NCBI GenBank assembly: GCA_036172245.1
Contig: JAYWIR010000002.1
Coordinates: 1,116,001 to 1,180,000, forward strand
Direction of reading: 5' to 3'
Source: Raillietiella orientalis
Lineage: Eukaryota
DNA length: 64,000 bases
The notes beneath the pieces were generated by a model. That model was not told where the DNA came from. It did not search any database and was given only the letters and a program-made list of their open reading frames with translations. The translations under genes were made by a program, and so were the position numbers. Shown here one piece after another: positions 1-64,000 of this stretch. Within the stretch, counting starts at the first letter, position 1; every line of letters begins with the position of its first letter.

Positions 1-959
1 CCACAGCAGAAAAGGACGCTGGAACGGACTCTTCCTCCCGGTTCCTCGGTTCCGATTCGCCCGGCCACCGGCTCTTAGCAGTCGATTCTTTCAGCCCTGT
101 GCATAGTGCTCCACCAGAGGAGAAGCTTCTTCCCGTTGGGAATATTCCCCCGCTCCGGGAGAAATTCCACAAGTCCACGTTCGGAATCGCAAGCTCGAAA
201 AGCGGGAGCGACTTTAGTAGAGGAAGGGAAGGCACCCCACACAGGGCTTGCGTGTGCGTGTGAGTGCCAGATGAGCATGTCAGTTCTCCTTGTCGCTCAC
301 GTCTGCCTTCTACGCATTTGACTATCAATTCATCTTATTCGTGCGGTGCATATGGGAATCAATACTAATATGTTCCGTATTAATAATTATCCGAATACTT
401 TTAGTGGAGAACTCCCTTGGCTCAAGTCTGATCTTCTACACCAACACTCAAGTGAGGAGTCTCTGATGGAGGACTGCAGCAGCGACATATCCCCACTTTT
501 CAGTGAGTCCTGGATTTCACTGAGAGGCGATGGTCTGTACCATAGGCAGATTCTTCATTCAGGTATCCCACGTGAATCTGATCAGCAAGTCCTTCTACAG
601 AAATGAAAGGCCAAAAAAGAAAAAAAAAAGATTGGATTCTTATGTACCAGAGAAAAAGAGCGGGAGAAAAAGTCCCGGTGTTGCCATGCAACCCTCTGGA
701 GTCGGTGAGTCTGGAGCAGGCTGCCCAAGCAGGCTATATTTGCAAACGTGGCGAAGATGACGTTACGTAGGTTCTCGGATGAAGGACACTATCTCGACCT
801 CGGAAAAGACCTTTTCTATAAGCAGACGACTCGCTGAGAAAGAATTCTGCCCTTATCAGGCATGCAGTGTCTACTGTTAGGTCGCTCAGTCCAACAGGGA
901 AGCATTCGAGAAGATCGATTCCTTCATGTCAGGTGAGGTGCAGGTGCAAAACACCCTTG

Positions 960-1110
960 GAGGATCTGGAGAAAAACAGATCGGACTTTTCTCGGGATGC
1001 CACGAGCGGCGTGAGCATCCAGAAATCTGTTTTTGTAGATCTCTGTCAGAGTAACCCTGGTGCTTCCCAGACCGGTATTTTGCCTCTTGCAGGCTGCCCT
1101 CTCCCTCCGG
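960..1110 (+). repeat. Diverged ~150-bp dispersed repeat, copy A (inverted relative to 2574-2730)
   Basis: GAGGATCTGGAGAAAAACAGATCGGACTTTTCTCGGGATGCC...TCTTGCAGGCTGCCCTCTCCCTCCGG aligns by eye to the reverse complement of 2574-2730. The ORF track shows LEKNRSDFSRDA versus LEENRSDFPRDA. Confidence 0.8.
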
Positions 1111-2573
1111 AAGGTTGCAATCTCCTCGTGAGTTTTCAAAGGAAGCAACTGGGATGCTTATTGGCTCACGAGCCTGGGAGGACTTTTAGAATGTGGGATC
1201 CAGGTTAACATCCACATCAGGCACAGAAATTTGCATCGTCCCTTTAGTGGGCTGTTTTACACCAAAGCAAAACGCGAATCTCTGGAAAGGCAGAAGCAAT
1301 TTAAAAATAATAATGATGATGATGACAATAATGCACTTACTATTTATTATTACTGATGCTTATTCCTACAGACAATCTTAAAGCCTCGAAGTGGTGAGCA
1401 CAGCCCTCGAGATGAGTTTATTCGGACGAGCAGCTGAGGTCACGCTCTTCTAAACGGGAAACGTGCATGTACAAAGGGAGAGATATCCTTCATTGATGAT
1501 TTTTGTGGTGGTTGTTGTTGTTGCTGCTGCTTCTGCTCGTGTTTCCGTTTCCAGCGGCCGTGAGACACCGGGGAGAGTGCTGTAGGTTTTTCTTTTTTTG
1601 GGGGGGGACTCCTTTTCCATTCTAAAACTGGCGTTTCCTTCGTCAGTTTACCTTGCAAGACTTTGACTGCAATTTCCAGATGTCTCGCATCACCCCAAAA
1701 TGACTCAATTACGTTCCTCGCGGATTTAGTGACTTCTTTCAGCCATGATCGGAATTTTGTTGACTTCCCCCGTTTCATTTGAAGGGGGGAGGGGGGAGGA
1801 AGAAAGATGTTGCATACACACAGCACATTCACCATGAACGCGGATATTCCGGATTTCGGAGAAGTTTCCAGAATCGATGATTGAAAATCGGTCCAAACGC
1901 ACGCGGCAAGCGCATCCCGACTTTTCTCAGAATCCAGCTGGGAGTCTCGGATGAGCTAAAAGCAGCGTCGTCGCTTGCGACCATAAAGACGATGCCTAAT
2001 TTCTTGTTTTCTCTCGGAAAAGTCGGGCGGCTCACCGGTTGTTGTCAACAAGGATGCTGGCAATGCCGATGGTTCCCCCGGAGTTCAAGGTGATTGCAAA
2101 GCGTAGGGAACTTTACGTTGACTACCACAAAACTATCAAGAAGGCTTCATCTGCTGCCAAGGAATTATGATGCCACAAACTTCCCAGGAGGAAACTTCAC
2201 CGTAATTTATTTCAGACAATAGGACTCATTCCAGACAATGCAAGGATCATTTGACAACCGGGAGAAGGAAGGGAAGAAAAAAAAAGTTGTTCCTGCAAAT
2301 GTGCTCGCGCTTGCTGCAGAACTCCAAGCGGAGCAACAGAAGCACTAATGGGAGGGGAGCAAGGACAGAATACCGTCGGGACTGCATAGTGTCCTGGAAA
2401 CTTGCTTTATTTTTTTTTCTTTCTTTCCTTCCTTTTTTGTTTTCCCTCCCCCCCCTTTTTGAGATTATTCTAGCTGGAGTCGTGGGAGGCTCATCCTCAT
2501 CGGATGGAGGCGAGACGGACGATGATGTCATGACGACATCAAGACAGGAAGGCGGGTCGCACGGAAGGGCTTG

Positions 2574-2730
2574 CCGGAGGGAGGGAGAGGCAGCAGCCTG
2601 CAAGAAGTAAAACACGGGATTCGGAAAGCACCTGAAGGAGACCTTTAAGAAGAGATCTCTGGAGGCTGCGAATGATCATACCGTTCCCGGCATCCCGAGG
2701 AAAGTCCGATCGATTTTCCTCCAAAATCTC
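2574..2730 (-). repeat. Diverged ~150-bp dispersed repeat, copy B
   Basis: Reverse complement reads GAGATTTTGGAGGAAAATCGATCGGACTTTCCTCGGGATGCC...TCTTGCAGGCTGCTGCCTCTCCCTCCCTCCGG, matching 960-1110 with substitutions and indels. Confidence 0.8.
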
Positions 2731-4189
2731 GGGTGCCTCCTCTTCCCTCCCCGGCCTCCTGTCAGTAACCGTTGCGGATGAAACCGCAGCTACCCATGAT
2801 GACCGATCATGCTGCGATGAGTGGGATCGCCATGGTAACTTATGCATCGTTCGGTAGCGTCTCGACTTTGATGTATGCGTGGGTACACAATTTGGATGTC
2901 TTCGCGAAATTCTCCGCATGCTGCTCTCCGAGGACCAGCGAGTAGAGACGAGAAGAACTAAGGGATCCCTTCCCGCCGACGGCAATTGGGAGCAGCGCTC
3001 GCCATCCAGCAGGAATGCGCACAAACAGAAGGCCTCTCATATCTCCCTCCCCCTCCCTTCCTCCACCCCCTCGAAATTAGCGCACTGGTCCGTCAGGAGA
3101 AATACCTCGTAATCCCTTTCATCCTTCGGAGATCCTGAGTTCATGAAGACGGCTTCTCGGACTTGTCTTTCATCTGCGGCGTGGACCGTTCTAATCACGT
3201 GGATCACTTTCAACAGCGCAATCTTTTTCAGTCGACTTAGCGTCACCTTAAACGCGGATGGACGCTGCTTCTCCACGTCCGTCCATTCCAATGAATTTGC
3301 TAACATCGTGCTAAGAAACACAAGCAAGGAACTTTAAGCCCTGAACGATCGGATCCTAAAACCTCTCATCCGTGATCTTCCGAAGAGCGATGCTCCAAGG
3401 AGAAAATCTACGAGGAATCCACTCATTAAACACGTAAACTCGGAAGCAGGAGGCGTTCACCGGGCTTAGCGCGGCGGCGTCGGAGTGCGCGTTTCCATCT
3501 AAGCGACCGCTCGCGTGCGTCGACGGCGCCTCTTGGAAGGACTTTGCGAGCGGAAGACAAAATGCTACGAGCCACACTTCCTTAATCTTTGCACGACATG
3601 AGCAGTGGACACCTTCAGCTCGCAGTTAAATCTTATCGATCCCGATAATGATAGTTATTCGGAGCATGTTCCGAAGAGAAGGAAGAGGCGCGGAGGGGAG
3701 CGAACCCGAGCTCGGCACTCGCCGGTGATTAGATCCCGCGTTCATCGTCAACCATCCTGCAAGCATGGCCCTCTGCTCGCTAATATCTGGTTGATTGATC
3801 ACTGGGGAAGGGGACCCGGTGCAGAGCGGTGAGCGGCCGCACAGGGCAATCGGCAGCCCCAGCGGCGAGCGCTTCCGGGTCTTCGACTCGAATGGTCGCT
3901 CCCGCGACGAAACCAGCCAAGGAACACCCAACCCAGAGATAGGAAACCGAGGAGGCCTTCATTCCACTCTTCTTCGCTTCGATTCCCCCTCCGCCCTCCC
4001 TCCTTCCCTCCCCCCTTTCCTTCTTTTTTTATGCAGTTGCTGGCAATTAATCTGAAACGCAAGAGCAGGATGCTATTCTTCTGCAGTTCCCTCGCAACCT
4101 TTCATCGGCATGACGCGCTCTTGTTAGCAAACTACACCGATGCTCCGAAAGATGAGACAGCCACATCAGTAAAGCCGTTCCTTCTGCAA

Positions 4190-4510
4190 GTTATAAATAG
4201 AGCCGCGCTTGCATTCGACCTACGCGCGCGTGGCTGTAACGCGGCTGCGCACGTACACACGGACGGACGTGCCGTGGTGACAGCAGCGGCACCTGGAGGG
4301 CGCGCACGCCAGCACGCGTTGCACCACGTCTCATGTCGCGCGCGCGGCGCCACCCCGCCTGGCGCTCGCTGCCGGGATGGGCGCGTCCCTGGTGCTCACG
4401 CGCGCGCACTCAACCTGTGCGCGCACGCCTCTGCACATATGTCGACTCACGCTTGTGGGAATGCGCGCGCGCGTGCGCGGAAGCCGCTCCGCATACGTAC
4501 GCGCTCTTCT
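4190..4510. promoter_or_regulatory. CpG-dense patch of alternating purine-pyrimidine runs next to an AT-rich motif (TTATAAATAG)
   Basis: Repeated CGCGCG/CACGCG/TGCGCG runs such as ATGCGCGCGCGCGTGCGCG. TTATAAATAG at ~4192-4201 fits both a TATA-like and a MEF2-type YTAWWWWTAR consensus. Function is inferred only. Confidence 0.35.
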
Positions 4511-7500
4511 CTCGGGATGTGAAAGTGCGTCTGGAGCAGCTAACACCCCATCCTGAAGTAAGGGAGGGGCAGACCAGGCTCCCGAGAGAGTCCCTCTCGC
4601 GCTACCCTCTGGTAAAACGGATTCCCCTCCTCCCTGCTCTCACAGGGAATCTGGGCGAGATCAGGCAGGGTCCCTCGGAAAGGAGCCAGAGGCGATTCCT
4701 TGTCCCCTTTTGTTTTGAATGCAAGAGAACAGCCTTGAATTCCTCTGAAGGGGACGCTCCTTCCGGACCATTGCGGGTACCACGTCACGGAATGCATAAC
4801 AGCCTCCACCTAAAGATCCAGGCCCAGGAGCACGGACAAGAATCGCAGACTATTTGCGGCGCCCGAGGCACCGCCGCCACAAGGAAATTCTCCTCGCTCC
4901 AGGAACAACGCCAGACCGGACCCGGTTTCGAAGCTGCCGCTTCCCTCCGTCGAAAGGCCGTTCCCGTGGGCTTAACGTCCTTCAGGCCTTTCTCGTCCAA
5001 AGGGCGTCCCGCCTCGCTCGAGAGCTCTTTTCCTTTTCCTCGTTCCCCTGCAGAGTGCTGGAGACCTCTCCCTCTCGCCTGGAGGGCCAGCGACCGGTAA
5101 GATGGCGCGACGCACGTCTCGCGGGAGGAGCAAGGGCAGGTTGGTGCGCTCGTCCAGAGAGGGCAGAGGCGGCAGGTTCGCCCGGCACATTCCGAGAGCG
5201 GCTTTTTTGGAGCCATAAACAAATGAAGAATCGGAGCGGCCCCCACTCCTCTCCTCGATCCCCTTCTAAGACGAGGAATTTTCTTTTCCTTTTTTTTTTT
5301 AATACATATCCCGTCTTTTCCCCCATTTCCTATCCCTCTCTTAGAGCTCTCGATCCACGCCTACCCAGCAGCGGACGGCTGGCGTGGGTCGACTCGTCCT
5401 GAGGGGGAGGCGATGCATGAGGCGACCCTGCGGCTGCTGCCTTCCTGGAGAGATGCCAGACTGAGCAAGAGCGCCCTCGAGGGAGAGACTCCCACCGCGG
5501 CGGCGGCGGCGGCAAGGGAAGGACACGCGCTCACCCCCACCCACGCACGTGCTCGCGCATCCCCCAAGGGAGGGAAAGCTTTGTCTCGGGCGTGCCGCGC
5601 TGGAGTCCGTAGCCTTGAGGCAGGGAGGAACTTCCGAGGAAGCAAATGGTGGACCAACCTTCATCCTCGGACCTGGGGGGTTTCGGGTTTCAGGAGGCGA
5701 CTCCGTGTCATTGAGGGAGGGGACAGTCAGATGGAAGGGTTTTCCATCCCTGTCCCGGGCGCGCGTCCCGTGGATGGCGAAAGAAAGCCTCAGCTTCTGA
5801 TCCTGACCTAGGAAAAGGAAGAGAGGAATGATGCTCAAGAGGGTCGCCCTGGAGTGGCGGGAAAGAAAGGAAGCTGTGGAAAGGAGTCACAACCCTTCTG
5901 AGGCGTGTGTTGCTCTGGAACAAAGTCTCTCTTGCTGACCTGCCCACTCACTTTCGTCCTTCCCCTTTCTTTTGCTGCAGCAGCCGAGGTCACCTCGCAC
6001 AACCCGGCGGCTCGTCGGTTCCTCCACCTCAGCATCCTTCTGCGTGCATTTTTGCACTTCTTCCTACCTTTGTTCTCACTTTTCCTTCTGAGGGGGGGGG
6101 CTTCCAGGACGGGTGAAGCACAAAAATTCCGGAGGTCAAGGGGTGGATCTTAGATTTACTCGTTCCCTACCCTTCTCCTAGATGAGTCGGTGCCTGGGAG
6201 GAGTGGCGCAGACCCCTCCGGCGGACGAGAAGCTGGGATGAAGGAGGCATCTCTTCCGGAGCTCATAGGAGGGGCAGCCACCTTAGAGCATAGGGGAGAG
6301 AGGATGACTTTCAGCTCGATGGGCGACGGCGCACCCGGAACTATGCAGGAACGATTCCTACTTCTTCTCTCCCTCCTCCTCTCCGAAGGAATCGAGACGT
6401 CGGAAACAGATGCTCTTCGTTCGGCCCGTCTTCGAGGTACCTCCCTCTTCCTCTCTCCCTAGCATGAACGCATCTGCCACAGTGGAAGGGAGGGAGGAAG
6501 ACAGGGGAAAGAGAGCCCCTGGAGGATGTACGCTCGTCGGTTGCTGGGGAACTGGTTGATGCCAACGACCCGCAGCGGCCACTCAACGGTGGCAGCCCCT
6601 GGGAATGCACAGCTTTCGTTTTCCTTTGGAGAAAGAATTCCCATCTGCGACCCTCGTTCGAAGTCTTCCGACTAGTCCTCTTCCCTTCTCCCCACCCTTC
6701 TTCGCGTCTGGAAAGCCCCTTCTTCCGCCCTCGGAGATTCGAGACCCCGAAACAAGGTTGGTGGAAGCGGGTGAAGATACTGGAGGAGGGGGGGGGAAGG
6801 AGGGGTTGCCAGGAGAACGGCTCTTTCTGCTCTGCTTCCGACGCCAGGCCCTCCTCCGGGCAGGACCTGAATCGGAAGAATGTTTCGGAGTGATGTCGCC
6901 CTCGGGGCACTTGCTCGCAGCTCGGAAGTTGTGCATCACGCTGCTCCACCTTGTCATTCCTTTTACCGCGATCAAGAGCTCGGTCCGCCACCTCCTGGTA
7001 CTCTTTTCTCTCTCAGGCAAAACCCCGCTATCCCACGTCCTCAGGTTTGTCCTTTTCCACTATGACTAACCTCCTCGCCACCCGACGACCTCTCACATTT
7101 CCGGATGACCCTTCAGCGGAGGACCTCCCAGAAATTTGAGAGAGTCTGGGGAGAGGAAGCTGCTCCATCCACCCCTCCTACTTCCGATTATCCTAAGCCG
7201 GAAGAGCGGAGGAAGAGCTCCACTGCCGCACCTGCCGTTGGTGGGGTCCAAGATACCTTCGGGTGGACCAGGGACCAGCTGTCGCAAGACGTCCTTGAGA
7301 GACCCCGCACGAATCCGGAGAAGCCCGATCTCTGTTGCCTCGGGGAAGCGCTGCAGCCCCTCTCTTCAAAGGAGCTGCGCTTTGGTCTGCGCGGCGAATC
7401 GGACCTCAGAAGCGGCACATGGCCATCTTCCCATAAATCCCACCCTCGTCAGCTACCGCTTCTGCTTTGCCCTCCCCACTTCCTTTCCCCCCATCCCATT

Positions 7501-10500
7501 TTCTTCCTTCTCTTCAGGACTGCTGAAGTCCCCGAGGGCGACCCTTGAAGACTTCCTCTTCCGGCGGAAGTGCAGCAGCCCGTGGCTCTCCTCCGGAAGC
7601 AGATGCTGCGTCTCCGCGAGAGGAAGATCATGCAACGCAGGAAGGGAGGGAACAAAAGAAAGGAAGAAAGGGGAGAGGGCGACGGAGGCAGCAGTGGCAG
7701 AAAGATCGGGGAGGTGCCACTGTGGACGGGCGCCCATAGTCCCAGGTTTCCAGAAAGGAAGTCAAAGGAGGAAGACTTCCTTGGAGGAGAGCACGGAAAG
7801 AACGATTGAACCCATCTCTCGTATCGTCCTACCGAGAGCTCCACGGGTAAGCTCTATACCTTTCGTTATTTACAGTGCGCATCCCGATCCGTCAGTGAGA
7901 AGAGGCGCTTCCCGGATGGTACCCGCCCTCGCAATTCTTTCTTCCCCCTAGGATATGTAGTCGCGAGGCGTGCCCCCCTCTTGGAAGGAACGGATCGAAG
8001 TTATCCCGGAGGAAGAAGGAAAGGATCGCTTCGTCTAGATGCCTGGAGTGTCCCTCAGGATGCCGTCGCTCACTTCCAGAAGGAGAAGCAGGAAGTGGGC
8101 ACCTTGGAGGGGCGAAGAGAACGTCTTCCGAGCAGGAGAGGAAAGTCTCCCATGGTCACGAGCGAAGCAGAGAGGCCTACAGTGCAGCTTCTTCCTTCCG
8201 TTCCGGCTCCCGTTTTCGTGATGGACCTTCCTCCCAGGACCCTTGTAGAGGACGGGAATGGAGATGACCTCTACTCGGTAGAAGGCAACTCTCTCAGTAT
8301 AGGAATACTCTTGTCTCTCCTATTCCTCCTCCTCCTCTTCCCCAAAACACTTCTAGCATAGCATCAGAGGCAGCTAGAGGTGAAGGATTGCTGGAGAGCT
8401 TAGGTACGTTCCAGAACGCTTGGCCTTTCACCTAGGATGACCGTCGGATGCTTCACCAGGAGTCCCACCACACCCTCCTTTTAGGTGAGATCAACGAAGA
8501 TCAGCGTCTTTGAGAGGGCCTGATGAAAGAAGATCGTGGACCCCGTGCGCTCGAGAATAAGTTTTCTTCAGAGTAGTCTCTTCTCGTGACTCCAGAAGAG
8601 CGACGGAAGCAAAAGAAATCGGAAACCAGGCTCCTGGCGCGCGACTCCTACGCGCTTCCCAAGTCTTCACGACGAAACGGCAGCTCTGCGGGATGTAGTA
8701 GACGCCGCACCCGAGGAAAAGGGGGAAAGGGCGAGGGAAGAGAGTAGTCTCCGAAGGCAGGCTGCTTGTCCTTGCTACTCGAGGCGAAGGGTGAATTCGC
8801 GGATGCCCCGAGGGCTGTCTGGGAAAGAAGTGGAGAAGAGGTCTTCTCTCGCAAAGCACCGCCCTTCCCTTCCTCACTCTTCTCTCGCTGCCGCCCTTTA
8901 ACTTCGCTGCTGTTGCTTCCGTTCCCCTTTTTCCACCCCGTTCTTCGTGCCTGCTTCGTTTGCCGCTGCTGCCTTCCTCGGCCTCCCTCTCGGCTGCTAG
9001 CACCCGCCTGCCCATTCGTCCCTCCTTTCTCCTCTTCCCGATCGCGGGCGCTGTGGAGGAAGCTATCCCGGGAACGAGCCGCACCGCAACCGCCATCGGT
9101 TCTGAGAGGCTGTGGATTCGCGGCCGGATTCCATCCTCCGATGAGCGTCCTCTCCCAGCGGAGACGGCTGCCCGCCTGGCCGGATAGTGACCGCTGGACG
9201 GACGCCGCCTCCGATGATTTACGCCAGACCCGCGAGCGGGTCCCGCGGAACGCGAATGGGTTCCCAGGCGAGCGCCGAGAACGCGCAGATAAATAGAGGG
9301 GTTTCCGTGGAAGCGATGCCTCATGCCGAAGAATTAAAAGCGCGTTTCCTGTGCGCGCGGGAGACAAAGAGCGGCCCTCGTGGAATATGGCCAATGGCTT
9401 AAGGAGCAGCAGCAGATATATGACCGCTGTCAGTGCGCGGGCCCCGGCGGCGGCGGGCGCGCGAGGGGGGAGAGCAGCGGAGGCAGATAAATCTCCCCGG
9501 CGGTATTGAATATCTTCATGCTCTGCGAGGACACTGCATCTGGACGCGATCCTCCGGGTCCTCCTGACCGTAAATAACTGTGTCAATCAGCCCGTGGCTC
9601 ACCTCATTATCGATCGTTTCTATGCGACCCAGGTGAGAGGCCGACAGGGAAGCGGGACAGGATGAGATCCGCGTAAAAGCATCGGTTCCTCTCTCGTCGT
9701 CAAGGTGATGGATGGACTGAGCCGGATTTGCGCCTTGCGATGGAATGCTTTTAATGCTGGACGGCTATAAATGGATTTCGGGTGTGCGCCCGCTCTTTCC
9801 TTTCCTCCTCCTTGCCCCTCCCCTCCATCCCCACTGTATGGGGGCACATCCTAGAGACCTATCCCAACGATACGGGATGTTCCTCCCTGTCCCCATCCTC
9901 GCCCCTCTTTCTTTACATCCTGACATCTCGTCCCGGAGATAGAAGCGCCGCCTTTCAACCCTCTCCCGAAGAGATCCTTCCTCTCCCGTGGGCTATTTCC
10001 CCGCCCACGCGCTTCTCGGAAACTCTTCTCGCGGGACGGTCCTCCCGAGAAGGCTCGCTCCCGGGAGAGAAAGAAACCACTCCTCTCCTCCTTCGAGGCG
10101 GCGACGCTTGCGGACGCCCTCTCCAGACTAGCTTCCCCCGTCCTTCCCATCCTCGCGGGACTGCAGAGGATCCGCAAGGAGGAGGAGGAGAAGACCAGGA
10201 ATAGGGAGGTGTGAGAAAGCGAGGGTCCTCCCTCCCGCGGCCTCGCACCTTGCGCTCTTCCTTACTGCTCTCGTCTAGAAAAGGGGTGGCGGCGATCCCT
10301 ACTGCGCCCTGCCCCACCTCCGCCTCGCTCCAGCAAGGCGTGCCACGGTGCCAACCTCCCCCCTCCTCACCCTTTCCCCTTCCGGTGGACGCGGCCTCAG
10401 GGCAAAGAGAAGGAAAGAAAAGGGAGTGTCCTGCGTCCCTCTCCCCATCCATGCTTGTTCATGCCTTCCCCTCCCCTCCTTCCTGTGACGCTGGGACGCG

Positions 10501-13500
10501 ATTCCTTCCGCTGCCGCTCCCGGCCGCTGCTGCCGCTGATGAAGCGATCGATCCCTCCTTCGACAGCGAGGCTTCCGGTGCGGCGCGAACATCTCCCATT
10601 CATTTGCATATCCCGGGCTGGAGAGTCCCTGATTAATTACCGGAGGCTTCTCCCTCTCTTCCCCCGGCCCTCTCGATTTGCATACACCGCGCCACCCGCG
10701 ATCGATCGCCGAAGCTCCCCGGCAGTGCTGCCGCGGACAGAGGCCCCGTTCGCTCGCGGCCCGTCTCCCGCGGAAGTTGTGGGCGAGGGGGAGGAGGAGG
10801 AGGAGAGACTGAGGGCGCAACGGGACGCGCCCGTGCGCGCGCCGGATCAAGCGGAAGCATCGGAGGAGCGAGGGAGGGGAGGAGGAGGTAGAATCTGTGC
10901 GGATCCGCCCGCGCCGGAAGGGCGGGCCCGTGGGAGCAGTGGCCTGCGGAAGGAGAGTCACGGAGCAGGATGGACACTGGAGCCCTCAGCAGCGTCCTTT
11001 CAGCTCCGATATCCGTTTTCATCCCTTAGCGCGACGGGAAGAGCGGCCGGGCAAAGGCGGGAAATGGAGGGGGCTGGAATTTGCCCGCGGAATACGGCTG
11101 CTGTTGAGGCGCCCGACCTCTAGAAAGAGGTGGATGTCACGCGTCTTCCACTTTTAAACTCAACCTCATCTCTCTGAGGCTCCAAGAGGCAGCTGGTCCT
11201 CCCTGTGGAGCCCGACGTGAAGTTACCTTTCTCTCCCAGAACGAGAGGTCTTCCTACCCAGGTGCTCACCTCAGGGAGCCCGCCGGAAGGTACGAGGAGG
11301 AGGAGGAGGAGGAAAGGGAGGAGAGAGGAGGCGGCTACTTCACCCCGCCTAGCGGACGCTCGAGGCGGGGGAAAGAAAGGAGGAAAGATGGCGCAAGCAG
11401 GAGTCAAAGAAGGAGTCTCTGCGCGGTGGTCCGTCTGTGAGGTAGGGGAAGGAGCCGTCCTTCGCTCTTCCACTGCCTTTTCGCAACCTTGACGGGAGCG
11501 TCAGCGCGGAGAACAGGGGGAGGTAGGAATTTCCTTCCTTGCTCCAGTCGAATCAGTTTAGGATCGTATCCTAAACCCTATTAGACCCCCTCGGGGGAGG
11601 CGGGAGGCATCTCGAGAGGAAGTGGAGGAGAGGAAGGGTGGAGTGCGACTTCCCAGGGAAGGATCCCAGGTTCCCGACGGACCCTTTCGGGAGAGAAGGA
11701 GAACCCACCTCGGACTGTAGGGCGCTCCCTTTTTCTTCCCCTCCTTCCGGTCATCGGCAGTAGGAAGAGAAGGAGCAGAAAGGGGGGGAGAGGGGAGCTG
11801 ATCGTCTCCTTTCTCGACCCCTCGCCACCCTCCGGAAGGCAAGTCCTTTTCCCTCCTTCCTCCCCGTTCCTGGAATACGGCGGCAGCAGGCAGCGAATGC
11901 ATCAGCGTCCTCCCCGTTACTGAGGAGTCCCATAATGAACTCCCGGAGGAGACCTCCGCTGCAGCCTACTCCTTCCCGCCCTTCGCTCCTTCTCCCTTCC
12001 TGTTCCTTGAGGGACCAATTCTCGCTCCGAGAGCCTGCCGCAAAAGGGATCTCTGGCCATCTTCCCGGAAGGAACCGGGTGAAAGGAAAACGCGGCTCAC
12101 AAGCGGAGGAGCCCTTCTTCCCTCTTCCCCTCCTCCCCTTCCCCTTCCTCCCGCGAGGCGGCTGTCTGATACAATACTCCGACCTCAGAGCTCACTCGGG
12201 ATCGCCCCTGCGTTAGAACCGTCCCTTCCCCACGGCGTCCCGAATTCGCTTCGCGCCCCGCCATCTCGGAGAGGGCGCTTGAAGTGTACGTGCATCCTCC
12301 GAGAGACGCCGTTCCAGAAGCTGCACCAGCGGAAGGTCCCGAGGGAAAAATCTTCTGTTTAAGAAAGCGGCAGCCTCAAAAGATTGTTCCCCTTCGTAGG
12401 AGTGCGGGGCTCACACAGCGAAAGACCTCCCGTCACTCTTTCCAGAGGATCGGCACCTCCGTTTCAAGAAAAGCTCGAGGAAAGAGGGAAGAAAGAAGAC
12501 GCGTTCGAGCAGCTCTTCCGCCCTCTTTCCCCCTACTCTAACACCTTTCACTCCACTTCCTCCTTTCTGACTTTTCGCTCCTGTGTTTCCCAAGATGGCA
12601 CCATACCCGAAAAAGAATCCAGGGAAGACTGAAGAGGCTCCTGTTGGACTCTCATGTTGTTTTTTAGGGCGTGGAAGGAAGAATGAGCCTTTTCCTTGAC
12701 TTGCCCTCCTCTTACCCCGCTCCCAGTCTCTTATTTCTCTTAACAGTACCCGGTGACAGGAGCGGACACCTATCTCCTTCTCCTTGATTGCAGGAGACCT
12801 CGATAGCGTCCTGCCGACTCTGCCTCACGGTAAGGTCATTCCCTCTCCCCGTTTCCCTTGAGAAAACTTCCTCACGGAAGAGTAGTCTTTCAAGAAAAAG
12901 GGTGGGGAGGAAGGAATCTTCTTCTTCTGTCCTTCCCTTCTCAATCCGCAGATCTCTGCATCCCAGAACGGGTAGGGTCTTCTGCTTTCTGCTTTCTCCC
13001 TACCCCTACGCTCCTCGCCGCCGAAGAGAAAAGGACATTTCCTGGGAGGTGCTCTCCCTACCTTTGCTCATGGGGAGCAACAGTCGAAGGTGAAGCGAGG
13101 AACCTTCCCACGAGGACCTGAGTCCCCAGAAGAGCTCGACTCAGGTCAAGTATTTTCCTTAATCTGAGAAGGAGAACACTCGGTCACCCCAGGATGCACA
13201 TTCGAACTGGATCTGCCTCTTTCCTCCACCTATTTTCCATTCTACACTCCCTCTTTGAGAGGACCTCAGAGCTGGAGAGAAAGTGATCGGGTCATTCTTC
13301 GTCCCTCTCTTGTCAGGAGGAACGAAGGGAAGGAATGGGATTACCTGACGTTGCTGCTATGGGTGTATTAGAGAGAGAGGAGCGGGGAAAATCAGGAATG
13401 ATATGGGAAATTCATACAGTCCACAAGAGTGCGTTCAGGGTCAGAGGAAAGTCATTAGGTTTCCTCTTCTCCTTCCATCCTCCCACTTTATTCCCTACTC

Positions 13501-16500
13501 CGATCGACGGCGGAGGCTGGTGACGAAAATTCACCTTCGCGTCGGGTTATCGGAAGGTGGATGCGCGGCGAAGTTATGCCCTTCAGTTATGCTCTCATTT
13601 AGATCGGTCTCCAGGATTCCATGTGACGATCAACCTTTCATCCCCCTTCTCCTCCTCCTTCTCTTTCGCCAAAAAGTGGTTGAGAAGATCTTGTGTAATG
13701 TTAAAAGGATTCCCTTTGGATAGGCTCAGCCTAGTCCTGTGGTCTCTGCTCCTACAGGAGCTTTCCGAAGGACTGACCGGAAGAATCACTACTCAACAGT
13801 GGCTTTTCTGCTACACGGAGAGAGAGGAACCCTTCTGTCATTTCCTGTAGGGTGTCTTCGGTGCTCAAGACGACACGCGGCAGCATGAGTCCACCCAGCA
13901 ATCCCCAAGGACACTCTGGTGTCTGAGGAAGCAGCCCCTCTTGGCTTTTAAAGAGCGCCTCCAGTTGGCGCGTGTAACGCAGTGCAATGGAGTACCGGAT
14001 AATCAAAGTACATCTCCCTTTCCCAACCATCACGGAAAGCGCCTACATCTTTCCTGGTCCGTATAAGGCCTCCGCTAGGTCTTCGTCTTGCTGAAAGACT
14101 GGCCCAGGACGAGACCCCTTCGCATTCTTGATGCAGAGGCGCAACCAAGGTAGCCGTCTGGTAGTTGGCGACATTAGAACTGACAAGAGCCGTCCTCGCT
14201 CGTCTCATCGTTGCACCACCCTTGCACAGCAGCATTTGGCTTGCGAGAGCAGTGGATGACTGGAACTGCGCTGGCTCCTGGGGTAGTTTGCCTTGAGGAC
14301 TACCGTCATCAGGCTAGGGCAGGGCGGTAGGCAGACATCGATTTCCTGTGAATAGGAAGCGCAGAGTATGGTGAACTAGACGTAAGTCATCGCCTTCCTG
14401 AGTGCATCAGAAGGATACGTTGAGATCTCTAAGAGGATGCGGTATGTGTCAGATCGTGTACTACGGAAACAGGAGGTTGCTTATCGATAGGAAAAGGAGC
14501 GAGAGAGTACGTCCATTGTACGAGGATCTGAAGGCTCGCAGGGAGCTTCCTCGTTGAAGGTCAACGCCTCCTGTTTAGGGTGCTTTTGAGGAATAGTGCA
14601 AGTTGGCTTCAGAACACCATGAAGATTTTGGTGTGCCACGTCTGCACACGCGGATTCCTGCTAGTGGACAGCGGCGTGTGATAACATGAGCATGTAATGA
14701 GGTTGTTATGAACTCCCCACTCCCTGTGACTGCACTTTGATCGATGTTTCTCTCATCTTTTCTAGAAGAGGTTAGCTCTTGCCTGGATGCCTCCAATTTT
14801 GCTTGCTTTTGAGGAGCTGCAGATTAGAACGAATCAGTTTGTTTAGTATCGGATCCGACAGAGAATCTCTCTTCCTTCTTGTTGCTTCTTCTCTCTTGTT
14901 GTTGTTTTTTTCTTCGTTTGTATGTTTGCTCTCAGAAAGAAAGGAAACACTACATTGACAGGGTCTCCTGAACTTCAAGAACTCTTATTTATCCTTTCAG
15001 GAAGTACCACTGCTCTCGTTAGTAGTTACTTGTTTGCTCACATCGGTGACTTTTGTTCGAGATCGTTCTTCATTCTTGCAAATGCATCTCAAGATCAAAG
15101 TTTTTACGAGGATGATTTGAAGTTTGGAGTGGGGGAGAATTCAATAAGAGCGTGGATTGGATTGGATGCTTTCTTCTTCTCATCCTGGTTGTTTTTGTGT
15201 CTAGAAAAGGTTCTGAGAAAAGGGCAGGCGTATGTCTCCTCTCCGATGAAGAATCTGACTCATGGCTGTAGAAAAAGATATGCCACGGCAAGTGGTTGTT
15301 ATAGGTAATCATGGTCGATAAGGAAAGAATGTTGTTCCGGTTAGATCCTCACTTTTTCTCTCTAGTGCAGAAATAGTTATCCCTGATAACAGGAGCGTCT
15401 TTTGCTTCTGGTCCTTGATAGAAACGGCTTATCTTTTTCTGCTTGTACATGTGCACCATCGGTGTGCTATTTAGGCGAACGTTCTTCTCTTGTTTCCTGT
15501 TAGAAACTTTGAGAGCTCTTACGTTTGAGTTCCTTTGGTTAACTGACCAGGAAAGCAGTGTTCCTCTTGGTTCTACCAAAATTGGTCCCTACAATCTGAG
15601 TGTGCCTCAACTCGGTACTTCTTATCAAAACCGGGTCGTTTTGTGATGATTTCTCATTTCCTGCTTCCGCTCTCAGCTAGCCAACACCAGAATTCACATT
15701 CCTGGGAGCAACAAAGAAACGCGCGCCCATGTGTTCCAGAACCCTCAAGTTTGTCCCAAAGGAAGAAAAACAGCTCTCCTTTGCACCCTCACTTTAGGCT
15801 ATTCTCTTGAGAAACGACCTTCTGACTGCACGTAGACCTAGTCTCTGTTACCGCCAGAATAGCAAAGAGGTGGATAGAGTCAGCGAGAACAATGTTTGGA
15901 ATTAATCCTTTATTTTTCTCCGATTTCCAATTCCTGACGTCCATTTCACCTCCAGTGGCTAGACATTCTTCGAAATCGCTACTCGCTGCTTTGTCCTTCC
16001 CATCTTACTCGACCTTCCCAAGTTCAGCGAGAGATCACACTCCCAAAAAGGGTCAGCTATATACTGGAAGTCAAGAAGGGAAAGCAAATGGGAATTGCAA
16101 GAAAGGGAAATGAAACCGCTCACTCCTTACGAGACAGTTTGTGAAATTCGACGAGATCTTAGTTTTTAGATGTCGTCGGGGAGAGACCCTATCCTTGCTT
16201 GTAGCTCCGCCTTCCTCCACATCTGGAAGGATGTTACTACCAGTTGCAAATGAGCAGCTCCTTCTGCATGGAAAGTTAGGCATTCAAAACCTTTGCAGAA
16301 CTTTCCATTGGAAAACCCACGGAAGCTGTCCAAGTGGAAGCCACGCAAGGCGATGAGTGAGATGACAGAAAATGATGCCCTCATCCAAGTCCTTCCGTCA
16401 GATGATTTGGCGTTGTTCACTTTTCCAGAAACCCAGCAGGGCTTCATAACTGCTTTGCTGATATTAATGTGGCACGAAGTCTTCTATGTAGAGGTCCTAT

Positions 16501-19500
16501 TTGGCGCCGATAACCCCCCAAACATTCAGCCCGTGCGTCAGATGACAGATGAGCAGCAAAAGTGTCTTCAACTAGTCCTTTGTAGCAAGAATTGTGTGAT
16601 TTCTGTAGCAGGATGTTATCTTCTTGGTTGCAGAGATATCAATGCAGCTGGCAGGGCATGTGAAAAGTAATTCCTGAATCTAATCAATCAGTCTTCCTTG
16701 CCTCCTCATATCGGTGACCGGGGATCCTGGGAATTTGGCACTTTTTCTCATACCTAGCTCATTTCCCTCGTGGGTAATACATTCGTGAACTTTTGTCAGT
16801 CAAAGAGCACAAGAGATTCTTCACCAGACTCTCACTCAGTGTGGTCACTCTGCGATTGCGAAACTCGGCTCAATTAACATTTGTGCATAGAATCACTAAT
16901 TCCACAATTTCGTTTTTGTTTTCCCAACCTTCTGCATTCCAATGAAAGCATCCGGAGTCGTTGAAAAGATAACAGCGTAATAACTGGTTCTGAAATGACC
17001 GTTTCGCCGGTTGCTTGCAAGAGGCATAAGGATCCTCGAAATGCTCCTAGAAGTCCTGATTTTCCTATTTTTTTACCACACTTCTGCCAATTGAAACTCT
17101 GTGATTCTTCTTGGATTCGATTTCGACTGAGCTACTCGCTGATTTCCGAAGATAAGATGGAATCGTCTTTGGCCCAAATTGTCATTTTTTTTTACCTGAA
17201 ATTGTAGAACTTCCCCGATGACAGCTGCCCTTTTTAAGGCTTCCGTCCGTTCCTTCCTTGTTCGACTTTCACTGGGTATCCAAATCTCTTACGGGAATTC
17301 ACCTTGGACTTCCTCTTGAGGGCCTTGTACAGCTTTTGATTGAGGGATCCCTCTAAAGAATTTCCTGCTGTCCAACCTCACTACCTTGGCGAACCGAAAG
17401 CCAGAAGCAGATACTCACTGAATGTTGCCTTTGGTTGCAGCTTTTGTTCCGTCAGAGAGTTGATGGGTTTATCATTCGCATTAGTCTTCGCAATCATTGC
17501 GAAACACGAAGGCACCCTTGTCTTCAAAAAATTTGGCTCCAGGACACTTATAGTCGCACAAGAAGAACAGCAGTAGTTGAGATCAAAATCGTCCGCAATG
17601 TAACATCTGCGGCGCAATCTCTTGCAGTTGGAAACCCGTCTTCTTGCCATTTACGACAGTGAATATCTGACAGGAATGAACGTCTCTCAAGAAGAGTGGC
17701 TTCCGTAACAGCAGCGTTTAGCTAATGCCGCTTGAGTTTGGGTCGACTACACATGAGCCCATGGCAGGGCACTCCCGAACGGACTGACAAATTCTATTGA
17801 TTGATATCAGAGCACTTTTCACGAACTAAATAATGTCCCAGCTTCCTTCTAAGAAAGGCGGTGGTGGCTGGATCCCCGGAGATCCATCTTCGAAATGCGG
17901 ACTGCACACAATCTGCAGTGTCAGTGATTGATACAAAATAATCAATTACGCTTGCTACTCCAGAGTTAATCGGTCCTGCCTTTGACGAAAGAAACACCGG
18001 TCCTGGAAACGCGCAGATTTCGAAAATAGCTTCGGCACGCTTTCAAGATGCTTTGTTTATCCATAGTTGAATGATTCTATTCGAAACCATAATTGCACAC
18101 TTTTCCTCCCTGACTCGAACCTTCTGTCACCTGAAATGTATTTTCGAGGAATCCTTCCTGGAAAATATATTCATTTTATTTTTTTTTTTTTTTCGAGTCA
18201 TTCTTCGAAAATAATTTTCGGGATTGCATCTTGCAATCTGTCTGCGAGACATCTGTGAGGGCGCATTACAGATGACAGCTCTTTGCTATGCACTTAAAAT
18301 TCTTCCCCGAAAAACTCTTCAGAAATTCCTTTGGTATAAGGACTGGGTCCTGATGGAGGAGAATTCTCTCGGAATGGTGGATGCGAAAGATAAGGGGCAC
18401 CTTAAAGAGCGGCAAGGACTTGAGGTGAATAGGAATGTTTTACATGAATTGATAGAGTGCCAGCATTCCGTATAGTGCCTGCAGACTATCAGGAACATGG
18501 TAGACTACGCGCATCTTCTACAGGAGCACAGCATGCTTCACATCCGGTTTGTTTGGGATAAAACGTGGTTTGAATCCCAAGAATGCAGCCAAGCTAGGAA
18601 AATCGATGTGCACGCCATGAATGGCATGAGAGAAAAACATCGCGAACATCTTCCTGGAAAGAAAAAAAAAAACGTGTCCAGTGACGAAGAACCGGAAAAG
18701 CTTAATGACTTCCCATGAAAATCATCGTCTTCGAAGCGTCAGAGTAGTGTTGATAATGCCGACGGCATCAGTCTGCCCAGATCAGTCCGTCACTGCCACT
18801 TTTGTCTTGTCTTTGCGGCGAGATAATCGCCCTGGACCATTCAGAAGTATGAAGACATCCATGCTGGCACTGGAGATCGTCACCAGGAATCTCTCGCGGT
18901 CCAGGCAGCTTTCCAGAAAGCAGAGCAAAAGAGAGATTCTGCAGTTGGGAACTGACCCCATTTTCCTCACTAGAATGAGAAAGAACATCAGAAAATGCGT
19001 CTGAAGTGAAGAAGGCAGCAGGACTCTGCCTGAGATGAAAAAGAAACGCATGCTTCCACTGGAGAAGATTTTCTGGCAAAGCACGAAACTGTCATAGCAA
19101 GGATTTGTGATGCAATAAGAACGGAAAAGAATTTCTAGAACCCTTCCGGTTACGAAATTCGGAGACAGTAAAACAGCGCCGTTCAGACATTTGAATTCCA
19201 CATAACACCAAGATGACTAACTGTTTGTTTTTGGGGTCACAGAACGCTGGAATGTATTCGGGCCAAGCTACCACTACAATTTTCAGACAAGGATTACCAG
19301 AACGATGGAGAAATTCGGACGATTTGTTCTCTTCTGAAGAAACCTGTGCACGCGTCTCCAGAAATGCATAGTCTGCAGTAGCATACACGTTTTCTCTTTC
19401 AAATGTGATACCTTTCTTTATCTTGCCTTTTTCTGATGGGAAGGAATCAAAGATCATTCCGGCCTTAGCATTATTCACCACCTTAAATGAATCTCATGTA

Positions 19501-22500
19501 GAATAAACATCTTCGGAGCACCGTTGAACTGGAAGATGGCGTGAGCATGAAACGCAACTGGTTTCACCAACAGAAAGTTCTGGACAGAAGGATTTGCTAC
19601 TTCTCAATTCTCGATATAAAGCAGATGAAAGGAAGGTGGATTTCATTCGATGTTCCTCACTGAAGAACATCGTCCCTCCGCATAGTGAGCGTGTCTGAAC
19701 ACACCCTGACGCGTTGCAATAAAGTGATGAATGTCCCCAAAAGCTATGGAGCAAATAGGTGGCGAGAGCTGATAGCATGAGGATGGCAAAGGAGTTGAGA
19801 ATCCTCATCCATCGAAACAGATCTTCTCGATTAGGAGCAGAGATGGCCTCTAGTCCTAAATTTTTCCGTGTTAAGCTGCAGTTTCTGCACTATTCTCGAG
19901 GAATTCGAAGACAGTGATCCGAGTAAAGCTGTTCGTGCTCTGTATTCCCACCATTACCTCATCTCGAAGGCAATGGTTATTCTTATAGGGGCATGCCTAT
20001 CTGTAGTGGGATGTTTGGGTGTTCAGCAGCAGCAGAGACTGAGAATGTAAAGATCCAAGAAAAACGCTAGGGTCTTTCAGAGGGAAATCCCTCCAGAATT
20101 CACGTATTTACCTTCCCTGAGTTTCTGCATTCGGCATATTGTGAGGTCCGAATTTCTTCTGCTGCCAGACATAGAATGGAGACGTTCATGCGCTTCCAAA
20201 ACTTTTTGATTTCTCAGTTTTCCATTCCATTCCGTTAAATCATCTCCTCTCTCCTTTGCGGATAAGCAGCATCCATTTGCTCTCCATGAGCAATAAACAC
20301 GACTGTAGATCCGAATCGATACTTCAACATCTCTACACCCCTGGGCAGCAAGTGTACGGATTCCATATCCTGGACCGGATCTCTACAGTTCAAGTGTACG
20401 CTTCTTGGAAACTTCTCTCCTCCCCAGGAAGTGACCCCACTCCAAGGAACTGGCACGTGAGCAATTGGAGGGCCTCTCCATAGCACTTGTCTATGCTGGA
20501 TCTCTGAAGCAGTCTGCACTTTCGTGGCGAGAAAGTTCCCTGGGTGATCTCGAGTGGCCTCATTACCTGCTCGCCGTCCATCCGTCCTGCTTGAATCTAT
20601 CACCGTTCACTGTTTGCTTGCGTTTGAACACAGAAGCCGAATGACTTCAAGAGAAGCTGCAAGGTAACGTTCTTTTCTCATCCTTCCGTTCTACAGTTGG
20701 AAGAAACGACATCCTTCCAGGACTTTTGAGGTGGGAAGGGGGGACGCAGACCTCACGGGATGAAAACTCCATAGCTTGCCTCTCCTTCGAGATACATGGA
20801 TGGTTCCTTCCTCTACTTCTTCTTCCTCAGTTCCCGGATGTCCCTTTGAAATCTGGAAAATAGAGCACCCTTTTGTTGCTTCACTTTCCTTTCAAACTGG
20901 CTTCAGGCTTCGTTTTAAATGCCTAGATGCCTTCTAGAGGAACGGATGCTGGAGCAAGACGAAGGCACGACAGTCCTTGCCTGAACTTCAGCTCCATATC
21001 GAGAATTTCGGGAATCTTTCCCGTTTTCAACGCTCCTGGGCGAGCAGAGCATCAGTGTGAAACAGCTCCTGGATCCATCCAGGAGTGCGAAGAGGAACTG
21101 CAGCGGTAGGAGCGCCTTCCGCGTTTTTCAAACTCCCATTGTTGACCAGAATCTCCTTTTCACTTTAGTTGCCTGAATACGCGATTGTCGCAGCATCCGC
21201 TTGTGCCACACCTCTCGGATGAAGTTCCACCAACCAGCTGACTGCACCGAATCTTTCTCAACTTTTCGGTCGGAGGAGGAAAAGAACGATTAGAAAGGGA
21301 AAAACCGAAAGAACCTCGATCGCACGGCGAGTCGAGGAGCAAGTGGTAACTAGGGCTCCATCTTCCCAGGATACTGACAAGACCGCGATCGCGGGTCCTA
21401 GAGCAAGTCCTCCTTGATCTTGCGCATCTGGGAAAGAAGTGACGCGTGGGCAAGTGGCGAGGCATTTGTCCCTTGGCGCCCCTTCTCTACGGGGGGCGAC
21501 GAAATCACGAGCCCTTCCTCCGTGGCAAAATCCCGATCCATCGTCTCTGTGCTTCTGCTTCCGTTCATGAAGGCGACCTCTCCGGAAAAGGTCGCGCGCG
21601 TTTTATCCCCCCCCCCCTTCCCCCCCTCTCGACTCCTCTCGCTCGCTCGTTGGCCTGGGGAAAAGCGAATTAACAGGACCGGCTGGTGGCTAATCGAAAG
21701 CGTGCGAACCTAACCGGGGCTCCAAGGAGTGCCCCTCCTGTGAGCGGAGGTCACAAATCCTGGACCGAGTCCCCAAGCGGAATGCAAATCGATTCCCATC
21801 CCGTAAATCACGGGTCTTCTGGAGATCGGATGCTGCTATAGATTTCGCTGGCCGCTGCTTCTTGTCGCGAAGGGCCTTCCGGAGACCCGCTGCGAAGGCT
21901 GGATGGATTTCAATTAGGCAAGTTTTTTTCCTTCTTCTTCTCCTCCAGCATCTTCCTTTCTCCAGCATCCCAGGATAGGGGGGGGGGAACAAAATATCCC
22001 CGGGAAAATTGAAAATTTGCATGATTGCGTCTGGCATCCGCGCACGGATTTCACGCATGCTGGGTTTAATATCCCGGATATCCCGCGATCTGTGCGGCTG
22101 ACCTCGCTGATTTCTCATGCCAATACGTACGGCGGGGCAGGGATCGAGGATTTGCGTTTCACAAGGGAGCAGCCTGCCCGGTGGAAGTCCCCGAATTCTG
22201 AAAATCAATCGTTCTTGGGAGAGGAGACCCTTACCGTCTTCTGCAGAAGTTCCCCGGGTGAGGACGGCGATGGAGGGGGAGCAGGGAAATCGGCTTGGGA
22301 GTCTTCGCCCCATCTCGAACGGATTCTTCCTCCTTCCATACGCTTCCCGGGCTTCCCTCTTTGAGAGAATGCTCCCGCAAGGAGGTGATTCCCCACTCCT
22401 CTGTGATTCGCTCGCGCGGCACGCGGAGGCCTCACCTCGACGACCTCTCGAGGAGGGCTCAGGGGCCGGCTGGAGAAAGAAGAGAGAGCTCGAGTGAGAG

Positions 22501-25500
22501 GGGGAGAGAGATGTCACAGCGGTCCTCTCCGCGAGATGGAAAGTCCCGCGAAGCACTGCGGGATCTCCGTCTGCGGGACGACGGACTGCCGGGTGGATCT
22601 CAAAGTGGTGCGCCCTTCTCGCGATGCATCCAGCCGAAGAGGCGCGCGCGCGCGCGCGTCTCTCCTCGGGGACCTCTGCCCGGAACCACCGAAAAGCGGT
22701 GCAGCCTTCTCAATGCGGAGGAAAAGACGAGTTCTCTTTGGCTCCGCACCCGCGTGCTCCGAAGTCGGTTGCGGCGGAGTTGTCGCTGAGATCCGACTGA
22801 CTCCGGACCACCTCCCAGCCAGTCATAGGCAGATCTCAAATCCGAAGGACAGGATGGCTAGCTATTGATCTCCACCCCAGCATTTGTAGCTTCAGGAGCT
22901 TCTTCCCTCCTGAGGGAACATCCCTGATGACAGCGGATCAATATCCAGAGAACCACCATCTGCAAACGCCCAGGTCGAGTGTCCGGTAGCCTTTACCTGC
23001 CCGTCATTTCTTTGCGTCCGTCCTCCACTGTTGCTGCTAATTCCTCCACTTGCTTGTCACTTCCATCAAAAGTAGATACTTGTGGAAATCATGAAGGAAT
23101 CGCAACCTTCTCGCGATCCGCGACATCGGGATTCTGAATTGTCCTTCCTCTTCTTCCAGCTCCACTCTTTCTTCGGTTTCCGAACCAACACCAACGCATG
23201 GCTCACGCCTCCTCAAGGAAAAGCATTCGAACCAACACCAACACCAACACCATCGACATCCATCCACAAGGGGACTCGAAGTGAAACGGGAAGATGCACT
23301 GTCGCTGACTCTGGGATGTGGACAGGATCACGGGCAGACGCCTCAGGAAAACGTGCTGAGGTAGCGAATGGGAGCTTCCATCTCTCGTGGCTCGTGACCC
23401 ATGCTCCCCACCTTCCTTTCCCTCTCTTTCCCTTCCTTGCTGGGAGCGTGCAGTTGAAAGAGGAGGAAGGGAGGGAGGGGGCAAGGGACCAGACGGAAAA
23501 AGACAGAGTCGAATGAGCATTCTTTGGTAATGAACCGGGGAGTCGCCACGTGTTGCTCAGCACCGCCGACAGAGACTCCTACTGCATGCAGGGAGATTCT
23601 CAGGGTGAGCTTCAGGAGGGCCTAGAGGGACTTTTCTTAACTTCACCATCGCAAGCGCCTTTCGTCCGTTGTTCGGATGAACAGCGGGTAGCTATGTCCG
23701 CCCGTGGAACCAGCTCTCCTGGCTGGGAGAGGTGCAAGCTGCCTTTTCGCCGCGTGGAACATCCAAAACCCATTGAATCCACACCTTCCCCACCATCAGA
23801 TAAGAAGTTGAGGATAGAAAAGCGAAAGCAACATCTCCTATTGCTACTGTTTCGCGAAGATCTTGTTAGCAACCGCAGCATCCAGCTTTGCGGCAGCAAA
23901 TCCTGACCGAGAACTGAACGGCGCTTTCGTCGCAAAGATTCCGACAATGGCAGAGAGGCAGAGCGGAAACAGAAACAGAAAGGGAACTCAGGTAATCCGC
24001 AGAGGTGTTGAAGCTGGAGAAAGACACCTGTATAACCACAAGAGGGATTGGCGTCTCCAGGAGTAGATAAACTTCATCTTCCTACTAAAAAAGGAAACAG
24101 CCGTTTCCAAGTGCTTCTTACAGTGTTGCACGCGAGGACCAGCTTTTTTTCTTTTCTCTTCCTTTCGTCTCAGTTGATGGCCCCCAGTATCTGTTTTTGG
24201 CCTTCAAGATCCATCCCTTTAGAATCATCTACTAACTCCTGAAGTTCGTTTTCTTCCTGGAGTACCGCGATGGACATCATCGCGGTTCGACTACGACGGC
24301 AGGGAACGCTCTTCCTAATGGACCGCCAAGGCTCTTGGCTCCCGAGAACTCACTGCTCGTTCCACGCTGCCGTATGTGCAACTAGAATGGCGGCAGAGGG
24401 TGCTCATGACACGCGTCCCATGCATGCGCGCGCGCGCCCGCATAGCGAAGGTTTGCGGCAAAAGTCTTTCCTCTCTTCCGAAGACCCAGCGAGAGCAGCA
24501 CCATATCGGAAGGCGAGGTCTCCAGCAGCCGGGAAAGAAGCAAAAGCAAGGCCGGGTCATTTCCTCCAGGCACGTTCTGCTCCCGGAACTGTCCTCGTTG
24601 TTTCCGCCAACGGGTGAAGCTTGAACAGAGCTCGACACTCCCATCTCAAAACCAGCACTTAGCCTGCTGACTGGAAGAAATTCTGGGACGAAACCCTTGC
24701 GCGGAGCGGCTCCACCCCGCATTTTGGTCAGCTGTGACCTATGCGTCTTTGCTTCACAGTATTGCTGGAAGCACCCCTTGCCCCGGGGTGACTCCATGTA
24801 GGCAAACTTGGCTTCATACTTCTGAGTCTCGAGGACAGGACCTCGCGCGCGGTCTACGACGGCCGCTCCCGCAGCAGGGAAGTGAGAGGGAGGGTGCGGA
24901 ACTCTCAAATATGGAATTTCTCAAGCGACATCATCATCCTTCCTCCCTCCTTTAGCCTTCCTTCTTTTCTGTTCTTTCTTTTTCTTTTTTTTACTTTCTC
25001 ATTCACTCTCTATTGTCTGTTTCCGTCTGCAGTGGAGCGACTCGCAAATCTCATGAGGAATCTTCCCTTGCTACCTCATTCGTCTGCCGGAACGAGGTCC
25101 GAATCTCTCCTTCCTAGTACAAATGGATAATTAATCGCAATCTGCTTGCTGAACTCTTGCCGGAATTCGCTGCTCCCATTTTTGCTTTCTGCCCGCGATC
25201 CGATCTTTCTCCCGCCCAGACCGAATTGACTCGCCCTGGTCCAAAATGTCTCTGACGGAAAATCCGACGGGTCAAGATTGATTGCCCCCTTTGCTTCTTT
25301 ATTTCGAATTCCATGCACTGAATCGCGTATCCTTTGGAACGGGTCGCATGGCGGAGAAGGACGCTTTCGGGAACATGCAACCATCCAGTGATCAATTCCG
25401 TGATGACCCTTCCGAAACAAGGAGAACTATACATCTGACAGGATTCTCTCCCAAGCGTGCATCGTCACTTTCTTTACAGAATCTTGGCAACTGTTGCCAG

Positions 25501-28500
25501 CTGTCGGCTCCTTTCAGATGGAGCTCTCTTGGGCGATGGAAGCAGCCATGTTCTCACTTTTCCATGTTCCCTTGGTTGCCTGAAAGTTTCCTGAAAAAGA
25601 CTCACGAACCTCTTGTGGCTCATTGCTAAGTCCTGCCCTTTGGCTCCCAGTCGAATCCGATGCGTCTGAAGTCATGCCTTCCAAAGGATCCTCTAAGGGA
25701 AGAGAAGGGAGGGAGAGCTTAGCTCAGCTGCCTCATTGGTCAACCCGTATTGAAAGTAAGAAACCTCCGAAGCTTCTATGCGAATCCTGTCCCATCCTCC
25801 CATTGCCCCGAGATGATCTTTTTTTTTTGCGTCATCCATCTCCCAGTAAAGTAAGGGTCGCCTTCTTTCGTTCAGCATTGCAGCTGCCCATTTCCTGGGC
25901 ATCGTCAGTACTGTTCCAGCTTCCAATGATTTGTTTCTGTCGGCATTTACCTGGGTCCTTTCCCAATCGCACATCTTCACTCCAACTTCTCCATCGAGAT
26001 TGTTTCTTGGTGTTCTGTTAGCTGCGTTCCTGTCCATCTTCCAGGCTTTGCTAACGCGGACCAAGTCGATGTTGCTGGATGGATAAATTGGGCGCAAGGG
26101 CAGCCCGGAGTATCCCTGAGACACTCACTGCGAAACTTTGAACAAAATGCGTGAAAGACAGAGGGAGCTGCGGTTCAGGGAGTGGACCCGTGCAGCGGGT
26201 CCGCTCGTTGAGCGTTTTCGCCTTCCAGAGATGGGAGCCGGAGCGCAACAAGAGCATCCCTAAAACTCCGTCTGAGAGAAAAGAGCAACGAACCCCTTCA
26301 CCGCTCCGTCCCAGAAGCAGAGAAATTGGAAACGCCCTTTTGTGCTGGCGCGAGACAGCTTAGAAGGGATTCCGTCACGTCAAACCACAGGATCTTCCGC
26401 CTTTGAGTACGGTGATTACTCGAATGGGAAGCTGACTTGAAGCCGAGCAGGGAGGTAGCTTGGATGACTCCTCATCCTGAATTCTTCAAGATGAGGAGTT
26501 ATCCAAGCTGTTTGAGGTTCCCCGCGTTACCAAGAAAGAGGAAAAAAAAAAAAAAAAAAGGAACTCATGGCAACAGAAGAGCGAAACGAGAGAACGCTTT
26601 GAAATCCCTCCGTGTTTCTGGAACACTCTTTACTTACTGCGTGGTACCAGCAGCACACTCGGACTCGCTTTCGCTGCAGAATTTTCCCATCAGAGAAGAA
26701 AGATAAAGTTCCCTTTTTGGGAGGAATCGGTTCCTCCGAAAGAGGGCGTTCTACGGTGTGCCACTTTATGCGTCAGGCCGTAAACGGAAAGAAACGCGGG
26801 ATCATCCGCGAAGTCGTCCACGCGCAGCTCCAGAATCACCTCAACTGTACTGCTCCACAGATCGAGTCACGATCTCGAAATGCACAAGGGATGAGGCCTG
26901 GTGGATAGAAGATGGCGGCGAGGTTTTTGTTCTTGCACTCCTCTGCTTTCCCCTACGTCGACATTTCTGCTTCTCTTCGTGCGGTCCTTCTCGATTGGAG
27001 TTCTTGAATTTTTTCATAGAAAAGCCACGGGACGTTCCGCGGTTGTGATGAACGGATTGATAATGAACGTTCGGGCGAACGTTCCCGCTGCGTGGGGAGG
27101 AGACTCGCTGCAAGAGCGAACAGCAGCACACACACGTCCAGACCAACACGCCCCGGTTTCTCTATTTGACTTTGATTTTTGCACTCCAGGATATCGGAAG
27201 ATGTATGCATATCTTGGCTGATTGGATTTTCCGAGAAATCCACCGAGCAGCTACCCAGAACCAAGACTGGAAAGCTTCGGGGTTTGCGCCATGAGGACTC
27301 TGGGTTGACGAACTTCTTTCGTCGGAAGCATCTCGGCCTACCAATTCCGGACGAAGCCGAGCTTCGAGCACAGCTGCTCGAGATGTATCCCCATCATTCC
27401 GCAAGCGACCGCTCCTTTGTTTCTCCAGTCTGCAGCGTATTTCTGCTGTCTGTGTTGCGCTTTAGTAAGCCGCACCAACTTATCAAAGTTTGGAGAATTC
27501 CTATACTTAGGAGCAAAAAGCATAAAACACCCTCTTCTTCTTTTTGATATGCAACAGCCACTGACGTCATCAAGCTGGAATTTTCGATTTTTTTCTTTCT
27601 TTTGGTTTTTTGTGCTGTCCCGATACTGCATTTCTAATTTGCTTCTTGCGGGTACTCAAGTTTCGGAGTTGAGATACTTCCGCAAGACTTTGTTTGCTAG
27701 TGTGGAGCACTCGGGAAGAAATCGAATGTAACGAAGAGCACATCAGCGTTAGATCACGTCTTGCTGTGCGTGCCGTTCCTGCGCAACATGCGTAATGGAA
27801 TAATATGCTGGCAGATCAGCAGGCTCCGCTTCGAATTCGTGAGCATCTCTTTCCGTCGGAACGAAGCCGAGGAGAGGGCTGGTTCGCGGCATCTCAGGGG
27901 TTTCTAGGGAACTAGAGTGGCTCCTGAGAAGATGTCGCTCAAAGGATAATTTTTTTTGCCTGCCAAATGCTACTCTCGGTTCTCCTCCTCCTTCGTGCGG
28001 ACGGAATACCCACACATGCATAAAGCACTCCAGTTGAAAGATTACTCCAAGTGTGCAAATAAATTATGCAAATCGCGTGCTCGAAACTGAGGACTTTTGT
28101 TGATCAAACTTCACGAATGATGATTCGCTTTGTCTAGGCCGCGGGAAGACAGCAAGCGCTTTCGAAAAATCAAAACAGAGACATCTTCTTGGCTGCACCC
28201 CTGCAAAATGTCTTTGGTAAAAATGTTCCTCGAGCATATCTCCTACCAGACAATGCGCCTTCCCAACAAATCGTCTACCTTCAGTTTGTTTTTTGTTTCC
28301 CTGGGATGAATGGAAACTGTGAGTTCCCCCTTTGGATGGGATGGGATGTTGATTGTTCGAAGCAAACGCTTGATCCTATCGTGAGATGACCGAATCGAAG
28401 CGTAGCTCCTGAACGAATCTCCGAAACTGGCTGCTTCGAAGGCAGAGACCGCACCGTTCCTGAGCGCGAGCAAAAAGCTCGACCAATACCGGGATCTTCC

Positions 28501-28506
28501 CTTGGG

Positions 28507-28568
28507 CACGTGAATTCTTCGGCATAGCCGTGTATGGGGCATACACAGCTCTGCCGAAGAACCACGTG
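28507..28568. repeat. 62-nt imperfect hairpin (22-bp arms, 20/22 complementary, 3-nt loop, outer CACGTG extension)
   Basis: TTCTTCGGCATAGCCGTGTATG-GGG-CATACACAGCTCTGCCGAAGAA at 28515-28561, flanked by CACGTG on both sides. Confidence 0.85.
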
Positions 28569-31500
28569 TATGGGGCACCTCCCATCACTTGTTGCTTTTC
28601 AAGAGAACTTTGGAGAGTATGACCGTGGTGTCCTTGTCTGTTCGCCTCAGAAGGAATCGAATCTTCTCTTGATGAGATTGGCTCACTCGCCTAACCACGG
28701 ATGGCATCTAATGGAGAACAGAGGATCGTTGTTTGGTAATCGGATTGATCTGCTTAGCTTCTCTTCTGGCTTTCGATTTTTTTCGGTTGCGTCCCAGCGA
28801 GTGGAGCCGCGGTTCACCTCCAGCGAAAAATCTGTTCCCCCTTTTTCGGACTGCCGTTTCCGGTATTCCCTCCGGAGAGCCGCTCGCTAGTGTTTGTGGC
28901 AGATTTGTGGTAGTGCTGGTTACCAGTTTCCTCCTCCACGTTGCTAGGGTGAAAATTCCGTGGAAGCAAATGGGCGAGGAAAGCAGAAGGCGGTGACAAG
29001 AGTGTCGGCTCCATTTTCTGAGTGCCCTACTGTGGTCACTCCTTCCTTTCCTGAGCTCTCTGAAGTGCGCCGTCCTTCCGGCAGAGCACCAGCTGAGAAG
29101 TTGGTAAGGTGACTGGGATTTTCGTTCTTCCCCCATTCTGACTTCTACTACTCCTTCTCCCTCCCCTACCCCTACCCCTCTTCTTGTCATCTCTTGATTC
29201 CCATTCCTCGACGCCATTTCAAGAGGACTCTTTCCTCCACGAAACTGCTTCCTTCATCTGCTGCTCCAAATTCATCAGCCTCTCAGCGAAAGCCGTCCCT
29301 GAGACCGCGTCGAACGGTGCACGCGCAGAACCGGAAGCGAATTCGCCCTCCTCCTCCATGCAGCCTTCTCGTTCCACCGGGAGGCAAAACAAGCGAAAGG
29401 GGGCCGCTTGGCTGTTACGTCCGAGAACAAAGAAAGCACAACCGGTAGTGGAGGTGGTGGTCATGACAGCAGCGGTTGCGTTTTCTGCGGATTCAAGGAA
29501 CCCACGGAGCAGCAGCCGCGCTCCTGAGGTCAGCAGATGATGCGCCGCATCCCTCCCGACCCATCGCTCAGCAGTCCCTGTATCCCCGGCCACTCTACCC
29601 TTGTCGCCCTCGCGAAGCGACGGGGGATCTGCGGGAAGGAGGCGCTGACGCCCGCTCGTCGGAAGAAGCGAGCGGTACCGGGAGCTGAAGTGGCAGTCAC
29701 CTCGTCCGGCTGGACTTCGATACCCGCCGAAACGCCGAGATGATAGGCCCGTCAAAGATCCACACTAAGGTGTGGCTTGTTTATTTTTTATCATTATCGT
29801 TATTATTTCACTTTTTTCCTTCTTTTACGCTCACAATAAATAACTGTCCCGAAGAAAGGAAGTAGTGCCCCGGGATAGGACGGCGAGCTACAACCGCGCA
29901 TCGATCCGCACGCCTTGCGGAAGCACGAAACGCAAAGGGTTCGCCCCAGGCTGTCTAGGCAAGGGCGTGGGGCAGCGCGGATCCGGCGGAAGGCACCGCA
30001 GCGCACCTTCGTTAGCGCTGGACGCCAGTGGTGATAGGGATTTCGTGATAGACCGACGGCGGTCAGGAAAGGCAGGACCCGGGCGTGCGGAACAACTGTT
30101 GCCTCGGGCGCGGGAGTGCGATGCGCGCACGTGTTTCACCCCTCCCCCTCCGCTCCCCCCTGGCATCCGGCAGGAGCGAAAGGAGGAAAGTGTCGACGTC
30201 CTCGCATGCTGATCCAGAGGGATCTCGAGGCGGGACGAGCGCGTTTCGAGTCCCTGCCCGGAAAGCAGCGCGGCTGCGGAAGAGAAACTTTTTCCCTTTT
30301 TGCACCATGGGCGGCCTGCCGCTCGGTTCACGGAACATCCTCCGGTCTTTATTGGCGCAGCAGTTTCGAAGCGGAAGACATCGGCCTCAGCAGACCGTGA
30401 ATCCTGTTCCAACGCGGGCACGTTTGGAAGGCCTGCTGGTTTGTCTTCGGAAGGACCTCGTCTTGTACAAAGGGCATGCCGGGAGAGCAGGTTGCGTGAC
30501 CTTTTTGCTAGGAGTAACAATGACCTTTTTGTTTTCTTGCGTTCGAAGTACTCGTGTAAAGAGTGGTCGAGCTGAAAATCTCACTCCGCGGGAAGCTGCA
30601 GCCCAAGCTATATGGAAGCACAGATGCATGGCATCTGCCAGTCTTTTTGATTTTTGGTGTGTATCCTGAAGGAAGCAACCGGGAGCTAACCTGTTCTTTG
30701 ACGCTCTTCGTTGTCTGGCATCCCCCCCTACTGCGTTTCGGAATTCCGAAAACCGGTCCGAAGAGCAGTCGGTTCCTGGAGAAATCGGAATCTCACGCCA
30801 TTTTTTGCACGATCTCTTCGAAGACTTTCGTGCGATCGTTCCCTCTACTCAATAACAGAGTCGTGTACAGTTGTACACAAGTTTGCACCCTCTTCGGACC
30901 CTCCTGCTTTTACCGAGCTTTCGTTTCGGTTACCTTCCAGCTCTGGGGAGGAAGGGGAGGGGGGGATTCGCTGAAGTTGCTGAAGTTGTCATTCATCTCA
31001 CGGCTAACCCGCAGCAACCCTTGCCGGGCAGTCAGGTGAAATTCGAGACGCTCTTTTAAAGTGTCCTACTGATTCCTCGAGCTCGTATGCCCGAGAAGAT
31101 CGTTTCTGTCTTCCCTTTGTCTGCTTGCTCTTCAATTTGGAACCACCCATCGGAAAGAGATGCTGTTTGTGACTCCATAGAAGCCTGCGAGTTGCAGATG
31201 GAAACCTTCGATTGCACTCAGTTCAATTACCCGTGATTTCTTTTGTCCGAGAAAATCGTTTTGCTTTGCCTCGTTGATTCATCGTGTTCTGTGTGTTTAC
31301 AGAAACCCGTGATTCCTTTCAGATTAATAAAACACACACACATACACACACACACACTCCTGCACATAGCTTTTACTGCGATGGCAGTAAACTCCATCTT
31401 TGCTTTGAAATGAGATTCGCAATGTCTTCATTTGGGATCAGCTAATGCATTTTAAAATTGCTCACTGGATTGCATGCTGCATCGCTAGGGAGAGGGTTTG

Positions 31501-33839
31501 TTTTCGTGATAAATTCAATTCAATCCAAGTATCGTGGAACGCAGAGGAAATTCGGGAATTTTCCGCAAACCGTGCTTATTAAGCCAAAGGTATTTACGTC
31601 ACTGATGTCTAATTGGGTTTGTGCCTCTTTGTTCGAAAAGAAGCCAGGCTAATAAATTCTGGTTTCCATAGAGTTTTGATATTATGTTCCAGATTAAAGA
31701 CACCGCCTCTCGCTTAATCCCGGCGATTCGTATGCAAACGCGTTTCCATCACACGATGTTAAAAAGATACTACGGCAGAGACGTTTTGCCTGGCATAGTA
31801 AACTGCATCTTCATCTTATTTGTTTGAATCCAGTAAATACGTTTAGGTCGACGGCACCTCCTTTGAAAAATACCTGTTAGCACTAACGAACTCTTGCTTT
31901 GCATCCTTCCCCGGCAACGGTGATGTTCAGAATAAAAAGCGCGCGTGCTGCTGACAAACCGAGCCCTGTAAATGAAGGAGGCGTGTGCAAAACAGCCGCG
32001 CGATTCGCAATGGCGTAATTACTTTGAATGGATCGTAAAAATTAATTTTAAATTCAGTTATTGGTTCGTTGCTCCGAGACCGTTCCACGGATCGCACGTA
32101 CGGAAACGGTCGCAATCAACTTTCAACAACGGTCCATTTCATGATGCTTTGCTCGAAAACACCCATTTCCACCCAACCCCCCTCCTACTAAGAAGCAACG
32201 GGTTATCTGGTATTATCGATTACAGCCTCGAGATGGTTACAGCCCACTGCTCCGGAAAAAAAACAAAGGAACTTAATTGGCAGTGATAGGGCTTCCCTGT
32301 TTTTCGAGAGGATGGTTGCCCTCAGAATCCTTTCCCTGGTGTCTCCTGCATCTTGCCCTGCTCTTGTGCTCTTGAAGTCTGTCGAACCCTTCGTTTCTGC
32401 ACGGGGTTCCGAGACAAGTGGCGCATGGCCTTAACCGACCTTTCCAGCCGAGTAGGCGAGGAATCGCTGCCTCTTAAGCCGCCATGCCACCTAATGACAT
32501 CGCGTGTCCGAAACTGGGGCACTGGGACTCTTGCTTTGATTTTCGGGAACGCTTCCCTGGAAAATATCCCTGACCCATCCTTCCGCCCATCTCTTCCAGA
32601 TCGGCAAAAGTACTCGTGCCACTTTTACGCGAAAGAAAACCAATGCATGCGAGCGGGTCCACAGGCCACCGACTAAAGGACGGACTCTCTCAGCCAAGTG
32701 TTTTCGTCGAGAGGTCTGATGTGCCGCAAGCCGGTGCCAGTGGGCCACAAGCTGAGGCATTGGAATGAAGGAAGCAACTCGTTTTCTCAAAAAAAGGAGC
32801 GCCACGTAGCAAAAGACAAGGCAGGTCGATTCTTCTTTTCCACGGATGGCACCAAAGACCTCTTTGATTCTATGGGTATTCCAAACCGAGAGGCACCCTC
32901 CCCCTCCTTCTTCCAGTTTCCCGTTATTTTGCTACGGAAAGTCGAGGAGGACACATTGAGGAAGCTGTCTACGAAGGCTCTGACCGGAAACCAGGGCATC
33001 TCCCTCAGTCACTAACATGGCTCCCGATTTCCTCCCAGGAAAAGTTCCTTCCCCTTCGTCTGTTTCCTACGGTGGAGAGGCGGTCCTTCAAACCGGTCGA
33101 GATTTCGTCGACGGCGCTGAAGTAACACAGAATCGAGAGCTCAGGGAGGATGTCCCCAGGAATTGCAATGATTCCCGGATGGTTCAGATAAAGCCTGACT
33201 GTGGAGTCCTAGCATCTCAGGAACATTTTGCTCACCACTCGAGCCCCGGTTCTCCTGTGGCTGCAGAACCTCCGAGCTGTTAAAGACAATCGCCCGCAAC
33301 ACGGAATTGCTGTAAGGATGCTGTTTGTCGTGCTTTCGAGATTTCCAGGACACGAGGAAAACTTCAGGGAGCTAACTGGATCCTGGGTCTCAAGGAAACA
33401 ATGAGGGAAGTTGGGGAATTTCGGGAGGAGATGTGTTTGAGAATAGCAAAGGGGCTGGCGAAGGGTCAGCAACAGCCTCAAAGCTGGAAGAGTTTCCTGC
33501 TTAGCTGAGGGTGCTCCTTTTCCCAGTGGAAGGCCTTCAGGATGAATCTCTGACTGTTCCACCCCCACTAGCAGCGAGTGATCACTCCGATGAGTGAACG
33601 AGAGAAGGTTGGCATCTTGCCCCGTCAAAGGGACTCCGAAAACACAGCGAATGGGGTCTGACCACGCAATGAGTAGTGGAACTCTCTTTGTGGGAGTTCC
33701 GTTGAGTAAGTAGTGGACGTCCCCTCCCTGGAAGAAAAAAAAAAAAGTTGTCAACAGAAAACCATTTGACCTTGCCAGATTTTTCAACCTTATTGCGACT
33801 TTTACATGCGACTGCAAATTTTAAATCTACATCAGCAAT

Positions 33840-33954
33840 CGTCTAATTCTATTTACTCTCGTATAAAGCAATCCTGCATCTGAATCCCAAGGAATCGCAC
33901 CCAGGAACTTGGAAGAAATCAGCGATTTCTTCTGCAGATGCAACTGCTGAGACG
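33840..33954 (+). repeat. Diverged ~110-bp direct repeat, copy 1 (copy 2 at 34797-34904)
   Basis: ATTTACTCTCGTATAAAGCAATCCTGCATCTGAATCCCAAGGAATCGCAC... versus ATTTACTCTCGCATAAAGCAATCCAATATCTGAATCCCAAGGAATCGCAT... Confidence 0.85.
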
Positions 33955-34796
33955 CAACTGCTTCTCTACATGCAGGTGGAAACCACAGCAAGCAAGAACC
34001 AGGCATTACCAAAAAAGTATGAAGGAGCTGAGGTGCTCTGACCTCAAAGTTCCACAGTGAAGTATTATCGAACAAGTTGGCGTCATCAACGGAACAGCAA
34101 GTTGGCAACGCACTGCAGGAGAGTTGAGGAACTAACTCTCTTGGCAACAGCACACGCCACGTTGGCTAAAGGTAGTGAGTGACCTTTAGCCAAGAGAATA
34201 TCGTTTTGAGATGAGACGGGTAAGTCCTTTCACGGCTTTATCTCCGCAGTCCGAACTTTCATCCATGCGTTCGGAGCCTGGGTTTCCACCGCACCCAACT
34301 GTGTCTGTCAGAGCCAGAAGCGCGTGACCTTCTGATATTTCCACTACCCAATTCTATTCTCGGTTGTTCGGAGAGTGTCTCATTTAGCTTCTCAGACGTC
34401 TCTGCTATCTTTTGTATCTAACGACTCCATCCCCTTGCTGAGCTGGTCGGCTGGGCTCTCCGGCTCTTGCAGTGCTTCATCCGTGGTATCCCAGTATTCC
34501 ATAGAACCGATGCGGACCGTGAGACTCCTGGGTCATGGAATGGAGTGAAAAGCGGGTGATTCCAGTTGTTTCTCCCTTTTCGTTGGCGTACCTTCCTGAA
34601 AGGCTGCCGGCGACCTTCGAATGGACAACACGCGTCGAGGTTTCCTTCTTTCAGGACGAGATCACAACGACGACCGGAACCTGGATGCCCTTTGATTGAG
34701 ATCCAGGATTGCCCATCATCCGTACGATCTCTTCTTGATGCCTTCGGTCCTATTTACTGGCATAGAGTTAAAGGTATCATGCTCGATGATTCATTC

Positions 34797-34904
34797 GTCT
34801 CATTCCATTTACTCTCGCATAAAGCAATCCAATATCTGAATCCCAAGGAATCGCATCCTGGGACTTTGAAGAAATCGTCTTCTACAGATGGAACTGCTGA
34901 CACG
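34797..34904 (+). repeat. Diverged ~110-bp direct repeat, copy 2
   Basis: Matches 33840-33954, ending CAGATGGAACTGCTGACACG versus CAGATGCAACTGCTGAGACG. Confidence 0.85.
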
Positions 34905-35998
34905 TTCACGTTCTTCTCTGAAGTAAATGCGGCAGCGCTTCGTCCCATTCGTGTACCAATGGCAAGACGACCCGTATCTGACTAGGGTAGATAGGAGATC
35001 AGGGAGTGCAGCATAAATGGCTGAATAATCTCTCTCAGCCGTAAATAATCCCCGCTGGAAAAGAGGTGGCTGGAAGCCAAACGCAGCCCGTGTCCTTTCA
35101 TCCACTCTCCGGCAGCACAAGAAACATAATGTCAGATGCCTTGGAAGCCTTGGGGGGAGACTCTTAGAGTGTTGACAGTTCCACAATGGTCGCAAAGACA
35201 GGGGATACACATGCTGCGGGCATTTCATCTACAGAACCTTTCGAAATGGATAATTTACGGCTGTTCCGATATAAATGGGAAGATTGGAGAATTGCAACTG
35301 ACGTCGCGAGGACAGCGCGCAAACAATGCAACTCTTGCTACGGCTGCTACGCAACGAATTTCAGAGATGTACGGTTATTTCAGATTCTGTGGTTCAGATG
35401 AGCCTCCTGATCAGTGATATACGGGTTCCTGCAAATCCGATTGAGCCAGTTTCAGGTGTTCTGGACGGAGGAACGACTTATCCGCGCGTGTTGCTGGCAA
35501 GGACCAAACCGACTGCATGCCGGCCTAGAGAAAAACTTTTTTGTGTATCTCCCTCATCCAGGCGCCGTTATCATGGAATTCTTTCACGCGTTCTCGTGTC
35601 TTAAGGTGGATGAAACAGTGTGGAGTGCTCTTCAAACACAAGGAAATGCTGGTTCTTGCAAGGTTCCCGGGATGTTCCAAACCTGGCGTGCCAGAATTGG
35701 GTCCACAGTGTACGAAGAGAGGCAAGCTAAGAACCTGTCTCTCCTCGCATTTTCCGAAACAAGGATCCAAAACTGAAAGCAAAAACGGAACCCTGCCGAT
35801 GTGTAAAGATCGAGCACCAATCTGGCATGTTGAAACCTGCAAACCAGAATTCTCGGAGTCTGTCTGTTCTGTCTGAACGTTTGTCTTGTCTCGAGGACTC
35901 GCAACCGCCTCCTCGGTCGTTTGGAACTCCAGCTTTGGTTCCCTAGAAAAACAGGGGCTTGTTAGTCTGCTGATCTCCTTTCTTACCCTCGTTCTCAG

Positions 35999-36035
35999 CA
36001 CCATCGATCCTCAGTTCACCTGAGGATCGATGGTG
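35999..36035. repeat. Perfect 16-bp stem hairpin with 5-nt loop
   Basis: CACCATCGATCCTCAG-TTCAC-CTGAGGATCGATGGTG. Confidence 0.95.
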
Positions 36036-37652
36036 GACTCTGGATCGAAGCCCTGCCCACCTAAGATGACGAACCAGCAGTCTATTAGTGTGCCTCCGAC
36101 AGCTTCTTAGGATCATCCTACAGGAATATGATAGATTTTTCAGATGAGAAGGTTTGATGAGGAAAAGAAGCTAAAGGACGAAAGTATTATCCCTCCGACA
36201 GAAGAGAGGCAACTCCACATAAACAAAAGAACTTTGCCCTTATCTCACGAGCGTGAGGCATCAGCTCATGCATATCGGACGTTTGTTTTCACTAAGTGTC
36301 AAGCCAAATGCAATTAAAAGGAAATTAAAATTATCGCATTCAGCCCTCAATGAAAGAGCGAAGGAGTTTCTTAGAGGAATCCTCTCCTTCGAGATGGAGG
36401 TCATGACTAAAGTGAGCTCATAGGAAGATGACTCCATCAACTTCATTTTTCATCCAAACTGCAACACTTCACTTGCTGGTTCACTGATAAATAAGATCCT
36501 ATCGAAAATTTAATGCATAGTTTTTGGTGCTTTGATTCTTTAAAGAAATTCTAGCATCCTCATCTCATCTCCCTCTCACCCCGGATCCAGCTGTGAAAGT
36601 CTCCGAAGCAACCTTCGAGTCATTATGCATAAGCGTTTCTTCAGCGTGGAGTTAAGATCGAAATCATTATGGGAATTGTCTAAAGTGTAAATGCAAATTT
36701 AAACCTGCTATCTGACGAACTTGCAAAATCTAACTTTTTCTGTTGGTTGATTTTTCCTCTTACTTATTATCTCTCCCCGTCCCTTTTTCTTTTGTTGTTT
36801 ATTCTCATTACCTGATGGTGCTTCTGGCTACTTTTCTATGATTTCATACTACCAGACGAGTGCTTGGAGACTTGAAAACCTCTCACCAGTAATCTTCAAT
36901 CCAAAGTCTACGATCACTTACATCACCACACTATCATGGTAACGCATCTCAACTGCTCGTAGTCTGGGGAAACCTCCACTGAAGCATCCCGGATCGCTAT
37001 AATTACTACGGACGGTTCCTTTTTTGAGAATCACAGCCATTCAAATTTTCCCCACCGAAAGACATTACCACGCAACTTCTCTAATGTTTCAGCTGCTGAA
37101 GCAAACCTTTGCTTGAAAAGTCCTTCCAGAAATTTGGGTATTCCCTATTCAGATATTTTAAACGTCCATTGGAACTTTGTCGTGATCTCTGGGATGCGTC
37201 AGCTTTATTGGTTGGCAGCAAGCATAGAAGACCAGCATTTTTTTACGTGGTGCTGGTTTATTCTTTGTTTCTCCTATGTACTCCTACATTTTTTCTTAAA
37301 AAAAAAGTCTTTTTCAACCGCTTTATAGAATCCATTCACTCCATCTTCGGGTAGTAAAAATTAGGCATCGTTTTAGGATGAGAGTTTACGGATAATCATT
37401 TGGCTTTGAACACTTCCGTTGAACTCAGTCAAATACACAACAGGTTTATGTATAGAATAAAATCGACGGTTGAGGTGTGTACAGTGTTTTGAATTGGTAT
37501 GATCGAATTTTACATATACAACCGGATAGCAATCCTTGACGGACGGAATGATTAATTATTATTACGTGACTTTTCTGGAAAAAACGGTGATTTTACATTC
37601 GCGAGCTAAAACGAATGATTGAATGGATTAGAAATTATGGATTTCATGAAAA

Positions 37653-37948
37653 TGCTACTTTCTCGAGTTAAAAAAGACCGTTCTATAGCGGCTGCATCCT
37701 GGGAAAGCATTAGAATACGTGGAGAAGAGAAATTCTCGAGAATATTGCAACGCTCGTTTTGTGTGTCGATCAGACTTTGTAAGTCCGTAAACGAAAATCA
37801 GATGCTGTACATATACAATCTGTATGTGTTTCATCGAGAGTATCTTTTTCCGGTATCTGCTTTTTCATTTGCTTCGAGCGGAGATGAAAAGCACAGAACC
37901 AGTGTACCACACGAATCGCATGCTCGAGGATGCTGCAAGCTCGATGGG
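37653..37948 (+). repeat. Long inverted repeat, left arm
   Basis: 37653-37916 is identical by eye to the reverse complement of 39856-40119 (264 bp); a further ~30 bp matches with mismatches. ORFs 37619..37972(+) and 39761..40027(-) share the identical peptide QRSFCVSIRL...RTSVPHE. Confidence 0.95.
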
Positions 37949-38432
37949 TTTTTCTTATGCATGAATGAGTAAAAAACTGAAATGAAGATGCAAATGCAAA
38001 CGAAACAGCCTAATGTGGAACTTCGAAACAAAACAAATAAAAACAGTGCTTTTTTAAAAAAAAAAAAAAAAAAAAGTTCTCCGCTATGGGCAGACTAAGC
38101 CTCAGAAGAATGAACCGTTGCATGAGCAAAGATACCTCCGTTTATCAAAGGGAAAACCAAGAACGAAAAGGAATAAAAGTGATTGCATATGGTGCAATGT
38201 GCATAACCATAAGCGGACAAAGAAGTGTTTTGGATTCCCATCAGTGTCCGGAGGATTTTTTCTGATAGTGAGGCGGATTTTTTACCTGGATCTGCTAAAC
38301 TCCTTCTTAGACATCACAGCCGGAACAAACCCAACTTTTCAAACGAGGCGCTATTACAAAAGCAAAACAGTCGCCCCTCCCCGCCTTCTGATGGTTCCTC
38401 AGGCTATAAGGAATCCAAACGATGGTATGCCA

Positions 38433-38459
<27 letters not shown>
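38433..38459 (+). repeat. (TG)n microsatellite
   Basis: About 13 uninterrupted TG units. Confidence 0.95.
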
Positions 38460-38465
<6 letters not shown>

Positions 38466-39256
38466 CATCGTGTACCATTTTTCCCAGCCCAGGGGAGCAC
38501 AGAGCTGGGAAAATTTTTCGGCACTTTTCGGACAGATGCGAACGCGCGACGAACTCCGGTCATTCCTTGCAGTCACCCCGGTCAGTGCTGCTGACCTTAT
38601 TCAAATCACTACTCCAGAAACAAGTACAGGGAACAAGTGAAACAAGTCGCGTTGGGAATGCACTGCTTTTGCAAAATGCCTGTGTCCCGGTGGAAAGGAG
38701 AGTTGGGAACGCTCGTCAAGGCTAAGAGCACCTCGAAAACCAGGCAACGAGATTTTCATGCTCAGGAACACAACGCGTTCGTTGCACTTCTTCGTCGTAA
38801 ACATCATTGAGGGTGCTTTTGGAACCCTAAGATTTTAATCCACGAAACGATCGCGTATCACCAAAAGCAACCACAAAATCTCCCAAAGTCCACTCAAAGG
38901 GGAAAAAAACTCCGACGTTTTCTGGGAAACTAGTCTTGAGATTTTCCTGCCAAATGCATGAACATCTTGAAAATCACGTATGATCATCACTTTGCTAAAA
39001 AGGCTGTTCCTAGCGTGATTCAAAAATCCTTTACCCACTTGAAAATCAAGAGCGGATCATGTAAAGGTCATCCTAAAACCGAGAGAGTTCCTCGAAACAA
39101 CTGTTGAATTACTCGACAAAAGGCCAGACTCCCGTCAAGCCCATACGCTGTTGTTGCCTTGGAGGTTTCCTCAACCAACGAAGAAGACGACTACTGGCAT
39201 TCCATCTGCGCCAGCGCTTGGATACAGAAAAAGAGGAGAGCGCATGCGGAGTCTGC

Positions 39257-39260
39257 AAAA
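39257..39260 (-). terminator. RNA polymerase III terminator (T4) of the tRNA-Tyr gene
   Basis: Minus strand reads TATCGTTTTG directly after the tRNA 3' end. Confidence 0.6.
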
Positions 39261-39265
39261 CGATA

Positions 39266-39356
39266 TCCTTCGAGCCGGATTCGAACCAGCGACCTATGGA
39301 TGCCTGCTTTCGTTTGCAACTACAGTCCACCGCTCTACCAACTGAGCTATCGAAGG
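39266..39356 (-). tRNA. trnY-GUA: tRNA-Tyr (GTA) with an 18-nt intron at 39302-39319
   Basis: Minus strand CCTTCGATAGCTCAGTTGGTAGAGCGGTGGACTGTAG-[TTGCAAACGAAAGCAGGC]-ATCCATAGGTCGCTGGTTCGAATCCGGCTCGAAGGA. Acceptor stem CCTTCGA/TCGAAGG, A and B boxes, GTA anticodon, intron after position 37, 73-nt mature length: a typical animal tRNA-Tyr. Confidence 0.98.
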
Positions 39357-39824
39357 AACGGAAGTCTCCTTCCTTGATTGCTTATATAAAAAATTGTTTT
39401 GAGATGCCGTCACTTTCCACCGCCCAACAGTGGGAAAAAATTGGCATTCTGCTTCGTACTTTTGCTTCCTGATACATTTGTGCATTTCTGTAAATTTCTA
39501 GAAACGCAGAGTTTGAAGATTTTCATAAAAGTTCACATAAAATAAGGTTATCGGCTCAATTAACGATGCGACGAGTAATCGCCCTTTAAAAATCATTAGT
39601 GGATGAAAAAACAGTATATGATAATACAGATTGAGCAAAAAATGTTCATCATTTTCTCTGACTTTCTTTTTATGTTTTCAGAATTTAAAATGGAGACAGA
39701 AGCCATAAATTTTGTTTTCCTAATGATAGCTACACTAAAATGTGGAGCTCATTAAGCACATTAGAAATAGTGTTCAAAACTCTCATGTATTGTAAAGATG
39801 ATGCCATTTAAAAAACACAGAGTT

Positions 39825-40119
39825 CCCATCGCGCTTGCAGCATCCTGGTCATGCAATTCGTGTGGTACACTGGTTCTGTGCTTTTCATCTCCGCTCGAAG
39901 CAAATGAAAAAGCAGATACCGGAAAAAGATACTCTCGATGAAACACATACAGATTGTATATGTACAGCATCTGATTTTCGTTTACGGACTTACAAAGTCT
40001 GATCGACACACAAAACGAGCGTTGCAATATTCTCGAGAATTTCTCTTCTCCACGTATTCTAATGCTTTCCCAGGATGCAGCCGCTATAGAACGGTCTTTT
40101 TTAACTCGAGAAAGTAGCA
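39825..40119 (-). repeat. Long inverted repeat, right arm
   Basis: Reverse complement of 37653-37948. Confidence 0.95.
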
Positions 40120-40881
40120 GTTTTGCATCAGTGCACGGTAAAAAAAAGGGAGGGGGGCTCGGAAGTACCGCAAGTAGAACGCACAGTTAGCAAACTGATT
40201 AACGTTGAATTGAATCATAACTCTTCTAAATATCATGAGCGGCTCATCTGGATGTGAATGTAGTAATTGATATAGATTTGCTTTTTGTTTTACATGTGAT
40301 TCACACGGATTTGTGTCCATCGAGGCTCCCAACCTGACGGTTGGCGAAGAACACCTCTTGAATCTGGGACACAAATTTCTCGACTTTACAGTTAGCCATG
40401 CAGGTTGGGTTGATTACAGTTAGGAAAGAATTAACTTTGCAAAGTTTGGCATGTTTTGCTTAAATCTTTCCTAGTGTTTGCTGGAGAGACTGTTTGGTTA
40501 TTTGATTCTCAGCTCTGAAGCGGAGTAGATAGAGCAGGAGTCCATGGATTAAGCAGCATTGCTATTGCTTGTCTGTGTTTTTGTATAGATTGATTTCAAC
40601 TGTTTATAAACAGTGCAGCAATGTCCACATTTTATTTTCATCATGCATCATCGAATCGTTTATATATTTGAAATCTTCGAATATCCCATGGTCTTTTCCC
40701 TGGCTAAAGTCGTTATTTAGTCCTAGTGATCCACCTTAGCCCACGGGCCAGTTAGCTGCTTTCCTTTTTTAGACGAACCTCATTCTAAACGACTAACGGT
40801 AATGCTACTCTGACTCATTTCTGTTGCAGATATCTCGTGAGGACTGCACTAGCCAAAAATCTTTTAGTGCTAAGAACTAAG

Positions 40882-42519
40882 CTACATTCGGATACTTCGC
40901 ATCCAATTCGCACCAAGTCTATGGGAGAGAGTGTCCCGTAATATTAATCTGAAGCAATCTTTTGGATATTTTGAAATCCTGATAGTAAAATAACCACCTA
41001 TGTATGGTCTCTCTCTATGAAGAGACCAATTGGTTTTCAGATAACCTTGGTTCTCAAAACCTTGGGAACATCTACTAGAGTTCATCGATGATTGCATTTC
41101 ATGGAGGCTTTTCCTTATTAAAAATAGCATCGCAGAGCTGCTAAGGGTATATTCTGTAAGTTCTTGAAATGGTGCATAATATCAAAGTATACATGCAAAT
41201 GATTTGGCGATTTCGTTTTACTTTTTGAGGGGACATAGGTTTCTCGTAGATTTATTTCTTGAAGCTGTTGAAGCTGATACTTGAAGATGTTTCTTTTTTT
41301 CTTGATGTTGTTGCTACCGTTGCTGAAGATAATCTAGAGATTTTTTAATTCAGTGCTCAAGCTTACAGCAGCACTGGACATTTCTGAATTTTTCATCACA
41401 AACGAAGGCCTCCTTAACTTATTGGCTTGAATTAAGCCATCTGAGCCGGTGAGTCTGTAGGCTCGCTGGCTCTAGTACTTGGCATACCTGCTTGGTACTT
41501 GCTTTCGCTTTGCAATGTCGTGCAATAAAATATACGTGACGCTAGCAGTCTTGTTTTTAGCAATGTACCAAACTCCAGGAATGTTCTTTGAGTCAGCGGC
41601 TATACATCAGCAATTCACTTAATTTAATCAGGAATTCATTTACAACAAACAGAAGTCTTGTCAGGTTTTTATTCCGAAAACGGCTATTAGTTGCTTGCTA
41701 CACAGATATTATGAAAACAAATGTTCCCATTTTAGATGTTATTCTACCAGATATATACTATAACGAGGATATATACAATACTGTATACTATAAATGACGA
41801 GGACTTTTGCTACTCTAGTTGAACTGAAGGTCCCACCTCATTTCCAAGTATTTAATTAAGTTGTAAGATGATGTCGTTTGGGGACACTCCCATACTCTGA
41901 AATTTTTTGCTACTCATCCAGAGTAATGCAGATAGCTGTTCAAAAATTATTTGATATAGTTATATTCAAATGATTCCTCTGAAAGCAAGACAAAATCCAA
42001 GAATTCAATTCCAAGCTTCCGACTTATTTTATTCGATAAATTGCAGCTTCAATCGCAACTAAATAGAATAGATATTCCCTAGAACAAAAAAAGTTTTTTA
42101 TAGTAACTAAAGTAAGCACCTTATATTGTGTCCCATGCACCATGGAAGTAATAAAGAAGATAGATTCAATAGTTTTGACTGTTCGTGCATTGCAACTGAG
42201 AAGTTTGGATAGTATAATTTTGCGATTTTCCTTGGTCAAGTTTGCTTGATTGTTTGTGAATAAGTAGAAATATTTGTTTACAATAAAGAATAAATAATAA
42301 CTGGATCGTTAGTAATAAGTAGACGTGAAATGGATAAATAGCTCGAAAGCTGATTCTCAGTTGCAGCAATATTCTCATCTTACGTTCATGGTTCTTAAAG
42401 TTTCCATAACGATACCCCCCGGCACATAAAAATTTGATTGCGTCTCTTAACTTGGTGCTTGAATAATAAACTTTTTTCCTAGTTGCCTCTTGAATGTCTT
42501 CCCTCTTAGTCATATACAT
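40882..42519 (-). pseudogene. Possible decayed, intronless coding relic of unknown origin
   Basis: Minus frame 41606-41118 runs 163 codons with only two internal TAG stops in AT-rich DNA. It overlaps ORF 40882..41130, and same-strand ORFs 42024..42239 and 42166..42519 lie upstream. No family recognised. Confidence 0.3.
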
Positions 42520-42680
42520 ATTAATTTTTTACCAAATATTTGGCAATTCAAAATATCTGTAAAAATTCCCTAAATTGATCAAATAAGCCCTGGTTTTGAG
42601 AATTACAATCGATTCAGTTCTACCAGATAACCAGACTAACCAGATGTGCGCAGGTTTTCTGAAAAAACGAGACGTTTTGT

Positions 42681-42713
<33 letters not shown>

Positions 42714-45494
42714 TGTATTAAAACGAATATGTATTGTGTAATTATTGCAGTTAATTAGAATGACAATGAAACCGACAAAGAGCCTCGATACTCTTGATCA
42801 TTTAATACTTAACTTTATCAGAGCATCCTGCACTCTAACCTACAAATTGCGGTCCCTACTGTCTGCTTGGAGCAACTTTGGAGACAATCGTAGTACGTAA
42901 TGGTATGCAAATAATATTCAATAAATGATGTAAGGATATGAATAAAGTGTTCCTGATATGTTATGTTTGCAATCATAGAAGCAACAACTATGTCTGAAGA
43001 TAACAGCGTTCCTCAAGGATGAACAAAAATTCAAAAAAAAATTCTACTATGCAAATATAGGTAAAACACACGCACTCACGCACTTTATTCATGATTGATG
43101 ACATTTATTCCTAATGATCAAAGAAGTAATTTCTCTTTTAAATATATGCTTTAGATTTCAACTGGACTACCGAATCAGACGTTTGAAACTTACCAAAGTA
43201 AGCCCAATTAATCAGAATTTCCTGTCCTTGAGCCTTCAGTCTTTTGTATGGATTTGCAAATAATAAAAAGAACATTTGCTAACGAAATTAAGCGTCACTT
43301 CAATTTTAGAAATCCTAAGGATTCTGAGATAGCTGAATAATTTGTTATCACGGATGAAACAAAGCTCATCATGGTTATGTTCCCTTTCTGTGTTGTTTAA
43401 GACTGATGTATATGCATCTTAATTCAGTAATCAAGTAATTGAGTTTAACAGAATACACCTAAAGAGAATTTGTGAGAAACCTGATCATAATGCAGTTGAG
43501 AGGAATTTACATTGACCACTATCATCACAATATCATTACAGTGTTTTTCAAATTATGAAAAATTTGTATCTACGTTTAAAATCACTTTTGAAAGCTATTC
43601 CTTTGATTCAGATTTTCATTTCCATTAGCTTTGAATAGCGAATTTAACTTGAGAAAATAAGGGAGTGTTTTTTTACTTAGCAGTAGACTTTTTTTTAACA
43701 TAAATGTTTCTTTATTTGTGAGATCAAGACTTCGAAGGAGATTATGAAAAGATCAAGAGGAAATTTATAATAATTCAAGTCAGTTTAGCAAAAATCAAAG
43801 AATGATTGTTGTGAAAGACATAAAACCCCAAATATTCACCGAAGAAGAAACAAGGATAATCGGAAGATCCACAAAATTCTTGAGAACTATTTTGATACCA
43901 TTGGCACATTTTGATACGGTCTCCGTGGCGGTAACTGATGGTAGTCCTAGAACTGTTTATGGTTTTTTGCTTGCAGATATAATTAAAAACATCCAACTCC
44001 ACATGGATCCTCTCTTACACAGTAACCAATGCTTCTCAACAAGGAAACGCGATCTGAATAATTCATATTAGTAACTAAACTGAACGTTCATTATTGGATT
44101 TTTATTTTAAACCAAATGGTAAAGCAAGATGCCACGATGAGCATTGGAATCATAACTAATGACTATATAAAGTAACACATTGATTTAACTGGCATAAAAA
44201 AAGGATTCAGTAACTGCAGCTATGCATGCTTTTTAATTTTCTATTCCTCGTAAAAATTTGTTTTTGCAAGTAATAAGACAATACCACATTCTGGAAAGAA
44301 TAAAATTTTATTTTTCATTCAACAATGCCAAACATCTTAAATGTCAGAGCAAATTTGCAAATAATTTTCAAGTGCACAAGCTCTTACGTTTCCTTGAATA
44401 ACAAAAAAGATACACATCATACTCTTGATGCTAAAATGCATGGAACAACTTTGAATATCATAAATCCATTTCAGTAAACGGTTTTACAATGTCAATGAAC
44501 TTTTTGTAGTCTAACGAATGAAAATATGATTAGTGTGAAGAAATTAACTTATCTTGAGATTTCATGAAAATAATAGATTTGTTTAAGGAAACATCATAAG
44601 CAGCTTAATGACAAATTCCAAAAATCTAAAACCTCTTCATCGTCGTTAACATTTTTATCATCACTTATCATGATTAAAAAGTAGTATTCTTGCAGTACAA
44701 ATGCTTGCATAATTTTATCACTTTTTCGTTTCACTGGAAGAGTACGGAAGTCATGTTAAGTAGGCAGCTGACAAAGGACGATAAAAACATTGCTGGTTAC
44801 CCGGTATAAACAATTCTGATACACAAAAAGTAATGCTGTTTTTGTGGTTTATGAATACGTGTATTCTAAAAGGCTTGAATAATGTGTTTTGTATACCATA
44901 CAGTTCGTTTTCATGGTGTTTGCCTTACTAATGTTTAACGGTTCATCACATTGATAAATGAGGTAAACATAGCTTCATTTCATTTATTATATGACGATAG
45001 CAATAGCACAAGAATAAATTTAACGATTTAACCATTTAACGATGCCGTTCGTGAATACAGTTCCTTGTGACTTGGCCTCAAAAAAATGAGTATACGGTAT
45101 CTTGGTTCTACGAAATCTTGGTTCTTATAGAATTATATGAAAACAGTGCAATGGTATCGCGAATATCTCAGTGGTTTGTACAGGCATTTAATGTATCCCA
45201 AAATTGCTATAAACATTCTAATTCGACAAACATCAAACAGAAATACTGCCCAATATCCAGGCTTTATTGCACATTTAAATGACTCATTTCAGATGATACC
45301 AAAATGAACCCTCAAGTGGAAAAAAGCGTCATTTTCACTGCACTTTAATATCCAGGCTTACAGAAATAGGAAGAATAAGCTTCTTTATCTAAATAAGATG
45401 ATGCATCTTAAGAAAATGGACCCATACACAACACATCCAAGAACTTATGCTTTATAAAAGAAAGCTATCATTAACTAGAAAAAAATTCAGGACG

Positions 45495-47683
45495 ATGGCA
45501 AATTTTCAGAAAAAAACTGAGGAAAATAGTGTTGAAGTTAGTAAATTCGTCTTATTTTGAATATATCACTCAGTAAATTAATTTATTTACTTTGTTTAAT
45601 TGCAAACTAGTATCTAACTTAAGTCACATGCATATATGTCATTTATGTAATCTATCACTGTCAATGTATTTGTTAGAGTTTGGCAGAAGTGTTCAGGTGT
45701 TTTATATGCATGGAGAAATTACGAGATGCTCACCTCTGCCCCCACTGTTCAAAGCTCTGCTGCTTTATTTGCATTCGTAGATGGCTAACAGAACAAAGGT
45801 CACAATGTCCTCACTGCAGAGCATCTCTTCATTTACATGATCTAGTAAATTGTCGCTGGGTTGAAGAGGTGACACAACAATTGGATACATTACAACAACA
45901 AGGAGGAGGACTCAGACAAGATGATTCCGAATATGATAGGTAGATAAACTTCAAATGTTTCAATCATAAAAATTTAAAGCTTTCAACATATTTAGGTGTG
46001 AACAGCATAAAGAAAAACTGAGTGTTTATTGCTGTATATGTCAGCAGTGCATTTGCCATCAGTGTGCCTTGTGGGGTGGCACTCATTCTGGTCATACATT
46101 TAAACCTTTAAACGATGTCTATGAACAACAGTTTGCACAAATAAGAGAACAATTGGCCTTATTACGGCGGAGGCTTGTGGAACTGATCAATCTTGTTCAA
46201 AACATGGTGAGTGCATAAAACTGATTGCAATTGTATGCCTTCCAAGGAACATAATGTAGAAACAGTCCGTGCAGCTCGTGATGAAAGAGTGCGGGAGATT
46301 CGCAATGCTGTTGAACTCATGATTGCTCGACTTGATGCACATTTGAAAACAAAGCTGCTAACATTAATTGGTCAAAAAAATTTATTGACTCAACATACAG
46401 AACAACTAGATACTTTGCTGCAAGATATGGAACATCTTCTCCATGCATGTTCCCGTGCCCAGTTGGTTGCTCGTAGTCCTAACTTGCTCCGTGCTATAGC
46501 AAAAGTACAGCGCACCCCCTTGGTTTCCATTGCAAAAGCACTAGTGCCAGCTGACTTTCAGAGGTATTTTATTTTATTATCATGGGTCATTATTAATAAT
46601 TATCAGCGAGATTGTACCTCCTTATGATGGAAGTACTTTTGTACTTAACAATTTCCGAGCACTGCAGCGCCGAGCTGACCCTGTCTACTCTCCTGCACTG
46701 CAAGTAGGAGGTCTTTCTTGGAGACTGAAAGTATATCCTGATGGAAATGGAGTAGTTCGAGGGCATTATTTATCTGTCTTTCTGGAATTGACAGTAGGCC
46801 TTCCAGAACCATCAAAGTATGAATATCGTATTGAACTGATACATCCCAGTGAAGCATTAACCAAAAATATCTCTCGTGAATTCGCCTCTGATTTTGAAGT
46901 GGGAGAATGTTGGGGCTATAATCGATTTTTTCGTCTAGATCTCTTAAGGCCTGAAGGCTACCTTAACAGTGATATGGACACCTTGGCACTGCGGTACAGA
47001 GTAAACTTGTTTGGTAGTAAATTGCGCTTTAGATTTCAGGTGCGAGCTCCAACTTTCTTCCAAAAATGCCGAGAACAGCAATGGTATATTAACAAATTAC
47101 TGGCAGTGCAAGGGATTCACACTTCACAATTACATGAGTTACATGAATGGCTGGCACGGGAGGATAGTACTTATCATAGATCTCCCCCCAAATCTCAAAG
47201 AACAAAGTGGTCATCTCAGATAGGTTTACTATCTCTTCCTTTGATAAATCAACAGAGTGGTAGTGGCAGTTCTAGTGAGCCAGAGGTATACGAGTATATG
47301 TCAGTTGGTCATATGCTTGGTAGGTTTCTGATTCAGATGAAGAACCAGATGGCAATGAAATATTGGGAGAAGGTGGTATTCCTTCTACTGAAGAGAATGA
47401 CGTTGATGATGAGACGATGACAACTGATAATGATGTGGAACAGTCTGTAGCTTATATGGATTCAGACTGCAGAAATTTGCAAGCAGATTTAGAGCCAGTT
47501 TCCAAGAATATGGTCTTTAAAAATCCTGTTGCCCCTGTGAATATTTTAGATAACCTCCAACTAAACATTGCACATCTTATGGTAGATGGCACTTCCAATA
47601 GGATTCCACGTGCTGGCTCACTTCCTGCATTGACAGATTTGCATCCAGCTGCTACTGCATGCAATCAACAATCTAATCATTGA
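45495..47683 (+). CDS. TRIM37: E3 ubiquitin ligase TRIM37 (RING, B-box, coiled coil, MATH), ~610 aa. Exons 45495-45536, 45677-45939, 45996-46206, 46247-46563, 46607-46993, 47033-47285, 47324-47683
   Basis: [52 protein letters not shown] (RING), [33 protein letters not shown] (B-box), [29 protein letters not shown]...[17 protein letters not shown] (MATH), ENDVDDETM. All introns GT-AG; exon sum 1833 nt keeps frame; AATAAA at 47730. Confidence 0.96.
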
Positions 47684-47768
47684 AAGGTGTTGTGTTCGAC
47701 AGATTTGCTACTGCAAAGATGCACGAGGCAATAAACTACTCATTGCTCTTATCATTTGAATGAATAAC

Positions 47769-48852
47769 TTACTGATCTACTGGCAAAACCATAGGAAATG
47801 ATCCACTGAAAGTGCATGTAGTCAGTAACTGAATAAGAATGGCTGCAGCAGCTGCACCCACATTGAGTGAATCAATGAGTGGATGCAAAGGTCGGCCAGG
47901 ATAAATACACAAAAACTGATGCACATGATGAAAGCACTCTGAAGATATACCCTTCTTTTCATTGCCTGCAAATTTGTCAGTGTGCATTCACCAACTGTAG
48001 CACAGACCTAAGATCACAACAGTGGGCCTGTCAACCACAGGGGGTTGTTGAGTACATTTTCTACCATTGGAGGAACTTTGAGTACCCCAAATCATCCAAC
48101 CAGAACTGTGTGCTTCCTCCAGAAAAGCCTTTGGCTGCACACTATATATTGGCCACATTTCCATGACGCCACTACTTCTCTTACTGACAACTGCACTTAA
48201 TCGGCATCTATAAAGATGTATCAATGTGTTTTAAAGTCAGTTATGTTCCTTACGTTCCTTTTTCTGTGACCAGCAATTTATCTACTCCTAGAAAATAGGC
48301 AGTACGTAAGATGGACCCCAAATTCATTGGATCATGCACACAGTCAAGGAGAAGCCACAAGCAAGGATCAGTAACTAGCTTTGTTGCACCACTCTTTAAA
48401 GGGATATAGGATAAGTAAGATACATCCATACACAGTCCTTGATTAACATTGAAATTAGATAAATAGTCCAATGTATGGCGTGCCACCCACTGTACAGGGA
48501 TACCAGCCTGCTGGCACTGATCCAATAACTTAACATTGTCCTTATATGCACATGAGCTGACTTGGGACATGCAAGCATACAATTTATAGAAAGTACGTCT
48601 ACGTTCATTTAATGCAATACTGATTGGATGTCTCCCATAGATTAATTCACCACAAAGTGACTTCCTTATAAGATGAAACTCGTGTGACTTTTTAGTATTA
48701 GTAGAATGTTTCCCAAGCTTGCCAGAAATGCTTGCTATCATACTTGATTTTGTTTTCAATATTCTTCCATTATTAAAAGTACTAAAAGATATTTGGCAAC
48801 CTGTTGGGCCCAATGCAAAATGGCAGCACTTATTACAAGCCACAAGCAGCAT
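47769..48852 (-). CDS. MRM1: SpoU/TrmH-family (SPOUT) rRNA 2'-O-methyltransferase, mitochondrial MRM1-like, ~331 aa. Exons 48852-48254, 48207-48008, 47965-47769
   Basis: ELIYGRHPISIAL, NQGLCMDV, LLLDCVHDPMNLGSILRTAYFLGVD (motif 1), VVILG|NEKKGIS (motif 2), DSLNVGAAAAAIL (motif 3). Exon sum 996 nt in frame; GT-AG introns of 46 and 42 nt. Confidence 0.9.
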
Positions 48853-49189
48853 TTCTAGAAAATGTTGCTACAATGGACAATCATAGAGGGAAACTAAAAA
48901 ATTGATGGTGGTATGCAGGAGTTTACCTCCTCCCACCACCAAGCTATTTTCTTCTTAACCAAGCCCCTCTGCACTGAAATGGTTAGGCAAATCAGACTAC
49001 AAGAAAACCAGGTAGTCAAGCATCTCTGGATGGCACAGTGCACATACACATACATAAATGTCAATGCCCAAAGCAATGATGCTCATAAGTAAGTTTTATT
49101 GCACTTTGCTTGAACCACAAGTGGACTATGTCTTGGAGATTCTGGCAAACACAATCACTTGAGAAACACTTGTTTAGTTCCACACTGGC

Positions 49190-50215
49190 TCAACTATTGA
49201 TCAAGTGTGTTGGCATTGAACATCCTAATACACTACTGTCAGGGCTATGACGTTTCTTTTTTTTTTTTTCTTTCTTTTTTTTCTTCCGATCATCATCATG
49301 ACGGCGCTGTTTTTTGTGTTTTTTCTCATGCAAATCAATAGCACAAGGATCAGCACTATCAGGAATTGGAGTCTCTCGGTTTCGATGCCTTTTGTGCTTA
49401 TGATGACGTCTACGTATGGATAACTGACTCATGAATTTATATTGATCAGGAAGCTATTAAGTTACACTGAGTGAATTCAACATGTAAGCACTGGATACAT
49501 ACAGGTCCTGGATGCAATCGAAATCCGGCAAGTTGTGCTGTTGATAGAGGTAACAGTTCCTTTCCACCTATTGGTGGTTTTTCTATAAGGGATCGCAATG
49601 AACTAAAAGACAAATCATTTTCACGTAACCCTTTCATTTTACCTGTTGTCAACATGACCAGGTGTGTCCAATATGCCTGGTAAGTTAGGCAGGAAGGAAG
49701 AAAGGGAATCCTTCATTTTTTTTCCACTGCATTTATTGTATGCATGTTCAAGATTATAACATGCCATTAAATTTGAACTCCCAGTCAGATCACTTGGAGC
49801 TAAAATTTACTTATATGCTAAAATTTATTTATACACTATGACTAATGAGATTATCATTCACATACTAGCACTTGACATATAACCTAAACTCGACAAACGT
49901 CTGCACTTTCAAATGCATATAATGTATATGAATTTGTAATTTTATAAATAAATTTAGCGAAAAACAAAACATTTCTAACACACTGTGTTTTTCAGTGTGC
50001 CATGTTTCAACTTTTATTCTCACAAATTTCCTACCTGGAAGTTCTTTCATTAGATAGAATGGTCCAGTGTGTAAAATGGTTGGAGTTTTGCCTAAACATA
50101 TTGTAGCTTTTAATGTGCCTGTGGAATCTTGTTTATGAATTGCAGGAGATCGGGATCCTCTGGGTGATGATTTTGGTGAACACTGATCGATCATGTTTTC
50201 ACTGTTCAATTGCAT
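49190..50215 (-). CDS. MED19: Mediator subunit 19, ~233 aa (or ~226 aa from the ATG at 50194). Exons 50215-50035, 49799-49643, 49602-49503, 49453-49190
   Basis: SPKSSPR...QDSTGTLKATICLGK...GPFYLMKE, LTGSSNLMACYNLEHAYNK, LSSFLPNLPG, SLRSLIEKPPIGGKELLPL...LAGFRLHPGP|LPDQY and a Lys/His-rich tail. Exon sum 702 nt in frame; minus-strand AATAAA at 49100-49095. Confidence 0.95.
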
Positions 50216-53200
50216 TGCATTAGTTTATTCAAAATGTTACATTATTAATCAACACATTATGCGCAAGTTCCACATGCAATGGATGAAAACTCAGCATACA
50301 GCATACGCTGCACGTTCCATAATCACTACTGTGAATTTCACCAGGAAAAGCACGTTTGAAAAAGCAGGAAGTTACGAAAATTATAACCAAACGTGTGGGC
50401 AAAGAACTTCTGATAACAGCCTGATGCAAGCTTCTGCGACAGGCTTGCAAGGCACAAGAATGACGAGGTGGCGAGTCTAGCTAGGTAGCCGTGTCTCCTT
50501 CGACACTATTCACATAACGAAAGCACGTTCAACATCGAAACAGCAGCCACCCTTCAGCTGCTCGCAAATACGTTTACTACTCGCTCTCCTCCTGGCTCTA
50601 GGTACACACACACACACACTGCGTGTGTGATCCGTGACAGCGCGTGCGGCACATTCCGTGCACATAATTGTGATCGTCTTTTGAATGACGACAGATTGTG
50701 AATGTCTTTCAAACATATTATTGTCTCATTTACTGGGTAAGGGTTTCCCTGGATCTCGAATGCATGCAGTGGTCTTGAGGTCTGCATTGTTTGACATGAT
50801 TTTAAATTCGTGGAAACTCGGATACTTGAAGGATATCAGTATTCTAGATCATAGTATTTAGCTCAAGCCTTATTTATTTATTTATTTTTTCAGGAAGGCG
50901 TGTGATCTTAAACGTTCATCGACTATCCATGCCATATTGTTAACTATAATATGACGAACCTGCAAAAGCTAAAGCAAAATGTCCATGCTTTTGTGGTATC
51001 TTACAAATCGCTTTGTTTTTCATTCGTCCATCGACGAAACCATGGAACTTTCCTTACCTACTTTAACTACATTAAAAGTAAATGAGACATCCAACTTTCG
51101 GCATGAAAATTTTAATTCAACTGACACTTACTTATCTTAGAAGTTGGAACTACGATTATATGTACTCGGTGGAACATTAATCAAGGACATTGTTTGTGGT
51201 GCTTTCTTTTTAATGGAAACATCAGAATTCATTTTTTTTTTTTTTTTTCATATGTGAATCCCAAACTAAAAAAAACTTTTGTTATATTTACAATGAATAT
51301 ATACTTGCAGTACTAGACAAGTTCGGAAGAGAGAGTTTCACAAAACAACATTCATTAAACATTATTTCTGGTGGATCAAGACTCCATGAAGATAAAAAGA
51401 CAAAGAGAAAATGGAAACTTTTAGCAACCATTCGGATTTCACATTCTGTCTAAGAAAGCTTGAATGAATGGATTATCTTGACCTTAGAGGGAGTAGAGTT
51501 AACGCCTGAATGGACTTTAGAATGCCAAAGCCGCACCAGAAGACTTCAAAAAATTATACTACAAGGCGATTCTTATAAGCCACAAATTTGGTGAACAAAA
51601 CGAAATTTATGGCGATGCTTCAGAAAGGAAAAATATCTGAATATATTCTCAGGATGGCTTCAGTTTAAGTAGGTCTCCAAAATATTCAACTTCTTCCTTA
51701 CATGTTGAAAAATATTAAATTGTGAAGTACCACAACTATTTTTCGATATTTTCATTCGCAAAAATGGCCATCTAAGTAAATCCAAGATTATCATGTTTAG
51801 TTACATTTGAGAGTTTGAAAGCACATTCGCCGTTTACAGTGATTACTCAGTTCATAAATCAGAATTTTATATGCCCTACAGTCGTATGGAGCAGAACTTG
51901 AACAGTACATAAACGGCAGAAATCTTCTCAAAGCATTTTCGAAACACCTCATGTTATCAAATACTTCATAGCAAGGATGTGGATCACGAGAAGAAAAATA
52001 TGCATTTACAATCGGCACATAAATCCTCTGTTGGTCAGTAATATGAACTTTTGAATAAGTCAATGTAATGCAGTTCCACAACGATTAGAGGGAGTATAAA
52101 AGTTACTTGTAGGATGTGAATGATATCAAAATGTTTGATAAAATAAAGAATCTGAGATATGACTGAAGAACTCAGAAATGAAGCCTTAAAAACCCTATAT
52201 AAAAAACTTTCGCCTTCTTCATACTCTTAATGATTGGGATCTTCTGAGAGACACTTCAATTTAAATTAAGTATTTTTCTTACTTTTTAGACACAGCACGA
52301 GTCTACAACTCTTCTGATCTCGTCCCTACCTTAAATCAAGTAAGCAAAAAAATAGCAAATAATAGCAACCAAAAATTAACCATGAACCAAGTAGTAAAAC
52401 ACGAAAAAATAAATTGGGAAAAGTTGCTGTAAATTCAGAGGAAAGTATGCAAAAGTATTAGACATAATTTGCTGCTTTTCACAAAAAAAATTAAATGAAA
52501 TGGATTTACATAACGATCAGTAATATAATGAACAAATCAAAATAAAGAGAGAAAGGGAAGCCGAATTCGAAAGTTTCTTTAAATGATACAATTTTATGAA
52601 CAAATAATATCTTCACGAAATAGGTTATACGATTCGTGAAGAAAATATTGATGTCTGATTATAGATTTGTTCGTAAAGGAGAAATCAACAACGATTTTCC
52701 ATTTGTGAAATAAAAAGAAATGTGAGAATTTTAATATTTAATGGCTCAGAGAAACCATTCCTTCCTTTGATTATTCATCAAAATTTAATATCAAAACAAA
52801 TGGCTTCTGAAAATTCTTGTGACGAAAGTACATCTAGCCTACCATGATGAATGCAATTTCAAGTAATAGAGTTTGGTCTGATCTCTCAGTTCATCTCGAG
52901 TGATTAGATGCTGTTCGAAGCAAGTGAAAAGCATCAAAGAATATGCAGATTATTTGCAAATGTAAGGGATTCTTGAGATTTAATAAGAAAAGGAAAATTT
53001 CTGGATTATTTGCAAAAAAAAAATCACAAACTTACAACAAACTCAAGTATAGCTGAATGTTGAAATTATATTTAATGCACGTATCATCAAGGTATAATAG
53101 AAGCAATTATTTAAAAAAAATAAGTTTTGATTTCATTGAGTTCTTTACACTAAAAATTAACCTATACAAAAAATAACATATTTTATATTATCTTTTATTG

Positions 53201-53654
53201 TTAGCATGCCTTAATTTTGATGATCAGGTGAAGTTAACGCTCATAGCAGACCGAATGTGTTGATGCTAGCATATAAAGGAATACCTTTCTAAAGTAAAAA
53301 TTATTGTGTATTTTTCGTTCCTTTGCATAAAATTAAACATCACATTAATCTGTGCAGTTTTAATTACTTATGTTACAGTTTTCTGCCATTATTTGGAGGG
53401 AACTGAGAGTTCTGAAAAACCGTAGCACGTACAAAAGTACGTTTTGGGATGAAAAGTTGGTAAATTTCGTTTTCCGATATTTATCGCAACTTTGTACCAA
53501 CAGCTTATAAAGATTACAGTGTACCTTATTAGAGTTTTGGTGTTTGTTGCCTATAACAAATGTCATAGTCAACAAATTTGTTGCAAAGTTGTTGTTGCCT
53601 TTGTAACTTTTCCATTAAGTTCGAACCTCGTTTTTGAGCGCTATCAATGTGTAG

Positions 53655-54304
53655 ATGGAGCGTTTGATTGTCATATTACTGGTGAGCAGATTTGGTGTGA
53701 GAGTATCGAATGCAACCGACTTTATCGATTGAAATACATGATACGGATTTTGTTTTCAAGTTAGGTACAACAGTATCTTTTCTGACGTGTTTTCGCCAGA
53801 GTCTGTTGACGATGTCGTCTTCATCCATGCATTCAGTGGTTATGGTCACTGCTCCAACTATTGAGACAGGCAAAATGATCGCCAGGTACGTGAAAAAAGC
53901 GCGTCCATTTATTGATGAATAGGGGGTTGGTGGAAAGCAAATTGGCGGCTTGCATAAATCTGGTGCCAACTGTGACATCCATGTACGTAAAGTGTATGAA
54001 AAAAACATTTACATTAGATATTTCAGATATCGGTGGAAAGGTGAAATAAATGAGGACAATGAAGTTCTGATGGTATGAATTTGTGCAAATACTATGTTTT
54101 GAGTATGTTTTAGATAATTAAAACTCGTACTTCTTCTGTGCCAGAGCTTACCACGTTTGTAAAGGAAAAACACCCTTATGATGTAGTTGAAGTAATTGCT
54201 ACACCAGTAAGCATCCAACTAATGCATGCTCTAATTAATTGCTGACTCAGATTACTGATGGAAATGCAGATTATTTGAAATGGGTGGATGCAGAAACCAA
54301 CTGA
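53655..54304 (+). CDS. CUTA: CutA homolog, ~134 aa with hydrophobic N-terminus. Exons 53655-53681, 53761-53885, 53923-53982, 54027-54072, 54114-54206, 54251-54304 (short form could start at ATG 53812)
   Basis: HSVVMVTAPTIETGKMIAR|GLVESKLAACINLVPTVTSI|YRWKGEINEDNEVLM|IIKTRTSSVPELTTFVKEKHPYDVVEVIATP|ITDGNADYLKWV is the classic CutA signature. The first exon (MERLIVILL, GTGAGC donor) is less certain than the core. Confidence 0.93.
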
Positions 54305-54349
54305 TAATTTTATTCAATTGAATACATGAAATAATCATCACAATTTTTC

Positions 54350-56132
54350 TCAAGGTCGTAAATAGAAATTTCCTGCTTGGGTCACATAACGCACACCTTT
54401 AAAAGGTTTGTACCTCTCTCCATACACATCAAGACGATGAACTTTGAGTCCAGATACGGCAAGTTGATTGATGGTAAAATGCACCTAAGAGCAGTTCACT
54501 GTGATTCTTCCTAATATTTAACTTACACGAATACACGGATTTCCATCCAGATTAGAAGCACCAGTTTGTAAGATGATCTATGACAAATAAGCTGAAAAAT
54601 TTCCACATAATCCTTACCAAGCCATGAAGATTAGGGCTGCGACCCAAATCCATTTTGCCAACTTCCCATGTAAGCACATGCGCTGTAGGATCAAAGACAG
54701 ATCGTCCCTGAGTTGATGTTAGAGAACAGCTGAGCACACTTGGTGGATAGCTCATAATGATTTTGACTCCTTCAAGCTAACAGATGGCCATGATTAAAGC
54801 CTACAGCATTCTTACTGCTCGTCCCATTGTTTGCTTGGGTGCTACAGTCAGATCTAGCTTTCCCTCTCCATTATGGAATGTGAGTGAATGGCGCACATAC
54901 AATGGAATGGCCACAGTAGCTTTACTTCCAATGTGGTAATTTAAAAGACGAAAATTTCCATCTGGTGGTACAAAAGATAGTACGCGTTCTGCTGTCCATC
55001 GCCTGAGTCGTACACAAGTATGCAAAGCAACATCATCCATTAACTGGGGATTGATAAATGTCATGAGAAGATCTGGCATGCCACTTAGTTTGACACAGCA
55101 GTCAATCTAGCAGAGACATTAAATGCAAGCTTTGACATTATGTTCAGTCTCTTTACATGGCCAAAAATATCTGAAGACACTGTAGTACCAGTACGATCTA
55201 ATATAGCATCTATTTCTTCTACTACATCAAAATAGGCTTCATTATTTGTGTAGCGCACACCTGCTTTTCTCCAAGGAACATTTGATAATTGTCCTGTGGG
55301 CAGTGTTGTGCTTACACTATACTCACAAATCAAATAATCCAATCGAAAAAACTCACTTGGATTTTCCTGTAACTGTATTTGCAATAGTCCGTAGAAAAGT
55401 AGGTGGCTTAATGAGTTCTTGGAGAACATTAGATTGGGTAGCCAATGGAAATCCTGTATCTAACATCTCATGAAGTAACTGTTTAAACAATATTAATCAG
55501 AAATGCTTTCTGATACTAACCTCATAAACAACTACTAAGTTCTCCCTAATTGTTGATTCACTGCATTCTCCAAAGTATTCTTGGAATGTATGGGCAATCA
55601 AATGAAGAAATTCAATTACAAATAATGGAGGAACTTACAGAAGATTCCAAAAATGTGATAACCAAACTTATGTTGACTATACCTTCTTGGAGTATAACTG
55701 CTACGAAATATACACCATTTTCCAAGACATTTATTAAATAATGATGAGGAGTGCTGATTATAACAGGGACATTTTTTAAATTATTAGCTTTCTTTTGTTC
55801 CTCCAAAAAATCATCACAGGCCGACTTCGGTATGATACTTTTCCAATGCTTCTCAAGAAAAATTTCCCTTCAAAAAGATTCAACTCAATTCCAACTGTAA
55901 TAAATGTGTGGTGTTTCTGTATCAAAATTGTAAAGAATTTGACACATTAATATCGAATTTATGAATAGCATTCATAAGTTCGATACAACAGCACTCGTTT
56001 TAGTGTCACTGCAACAGATCAAGGGCAATGACATGCAATCCAAAATTCCAAAGCTTTGCAATCATGACTCATAACTCTAAAACCATACATAACTTACCCA
56101 TAAGAATTAATGAAAAACAAACTATCAATCAT
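54350..56132 (-). CDS. AP3M1: AP-3 adaptor complex medium (mu3) subunit, ~416 aa. Exons 56132-56098, 55867-55683, 55633-55521, 55478-55357, 55316-55157, 55106-54816, 54776-54618, 54577-54527, 54484-54350
   Basis: MIDSLFFINSYG|EIFLEKHWKS, VPPLFVIEFLH, EMLDTGFPLAT...ELIKPP, TLPTGQLSNVPWRKAGVRYTNNEAYFDVVEEIDAI, LSGMPDL, LSFVPPDGNFRL, SGLKVHRLDVYGERYKPFKGVRYVTQAG. Exon sum 1251 nt in frame; eight GT-AG introns. Confidence 0.97.
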
Positions 56133-57061
56133 ATTATCCTATTTCGTAACGCTCTTTGATTCCTGAATTCTTGCAAAACCCCTGCACCGTTTCACGTGCG
56201 ATTAGAGTACATCTGATGTGCAAGAAACTTTGCTGGAGTCCCAATCATACTAAAGATTACGTTTCACGTAAGACACAAATTTTTAGTCACCGTGACGACT
56301 AATTTTGACAAGTGCTATGCTGGAAATAGTGGAATTTAAGATGCCCAGCGTCAACTGTGTAGATAGGGATAAGCAGTTATTTTATACAAACATATATGAT
56401 TCATTACGGCTAGATCGAAATGCATGATGCAGAGAAAAGTAAAATATTTTTCTCATAAAAACTAAAATACATGTGATGCGAGATCTTGCTGTGACAAGAT
56501 CTCTACCTGCATTTCCGAATAGTTTTAACACTTCAGTAAATGGCAAATACAAAGTTAAAGTTCATTTGAAACCATCTTTAGATTTATGTCAAGAGTAAGA
56601 GTAATCATCCAACCTAATGTAACACTGTCAAACAATTACAAAGCAGCTTCAGTAAAGTGCAGTTACTTTGCGCTACTGGTTCTATTTTAGCACATTATAC
56701 ATTAATAATAATTCTTTAAATAACGAAACGGTGTTTTGTTTTGGATAGCGTGAAACTATGAAGAATAGAAAGATAGCTGCCACGGTATTTTCACTTTAGA
56801 AATGCAAAATATGGCCTTGATCTGTTCTCTTCAATCGTATAAGAGCCTTATCTAAAGAAATTTGAAAACATGGTAAAAATACCAGTATACTGTTTGAATT
56901 AGAATAAGGAATACTTCACCACCCTATATTGGCACAACTATTTGACGGCAAAATTTATGAAGGTAAGGACCTTCTACCTACGTATTCTTCCCACTTAGCT
57001 AAACATAAAATACTCCCACACTTCCAACATTGTCCCCAGGTCCGACAAGCGGTGGGGTGAA

Positions 57062-59190
57062 TTTATTTAAAAACAAACTTTAAACATTGAACAAACAGCT
57101 GAAAGTTTTTCATGTCTTTTTGATCTTTTCACCGTTTCCAACTGGACTGGTTTTTCAACTATTCCTTTCACTGAACTTTCCCTCTAGTTTCTCACTTTTT
57201 CCTTTCTGGTTAGGCAGAGCGGGGAAATGTTCCTTTTGCCTGGGCGTATTCGTCCATCTTCAGGAGGATGTAGAGGTACGTCCAGGCTGGGACCCTTCCG
57301 CAGTTCCTGATCCCGATCTCTTTCATTAGTAGTTCTTTCAGGATCTTCCATGCCGGTATTCTTCGTCCGGATGTGTGTATCTTTGCCCTTCTGATCACAA
57401 TCACTGTGATGAAGAGGGCAAGCGTGGTAAGTACCATCGGGTTGTACAAGGAAACGATACTTCCAACACCTCCTTTCATATATTTCATCAATATATGATC
57501 AACTTACAGATTTTATGATACATATTCATTCGTCTGCAACAATTTCCACCCGTAGTGATAGTGTTGGGGTGTACTTACAATAATGTACTGAAACACCTCA
57601 AAATAATTTGGGAAATTCTCAATCTGCAAAAATATGTAAATCGCACAAGAATGAAAGTTATACATCTGAGTCACATAAAGTTTCCATTCCATTTGGATAA
57701 TGGAACTATATCCAGGTTCCTCTAATCAGTATGATTTTGAATATGTCTAAAATGGTAAATAGAATCTGTATTCAATCACTCAGTATGTCACATTGCTTGC
57801 TGAATTATTTAATTAACATCTGGTTAAGATCCACAAAAGTATCGTTTTTTGTCAAGTGATGGGTATGTAGAATTGATATAATATCTTAAATTTCACAACA
57901 AATTATTGATTTTCTTTTTTTTTGGAAGAGGAAGGGATAAAATTCCGATTTAAAGAATCTTTTGTTGATCCTTTCAGCCAGTATTCTACAGTAAGAATGA
58001 AAAGCATTTACAGAATATCAAGAAGTATGATATCGTGTAAATTCTTTTCATTCTACGTCATGATTAATGTTATCAGTAAAGATTCAGTTAATCTGCGAAA
58101 CTATGAAAGCAATTTTTATTCATTCAAGAAATTGAATTAATGAAAAACATACATAATGTTTGATATTCGGCGGCTTCAAGGGCGTAATAAAATTTCCGGG
58201 AAACGACTGACAAACTCCATGAATTATACAAACCTGATGAGATGAGTGAAAACGGCAATCGCTGCTTGCAACGATTTTGTATTTGTAGAATCAGTTATTT
58301 GGCCAAATATCAACATAAATTAAGGTCAATATAATTATTCAATTATGGTAGTAAACAGCCGTGTACTAATCACAGTTGTATTTCGATTTCGATTGTTTTT
58401 GGAACCGTTGCGGAAATTCCTCAAAGAATCCTGCCACATAAATTTCACCTGTTTGTTATAAAAGTCTAAGGATCGAGATTAACTGCGATCCCTTTTCAAG
58501 ATCACTGCTAACTAAATGAGCAATAACTGAAAAAGGTTAGAATAAGCAAAGCAATTTAATATTTTATCATCAAAAAACTCAAAGATATAAAGGAACACAA
58601 TATCAGAGTGATATTTAAAATTGAAGTTTTTTAGAATTTTGCTTATGTTAATATTCAAAGAACTTTAGATGATAATGGTTTTCAATTTTATTAAATCTCT
58701 TTGCTTTTTGATAAAATTTACATCGATGCGTTTCTAGGTCCAACGTGTGAAAAATTCAAAGTAAACGAATTTTTTTTTGAAAATGATTTATTTTATAAAT
58801 GCTGAAGAACGGTACTTTTATGCATCCGATAGAAACTCAACCCCTGTGGCAGTCGATGCAATATTTTCCTTTTCGTTTCTTATCTGTATGTGTATAATTG
58901 TATGATATCCTAATACGTATTTTATTTAGCGTACATAAAACCCAGCAGTGGATCTTACACACTTTTTTTGGCAAAGATTTTATAAATTTATGTAATTTCA
59001 ATGGTTAGCGTCATTAAAAAAAAAAAAAGCCCTTGAATAGATAATCTGCTTGGTGATTCCAAGCGAAGTTTTCGGTTTCCAGTGCTGTGTACTCCTGGAG
59101 AAAGGCTTGGACTTACCTGGGTGGTGTAGCCTGTGTCACGTGAATCTGTAAATCTTGGCGTGAAGCATACAAAGTAGACGTATTATACTT
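57062..59190 (-). other. Candidate spliced, polyadenylated orphan transcript (small membrane protein or lncRNA)
   Basis: Perfect GTAAGT donors at 59116, 57578 and 57507; TTGCAG acceptors ending at 57624 and 57534; a 45-nt intron matching local sizes; last exon contains ORF 57210..57491 with hydrophobic MVLTTLALFITVIVI; AATAAA at 57067-57062. 5' end approximate. Confidence 0.4.
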
Positions 59191-59293
59191 TTAACATAAT
59201 AAGCAGTAAGGATCTTTTTCAAAGCTGGCTTGAATAGTAATAGGTGTATGATTTATTTTAACTAGTCTTGAATGATTTCTTTATGAATTCAAT

Positions 59294-60220
59294 ATGGCTT
59301 GCAAAACAGAATCTGGTTGCCGAACATCTCAGAATACGATCAAGGTTCGTGAAGGTAAAGATACAGTTAAATAGATTTGCAATCGTTTGAAATCAAGTGG
59401 ATACGAAATGGTTTCGAGAACCACTTAATTTAGGGAAGTGAAATTCTTTTGAAAAGTGTTTATATAGTTGTCTTTGAAAAGATTGGGTTAGAATAAGCAA
59501 CCCTTTGGAGTGATCTGTGTTTGATTCACTCATTAACCTTAAGCACGTTATATTATTCAATCATGAGCTGATATATTAAGTCACATTTTAACATCGTTCA
59601 CTGTATCATGGAACTCTAAACTACAGTGTAACAAAACATCCACACTACAGTGAATAAAATGTGCTTGACAAATATTACATTATATCAAGTAGTTTGTATA
59701 TTTTTACATTTGTTTTATTTACTGTGCACTAATGTGTGCATTGGTGATTACACTGATACGGCATCAGATAAGACTCATATAAGTCGGGTTTTATATTTGA
59801 GTGCAATTCCAGTTATTAAATTTACTTAGTATATATGTGTAACCAAAACAAATGGATACTTTGGAATCTTAAAAATGTTTTTTTAAAACAGTTGGGTACT
59901 CAGAAGTATCATGTGACAAAAATAACAGAAAGCATGTTAGTGTAGGTTTGGGAGATTTTAAGTTCAAATGTGTTTTACTGCTTCCTATTGTGTAAATGTG
60001 TTTTCAGTTTAGTTGTACAAATGTTTCAAAACTTTGCTTTGTTTGCATTATAGATGGAAAAACTCAGGAGTATATAGCTCGTCAACTAGAAGCTCTGGAA
60101 TGTTTGAAAAAAAGTGTTTCCAGAAATCAGAGTAAAATTGAAACTTTAAAAGCTGATGTATGTTCTAAACAGCGAGAACTGTTTCAACTGTACCATAAGC
60201 AGCAATTAGAAAGAACCTAG
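59294..60220 (+). CDS. Candidate 75-aa coiled-coil microprotein. Exons 59294-59354 and 60054-60220
   Basis: GAAG|GTAAAG donor and TTATAG acceptor join in phase to give MACKTESGCRTSQNTIKVRED-GKTQEYIARQLEALECLKKSVSRNQSKIETLKADVCSKQRELFQLYHKQQLERT*, with heptad-like L/I/V spacing. No family recognised. Confidence 0.4.
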
Positions 60221-61989
60221 TTAATAAGAGGAGTAACTTTCATTAATTGCTTTGTTACTGCTTTTAAATTGGTATTTTTCTTTTGACAGCATTGGAGTTT
60301 GTTAATCATTTAAGTGTAATTTATTTTATTTGTCTTTATTCACATGCACAATCTGTTACATTCCGTCCATTTTTCATGTTTTATTCTTCTTCTTCAAAAC
60401 TTATCTTAGAATTTCATTTCAAGGAAAAAAATGCAACAACAAAGTGGTTTTTCATTGAACTTTGACATGAGTTTGCTCATATCAGTTTCTCTTATCATTA
60501 AGAAAGCAAGTTTTTGCCTGTAGAGGAATGATTCTGTGACTGAAGTGGTGGATAGCTAAGAAAACTTTTATATGCACTTAAGTGGACCTAAAGTTAATAT
60601 ATGCATAAAAGGTGCTCTGATGTTGATTTTGAAGTTCCTAGCAGATGTTTTGGTATCTCTTGAACTTACTCCAAAATCTGCAAGGATGAGAGCTTTGTGG
60701 ACCCATCTTGTGGTGACTGATGCAGGAAGCAGATGTTTGAAATACAGCTTGGTTTATTAATTTCGGCCATTTTATTCTGCAGGAGGATTGGATCCTTTTG
60801 ATGAGCTGATTTGTTTAGTTTTATGGATTTACAGCCTATGAGACAGGATGCACCTGACTCATAGTGAAGTCAAACTCTCCAAAATACTTTGATTCTTCAT
60901 CATTTTAAAAGTAGCATTTTTTCTAGAGCATACATTCATTTATTACTTAAATTAAAGCAAGAGGTATTATGAATTTTCGCATTAAGCAAACTCATTGCTC
61001 TCATTTCTTCTAAAAATTTAATGTTATCAGAACATTAAAACATTTGCTATATAAAAAACACTACATATAAGTTGCAGTATTGCCGTATTGAGATTTTTTT
61101 GATGACCCATGTTGTTACAATTGAAAATTCTGGAAGTTCCATATTTGAGGATTGATGGCTCAAACGTTCATCAAAGTGTTCGTGAATGTTTTGAAGACAT
61201 CATCGACTTTTATATTTTTAGTGTCTCTGACAAAAAAAAAAGTATCGGATAGCAAAGGAAATACGCTTTCTTCAGAATTGAAGGATTTTGGTTTCCCTTT
61301 TTTTTTTTGAGCCATGAATCCAATAGGGAGGATCATGTTACGATGTAGCAGATTTGCAACATGGTAGGAATCGGGAAGTGAAACGGTAAATGCATGCAAC
61401 GTTAGATATCATAGATAGTACTGCATAGCCAAAAAAATCACGGAAACTGCGAATGGTCTATCATCCGAGAGATAATAAAATAATAGGATGCTTATTCAAA
61501 TGTCACTCATGTAAAAGGAAATTTTAATAATAAACTAAAGAAAAATGACAGAAGAAGAAAGGTTGGAGAGGTTATTTATTCGGAAAAATACTTACCCACC
61601 CCCGCGGAGGTCCGTTTTGTGTGTGCCTTCGCTTCCTTGCAAGAGTCGCTGAAGCTGGCCAGCCAACCTCGTCCTCAGGAACATCGCGACCACCCTCTCA
61701 TCGAGCGAACGACGATCGTCCCGGGAGCCACCCTTCCTCCCGAGGACTCTCCCGGATGCAGGACCGTATCGCCCTTTCCTCCCCGCCCGAAATTCCGAGT
61801 TGCACTTGGCGTGCCAAGTGGAGGGGTGTGAGAAGTCACTACCCTTGCCTGCCCAACCTTGGAATCTTCCGTTTGCGACCCCCCTGCATCGCAGGCCGTT
61901 CGGTGGCCCCTGTGAACAGACAGATTTGCGCTCCCATTGACTCCTCTATTTGATGTTACTGAAATTTTTATATAAATAAACTATTTAGT

Positions 61990-62402
61990 TTATTGAACTA
62001 TTGCATATAGTAATTTAACAGGTTTTGATAAAATCTGGAAGGTTTTTTCAGCCCATTCATAAAGCGGTTCACCTCTATGACCATTGGCATATAATGTCAT
62101 AACTACTTCACCAGCTTCAACTTTTCCACCATTTTTTCTATTTGGATAAATTCCTATCATCTGACCAATTGCCTCCCTCTTCTTTTGTATTTCTGTTAGC
62201 AAATAAACGAACTGCTAACAATCCAAATTCATTAGTTCATTAGTATTTAATAGTTGTATTTAGACATTACGTGTTGTTTTAGCTTGAAGTTTTCAGTTCT
62301 CTTTTTGGTATTCAACATGAAATCAAGATTATCCATAGGATCTATCAAAGATAAATCTCCATCCTGTTCTTTGAGAAAGTGCATTAAATATTCTAGTGCT
62401 CT
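61990..62402 (-). pseudogene. Frameshifted C-terminal fragment of a bacterial-type pyrimidine-nucleoside/thymidine phosphorylase (pdp/deoA-like)
   Basis: Successive frames give RALEYLMHFLKEQDGDLSLID, AKTTRNV, TNEFGLLAVRLFANRNTKEE and EAIGQMIGIYPNRKNGGKVEAGEVVMTLYAN...ILSKPVKLLYAIVQ*. These are collinear with the remembered Pdp consensus GKALEKFKxFxxxQGGDxSxID / AKxSGYV / IGxxAMxLGAGRxTKED / IDxxVGIxLNKKxGDKVExGExLxTxYxN. AT-rich and intronless. Confidence 0.75.
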
Positions 62403-62409
62403 ATATATT

Positions 62410-64000
62410 TCTAATGCTGTGTGGCTCTGAGGACTTCTTTAGATGTTTTCAAAATGACCTAACAAATTGTCATCAAACAAATTGATCTTCCTGGCAATCA
62501 TTGTCTTATCAGGGTGCCAATTTTCTTCAATGGCTTGTGGAGCAAACGGAGAACAGTTCTTTGAGGTCAGAATTGAAAATGCATCCGTCGGCGTCCTCCT
62601 CTTCCAAAAAGGTTTCTTCTTCCACGTCTTTTTGTTGTTGATCGTGATGATGTTGAAGTCGTTCCGTGTCGAGTTCGGTATTGTGATCATCTATTAATTT
62701 CCTGTACATCCTCACCTGGAATCCCATATCTCTACCCAAACACACAATTCCATTTTCGACAGACTGTTCTTCAGAACTCTCTATTTCTCTGACTGAAATG
62801 CAATCTGGTCAGAGTTTTTTGCAAGCAAAAAATTCCATTGCTTCTATACCATAACGATGATCCTTAAGCGACGGAGGATGCTGTAATGCTCCTTTCGAAA
62901 TTCCTTAAAAGTGAGTTCTGTGTCACTGGTTATTTTCAGAGCATTTTTGAAACATGGCCTTTGTGTACAGGTTTTTCAAGTATGAAATGGCTTGCTGGTC
63001 CATGAGCTGAACGAGAGAAGTGGTATTGGCCAGCAACAACTTCATCTTGATCAAACTAGATTCATCCATTGAATGTTGTTCTAAAATTGGAGGATGAGCA
63101 GGAGCGTTGTCCCTCAGTCGAAGAACTTTTAAGAGTGGATTTCTTTCAGTGAGATGAAGCACTTTCTGCAGGAGGAAATTTTTCATGAATCCGCTCTGTG
63201 GAAAACTGTCGGTTAACTCACGCCTTCGGGTTGGCCGTCCACGTAACTTCCAAGCTGCTCTTTATTACACCTTCCTTTGAAACGTGCGTGGATTTTCAGA
63301 ATAGCGAACGAGCAAAGGCTTTATCTTGCAATCCCCACTAGCATTACCACAAAGAAATAAGGTGAACCGATCTTTCATCTAGGTTTCTGCCCCTGTGACG
63401 TCTTTTCTTCTTTTGTAATATACGTCCTCTTGGGCATTCCTTTCCAAATAAGACCTGCTTGATCACGATTCAAATCTTGTTGAGATGCAAGTCCTCCACT
63501 GTATAGAAACTGCTTAAATCCTCTTCCAAAATTGTTGGCTTTCTCTACGTGGGCACTCGCAGCTTCGCAACGCATCACAGCGCTGTTCATCGCAGTTCCT
63601 TTTTGGAATTGATCGAACCAGCCCGCACTTCCTTTAAACTCCTCATTTTCAGTACCGGTTTCAAGTGTGCGTTTCTTGAGTTCACTATGCAGATCCTTGG
63701 CTTCCTCACAACTGATTCTCTAGGTGATGATGTCACCAGCTATTCTCTTCTCATGTATCCACACCAGAAGGCGTTTCTTCATCTCTTCAATAACATGTGA
63801 TCTCCTGGAGGTCAACCGTGCCGCACCTTCATCCACATCCACTGCTCTTATTGCCTCCTTATTCTTGAGAATGTTTATCTTATCGTTGACTTTGGCATTT
63901 TCAACATCGCTAAACATTTGAAACAAACGTGTACCACTTTCTTGTTTTAAAGTGATTTCTTTTTTCACCCCAATTGCCGCTGCTGCAAACTTTCTTTGAC
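62410..64000 (-). mobile_element. Decayed Tigger/pogo-family (TIGD1-like) DNA transposon, truncated by the window edge
   Basis: HTH/CENP-B-like IEEMKKRLLVWIHEKRIAGD, NRDQAGLIWKGMPKRTYITKEEK (decayed NCDETGLFWK), DNAPAHP...NTTSLVQLMDQ (36 residues between the last two Asp), acidic tail and ENWHPDK...NLFDDNLLGHF. Several frameshifts and stops; no TIR identified. Confidence 0.93.

Follow-up and report, generated by a model that had tools for sequence, protein, structure and literature searches.

Nuclear Wolbachia inserts are known from arthropods and nematodes, where DNA of a germ-line symbiont has come to lie in host chromosomes, mostly undergoing pseudogene decay and often near transposable elements. 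For Spiroplasma, the nuclear genome of the ticks Ixodes ricinus and I. inopinatus is reported to hold Spiroplasma ixodetis-like cassettes inside arthropod contigs, where they are interrupted and flanked by host sequence; these cassettes extend over kilobases and share 70-90% identity with living S. ixodetis (PMC11617991). Among bacterium-to-ant transfers, 37 of 497 curated loci are assigned to Spiroplasma/Mycoplasma donors, the highlighted cases being conserved, expressed genes such as MurNAc etherase (PMC13320244). Spiroplasma sp. DGKH1, with which the locus below is compared, is reported to be close to Spiroplasma eriocheiris (PMC10756377).

Herein we describe a much shorter trace of such an association. 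Judging from sequence comparison, positions 62402-61990 (minus strand) of the window, that is, the whole 64,000-nucleotide stretch of DNA that was analysed, very probably represent the dead 3' end, namely the last 133 codons, of a Spiroplasma-type gene for pyrimidine-nucleoside phosphorylase (Pdp, gene pdp) in animal nuclear DNA, where the assembly shows it continuous with its flanks.

Results

Extent and decay of the pdp relic

A tblastn search of the window with the full-length Pdp of Spiroplasma sp. DGKH1 (locus L001, genetic code 4) returned two segments at E 1e-18. The relic occupies about 410 bases of the minus strand (62402-61993) and is colinear with residues 313-445 of Spiroplasma Pdp, the C-terminal third of the protein. 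It falls into four blocks lying in three frames, separated by three frameshifts and containing one in-frame stop, and its 3' end is the native stop codon. The breaks were placed by a frameshift-aware alignment (DP), for which 18 Pdp sequences of the Spiroplasma clade supplied the scoring matrix, with the following features:

62292-62402, minus strand: Pdp relic block 1, residues 313-349 of DGKH1 Pdp, comprising the end of the glycosyltransferase domain and the linker
62284-62291, minus strand: frameshift 1, 8 additional nt separating block 1 from block 2 (step dj=11 in the DP traceback)
62233-62283, minus strand: Pdp relic block 2, covering residues ~350-366 and interrupted in frame by a TAA (62262-62260; DP)
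62228-62244, no strand assigned: exact 8-bp tandem duplication (TRF: period 8, 2.1 copies, 100% matches)
62225-62232, minus strand: frameshift 2, 8 additional nt separating block 2 from block 3 (DP, step dj=11)
62180-62224, minus strand: Pdp relic block 3, aligned to residues 367-381, where LGAGR of Pdp reads LFANR (three-frame translation and DP)
62176-62179, minus strand: frameshift 3, 4 additional nt separating block 3 from block 4 (DP, step dj=7)
61993-62175, minus strand: Pdp relic block 4, residues 382-445, from the PYNP_C core to the native C-terminus, within the open 74-aa frame 61990-62214
61990-61992, minus strand: stop codon TAA at the native pdp stop position; the last 21 coding nt and the stop align with Spiroplasma pdp ends

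The significance of the DP scores was judged from 60 shuffles per block. Blocks 1, 3 and 4 scored 59.9, 60.8 and 138.8 against shuffle maxima of 28.8, 17.9 and 31.0, respectively, values that none of the 60 shuffles reached; 17 of 35 residues of block 1 are identical by tblastn. Block 2 taken alone is marginal (score 19.0, reached by 1 of 60 shuffles) and is colinear with the other blocks. The four ordered minus-strand blocks of the initial annotation, split by frameshifts and ending in a stop at 61990, are thus all present and colinear with Pdp by the DP alignment and its shuffles, and the motif that it singled out, GIYxNxKxGxKVEAGEVVMTLYAN, lies in the 74-aa frame 61990-62214. Frameshift 2 is accounted for by the exact 8-bp tandem duplication at 62228-62244, which TRF detected independently. 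Overall, 65 of 130 aligned codons of the relic encode the same residue as L001, at a nucleotide identity of 62%, while a DNA search against the pdp of genome G001 gave 68% identity over 186 nt (window 62051-62236, E 1.4e-8).

Upstream of 62402 the Pdp signal ends. The best alignment there scored 20.4, a chance-level value that 31 of 60 shuffles reached (shuffle mean 20.8), and a second upstream window scored 17.4 against a mean of 15.0, with 11 of 60 shuffles reaching 17.4. The remnant is therefore confined to residues 313-445, and the peptide RSPQSHTA, which had been counted as part of block 1, falls in the chance-level stretch and finds no support. Residues 1-312 of Pdp, which form the N-terminal helical domain and the glycosyltransferase family 3 catalytic domain, left no signal above shuffles, and no other pdp segment was found elsewhere in the window at E < 0.01. 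The reading frame is interrupted by three frameshifts and one TAA, and the locus is a gene remnant. No enzyme is encoded by the sequence as it reads; what is missing amounts to two thirds of the protein and takes in the whole catalytic domain upstream of residue 313.

Several candidate extensions at this edge were set aside. A DP path reaching 62496 through four further frameshifts scored no better than shuffles, an eye-match of SSEP in another frame of the same upstream stretch was dropped, and a possible near-duplication ALEIY/ALEYL at the 5' edge of the relic was not detected by TRF.

Family assignment

The 74-aa frame at 61990-62214 matches Pfam PYNP_C (PF07831) with 30.1 bits (cut-off 27; E 3.8e-7) over profile positions 23-62 of 75, and so carries the domain of the Pdp/PYNP family that the initial annotation had proposed to look for. 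Among NCBIfam models, the two for Pdp, TIGR02644 and NF004747, scored 19.1 and 17.4 bits and the thymidine phosphorylase model NF004490 scored 11.2; none of the three comes near its full-length cut-off, which a query of only 74 aa would not be expected to reach. In the PDB, 11 distinct sequences matched at E ≤ 10, 5 of them bacterial PyNP (5oln, 5ep8, 3h5q, 7m7k and 1brw), and no chain named thymidine phosphorylase appeared at that threshold. The ranking of the bit scores and the PDB matches favour a fragment of Pdp type over one of TYMP type, in line with the earlier view. Over block 3, the third frame reads TNEFGLLAVRLFANRNTKEE and Spiroplasma reads TNELGLLAVRLGAGRNTKNE, with 16 of 20 residues in common; over the same block, Mycoplasma yeatsii and Tetragenococcus diverge far more from the relic than the Spiroplasma clade does.

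Identity of the donor

A HMMER search with the 74-aa frame against 1.84 billion representative proteins returned 5 proteins at E ≤ 0.001. Four of these are long repeat proteins in which GH-YGEPTYEWAEDNS repeats meet a short stretch of the query, and they were taken as chance. The fifth, P0002 (84 aa, a single-member cluster), is 45% identical over 66 residues and is encoded on the chromosome (1,791,938 bases) of the Spiroplasma endosymbiont of Polydrusus pterygomalis. The sole real homologue among the 1.84 billion representatives thus comes from a Spiroplasma chromosome. A word-indexed protein search with the same 74-aa frame gave no longer relative among 7 candidates.

We also scanned prokaryotes, one genome per species, with peptide patterns derived from the relic and from P0002, a design biased towards both. 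The scan gave 46 pattern matches and 5 confirmed relatives: Spiroplasma sp. DGKH1 (50% identity), Mycoplasma yeatsii (46%), the Spiroplasma endosymbiont of Polydrusus pterygomalis (44%), Mesoplasma sp. (39%) and Tetragenococcus halophilus (34%). Rankings by class and by family, in which the relic frame itself is the query, are less biased; the genomes sampled for them belong to one bacterial class. For the class of G001, sampled evenly, 399 genomes were scored and 2 more were not; 75 of the 399 had a match at E ≤ 0.01, led by three at 48.2, 42.9 and 42.1 bits, with the next at 30.9. Within the family of G001, matches were found in 57 of 79 scored genomes (3 more unscored); 19 genomes stood at 35-51 bits and 39-54% identity, and all others at 33 bits or less.

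A maximum-likelihood tree was computed with IQ-TREE (LG+C20+F+G4 PMSF, careful search) from 55 rows, namely 53 distinct Pdp sequences of at least 400 aa, the 90-aa stump of locus L002 and the relic, which was read through with X at the breaks. Duplicate sequences and loci L023, L034 and L056, whose best ORFs are shorter, were omitted; the sampling covers a single bacterial class, and none of the rows is a thymidine phosphorylase, whether E. coli-type or animal. The relic falls inside a 19-row clade (UFBoot/SH-aLRT 98/92) and a 20-row clade (100/99), both of which include Spiroplasma sp. DGKH1 and the Polydrusus endosymbiont, and its end branch measures 0.9 changes per column. At this support (98/92 and 100/99), the relic nests among genes of a host-associated bacterial lineage, as a nuclear insert should. 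Forcing it into the other Mollicutes clade, which consists of Mesoplasma, M. yeatsii and 17 further rows, costs 14.8 lnL units and is rejected by the AU test (p-AU 0.028). An arrangement keeping the 19 Spiroplasma-type rows together without the relic differs by 4.6 lnL units and is unrejected (AU p 0.169), so that the donor may have been a sister lineage of the Spiroplasma-type clade rather than a member of it. The exhaustive search, the ranked genome samples and the tree all favour the initial guess of a Spiroplasma-like donor.

Composition and codon usage differ in what they tell. GC content fails to discriminate, at 31.7% for the relic, 32-34% for the local host DNA and 33-36% for Spiroplasma pdp. 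The single Trp codon of the relic is TGG, and the corresponding codon is TGA in 18 of 18 Spiroplasma-clade sequences. Broken pdp genes also occur within Spiroplasma itself: on the chromosome of the Polydrusus endosymbiont the gene is cut down to residues 382-448, and in the sampled Spiroplasma genome G431 it is frameshifted.

Flanking sequence and host context

In the assembly, the relic is flanked by a DDE_1 transposase relic on one side and a GC-rich block on the other, with animal genes beyond:

62439-64000, minus strand: decayed pogo/Tigger-type transposase copy, interrupted by stops and spread over several frames, running off the window end
62403-62438, minus strand: spacer of 36 nt that can be ascribed to neither the Pdp relic nor the transposase frame
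61595-61945, no strand assigned: CpG-rich block of ~350 bp, not bacterial-like, GC 0.618 vs 0.32-0.34 around it

Two ORFs of the transposase copy, at 62923-63261 and 63265-63378, match Pfam DDE_1 at 28.4 and 29.4 bits, above the cut-off of 22. The last transposase frame stops at TAA 62441-62439, 36 nt before the relic. The blocks had been placed within ~10 bp of the transposase end; this distance has to be corrected, the Pdp similarity starting at 62402, 36 nt past that TAA. Elements of the pogo/Tigger type are bounded by terminal inverted repeats with a TA target duplication; no noteworthy inverted repeat was found, and the 5' end of the element lies beyond 64000. On the 3' side of the relic, no terminal repeat was recognised. 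A word-indexed protein search with the DDE_1 ORF as query gave no intact relative of the transposase among 126 candidates, and the 83-aa transposase tail was uninformative in the protein atlas, with best scores of 0.84-0.85. Comparing 60500-64000 with the window revealed no repeat and no second copy of the Tigger-type element or of the pdp tail.

Downstream of the relic stop, about 45 AT-rich nt are followed by the GC-rich block, which is unique in the window by self-comparison and has no Rfam match in a permissive scan of 61000-62100. Two small resemblances in this 3' flank were discounted as too short, one being an RBS-like AGAGGAG followed by an ATG at 61936-61950, the other a 9-nt likeness to the region downstream of pdp in some Spiroplasma.

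Comparison of 1807 ORFs from 66 bacterial loci with the window gave no credible match outside the relic, and hence the window contains no neighbouring Spiroplasma gene. Beyond the limits of the relic, the comparison produced three chance-level matches (E 0.004-0.008), and the Pdp alignments of loci L058 and L059 carry the match of block 1 as far upstream as 62459.

The window is animal DNA from a compact, short-intron genome. Genes for a TRIM37-like protein, Med19 and an adaptor mu subunit lie 6-16 kb from the relic, and a SpoU/MRM1-like gene is also present. The TRIM37-like gene has introns of about 50 nt and matches 1516 proteins at E ≤ 1e-10, with 55-82% identity spread over very distant animals. 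A gathering scan of the window against Rfam gave an intron-bearing tRNA-Tyr as its sole match.

Discussion

The relic is very probably symbiont DNA inserted into the nuclear genome and devoid of function, a kind of feature known from ticks and ants. Its nuclear residence is argued from the non-bacterial nature of both flanks, from the low DNA identity to every sampled Spiroplasma and from the use of TGG where the 18 Spiroplasma-clade sequences have TGA. The initial annotation had relied on decay to argue against contamination by live bacterial DNA. The decay is real, yet it is no proof of nuclear residence by itself, because pdp is also broken in two sampled Spiroplasma genomes, as a stump in one and frameshifted in the other; the flanks provide the better argument.

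A plausible course of events would begin with a Spiroplasma in or on the germ line, whose DNA would have been joined into a chromosome break, as in other symbiont-to-host transfers. Either only the 3' third of pdp would have entered, or the remainder would have been cut away as the Tigger-type copy and the GC-rich block came alongside. Neutral drift may later have added the 8-bp tandem duplication, the 8-nt and 4-nt insertions, the one stop codon and the change of LGAGR to LFANR.

Other histories have to be weighed against this one. The element next door might itself be the vehicle: a Tigger-type transposon that carried the pdp piece between its transposase and its 3' terminal repeat and mobilised it, so that further copies in the genome would be expected to bear the tail, a scenario compatible with the account just given. 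The shared strand and orientation of the two remnants, with the pdp fragment beginning 36 nt past the stop of the transposase frame and no room in that gap for the usual 3' untranslated region and terminal repeat, would fit such a capture. It nevertheless appears unlikely, as no terminal repeat is recognised past the relic, where the AT-rich flank meets the GC-rich block after ~45 nt, and neither the element nor its tail recurs within the window. Moreover, the 5' end of the element, and hence its terminal repeat, lies beyond the window, and no intact relative of the transposase was found that would fix the normal end of the protein. We think it rather improbable, too, that a complete Spiroplasma pdp once worked here as a host gene, which a Tigger-type copy would then have truncated or carried. 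On the side of that idea, TGG for TGA is the change that a nuclear gene would need, a hint only, the probability of a chance change at one Trp site being roughly estimated at 0.15-0.2; furthermore, the 74-codon frame with block 4 is still open to the native stop and lies just upstream of the CpG-rich block.

Misassembly is a different matter. A pseudogene piece from a co-sequenced Spiroplasma could have been joined wrongly between two host sequences, and the broken pdp genes that do occur in Spiroplasma genomes would supply such a piece. We regard this as very improbable: the bacterial-like stretch is only ~450 bp long with non-bacterial sequence on both sides in one contig, its DNA is only 62-68% identical to any sampled Spiroplasma, its Trp is encoded by TGG where 18 of 18 relatives use TGA, and no Spiroplasma neighbour gene accompanies it. 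An origin from the animal's own TYMP, or from a non-mollicute bacterium, can be given hardly any credence. The tree contains neither TYMP nor an E. coli-type thymidine phosphorylase and the genome samples come from one bacterial class, a composition that leaves this origin some room. Against it, no such match was found at E ≤ 0.001 among 1.84 billion representatives, the NCBIfam thymidine phosphorylase model scored below both Pdp models, no PDB chain named thymidine phosphorylase appeared at E ≤ 10, and block 3 has 16 of 20 residues as in the Spiroplasma clade, from which M. yeatsii and Tetragenococcus differ much more.

Read as a decayed Spiroplasma insert, the relic would be a molecular fossil, recording that the germ line of this animal's ancestor was once within reach of a Spiroplasma from the DGKH1 lineage. 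Comparison of the orthologous site in related species could date the infection. The relic also offers a clean example of how an insert decays and becomes embedded among transposons, and its value lies in this trace of a past association, not in a new gene or mechanism. For annotators, the PYNP_C match at this locus is neither contamination to mask nor a functional, horizontally acquired enzyme.

In the article texts searched, no report of a pdp remnant was found; the word 'Phosphorylase' is likewise absent from the main text of PMC13320244.

Set beside the Pdp of living Spiroplasma (e.g. DGKH1, L001), the relic is colinear with residues 313-445, encodes the same residue at 50% of codons, shares the stop position and the last codons, and keeps clade-typical stretches in blocks 3 and 4. 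It differs in the loss of residues 1-312, in its three frameshifts and one stop, in LFANR for LGAGR and TGG for TGA, and in its location in animal DNA. The nuclear Wolbachia inserts involve another donor genus, and in comparison with them the relic is very small. With the cassettes reported from Ixodes (PMC11617991) it shares, as assembled, Spiroplasma-derived DNA within a host contig and host sequence on both sides, but it measures only ~0.4 kb, its identity to the nearest sampled genome is 62-68%, and it belongs with the clade that holds DGKH1. The ant transfers, as reported, have donor group and type of event in common with the relic, which in contrast to those conserved, expressed genes is a decayed fragment (PMC13320244).

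Genomic setting of the relic

The composition of the window changes sharply at about position 36000. Positions 1-36000 have 44-66% GC, above 50% for the most part, and long open stretches occur there in each of the six reading frames. Positions 36000-64000 have 30-44% GC and are where the recognisable genes are located. This second part contains a tRNA gene, a compact gene cluster and a CpG-rich block:

39265-39357, minus strand: tRNA-Tyr (GTA), Rfam score 61.1 bits, interrupted by an intron about 21 nt long
45677-55869: compact gene cluster, comprising
plus strand: TRIM37-like gene, whose RING, B-box and MATH exons are separated by introns about 50 nt long
minus strand: SpoU/MRM1-like methyltransferase
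minus strand: Med19
minus strand: adaptor-complex mu subunit
61595-61945: CpG-rich block, 62% GC against 32-34% GC in the surrounding stretch

The top match of the TRIM37-like exons is an unnamed protein product recorded under Callosobruchus analis (P0006), which scores 306 bits, with the next match about 40 bits lower. Its identity to the exons, taken one by one, is 58-82% and is not above that of barnacle or spider proteins.

The CpG-rich block starts about 45 nt downstream of the pdp relic. On its minus strand, an ATG-led frame runs from about 61700 into a GTAAGT-like donor near 61597. Rfam and Pfam returned no matches for the block. It may be a promoter island plus the first exon of a gene of the host that lies immediately downstream of the relic.

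Coding features and protein matches of the relic

The relic contains a single Trp codon, TGG (62094-62096), in the YEW of block 4, the last of its four blocks. In a codon comparison with Spiroplasma-clade pdp sequences, the corresponding Trp position is TGA in all 18. The TGG could reflect a chance A>G change, a variant already carried by the donor, or the trace of a period in which the gene was read by the host.

The open 74-residue frame that holds block 4 was also matched, over its residues 38-66, by four long, bacterial-looking repeat proteins (P0001 and P0003-P0005) at E values of 2e-7 to 2e-4. Each of these proteins carries many GH-YGEPTYEWAEDNS units, and the matches look like a chance resemblance that has been multiplied through repetition. 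As such, they serve as a warning for searches with short queries.

Decay of pdp within Spiroplasma

Degraded copies of pdp also occur within Spiroplasma itself. In the Spiroplasma that lives as an endosymbiont of Polydrusus pterygomalis, the chromosomal gene is a stump that retains residues 382-448 only (L002:4929-5198), and in a second genome, G431, the gene (locus L056) is frameshifted. Some symbiotic Spiroplasma seem able to do without pdp.
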